Under the pieces are notes generated by a model. The model saw only the letters and a list, made by a program, of their open reading frames with translations, searched no databases and was not told the origin of the DNA. Shown piece by piece: positions 1 through 725 of a DNA stretch of 725 bases. The first letter of the stretch is position 1. Every line of letters begins with the position of its first letter. The translations under genes were made by a program, and so were the position numbers. This DNA comes from Escherichia coli (lineage in GTDB: Bacteria > Pseudomonadota > Gammaproteobacteria > Enterobacterales > Enterobacteriaceae), in assembly GCF_003334255.1 (NCBI RefSeq), contig NZ_QOWU01000195.1; one strand, given 5' to 3'.

Positions 1-635
1 ATACGCTTCCAGTCTTCGCGGTCGTTGTCGATAACTTCATTTTTTGCCCAGCGATGGATGCTGCCGTCAATGTTTCCGGCATCCACATCACCAGGCCAGA
101 GAGCGTAGGCCAGTTCGTCATCCAGTGTTTTCCATGTCTGCTTGTATTCGCGATGAATGGCAGCAATGACCGGGCTGATTTTTCCTGTTGAATTTTCAGT
201 GTGCTGTTGATTGGTTCTGGCGCGGGCGAGATCAACAACAGACGTGTATTTTCCGGTTTCCTTGCGTTCACCTTCGCGACGTTTTTTCCAGATGCGCATC
301 TCTGCCTGAATTTCGGGCCATTTGGCACCAGGCTTACATTTATGCTTAACCCACCCGATGGCATGCAGCTTAAGCTCCGGATACATGGCGTTAACTTCTG
401 GCATTTTCATCAACGCTTCAACAATATGTCCGTCGAATGTTGCCATGTCTTCCTGCAACAATTCCTGTGCGCTAATAACCATATCAACGGTGATGTTTTC
501 ACATGTGTCGAACTTAACCATGACAGCGTTCTGTACTTCAGGGGCCAGCTTGTCAAAAGTGACGTTCATCGGATCTGATTCAGTCTCAACCGGGACAAAG
601 GAAGCAGACTCCTCATCCCAGCGGTTTTCCTGCAT
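1..635 (-). CDS. Uncharacterized protein, N-terminal 211 codons; partial CDS whose C-terminus lies beyond position 1
   Basis: Seen in sequence: the minus-strand frame is open across 1..671, with the upstream in-frame stop (TAA, complement 674-672) inside the IS1 end. The first ATG is at complement 635-633. Translation: MQENRWDEESASFVPVETESDPMNVTFDKLAPEVQNAVMVKFDTCENITVDMVISAQELLQEDMATFDGHIVEALMKMPEVNAMYPELKLHAIGWVKHKCKPGAKWPEIQAEMRIWKKRREGERKETGKYTSVVDLARARTNQQHTENSTGKISPVIAAIHREYKQTWKTLDDELAYALWPGDVDAGNIDGSIHRWAKNEVIDNDREDWKR, then 2 nt of the next codon. Composition is protein-like (balanced, many D/E/K/R/W) with enterobacterial-style codons (ctg, gaa, aaa, ccg). Both + strand track ORFs are antisense to it and have shadow-ORF composition (F/C/H-rich). 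The start codon is uncertain: there is no strong Shine-Dalgarno before ATG 635 (only a weak GGA about 12-14 nt upstream), and there are alternative in-frame starts at TTG complement 662-660 (inside IS1) and ATG complement 569-567. No catalytic or nucleotide-binding motif recognised by eye. Confidence 0.7.
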   Translation of the reverse strand, partial: MQENRWDEESASFVPVETESDPMNVTFDKLAPEVQNAVMVKFDTCENITVDMVISAQELLQEDMATFDGHIVEALMKMPEVNAMYPELKLHAIGWVKHKCKPGAKWPEIQAEMRIWKKRREGERKETGKYTSVVDLARARTNQQHTENSTGKISPVIAAIHREYKQTWKTLDDELAYALWPGDVDAGNIDGSIHRWAKNEVIDNDREDWKR

Positions 636-648
636 ATATTCAGCATCC

Positions 649-671
649 GGTGATGCTGCCAACTTACTGAT
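649..671 (+). repeat. IS1 left terminal inverted repeat (IRL), 23 bp
   Basis: Sequence GGTGATGCTGCCAACTTACTGAT at 649-671. The partner IRR should lie about 745 bp downstream, outside the window, so the inverted-repeat pairing cannot be verified here. Confidence 0.85.
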
Positions 672-672
672 T
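660..672 (-). promoter_or_regulatory. IHF-like binding site inside the IS1 IRL
   Basis: Minus strand reads AATCAGTAAGTTG, against the IHF consensus WATCAANNNNTTR (one mismatch, G for A at position 6). Established knowledge: IHF binds within the ends of IS1. The match is by eye only. Confidence 0.4.
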
Positions 673-677
673 TAGTG

Positions 678-683
678 TATGAT
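678..683 (+). promoter_or_regulatory. Candidate -10 hexamer of the insA promoter (TATGAT)
   Basis: TATGAT is a 5/6 match to TATAAT, sitting 20 nt upstream of the insA GTG. No good -35 lies at 16-18 bp spacing (GCTGCC and CTGCCA are poor), consistent with a weak promoter overlapping the IRL and InsA operator as described for IS1. Exact promoter placement is not certain from sequence alone. Confidence 0.3.
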
Positions 684-692
684 GGTGTTTTT

Positions 693-698
693 GAGGTG
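693..698 (+). promoter_or_regulatory. Shine-Dalgarno (ribosome-binding site) for insA
   Basis: GAGG(TG) at 693-698, leaving a 5-7 nt spacer before the GTG start at 704. This is standard spacing. Confidence 0.6.
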
Positions 699-703
699 CT
701 CCA

Positions 704-725
704 GTGGCTTCTGTTTCTATCAGCT
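704..725 (+). CDS. insA: InsA (IS1 transposition repressor, also the N-terminal part of the InsAB' frameshift transposase); first 7 codons only
   Basis: GTG start at 704-706 followed by gct tct gtt tct atc agc, giving M-A-S-V-S-I-S, which matches the known InsA N-terminus MASVSISCPSC. The last base, 725, begins the next codon. Preceded by a GAGGTG Shine-Dalgarno. Confidence 0.85.

Follow-up and report, generated by a model that had tools for sequence, protein, structure and literature searches.

The window, by which we mean the whole 725-nucleotide stretch of Escherichia coli DNA that was analysed, very probably contains the remnant of a prophage gene cut by an insertion sequence. Specifically, positions 1–648 correspond to codons 76–290 of an early-left gene of lambdoid prophages of the Qin/PPompW type (ydfE in E. 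coli K-12), an IS1 element lies in codon 75, and the interrupted copy is most likely non-functional.

The reading frame and the gene it belongs to

On the minus strand of positions 1–635, 211 codons are translated without a stop, and the same frame stays open for 12 codons further 5' of the ATG at 633–635, into IS1 (...ISKLAASPDAEYMQENRW...), which extends the stop-free stretch to 223 codons. A stretch of this length was reached in none of 2000 shuffles of the window (shuffle maximum, 202 codons). Compared with its PPompW homologue, with which it is 88 per cent identical, the window frame has a dN/dS of 0.15 (dS 0.46), indicating that the region has evolved as coding sequence. Positions 1–648 align without gaps to an annotated intact gene for an 823-aa protein in E. 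coli 3045 (WP_000048527.1; 646 of 648 nucleotides identical) and to TRITO_27 of phage Tritos (640 of 648 nucleotides, or 98.8 per cent), and at the protein level 210 of 211 amino acids are identical to residues 80–290 of the full-length protein. No stop codon interrupts any of the seven homologues aligned with positions 1–648, and the identity is ungapped. Judged from these comparisons, the minus-strand frame in 1–635 is a true coding sequence, and the preliminary description was right to regard it as protein-like.

The ungapped identity to E. coli 3045 and Tritos places positions 1–648 (minus strand) as an internal fragment of a prophage 'exonuclease' gene of the ydfE family. The fragment comprises the last nucleotide of codon 75, codons 76–290 and the first two nucleotides of codon 291 of a gene of approximately 823 codons. 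The ATG at 633–635 (minus strand), which had been taken for the start of the gene, is an internal methionine, Met80, in the alignment of full-length proteins (...SWDAEYMQENRW...). Every full-length homologue extends 79 codons upstream of this methionine, and the in-frame codons that precede it in the window, DAEY, are residues 76–79 of the full-length proteins. The fragment therefore lacks both ends of the gene: the earlier view of a partial gene holds for the absent C-terminus, but the N-terminus is absent as well.

The same alignments already refute the reading in which the ATG at 635 is the start of an independent, uncharacterised accessory protein whose gene merely lies beside IS1. Such a protein would agree with an ATG that opens a 211-codon stretch and with a fragment on which neither the local Pfam-A nor NCBIfam gave a family match. 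We consider it extremely improbable, because the homologues continue upstream of the ATG, the four codons before it match the full-length proteins, and the point where homology is lost is exactly the IS1 terminus.

By megablast, positions 1–648 lie inside annotated genes of ~2.47 kb (2472 nt) of temperate E. coli phages (Tritos, Evi, mEp460_ev081, HannyBb, PPompW and Stx2a phages) and of E. coli chromosomes. At least 80 per cent of the window is matched in 3487 of 5426 complete E. coli genomes, and nucleotide identity to intact phage and prophage copies over 1–648 is 98.8–99.7 per cent. The fragment matches PHROG 2082, a family that spans the whole 823-aa protein, with an E-value of 1.1e-161, and its residues 1–211 align to profile positions 80–290 of 823. 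The Pfam family YdfE_C (PF27432) is a precomputed match for a protein (P0004) that is 100 per cent identical to the fragment over 96 per cent of its length; both this family and YdfE_N (PF27430) come from a newer Pfam release and were taken from precomputed matches only. The local Pfam-A gave no match on residues 1–640 of the full-length protein. The fragment belongs to a family that is already known and named (ydfE, PHROG 2082, Pfam YdfE_N/YdfE_C), and the preliminary description, according to which it could be assigned to no family, is superseded on this point by the PHROG match and by the near-identical gene in thousands of E. coli genomes. Its suspicion of accessory cargo proved correct, in that the gene is a prophage gene (ydfE in Qin; lambdoid phages), as did its impression of an enterobacterial sequence (GC content of 48 per cent; 99.7 per cent identity to E. 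coli).

The IS1 junction

Position 648 is the last that is homologous to the intact gene, and position 649 is the first of the IS1 terminus (GGTGATGCTGCC). Since the break coincides exactly with this terminus, IS1 is inserted within codon 75. Positions 649–725 (plus strand) are the first 77 nucleotides of IS1, from its insA-proximal end, and are identical to the IS1 of phage P1 at 77 of 77 positions; the P1 annotation over the matching part reads 'insertion sequence:IS1 / terminal IR of IS1 / insA'. Within this end lie the terminal inverted repeat GGTGATGCTGCCAACTTACTGAT (649–671), the sole promoter-like site predicted in the window (656–683, plus strand) and the GTG start of insA (MASVSIS...) at 704 (plus strand), 55 nucleotides from the first base of IS1, the same spacing as in the IS1 that is annotated in E. 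coli 3045. The reading direction of IS1 is away from the truncated gene. As in IS1 insertion mutations (by elements of the IS1A/B/F type, including the IS1 of P1), the window shows the terminal inverted repeat at the junction, with only one IS1 end visible. The frame had been described as abutting a mobile element; the left end of IS1 is indeed there, but the element is inserted in the gene and not merely beside it. The comparison with P1 that had been proposed is of no help with the gene, as P1 matches positions 649–725 only and nothing in 1–648, and we reject the suggestion of cargo from P1, R100 or Shigella islands.

IS1 is known to generate a 9-bp target-site duplication. In the window, the 9 bp that adjoin the IS1 end, tcagcatcc (640–648), would be the duplicated target if the insertion was simple, and a repeat of TCAGCATCC would then be expected past the full IS1. 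In strain 300033, the 9-bp duplication of IS1 is seen as ggaatcgag.

In a megablast search with positions 600–700, the exact junction in one piece was absent from the 5426 complete E. coli genomes and from PLSDB plasmids. The junction was likewise not found in INPHARED phages, the exact 45-nt junction pattern had 0 matches in IMG/VR, and an exact-protein look-up had on record neither the 211-aa product nor the 220-aa product that would start from a TTG. The absence from complete genomes could be taken to mean that the junction is an assembly artefact, in which a short-read contig was joined to a 77-nt IS1 k-mer without any real insertion. The IS1 part is exactly 77 nucleotides long, a common assembler k-mer length, the window resembles a whole short contig, and partial proteins from contigs of 596–1090 nt end at the same residue. 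We regard an artefact as very unlikely, because a true insertion would break the homology precisely where the IS1 terminal repeat starts, as is seen here and as would not be expected of a chimeric join, and because comparable genuine insertions are found in closed genomes 11, 44, 79 and 170 bp away, upstream of the site in the window.

The partial proteins in question (P0005; 1196 member sequences) have R290 as their last residue, which is the point at which the window starts. We think it probable that the window represents a complete contig from short reads, with IS1 at one edge and, at the other, sequence that paralogous prophage genes have in common; the 'extended contig' to which the preliminary description referred may therefore not exist.

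Disruption of the gene in the window and in other strains

We propose that IS1 transposed into codon 75, leaving its insA-proximal end as window positions 649–725. Such an insertion would deprive the gene of its ribosome-binding site and start codon along with codons 1–75. The window copy has no intact frame from the native start, as codons 1–75 are missing from the window and IS1 lies in codon 75. IS1 is strongly polar, and its 768 bp would come to separate the body of the gene from the prophage promoter from which the gene is normally transcribed. In K-12, ydfE has been placed in a transcript that starts upstream of dicB (bioRxiv 10.1101/2024.09.21.614188), and an IS1 in codon 75 would thus separate the gene body from both the start codon and the promoter. 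With the start codon, the ribosome-binding site and 75 codons removed, and with IS1 interposed before the promoter is reached, the window copy is most likely a non-functional remnant. A disruption of the pseudogene type had been named in the preliminary description as evidence that would speak against its reading of the frame, and the window copy itself carries one, in the form of the IS1 that interrupts codon 75. The visible part of the locus consists of one IS1 end and codons 76–290, and the fate of the first 75 codons and of the 3' part lies outside the window.

A crude consensus scan predicted no sigma-70-like promoter on the minus strand of the window, and no Shine-Dalgarno-like sequence is present in the 15 nucleotides upstream of the Met80 ATG (ccggatgctgaatat). 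From the polarity of IS1, the lack of a minus-strand promoter at the IS1 end and the lack of a Shine-Dalgarno sequence before Met80, we infer that the window copy is not expressed. IS1 insertions can create functional hybrid promoters that face outward, and it is conceivable that the 5'-truncated gene is still expressed from a promoter at the IS1 end, either outward-facing or hybrid, with translation starting at Met80 or at a TTG in the IS1 inverted repeat and yielding a shortened protein that keeps the linker and the DEDDh exonuclease. The frame is open from inside IS1 (in-frame TTG at ~660–662) through the whole fragment, without stops or frameshifts, and for strain 1506 the PGAP annotation has, next to an IS1, an 'exonuclease' CDS of reduced length that is not called a pseudogene. 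Yet the minus strand of 636–725 has no promoter-like site and the ATG lacks a ribosome-binding signal. The first alpha/beta domain would also lose three of its five predicted strands together with its helices (residues 1–75 of 1–95), which would probably be destabilising, and PGAP labels comparable copies as pseudogenes ('incomplete; missing N-terminus'). On balance, we consider continued expression improbable and retain the reading of the window copy as a probably silent remnant.

Two open reading frames on the plus strand, of 125 aa (201–578) and 117 aa (322–675), run antisense to the conserved frame and are most simply explained as shadow ORFs; the second of them spans the junction between the gene and IS1 and thus cannot be an ancestral gene. 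Additionally, a terminator-like hairpin with a T-run is located at 262–279 (plus strand), inside the coding region and on the antisense strand. One such hairpin was found against 0.8 expected from shuffles, and we therefore treat it as a chance occurrence.

Independent IS disruptions of the same gene are present in other complete E. coli genomes (our IS1-disruption query detects IS1 in one orientation only), indicating that the gene is commonly inactivated. Besides the four sites upstream of that in the window, IS1 is found just upstream of the start codon in E. coli 3045. These IS hits, in the gene or just upstream of it, map to loci L003 (4659–5430), L007 (3198–3248), L008 (3237–3283), L009 (3324–3374), L002 (~4898) and L004 (6844). 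In strains E8 and EM20-18-50, the DNA past IS1 is not the 5' end of the gene, which implies that deletions followed the insertions. The repeated IS hits could reflect a target preference of IS1, or selection for silencing of the dicB-ydfD-exonuclease-xis-int operon. Another route of decay is seen in phage PPompW_132418 (L015 1405–3872) and in Stx2a phages, in which the homologue carries a pseudogene annotation ('frameshifted by deletion of ...'). The window is of minor importance by itself, adding a further IS-disrupted copy of a prophage gene that is very common in E. coli.

The YdfE module, the intact protein and RecE

The intact protein consists of three parts: an N-terminal YdfE module (residues 1–~340), an acidic linker with a CxxC...CxxC zinc ribbon (~445–625) and a DEDDh 3'-5' exonuclease domain of the Rv2179c-like type (PF16473; residues 641–812, E = 2e-62), which is the sole Pfam-A match on the full-length protein. 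PADLOC returned a generic DEDDh match in the C-terminal domain of the parent protein and nothing else. The window encodes part of the N-terminal module only and none of the nuclease, whose catalytic domain lies more than 1 kb beyond position 1.

An AlphaFold2 model of residues 1–345, built from a 27-sequence alignment, has a mean pLDDT of 90.5 and a pTM of 0.48, from which we conclude that the domains are well defined and their mutual arrangement is uncertain. Domain 1 (residues 1–95) is predicted to be alpha/beta. Domain 2, the core of the window-encoded part (codons 100–227; window 192–575, minus strand), is all-helical in the model, with helices at residues 111–121, 129–140, 146–156, 165–178, 185–206 and 212–227. 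A linker follows at residues 227–235 (pLDDT below 50), and helices resume at 247. The helical domain 3 (residues ~245–340; modelled helices at 247–257, 270–281 and 286–296) is common to RecE-type proteins, as indicated by PHROG 607 and NF007259. Its first half (codons 246–290; window 3–137, minus strand) is all that the fragment has in common with RecE-type proteins, and PHROG 607 matches fragment residues 145–211 (E = 1.6e-7). Of the module, ~60 per cent is encoded by the window: the last two strands of domain 1, domain 2 and the linker in full, and the N-terminal half of domain 3.

An exhaustive HMMER search with residues 1–345 against 1.84 billion representative proteins recovered 176 relatives at E <= 1e-3, many of them 500–1000 aa long with the module at the N-terminus. 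Foldseek comparison of the module model with the PDB gave nothing convincing (best E = 0.9), and PDB sequence searches with the N-terminal module gave nothing at E <= 10. A fold search of AFDB50 retrieved the same family only, in Escherichia, Shigella, Salmonella, Enterobacter, Serratia, Klebsiella and Yersinia, under the names 'exonuclease', 'exodeoxyribonuclease VIII' and 'uncharacterized'. Among 37 full-length relatives, the module is partnered at the C-terminus by Exonuc_VIII plus DUF3799 in four and by an Rv2179c-like domain in three, and in most of the remaining ones it stands before C-termini that are unassigned in Pfam. These 37 proteins are distributed over PHROGs 2082, 2489, 26058 and 607, with the module placed before other C-termini in 2489 and 26058. 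The two distant relatives that were examined occupy the early-left position of lambdoid prophages.

Because its relatives carry the module before different C-terminal domains, sequence comparison suggests that it may act as an adaptor, or as a targeting or regulatory module, for phage recombination nucleases. More tentatively, and with considerable doubt, one could imagine an adaptor or regulatory module that was set before several effector domains in lambdoid prophages of Enterobacterales and that might guide the attached enzymes to one shared target of the host or the phage. Independently of the window, the module may merit a biochemical look, since it folds confidently and recurs before different effector domains. 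A tentative lead concerns a putative Rad52/Sak annealase motif: the C-terminal consensus 'KKSLTDAIKKAL..LG' of PHROG 2489-type relatives resembles it, but Pfam Rad52_Rad22 was matched at no better than E = 0.05, in two of the 37 proteins, and a PDB sequence search on this annealase-like lead returned nothing. In one PHROG 2489-type relative (L010 7208–7768), an overlapping Sipho_Gp157 gene follows.

In Tritos and E. coli 3045, the gene is flanked by ydfD-dicB-dicF on one side and by xis-int on the other, and in every relative examined it has the early-left position between dicB-ydfD (or kil) and xis-int. The same slot of the early-left operon holds exo/bet in lambda and recET in Rac. Apart from this slot, RecE of Rac shares with the ydfE-type protein an acidic zinc-ribbon linker (~445–625 of the full-length protein versus ~416–592 of RecE) and the small helical domain at ~245–340. 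In BLASTP, similarity to K-12 RecE extends over residues 261–625 and is strongest from ~470 to 625 (RecE 451–592), including the zinc ribbon; the window fragment itself gave nothing significant against K-12 RecE (best E = 0.048). The N-terminal region of RecE has been described as being of unknown function (PMC11611040). Mosaicism is apparent between the genes for the 823-aa protein (L002 2401–4872) and K-12 RecE (L006 5287–7887), in which the linker is nearly identical over ~470–625 (RecE 451–592), the N-terminal ~240 residues are unrelated and the C-terminal nucleases differ.

The two proteins are distinguished by their nucleases: that of RecE is a PD-(D/E)XK 5'-3' enzyme, whereas the parent of the window fragment has a DEDDh 3'-5' domain (Rv2179c-like/RNase_T) and neither Exonuc_VIII nor DUF3799. 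The NCBIfam RecE model NF007259 aligns to residues 245–625 of a full-length relative and, in distant relatives, to the corresponding region; with 282.7 bits against a cut-off of 1269, obtained on the middle region only, the full-length relative falls short of RecE membership. Moreover, recT follows recE in Rac, but no recT adjoins the gene in Tritos or E. coli 3045, where xis and int come directly. Given the different C-terminal nuclease, the score below the cut-off and the lack of recT, 'exonuclease VIII' is a misnomer for the ydfE-type gene, and the name appears to have been transferred through the shared middle part. Annotation pipelines label the gene 'exonuclease', '3'-5' exonuclease' or, wrongly, 'exonuclease VIII'; the last label, though widespread, is misleading.

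In the literature searched, YdfE appears as a pseudogene or in gene lists only, and we found no report on its function. The parent gene of the window fragment is represented by the intact 823-aa '3'-5' exonuclease' of Tritos (TRITO_27) and E. coli 3045 (WP_000048527.1), which is complete and uninterrupted, whereas in the window IS1 interrupts the gene and none of the catalytic domain is encoded. The closest parallel is K-12 ydfE itself (b1577), a pseudogene of the cryptic prophage Qin that is located downstream of dicB-ydfD, represents the same gene as the window and differs from it at only three positions over residues 80–256. K-12 ydfE has likewise been inactivated by an insertion sequence, and the two copies have lost different parts: the K-12 copy keeps the N-terminus and lacks everything past residue 256 (IS2E), whereas the window copy lacks residues 1–75 (IS1) and reaches at least residue 290.

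Follow-up and report, generated by a model that had tools for sequence, protein, structure and literature searches.

Structure of the Locus

The window analyzed here is the whole stretch of 725 nt from the Escherichia coli contig NZ_QOWU01000195.1 (assembly GCF_003334255.1). It contains the left end of an IS1 element and, adjoining it, a flank of 648 nt that belongs to a prophage exonuclease gene (table 1). The sequence-only reading, made earlier on the letters of this stretch, had recognized the IRL end of an IS1 element. This identification is borne out, since positions 649-725 on the plus strand agree at every base (100%) with nt 1-77 of IS1A as annotated in E. coli K-12. The terminal inverted repeat GGTGATGCTGCCAACTTACTGAT at the IS1 tip matches exactly from position 649 and is the same as in K-12 IS1A. 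In addition, the K-12 insA1 coding sequence (CDS) begins at nt 56 of IS1A, which is 55 nt inside the boundary, and this confirms that the insA-proximal end (IRL) faces the flank. The Shine-Dalgarno pairing of the insA start in the window amounts to −6.9 kcal/mol. The two IS1 ends share the insA start from nt 56, the IHF consensus, and the inward promoter-like site; there is no difference in the 77 nt seen, and the insertion site alone differs.

The 648 nt of the flank correspond to nt 225-872 of an intact gene of 2,472 nt (WP_021565031.1, 823 aa), with 100% nucleotide identity in 12 complete E. coli genomes. In those 12 genomes, the intact gene is annotated as exonuclease or 3′-5′ exonuclease. 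Most of the 4,015 records with a match show an identity of 95% or more to the flank. The gene of strain G1/2 is part of a lambdoid prophage beside ompW, and the gene order is racR, dicB, DUF1482 (ydfD), exonuclease, xis, and int. Position 648 of the window is equivalent to gene nt 225, which places IS1 within the Trp75 codon (...LDSW(75)DAEYM(80)QENRW... in the protein), and the first 74 codons together with the start signals are separated from the 3′ part by IS1. The sole Pfam domain found in the intact protein is a C-terminal Rv2179c-like 3′-5′ exonuclease domain (PF16473, aa 641-813). This domain is located downstream of the IS1 cut, and the window ends near codon 291.

The pseudogene ydfE (b1577) of the Qin prophage in K-12 belongs to the same family, occupies the same place after dicB-ydfD, and has been inactivated by an insertion sequence too. 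The K-12 YdfE protein shows 98% identity over residues 76-257 (from Asp76). However, the 5′ part is kept in K-12 and the gene is truncated by IS2E, whereas here IS1 cut at codon 75 and it is the 3′ side that lies in the window.

Two ATG codons in the flank had been considered as starts of translation. The ATG at 635-633 had been taken as a possible gene start, and this assignment has to be given up: the codon is the internal Met80 of the 823-aa exonuclease, and IS1 entered at codon 75. The ATG at 569-567 is in the same frame, 22 codons further on. It had been proposed as an internal start under the name M23; it is in frame as proposed, but it is the internal Met102 of the exonuclease and lacks a Shine-Dalgarno sequence. 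We also noted an out-of-frame open reading frame (ORF) of 26 codons on the minus strand, from ATG 646-644 to TGA 568-566, whose stop codon forms an ATGA overlap with the Met102 codon. This overlap is almost certainly coincidental within the coding sequence.

Two further scans of the window concern RNA. A terminator-like stem-loop with a T-run was found at 262-279 on the plus strand, antisense to the exonuclease CDS. Such structures were expected 0.8 times from shuffled sequences, so that the single one found is at chance level and we rejected it. The Rfam scan of the window gave no RNA element; there was one sub-threshold chance match to a human lncRNA family.

Table 1. Features at the IS1-exonuclease junction, with positions in the 725-nt window
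Feature	Position	Strand	Remarks
3′ portion of ydfE-family exonuclease gene, codons 75 to about 291	1-648	−	Open frame, leaves the window at position 1
ATG, internal Met102 of the exonuclease (formerly M23)	567-569	−	Shine-Dalgarno pairing −2.7 kcal/mol
ATG, internal Met80 of the exonuclease	633-635	−	Not the native start codon; Shine-Dalgarno pairing −3.3 kcal/mol
AT-rich flank GAATATATG, holding all −10 candidates	633-641	−	Coding for Glu78-Tyr79-Met80 of the exonuclease
−10 candidate TATATG	638-633	−	18-bp spacing; 4/6; lacks T(−7)
−10 candidate ATATAT	639-634	−	17-bp spacing; 2/6; preceded by TG; lacks A(−11)
−10 candidate AATATA	640-635	−	16-bp spacing; 3/6; lacks T(−7)
−10 candidate GAATAT	641-636	−	15-bp spacing, unfavorable; A(−11) and T(−7) present; total 5.6 bits
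Presumed 9-bp target-site duplication	640-648		TCAGCATCC (+), GGATGCTGA (−); inferred only
Perfect 7-bp inverted repeat across the junction	641-658		CAGCATC 641-647, GATGCTG 652-658
IS1A-type left end, nt 1-77	649-725	+	Holds left inverted repeat GGTGATGCTGCCAACTTACTGAT; the 768-bp element extends past the window
Inward promoter-like site CTGCCA-16-TATGAT	656-683	+	Sole match of the consensus scan; 8.7 bits
Outward-facing −35-like hexamer TTGGCA in IRL	657-662	−	5/6 to TTGACA; 8 bp from the IS tip
IHF consensus match AATCAGTAAGTTG	660-672	−	Overlaps TTG of the outward TTGGCA
insA start (GTG 704-706), first 7 codons	704-725	+	Shine-Dalgarno GAGG 693-696; by alignment to K-12 insA1

Overlapping Sites at the IS1 End

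The IS1 inverted repeat is bound by InsA/InsAB′ and IHF, and the strand opposite to the outward hexamer carries the −35 of the inward promoter. In the window, the outward TTGGCA, the inward CTGCCA-16-TATGAT, and the IHF consensus are three readings of the same few IRL bases. The −35 of the inward site shares bases with the TTGGCA of the opposite strand. A previous study described a very weak promoter of IS1 itself, which partly overlaps IRL and is repressed by InsA, and reported that both inverted repeats are bound by InsA (PMC12428005). The CTGCCA-16-TATGAT at 656-683 sits where this literature places the weak promoter of IS1 (PMC12428005). Meanwhile, the IHF consensus AATCAGTAAGTTG has one match in the window against 0.04 expected, and IHF sites have been described at both ends of IS1 (PMC11043490).

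The sequence-only reading had singled out the TTGGCA at complement 657-662 as a −35 pointing out of the element. Its coordinates, its five matches in six positions, and its outward direction at 8 bp from the tip all proved exact. The IS1A of K-12 and the IS1F of strain 300033 have the same hexamer. Thus, as a piece of IRL that other IS1 copies also carry, TTGGCA says nothing specific about this site, and only the flank is specific.

Promoter Likeness of the Junction

On the plus strand, positions 657-662 read TGCCAA, which gives TTGGCA on the minus strand; this is followed by eight IS1 bases, GCATCACC, and then by the flank, GGATGCTGAATATATG. When read outward after the IS1 bases GCATCACC, the flank is GGATGCTGAATATATGCAGG, with AATATATG at complement 640-633. 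The three hexamers that had been proposed as the −10 of a hybrid promoter (AATATA, ATATAT, and TATATG, at spacings of 16-18 bp and within complement 633-640) are located exactly where they had been placed. A fourth hexamer, GAATAT at 15 bp, had been overlooked. No hexamer with both A(−11) and T(−7) lies at 16-18 bp from TTGGCA. About 5% of random positions offer a −10 with at least four of six matches, A(−11), T(−7), and a spacing of 16-18 bp, and the junction offers none. In addition, the sigma-70 consensus scan found no promoter on the minus strand of the window.

Two other ways of reading the junction as a promoter were tried and rejected. For an extended −10, the dinucleotide TG precedes only ATATAT (17 bp), which is the worst of the hexamers and lacks A(−11), and thus the site is not rescued. 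For sigma-54, the TTGGCA does include a −24-like TGGCA, but GG instead of GC is present at −12 as judged by eye. A paper on sigma-54 that mentions 'IS1' uses labels of this form (IS##) for intragenic sites. In the uninterrupted gene, the position equivalent to the −35 is GCCCTC, and IS1 therefore raises the promoter likeness there.

The candidates were scored with a weight matrix of textbook consensus frequencies, for which standard reference promoters, and no documented IS1 hybrid promoter, gave the scale. On this scale, the best −10 in the flank scored 0.9 bits. This value was equalled or exceeded at 15.6% of 29,526 simulated IS1 insertions in background prophage DNA, which places it at the 84th percentile of random insertions, and at 14% of the positions within the exonuclease gene. 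The whole candidate reached 6.86 bits and ranked fifth on its own strand, while the best site in shuffled windows averaged 9.29 ± 1.60 bits; the combined match is thus no better than chance. For comparison, these reference promoters scored about 8.3 (bla P3), 9.9 (wild-type lac), and 13.7 bits (lacUV5) on the same scale. Taken together, the hybrid promoter suggested by the sequence-only reading keeps its outward −35 and loses the rest: it has no proper −10 at 16-18 bp, no scan match, and scores at chance level.

The plus strand of the same AT-rich bases reads TATATT at 635-640. As a −10, it scored 7.1 bits, far better than any −10 of the minus strand, and it faces insA. The corresponding site, CTCATC-17-TATATT (612-617 and 635-640), has no −35 and totals 6.5 bits, which is about the level of the outward candidate and within chance. 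If this site were active, transcription would feed into insA. Since the window holds other chance matches of about equal score, among them this one on the opposite strand in the same AT-rich bases, such matches evidently arise readily.

Predicted Transcript and Its Translation

It had been expected that an outward transcript would begin at or just after ATG 635, and our predictions agree with this: for all of the −10 candidates, the predicted starts fall at 624-630 on the minus strand, past ATG 635. Leaderless translation from this codon had been offered as one way to express the flank, and for this promoter it can be dismissed. It would need a start at 635, and hence a −10 only about 9 bp after TTGGCA, which the geometry forbids, because the ATG lies within or adjoins the −10 hexamers and is upstream of every predicted start.

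After any of the predicted transcription starts, Met102 is the first codon in frame that could serve as a start, and no in-frame ATG, GTG, or TTG occurs between 632 and 570. Neither Met80 (−3.3 kcal/mol) nor Met102 (−2.7 kcal/mol) is preceded by a Shine-Dalgarno sequence, as compared with −6.9 kcal/mol at insA and −6.3 kcal/mol at the exonuclease start. Furthermore, the junction faces no downstream gene with its own translation start, and the flank consists of the split gene from codon 75 onward.

Junction Palindrome and Target Site

A perfect inverted repeat of 7 bp spans the junction, and as RNA it would fold into a hairpin of −10.3 kcal/mol. In the outward direction the flank, GGATGCTG, resembles the tip of IS1, GGTGATGCTG; about 1% of random positions show a match of this length. 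Since a target duplication of 9 bp is usual for IS1, the nine flank bases next to the element, TCAGCATCC on the plus strand and GGATGCTGA on the minus strand, were presumed to be a target-site duplication.

Distribution of the Junction and Sister Insertions

The exact junction of 37 nt had no match in the GTDB species-representative contigs (one genome per species) or in metagenome contigs. Meanwhile, a continuous match to the junction was found neither in 5,426 complete E. coli genomes nor in phage records. The absence of the junction from these genomes and contigs gives no sign of spread or fixation. In addition, the flank has no differences from intact alleles, and the insertion thus looks recent and private to its source strain.

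A similar event was found in strain 300033 (NZ_CM128588.1), in which IS1F lies 11 bp upstream in the same gene, in the same orientation, and the annotation lists the two halves of the gene as pseudogene fragments. However, strain 300033 carries another variant of IS1, which is about 89% identical in the joined segment and used another target site. Thus, the two insertions are independent events. In strain 3045 (NZ_CP103570.1; positions 2310-3103 of the locus examined), the exonuclease gene is intact and has an IS1 25 bp upstream, on the other side of which lies the phage tail gene gpJ; the arrangement resembles an IS1-associated deletion that removed most of the prophage up to gpJ. The junctions of strains 300033 and 3045 have no good hybrid promoters, and the best total in strain 3045 is 4.0 bits.

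In 17 of the 5,426 complete genomes, an IS1 is found near the 5′ end of the exonuclease gene, at a distance of a few hundred bp at most. The gene is faced by IRL in 13 of them (about eight distinct sites) and by IRR in four, and these genomes are partly clonal. The orientation bias was tried as a sign of selection and rejected, because 13 (about eight sites) against four are small numbers and the difference is not significant. Together with the IS2E in K-12 ydfE, the 17 genomes with IS1 suggest that insertion sequences have struck or truncated this exonuclease gene repeatedly.

Discussion

We consider it likely that an ordinary IS1 insertion split the prophage exonuclease gene and that the junction is that of an IS1-disrupted pseudogene. 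The event would be a simple and probably recent insertion of IS1 into the coding sequence of a ydfE-family gene between dicB-ydfD and xis-int. The cut at codon 75 leaves the 3′ part without a promoter, a ribosome-binding site, and a start codon. Given the loss of the start signals and the lack of a usable translation start, the 3′ part of the gene is best regarded as a pseudogene fragment. The TTGGCA is probably part of the machinery by which IRL serves transposition and regulation and would face outward by chance, while the flank codons Glu78-Tyr79-Met80 would supply a −10 of chance-level quality. Outward initiation by sigma-70 is thus expected to be weak or absent, and it would have to compete with InsA, IHF, and the polymerase at the IS1 promoter for the same bases. 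Any outward RNA would probably start at about 624-630, would lack a usable translation start, and would be expected to have no biological role. Several points speak against this account. The −35 is good (5/6), TATATG matches at four of six positions at 18 bp, and GAATAT has both A(−11) and T(−7) at 15 bp; weak natural promoters of TATATG or GAATAT quality do exist. A truncated product is also not impossible in principle, the C-terminal exonuclease domain lying downstream of the cut.

If these points are given their full weight, TTGGCA with TATATG at 18 bp or with GAATAT at 15 bp could be a working sigma-70 promoter that starts at about 624-630, and translation, if any, would begin at Met102. 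We regard this as improbable. Besides the good hexamer at 8 bp from the tip, such a promoter is favored by a mechanism documented for IS1, by a flank that is AT-rich exactly at the place of the −10, by the lack of a −35 at that position in the uninterrupted gene, and by the C-terminal Rv2179c-like exonuclease domain that the product would retain. However, A(−11) and T(−7) do not occur together in any hexamer at 16-18 bp, the scan was empty, and the scores do not rise above chance. Nor is Met102 preceded by a Shine-Dalgarno sequence, and the predicted start falls only after ATG 635. InsA, IHF, and the IS1 promoter use the same bases, the junction was found in no other searched genome or contig, and the sister insertions show neither an orientation bias nor a recurrent good −10. 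It is very unlikely that a low level of firing from the IS1 −35 and the weak flank −10 yields a truncated exonuclease started at Met102 that retains the C-terminal domain. If this were true, IS1 would not have killed the prophage nuclease, which is normally repressed, but would have given it a low level of constitutive expression.

The 3′ fragment might also be transcribed from farther away, either by the early-left operon of dicB, ydfD, and the 5′ exonuclease part or by an antisense start inside IS1, with the transcript crossing IRL. An IS1 insertion is generally strongly polar whichever way it faces, and lysogens keep the early operons of their prophages repressed; we regard such read-through as quite improbable. 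The far side of the IS lies outside the window. For the operon, it can be said that the gene follows dicB-ydfD on the same strand in intact prophages and that, if the insertion is simple, the 5′ fragment would be directed toward IS1 at its IRR end, which is the case in strain 300033. In addition, transcription from outside can enter IS1 (PMC12428005). For the antisense start, IS1 has a promoter-like site, TGGAGC-18-TACACT, whose 7.1 bits are on a par with the score of the hybrid candidate, but this is at chance level. A different question is raised by the view that the junction bases serve transposition, in which the tip-like flank GGATGCTG guided the transposase through its likeness to GGTGATGCTG and made the site a local IS1 hotspot. 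We consider this doubtful, though it is compatible with a split pseudogene. The perfect 7-bp inverted repeat across the junction, the rarity of so long a match, and the IS1F of strain 300033, inserted independently 11 bp upstream of this GGATGCTG, speak for it, and early studies of IS1 and Tn9 targets reportedly noticed homology to the IS1 ends near hotspots. However, the observation is post hoc, it is a 1% event in a single case, only two insertions are known at the site, and the nearby junction of strain 3045 has no tip mimic.

The account that we prefer, a prophage gene split by IS1, can be set against what is known about promoters formed by this element. The sequence-only reading had stated that IS1 can form hybrid promoters with an IS-borne −35, and two papers (PMC8764528 and PMC9330008) agree, citing Prentki et al. 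(1986) for an outward −35 in the IS1 inverted repeat. According to these papers, IS1 activates a neighboring gene only with a properly spaced and functional −10 (PMC8764528 and PMC9330008). In ST131, three insertions of IS1 were tested, and transcription increased for afaA, decreased for osmB, and stayed the same for ugd (PMC8764528). The documented hybrid promoters (Prentki, Teter, Chandler, and Galas 1986; afaA in PMC8764528) share with our junction the element, an outward −35 near the tip, and a −10 supplied by the flank. However, the comparison, which is one by description, also shows a functional −10 and an intact gene in those cases, whereas our junction offers a −10 of chance quality in a flank taken from the middle of a coding sequence.

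The outward −35 and the hybrid promoters of IS1 have thus been known since 1986, and the present junction, with only a gene fragment in front of it, illustrates them poorly. Since TTGGCA is present in IRL by default, the hexamer alone at an IS1 IRL junction is no finding. The interest of such a junction depends only on the quality of the −10 in the flank and on an intact gene downstream. If the promoter at this junction does work, it would be one more case of a known kind, with the modest twist that a truncated prophage nuclease would be expressed.

Follow-up and report, generated by a model that had tools for sequence, protein, structure and literature searches.

Background

IS1, the 9-bp duplication made at its target, the deletions that arise next to it, and the decay of Qin-like prophages are all already known. 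The classical work on the formation of IS1-adjacent deletions is reportedly that of Reif and Saedler in 1975, in the gal region, and IS1 insertions are strongly polar. For insertion sequences in general, simple insertions bear a target-site duplication, whereas adjacent deletions and recombination between IS copies occur without one (PMC11708052). In the established biology of IS1, the transposase connects one end of the element to a new target. When the event is intermolecular or simple, the 9-bp duplication is produced; when it is intramolecular, the DNA between the element and the target is deleted or inverted, with no matched duplication.

The locus described herein is a stretch of 725 nucleotides of Escherichia coli DNA (hereafter, the window), in which the left end of an IS1 abuts an internal fragment of a prophage exonuclease gene (Table 1). 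Its element agrees with the IS1A/IS1R-type members of the IS1 family found in E. coli and Shigella: all 77 nt are identical, and the inverted repeat (IRL), the inward promoter-like site and the start of insA at nt 56 are shared. As in the complete 768-bp copies, the element joins target DNA at the same terminal G, but the window holds nt 1–77 alone, with insB, the right inverted repeat (IRR) and the right flank outside it. The interrupted gene belongs with YdfE of the E. coli K-12 Qin prophage (PHROG 2082), of which the window encodes residues 76–291; in the window it is cut at the 5′ end by IS1.

Two sets of described events at the same prophage gene can be compared with this junction. In strain 300033 (NZ_CM128588, locus L001), an IS1 lies in the same gene and in the same orientation, the two junctions being 11 bp apart. 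That feature is a simple insertion, with the 9-bp duplication GGAATCGAG and both halves of the gene kept. However, its IS1 is an IS1F-like isoform with 10 mismatches to the window in the first 77 nt, and it occupies another site; because both the isoform and the site differ, L001 is an independent event. The second set consists of IS1-associated deletions in Qin-like prophages, examples being those of the strains E8 (L005), 3045 (L003), HCP30S3_I2 (L004), EM20-18-50 (L006) and 1506 (L007). These have the same IS1 orientation and an identical 77-nt end, and their IS1 abuts the 5′ part of the exonuclease gene or lies just upstream of it, with non-contiguous DNA, for example tail, terminase or ISNCY genes, on the far side. 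The window junction, between positions 648 and 649, is nevertheless not common to any of them.

Results

The IS1 end and the interrupted gene

Table 1. Features of the window, with their positions and the basis of each assignment
Feature	Position	Strand	Basis or content
Internal fragment of lambdoid-prophage exonuclease gene (YdfE-type, PHROG 2082)	1–648	−	100% identity to WP_021565031.1
9 bp beside IS1 (TCAGCATCC)	640–648		third base of W75, D76, A77 and two bases of E78
Perfect 7-bp inverted repeat across the junction, CAGCATC (641–647) / GATGCTG (652–658), 4-nt spacer	641–658		
IS1 left end, first 77 nt	649–725	+	100% identity to nt 1–77 of complete 768-bp copies
IRL, GGTGATGCTGCCAACTTACTGAT	649–671	+	direct reading; all compared complete copies start there; 23 bp being the established extent of the IS1 terminal inverted repeat
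Promoter-like site reading into IS1, CTGCCA-16-TATGAT	656–683	+	consensus scan only; presumably the known insA promoter in the IRL, whose position it matches
insA, first 22 nt, GTG start	704–725	+	identity with L003

The window stops exactly 77 nt into IS1 and so contains 10% of the element, the remaining 691 nt lying beyond it. This end is identical to that of the complete IS1 of L003 and of 17 further complete copies, all of which start at the same G. In L003 the annotated IS1 transposase CDS begins 55 nt past the end of the element, which places the start of insA at nt 56. The consensus scan of the IS1 end found no outward-facing promoter-like site. The first-pass annotation of this DNA had recognized the IRL junction of an IS1 and had placed the other end of the element 768 bp away. 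Both statements hold: GGTGATGCTGCCAACTTACTGAT stands at the target boundary, the 77 nt are those of complete copies, and the complete comparator copies measure 768 bp.

The 648 nt to the left of the element hold the last base of codon 75 and codons 76–291 of an 823-codon gene, which runs off the left end of the window. The source of the identity is a gene annotated as 'exonuclease' in E. coli G1/2 (NZ_CP060083, locus L002), on the minus strand in the window orientation, flanked by xis and int at one end and by a ydfD-like gene and dicB at the other. The full-length product, WP_021565031.1, matches phrog_2082 ('exonuclease') over residues 1–823; its homologues bear the precomputed Pfam labels PF27430/PF27432 (YdfE_C), and some of them are named 'Qin prophage protein'. 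The NCBIfam model for exodeoxyribonuclease VIII gave a partial match, with 284.9 bits against a cut-off of 1269, and RecE proper was rejected as an identity on account of this partial match and its score far under the cut-off. Mosaicism is pronounced in the C-terminal part of the exonuclease; the close alleles L002 and L003 differ by 42 amino acids.

On the minus strand, the reading frame is ...P-A-L-D-S-W75-D76-A77-E78-Y-M80-Q..., with the junction inside codon W75 of 823. The ATG at 635–633, which was considered as a gene start, is instead the internal methionine 80. IS1 sits inside the exonuclease ORF, splitting codon 75, and it parts the remaining 748 codons from the start of the gene and from the early-left promoter of the prophage. 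Because the break is within the ORF, the exonuclease gene is inactivated whichever outcome the duplication test has. It had been proposed that a rearrangement would mean the loss or replacement of the DNA upstream of the gene. This has to be amended, since with IS1 inside the ORF what is affected is the promoter of the gene together with the first 223 nt of the ORF itself; these are either 768 bp away or gone.

A chimeric minus-strand ORF (LAASPDAEYMQ...) is formally open across the junction, with an in-frame stop at 674–672 followed by a TTG at 662–660. Exact-protein look-ups of the truncated-gene products starting at TTG 662, ATG 635 and ATG 569, each cut at the window edge, found none, and the same look-up with two full-length versions of the truncated gene, completed with the L002 C-terminus, returned no record. 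A homology search with the chimeric N-terminus gave no representative bearing IS1-derived residues. A separate observation concerns P0051, a 243-aa 'excisionase family protein' with both PF27432 (the exonuclease YdfE_C) and PF06806, which appears to be a fusion or a mis-call linking an exonuclease fragment to xis.

The junction and the adjacent 9-mer

The left end of IS1 begins exactly at position 649, reading GGTGATGCTGCC..., and across the break the window passes from ...CTGCATATATTCAGCATCC directly into GGTGATGCTGCCAACTTACTGATTTAGTG.... Positions 1–648 are 100% identical to the intact gene in L002, which continues after ...TCAGCATCC with CATGAATCGAGG, the empty site as a whole reading ...TCAGCATCCCATGAATCG.... 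The base after position 648 is the C of C-ATGAATCGAGG in the uninterrupted gene and G, the first base of IS1, in the window. Since the two differ at this base, the boundary is unambiguous, and it is fixed from both sides, by the intact copy of the gene and by the complete copies of IS1.

The 9 bp that directly abut the IS1 left end are TCAGCATCC, at 640–648, as had been read in the first-pass annotation; the direct reading and the comparison with the intact copy agree on this. The 9-mer is native exonuclease coding sequence, not upstream DNA, and it would be the left copy of the target-site duplication if the insertion was a simple one. As it is simply whatever sequence abuts IS1, to ask whether it occurs more than by chance is not applicable. 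Within the window, an inverted match to 8 of its 9 bases, GCAGCATCC (56–64, minus strand), was considered as the second copy of a duplication and rejected, such matches being at the chance level (mean of 0.30 per shuffle). In a search with loose criteria, this same GCAGCATCC might be taken for the duplication.

Of 5426 complete E. coli genomes, 3806 have the 120 bp around the 9-mer without interruption, and a single genome can contain as many as six copies. For the junction itself, a 116-nt query had no single-piece match in the 5426 complete E. coli genomes, in the PLSDB plasmids or in the INPHARED phages, and exact patterns of 41 and 30 nt were absent from the GTDB representative genomes, the JGI metagenomes and IMG/VR. 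The absence from the complete genomes suggests that the event is recent and private.

The perfect inverted repeat that spans the junction (Table 1) is mildly unusual; in it, the native target looks like an IS1 end facing the other way. In a scan that attached the IS1 end to each position of both L002 strands, 1.1% of the sites yielded a stem of at least 7 bp, and 12 other junctions that were scored had stems of at most 5 bp. There are old reports of similarity between IS1 targets and the ends of the element. We nevertheless regard it as very improbable that the transposase prefers targets that look like its own ends, so that insertion would produce a terminus-like inverted pair at the junction. 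The repeat was noticed post hoc and is most likely due to chance.

IS1 copies at the same prophage locus and elsewhere

The comparators at the prophage locus were 16 complete IS1 copies in the same orientation (L001, L003–L007, L009–L014 and L018–L021). They are situated between the equivalent of window position 514 and approximately 750 bp past position 648, a region comprising the 5′ end of the exonuclease gene and the ydfD–dicB segment, and they represent 14 distinct left junctions, at −134 to +750 bp from the window junction. In this small sample, whose members are not independent, come from IS1-rich lineages and were surveyed in one orientation, a 9-bp duplication was observed in 4 of the 16 comparators (4 of the 14 distinct junctions). 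The duplicated 9-mers, besides the one already given for L001, are AACTTTATC in L011, CGTTTGGTA in L020 and TGTCGAACT in L021. The 12 other comparators (10 of the 14 distinct junctions) are without duplication and display deletions or replacements associated with IS1, their far side being non-contiguous DNA, for example tail, terminase, ISNCY or ydfJ genes. Among the junctions within the ORF, two of six have the duplication. The locus is a local graveyard of IS1-mediated deletions, with at least 14 distinct left junctions, most of them with loss of prophage DNA.

The history of some of these copies can be followed in their flanks. The 9-mer ATCCCTGCC is the left flank of the IS1 in L010 (3409–3417) and the right flank of the IS1 in L005 (4461–4469). 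The left side of L010 and the right side of L005 thus derive from a single ancestral insertion just upstream of the gene, each genome retaining one half and having lost the other, and the left junction of L005 is therefore an adjacent deletion reaching approximately 226 bp into the exonuclease gene. This junction is 44 bp from that of the window. Two further pairs have a common left junction and different right flanks: L003 and L009 (left flank ACAGATTTA, at 3889–3897 and 3389–3397, respectively), and L013 and L019 (left flank CGCGTCCTC, at 3845–3853 and 3852–3860, respectively). The differences on the right show that further deletion or recombination took place on that side afterwards. Within the gene, two SNPs separate L003 from the window, and L003 has the identical IS1 end 249 bp rightward, with a tail gene after it. 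Related genomes therefore contain, near the junction, a resident IS1 of the same orientation that is a possible donor (L003; L010/L005). For the window junction, the resident donor copies in L003 and L005/L010 are permissive evidence, not proof.

At unrelated loci of E. coli, all of the three IS1 copies inspected had duplications of 8–9 bp. One of them, in E. coli E50 (L015), lies between ecnA and ecnB and has the 8-bp duplication AAACATCT, at 1021–1028 and 1797–1804, a real example of the 8-bp form that had been mentioned as occasional for IS1. The flank similarity noted at unrelated IS1 copies (H53–H80) was discarded as a best-of-many chance extension, the three copies inspected having each their own duplication. 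The proposal that a duplication test can separate a simple insertion from a rearrangement is sound in its logic, being supported by the general rule for insertion sequences (PMC11708052) and by the comparators with 9-bp and 8-bp duplications.

The window as a probable short-read contig

The window probably represents an entire contig of a short-read assembly, broken at the IS1 repeat. A widely used short-read assembler usually has 77 as its largest k-mer, and a contig that enters a multi-copy repeat ends one k-mer inside it; from the length alone, we infer that this is how the right end of the window arose. The proposed check, inspection of the extended contig, is accordingly probably impossible: if the window is a whole contig that ends in the IS1 repeat, no such contig would exist, and the other end of the element would have to come from a different contig of that assembly or from the reads.

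The left end of the window nearly coincides with the end of a 596-nt NCBI draft contig from an unrelated assembly (JAYXDX010000184, L008), the two being 3 nt apart. The product of this contig, P0007 (199 aa), belongs to a cluster of 1196 member sequences, and the homology search retrieved dozens of clusters named 'exonuclease, partial' from contigs of 0.5–1.1 kb. Positions 1–3 of the window correspond to residue 291 of the protein, near a change of PHROG modules (phrog_5943 over residues 1–257 and phrog_20376 over residues 295–823). Because the exonuclease gene is multi-copy in many genomes, branches are to be expected in the assembly graph, and the position of the left end fits the idea that mosaic paralogues within one genome break short-read assemblies at this point. 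Among 13 alleles, there was no SNP that would explain a graph branch exactly at window position 1 under k=77; the mosaic module boundary at residue ~291 is a better explanation of the left end than a SNP.

Discussion

Simple insertion or deletion

Two opposed pulls act on the reading of this junction. The base rate of the locus (4 of the 14 distinct junctions with a duplication, and two of the six within the ORF) points away from a simple insertion, while the general norm that IS1 copies have duplications, together with the private character of the junction, points toward it. On balance, we lean to the reading that something other than TCAGCATCC and the rest of the gene lies to the right of the window IS1, and that an adjacent deletion or recombination between two IS1 copies probably took place. 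This lean is a base-rate expectation taken from the locus comparators, as distinct from a measurement. The deletion could have been produced by an intramolecular event from a resident IS1 situated to the right, or by homologous recombination with another copy of IS1. By either route, the 5′ end of the exonuclease gene would have been lost, the loss probably extending to nearby early genes, for example ydfD and dicB.

If the insertion was instead a simple one, IS1 entered an intact gene and duplicated either TCAGCATCC or 8 bp, its right end would lead into TCAGCATCC-CATGAATCGAGG..., and 768 bp away the first 75 codons would still be present, together with the upstream genes. Such an insertion is the default outcome of IS1 transposition, and it is what the four locus comparators with clean 9-bp duplications display (L001, only 11 bp away, L011, L020 and L021), as do all three of the unrelated copies. 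The absence of the junction from the 5426 complete genomes indicates a young event, and recent simple insertions keep their duplication; the empty site, moreover, is the common state (3806 of the 5426 genomes). Set against this are the 12 of 16 locus comparators (10 of 14 distinct junctions) that have no duplication, and, as a weak point that depends on a guessed allele and on gene calling, the absence from the record of the 84-aa N-terminal fragment, ending in ...DSWDAEVMTPTY, that a simple insertion would be predicted to leave. We consider a simple insertion a tenable but somewhat doubtful reading of this junction. An inversion, an arm of a composite transposon or a segment bounded by IS1 copies, in which the far DNA would be unrelated or inverted and not deleted, is much less credible. 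Intramolecular transposition of IS1 can invert DNA as well as delete it, as is generally known for the element, and in L007 and L010 the genes past IS1, which encode an AAA ATPase and hypothetical proteins, do not look like prophage genes; the window itself gives no sign of such an event, however, and neither an inversion nor a composite element was demonstrated in any comparator. The last alternative, that the join between exonuclease and IS1 is a chimeric contig, draws on the facts that both parts are repeated in E. coli genomes and that the window is probably a short contig. It is extremely unlikely, because the element is joined precisely from its first terminal base and the two sequences have no shared bases at the join, and hence no overlap there that might mislead a de Bruijn assembler; a similarly precise join of terminus to target was seen in all 19 complete IS1 copies examined.

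The readings differ in the sequence that each would place after the right end of the element, for which the forms ...AAGTTGGAGTCATTACC, the longer k-mer ...CTATCAGTAAGTTGGAGTCATTACC and the variant ...GGCAGCATCACC are in play. After a simple insertion with a 9-bp duplication, the right end would be followed by TCAGCATCCCATGAATCGAGGGCAGG; with an 8-bp duplication, it would be followed by CAGCATCC and the rest of the gene, reading CAGCATCCCATG.... An adjacent deletion from the resident copy of L005/L010 would give the right flank ATCCCTGCCATTGCTGG. Derivation from a copy at the site of L003/L009 would give ACAGATTTAAGGGTG, if that copy still had its own duplication intact, or GAATTGTCAGGCTGC, as in strain 3045. 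If the 5′ end of the exonuclease gene was deleted, CATGAATCGAGGGCAGGGCGG would be missing from all contigs and there would be no candidate right junction.

Meaning for the prophage locus

The junction in the window is real but ordinary, since IS1 insertions and deletions in cryptic lambdoid prophages are textbook events. What the comparison adds for this locus is that, at the exonuclease gene, a missing duplication is to be expected more often than not, and a simple insertion is not the default reading of an IS1 found there.

Follow-up and report, generated by a model that had tools for sequence, protein, structure and literature searches.

Very probable natural IS1 left end within the early-left exonuclease gene of a lambdoid prophage in Escherichia coli

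The window analyzed here is a stretch of 725 nucleotides from Escherichia coli (RefSeq assembly GCF_003334255.1, contig NZ_QOWU01000195.1), and it consists of two parts that meet exactly at positions 648/649. Positions 1–648 are the interior of a lambdoid-prophage gene annotated as "exonuclease," which lies on the minus strand and has 823 codons when intact. Positions 649–725, on the plus strand, are the left end of the insertion sequence IS1, i.e., nucleotides 1–77 of the 768 nucleotides of the element. In all the collections searched, the matches to the prophage gene stopped at 648, and the matches to IS1 started at or slightly before 649, which is the canonical first base of IS1. The IS1 gene insA is directed away from the remnant of the exonuclease gene. 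An Rfam scan of the window returned a chance-level match only. One terminator-like hairpin followed by a run of T was found inside the coding region, on the strand opposite to the gene (262–279, plus strand), and the number of such hairpins in the window was at chance level (1 found versus 0.8 expected in shuffled sequences).

The sequence at 649–725 was identical at 77 of 77 positions to each of three known IS1 copies: that of phage P1 (AF234172), the IS1B copy adjoining catA1 in plasmid R100, and one in the chromosome of E. coli HCP30S3_I2. The BLAST E value was about 1e-31, so the match is not due to chance. The P1 record carries the curated features "insertion sequence:IS1" (768 bp) and "terminal IR of IS1," as well as insA. 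IS1 is known as an element of 768 bp with imperfect terminal repeats, both ends of which are bound by the repressor InsA, and its transposase InsAB' arises by a −1 frameshift at an A6C motif (PMC12428005). The window ends upstream of the frameshift motif, insB, and the right inverted repeat. In the window, the first bases of the element, GGTGATGCTGCCAACTTACTGAT, form the 23-bp left terminal inverted repeat (IRL; 649–671, plus strand). This segment corresponds to the first 23 nucleotides annotated as the terminal repeat in P1 and is identical to the IRL of both the P1 and R100 copies; the IRL is the binding site of InsA and InsAB' (PMC12428005). The insA gene starts at IS1 nucleotide 56, as calculated from the P1 record (CDS at 1256, element start at 1201), and the comparison loci L002 and L005 agree. 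In the window, 22 nucleotides of this reading frame are present (704–725, plus strand), comprising the GTG at 704–706, six further codons, and one base, and the encoded MASVSIS is identical to the beginning of annotated insA. The promoter scan of the window reported a single promoter-like site, CTGCCA-16-TATGAT, at 656–683 on the plus strand. A weak promoter, PIS1, which drives insA/insAB' and partly overlaps the IRL, has been described (PMC12428005), and the site at 656–683 is consistent with it and may be assigned to PIS1. Compared with the IS1 copies of P1 and R100, the window has the same 77 nucleotides, including the 23-bp IRL, the promoter region, and the insA start at nucleotide 56, and differs in location alone. 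In contrast, there were 10 mismatches in 77 positions with IS1F. Judged by these letters, 649–725 is of the consensus IS1A/IS1B/IS1R type, and a length of 77 nucleotides resolves the isoform only as far as "not IS1F."

The prophage part of the window was identical at 648 of 648 positions to the gene for WP_021565031.1 of E. coli G1/2, an intact allele of 823 codons, and showed 98.8% identity to TRITO_27 of phage Tritos. Present in the window are the final base of codon 75 and the codons from 76 to approximately 291, and the gene runs on past position 1. In the intact allele, and also in phage Tritos, the coding sequence extends 224 nucleotides beyond the base that matches 648, so that codon 75 is interrupted by IS1. 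The break follows base 224 of the coding sequence, with ...PALDSW75 before it and D76 AEY M80 QENRW after it, and the first 75 codons are missing on this side of IS1. The first-pass annotation, made from the letters of the window, had taken the minus-strand gene as lying beside IS1. This must be corrected: IS1 lies inside the gene, 224 nucleotides downstream of the start codon. The ATG at 633–635 (minus strand) is the internal codon for Met80 of the intact protein, and it resembles a start codon because the true 5' end is missing. In both E. coli G1/2 and phage Tritos, the gene order is int, xis, exonuclease, ydfD/DUF1482, dicB, and a RacR- or CI-type repressor, with the exonuclease gene on the minus strand. 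This gene order is that of the early-left arm of a lambdoid prophage.

The records for this gene use the names "exonuclease VIII," "exonuclease," and "3'-5' exoribonuclease domain-containing protein." The intact allele matched the profile phrog_2082 (PHROG 2082, phage exonuclease) over its full length, at positions 1–823 of 823, and the fragment in the window aligned to positions 76–290 of the same profile. In the Rac prophage, the corresponding place in the early-left operon is taken by RecE (exodeoxyribonuclease VIII), and the central region is common to both proteins, residues 246–626 of the intact allele matching the RecE equivalog profile NF007259. However, assignment to this equivalog was rejected, as its cut-off is 1269 bits and the intact allele reached 284.9, with the alignment confined to the central region. 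The C-terminal catalytic domain also differs from that of RecE: the sole domain found by the Pfam scan of the intact homolog was an Rv2179c-like DEDDh 3'-5' exonuclease domain at residues 642–813, and no RecE-type C-terminal nuclease domain was found in it. Thus, the gene widely named "exonuclease VIII" (locus L007, 1401–3872) is a mosaic of a RecE-like center and an Rv2179c-like DEDDh C-terminal domain. The N-terminal region, which is the part encoded in the window, had no assigned function in the profile libraries consulted. The families PF27430.1 and PF27432.1 are precomputed for N-terminal fragments of the exonuclease protein and were not reported by our Pfam scan.

Based on these matches, we infer that the window very probably contains a natural genomic IS1 left end inside the 823-codon exonuclease gene of the early-left region of a lambdoid prophage, with the junction within codon 75. 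The prophage sequence gives way to IS1 at the precise base of the element's natural terminus, which is the signature of transposition, and IS1 transposition would have created the junction. The view that this is a natural IS1 copy in accessory DNA, and not vector sequence, had been put forward from the letters of the window, and it is borne out by the identity of the flank with the prophage gene over all 648 positions. This particular insertion site was absent from every collection searched. Exact 35-mer and 30-mer junction patterns had no matches in species-representative genomes, JGI metagenomes, or IMG/VR viral contigs, and no unbroken match of 725 nucleotides was present in the phage, plasmid, or complete E. 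coli collections. A protein homology search returned many fragments from draft assemblies, and none of the 12 sequences that were read starts at this junction.

Complete genomes yielded five other IS1 junctions within this gene, located −29, +11, +44, +79, and +170 nucleotides from the junction in the window. Listed by the number of the comparison locus, they are at position 3660 of L002 (strain 300033), 3620 of L003, 2193 of L009, 2228 of L010, and 2319 of L011. Together with the window, this gives six IS1 junctions in different strains, all within the first 253 nucleotides of the exonuclease gene. In all six, the left end of IS1 faces the body of the gene, an orientation affected by bias, since the search used a same-strand joining rule, and one of the five neighbors has a target duplication. 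The closest neighbor is an IS1F copy in E. coli strain 300033 (NZ_CM128588), which lies in the same gene, in the same orientation, and 11 nucleotides away. RefSeq annotates the gene in this strain as two pseudogene pieces, with the 5' fragment beyond IS1F. This case differs from the window in isoform (the 10 mismatches in 77 positions given above), in position, and in having a verified 9-bp duplication, GGAATCGAG.

The target-site duplication of IS1 is 9 bp, and occasionally 8 bp. If the event in the window was a simple insertion, a 9-bp duplication of TCAGCATCC would be expected, with the 5' fragment of the gene on the far side of IS1. By comparison with the 9-bp duplication of the neighboring IS1F insertion, the predicted target site is TCAGCATCC at 640–648, and the genome beyond the window would then continue with the right end of IS1 (...ATCAATAAGTTGGAGTCATTACC), followed by TCAGCATCC and CATGAATCGAGGGCAGG. 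The same main explanation also admits a second route, in which an IS1-mediated adjacent deletion or a recombination between two IS1 copies, and not a simple insertion, would have joined the element to the gene. Unrelated DNA would then lie on the far side, and the 5' end of the gene, with some of the prophage DNA upstream of it, would have been lost from the genome. This route is consistent with four of the five comparable junctions, which lack a target duplication and continue past IS1 into unrelated DNA: ISNCY in one case, a terminase in another, an AAA ATPase in a third, and, in the fourth, a deletion next to ydfD of approximately 220 nucleotides, as estimated from annotated gene coordinates. 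Conversely, IS1F inserted cleanly in strain 300033 and left a 9-bp duplication. As one of the five neighbors has a duplication and four do not, we consider a simple insertion and a deletion or rearrangement to be about equally probable.

We also considered whether the source genome carries this prophage gene uninterrupted, with an IS1 k-mer wrongly attached at the end of the contig by an assembly or sequencing error. The IS1 part is exactly 77 nucleotides long, which is a typical k value for de Bruijn assembly, the junction is absent from all the other records searched, and draft assemblies very often break up the exonuclease gene. At its left edge (positions 1–3), the window ends where a draft contig of 596 nucleotides, representative of 1,196 member sequences, also ends. 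The 725 nucleotides probably represent an entire short-read contig that has a repeat at each end and stops one k-mer (77 nucleotides) into a multi-copy repeat, and a contig end of this kind would be the normal signature of a real repeat boundary. Moreover, the break matches the true IS1 terminus to the base, which is rare for a random chimera, and real IS1 junctions exist at the five positions given above in complete genomes, so an insertion event of this type is entirely plausible. An assembly chimera is therefore very unlikely.

We next compared the junction with those of Tn9 and of cloning vectors. The cat gene of pACYC184 derives from Tn9 (PMC4574204). A Tn9 cat–IS1 junction of 115 nucleotides and a pACYC184 segment of 386 nucleotides were used solely as queries. 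For the first query, full-length matches at 100% were obtained in at least 679 plasmid records, among them R100 and pFL129. The latter is a small plasmid that carries catA1, tet(A), and a pi replication gene of the R6K type, and it looks like an engineered vector. The second query, which comprises the region upstream of cat, the IS1 remnant, and the p15A origin, had 100% matches in BL21(RP), Rosetta2-DE3, and BL21-RIPL, strains that we take to carry pACYC184-derived tRNA plasmids. These matches adjoin catA1 and added tRNA genes, and in Rosetta2-DE3 there is also a transposase fragment annotated as partial. The vector remnant of IS1 is cut approximately 137 nucleotides into the element, where it meets the p15A origin, as judged from the start of the matches to p15A-type plasmids. 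In Rosetta2-DE3, the sequence registered as the chromosome (L008; NZ_CP083274.1, 4450237–4455622) contains two tRNA-Arg genes, catA1, the IS1 remnant, the p15A origin, and tRNA-Ile. This pACYC/pRARE-type content is flanked by an ISAs1 pseudogene on one side and by the prophage lysis genes rrrD/essD on the other, and it is either a real integration or an assembly artifact.

These matches at 100% support the statement in the first-pass annotation that 649–725 is the IS1 end retained in Tn9-derived backbones such as pACYC184. Its further statement that the same junction appears in common cloning vectors holds for the IS1 end itself and fails for the junction, as the flanks differ. The 13 bases before IS1 are GCAAAGTGCGTCG in Tn9, R100, and the vectors, and ATATTCAGCATCC at 636–648 of the window, in agreement with the difference that had been suspected there. 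The vector flank has nothing in common with the prophage sequence. The same applies to the pRARE/pRIL-type vectors and pFL129: the sequence of the IS1 end is shared, whereas theirs abuts the region upstream of catA1 and that of the window abuts codon 75 of a prophage gene. The upstream sequence of catA1, ...GGCGCAAAGTGCGTCG, does not precede the IS1 left end in the window. Because the vector flank differs from ATATTCAGCATCC, no vector match crosses the junction, and none of the vector-type records compared matched across 636–648 into the minus-strand gene. That an IS1 end from a pACYC184/Tn9-type backbone was joined to genomic DNA as a contaminant is scarcely credible and already largely refuted: the 77 nucleotides are indeed identical to the remnant in pACYC-type backbones and Tn9-bearing plasmids, but they are equally identical in thousands of natural IS1 copies, so that identity alone is no pointer to a vector, and the IS1 sequence begins precisely at the natural end of the element, which fits transposition and not a random vector chimera. 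Because prophage DNA reaches to the very terminus of IS1, the 77-nucleotide match to the pACYC184/Tn9 remnant should not be flagged as vector contamination here.

For the gene, the IS1 junction inside the exonuclease reading frame, whether made by simple insertion or by deletion or rearrangement, would have cut off the remnant from the early-left promoter of the prophage and from its own start codon. Because of the loss of both, the remnant is most likely a dead pseudogene, and RefSeq annotates comparable cases in this manner: IS1-split copies of the gene in five other strains are registered as pseudogenes "missing N-terminus." The promoter scan detected no outward-facing promoter on the minus strand of the window. 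A candidate hybrid promoter, with TTGGCA in the IS1 end (662–657, minus strand), a spacer of 18 nucleotides, and TATATG in the flank, failed the criteria of the scan; its transcript would begin downstream of Met80, and we rated it as weak and unlikely. When the minus strand is read outward from the IS1 end, a stop codon at 674–672 is followed by an open exonuclease frame with an in-frame TTG at 662–660, so that gene callers could predict a spurious fusion start (MAASPDAEYMQ...). Exact look-ups of the 220-amino-acid product from this TTG and of the 211-amino-acid product from Met80 found no record of either. The minus-strand reading frame should be annotated as an IS1-disrupted pseudogene without its N-terminus, and not as a gene starting from the ATG at 635–633.

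The clustering of the six junctions raises the question of whether the first approximately 250 nucleotides of the exonuclease gene may be a recurrent landing site of IS1 or a recurrent deletion endpoint, a reading that we regard as doubtful. A rough count, subject to bias from both shared ancestry and the same-strand joining rule, gave 31 records at approximately 13 positions among about 3,490 genomes carrying the gene, mostly in IS1-rich strains, and corresponds to an enrichment of at most a few-fold above the uniform expectation. Given this modest excess, the joining-rule bias, and the shared ancestry, we do not claim an IS1 hotspot. If the pattern is recurrent, IS1 may prefer targets in this region, IS1-mediated deletions may be nested there, or selection may favor the disabling of the early-left operon, which would ground the prophage.

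The window contains a known element and a routine gene disruption, and the erosion of a resident prophage by IS1 is common in E. coli and Shigella. Polar effects on xis and int, which lie downstream, are probable, and these would help to immobilize the prophage.
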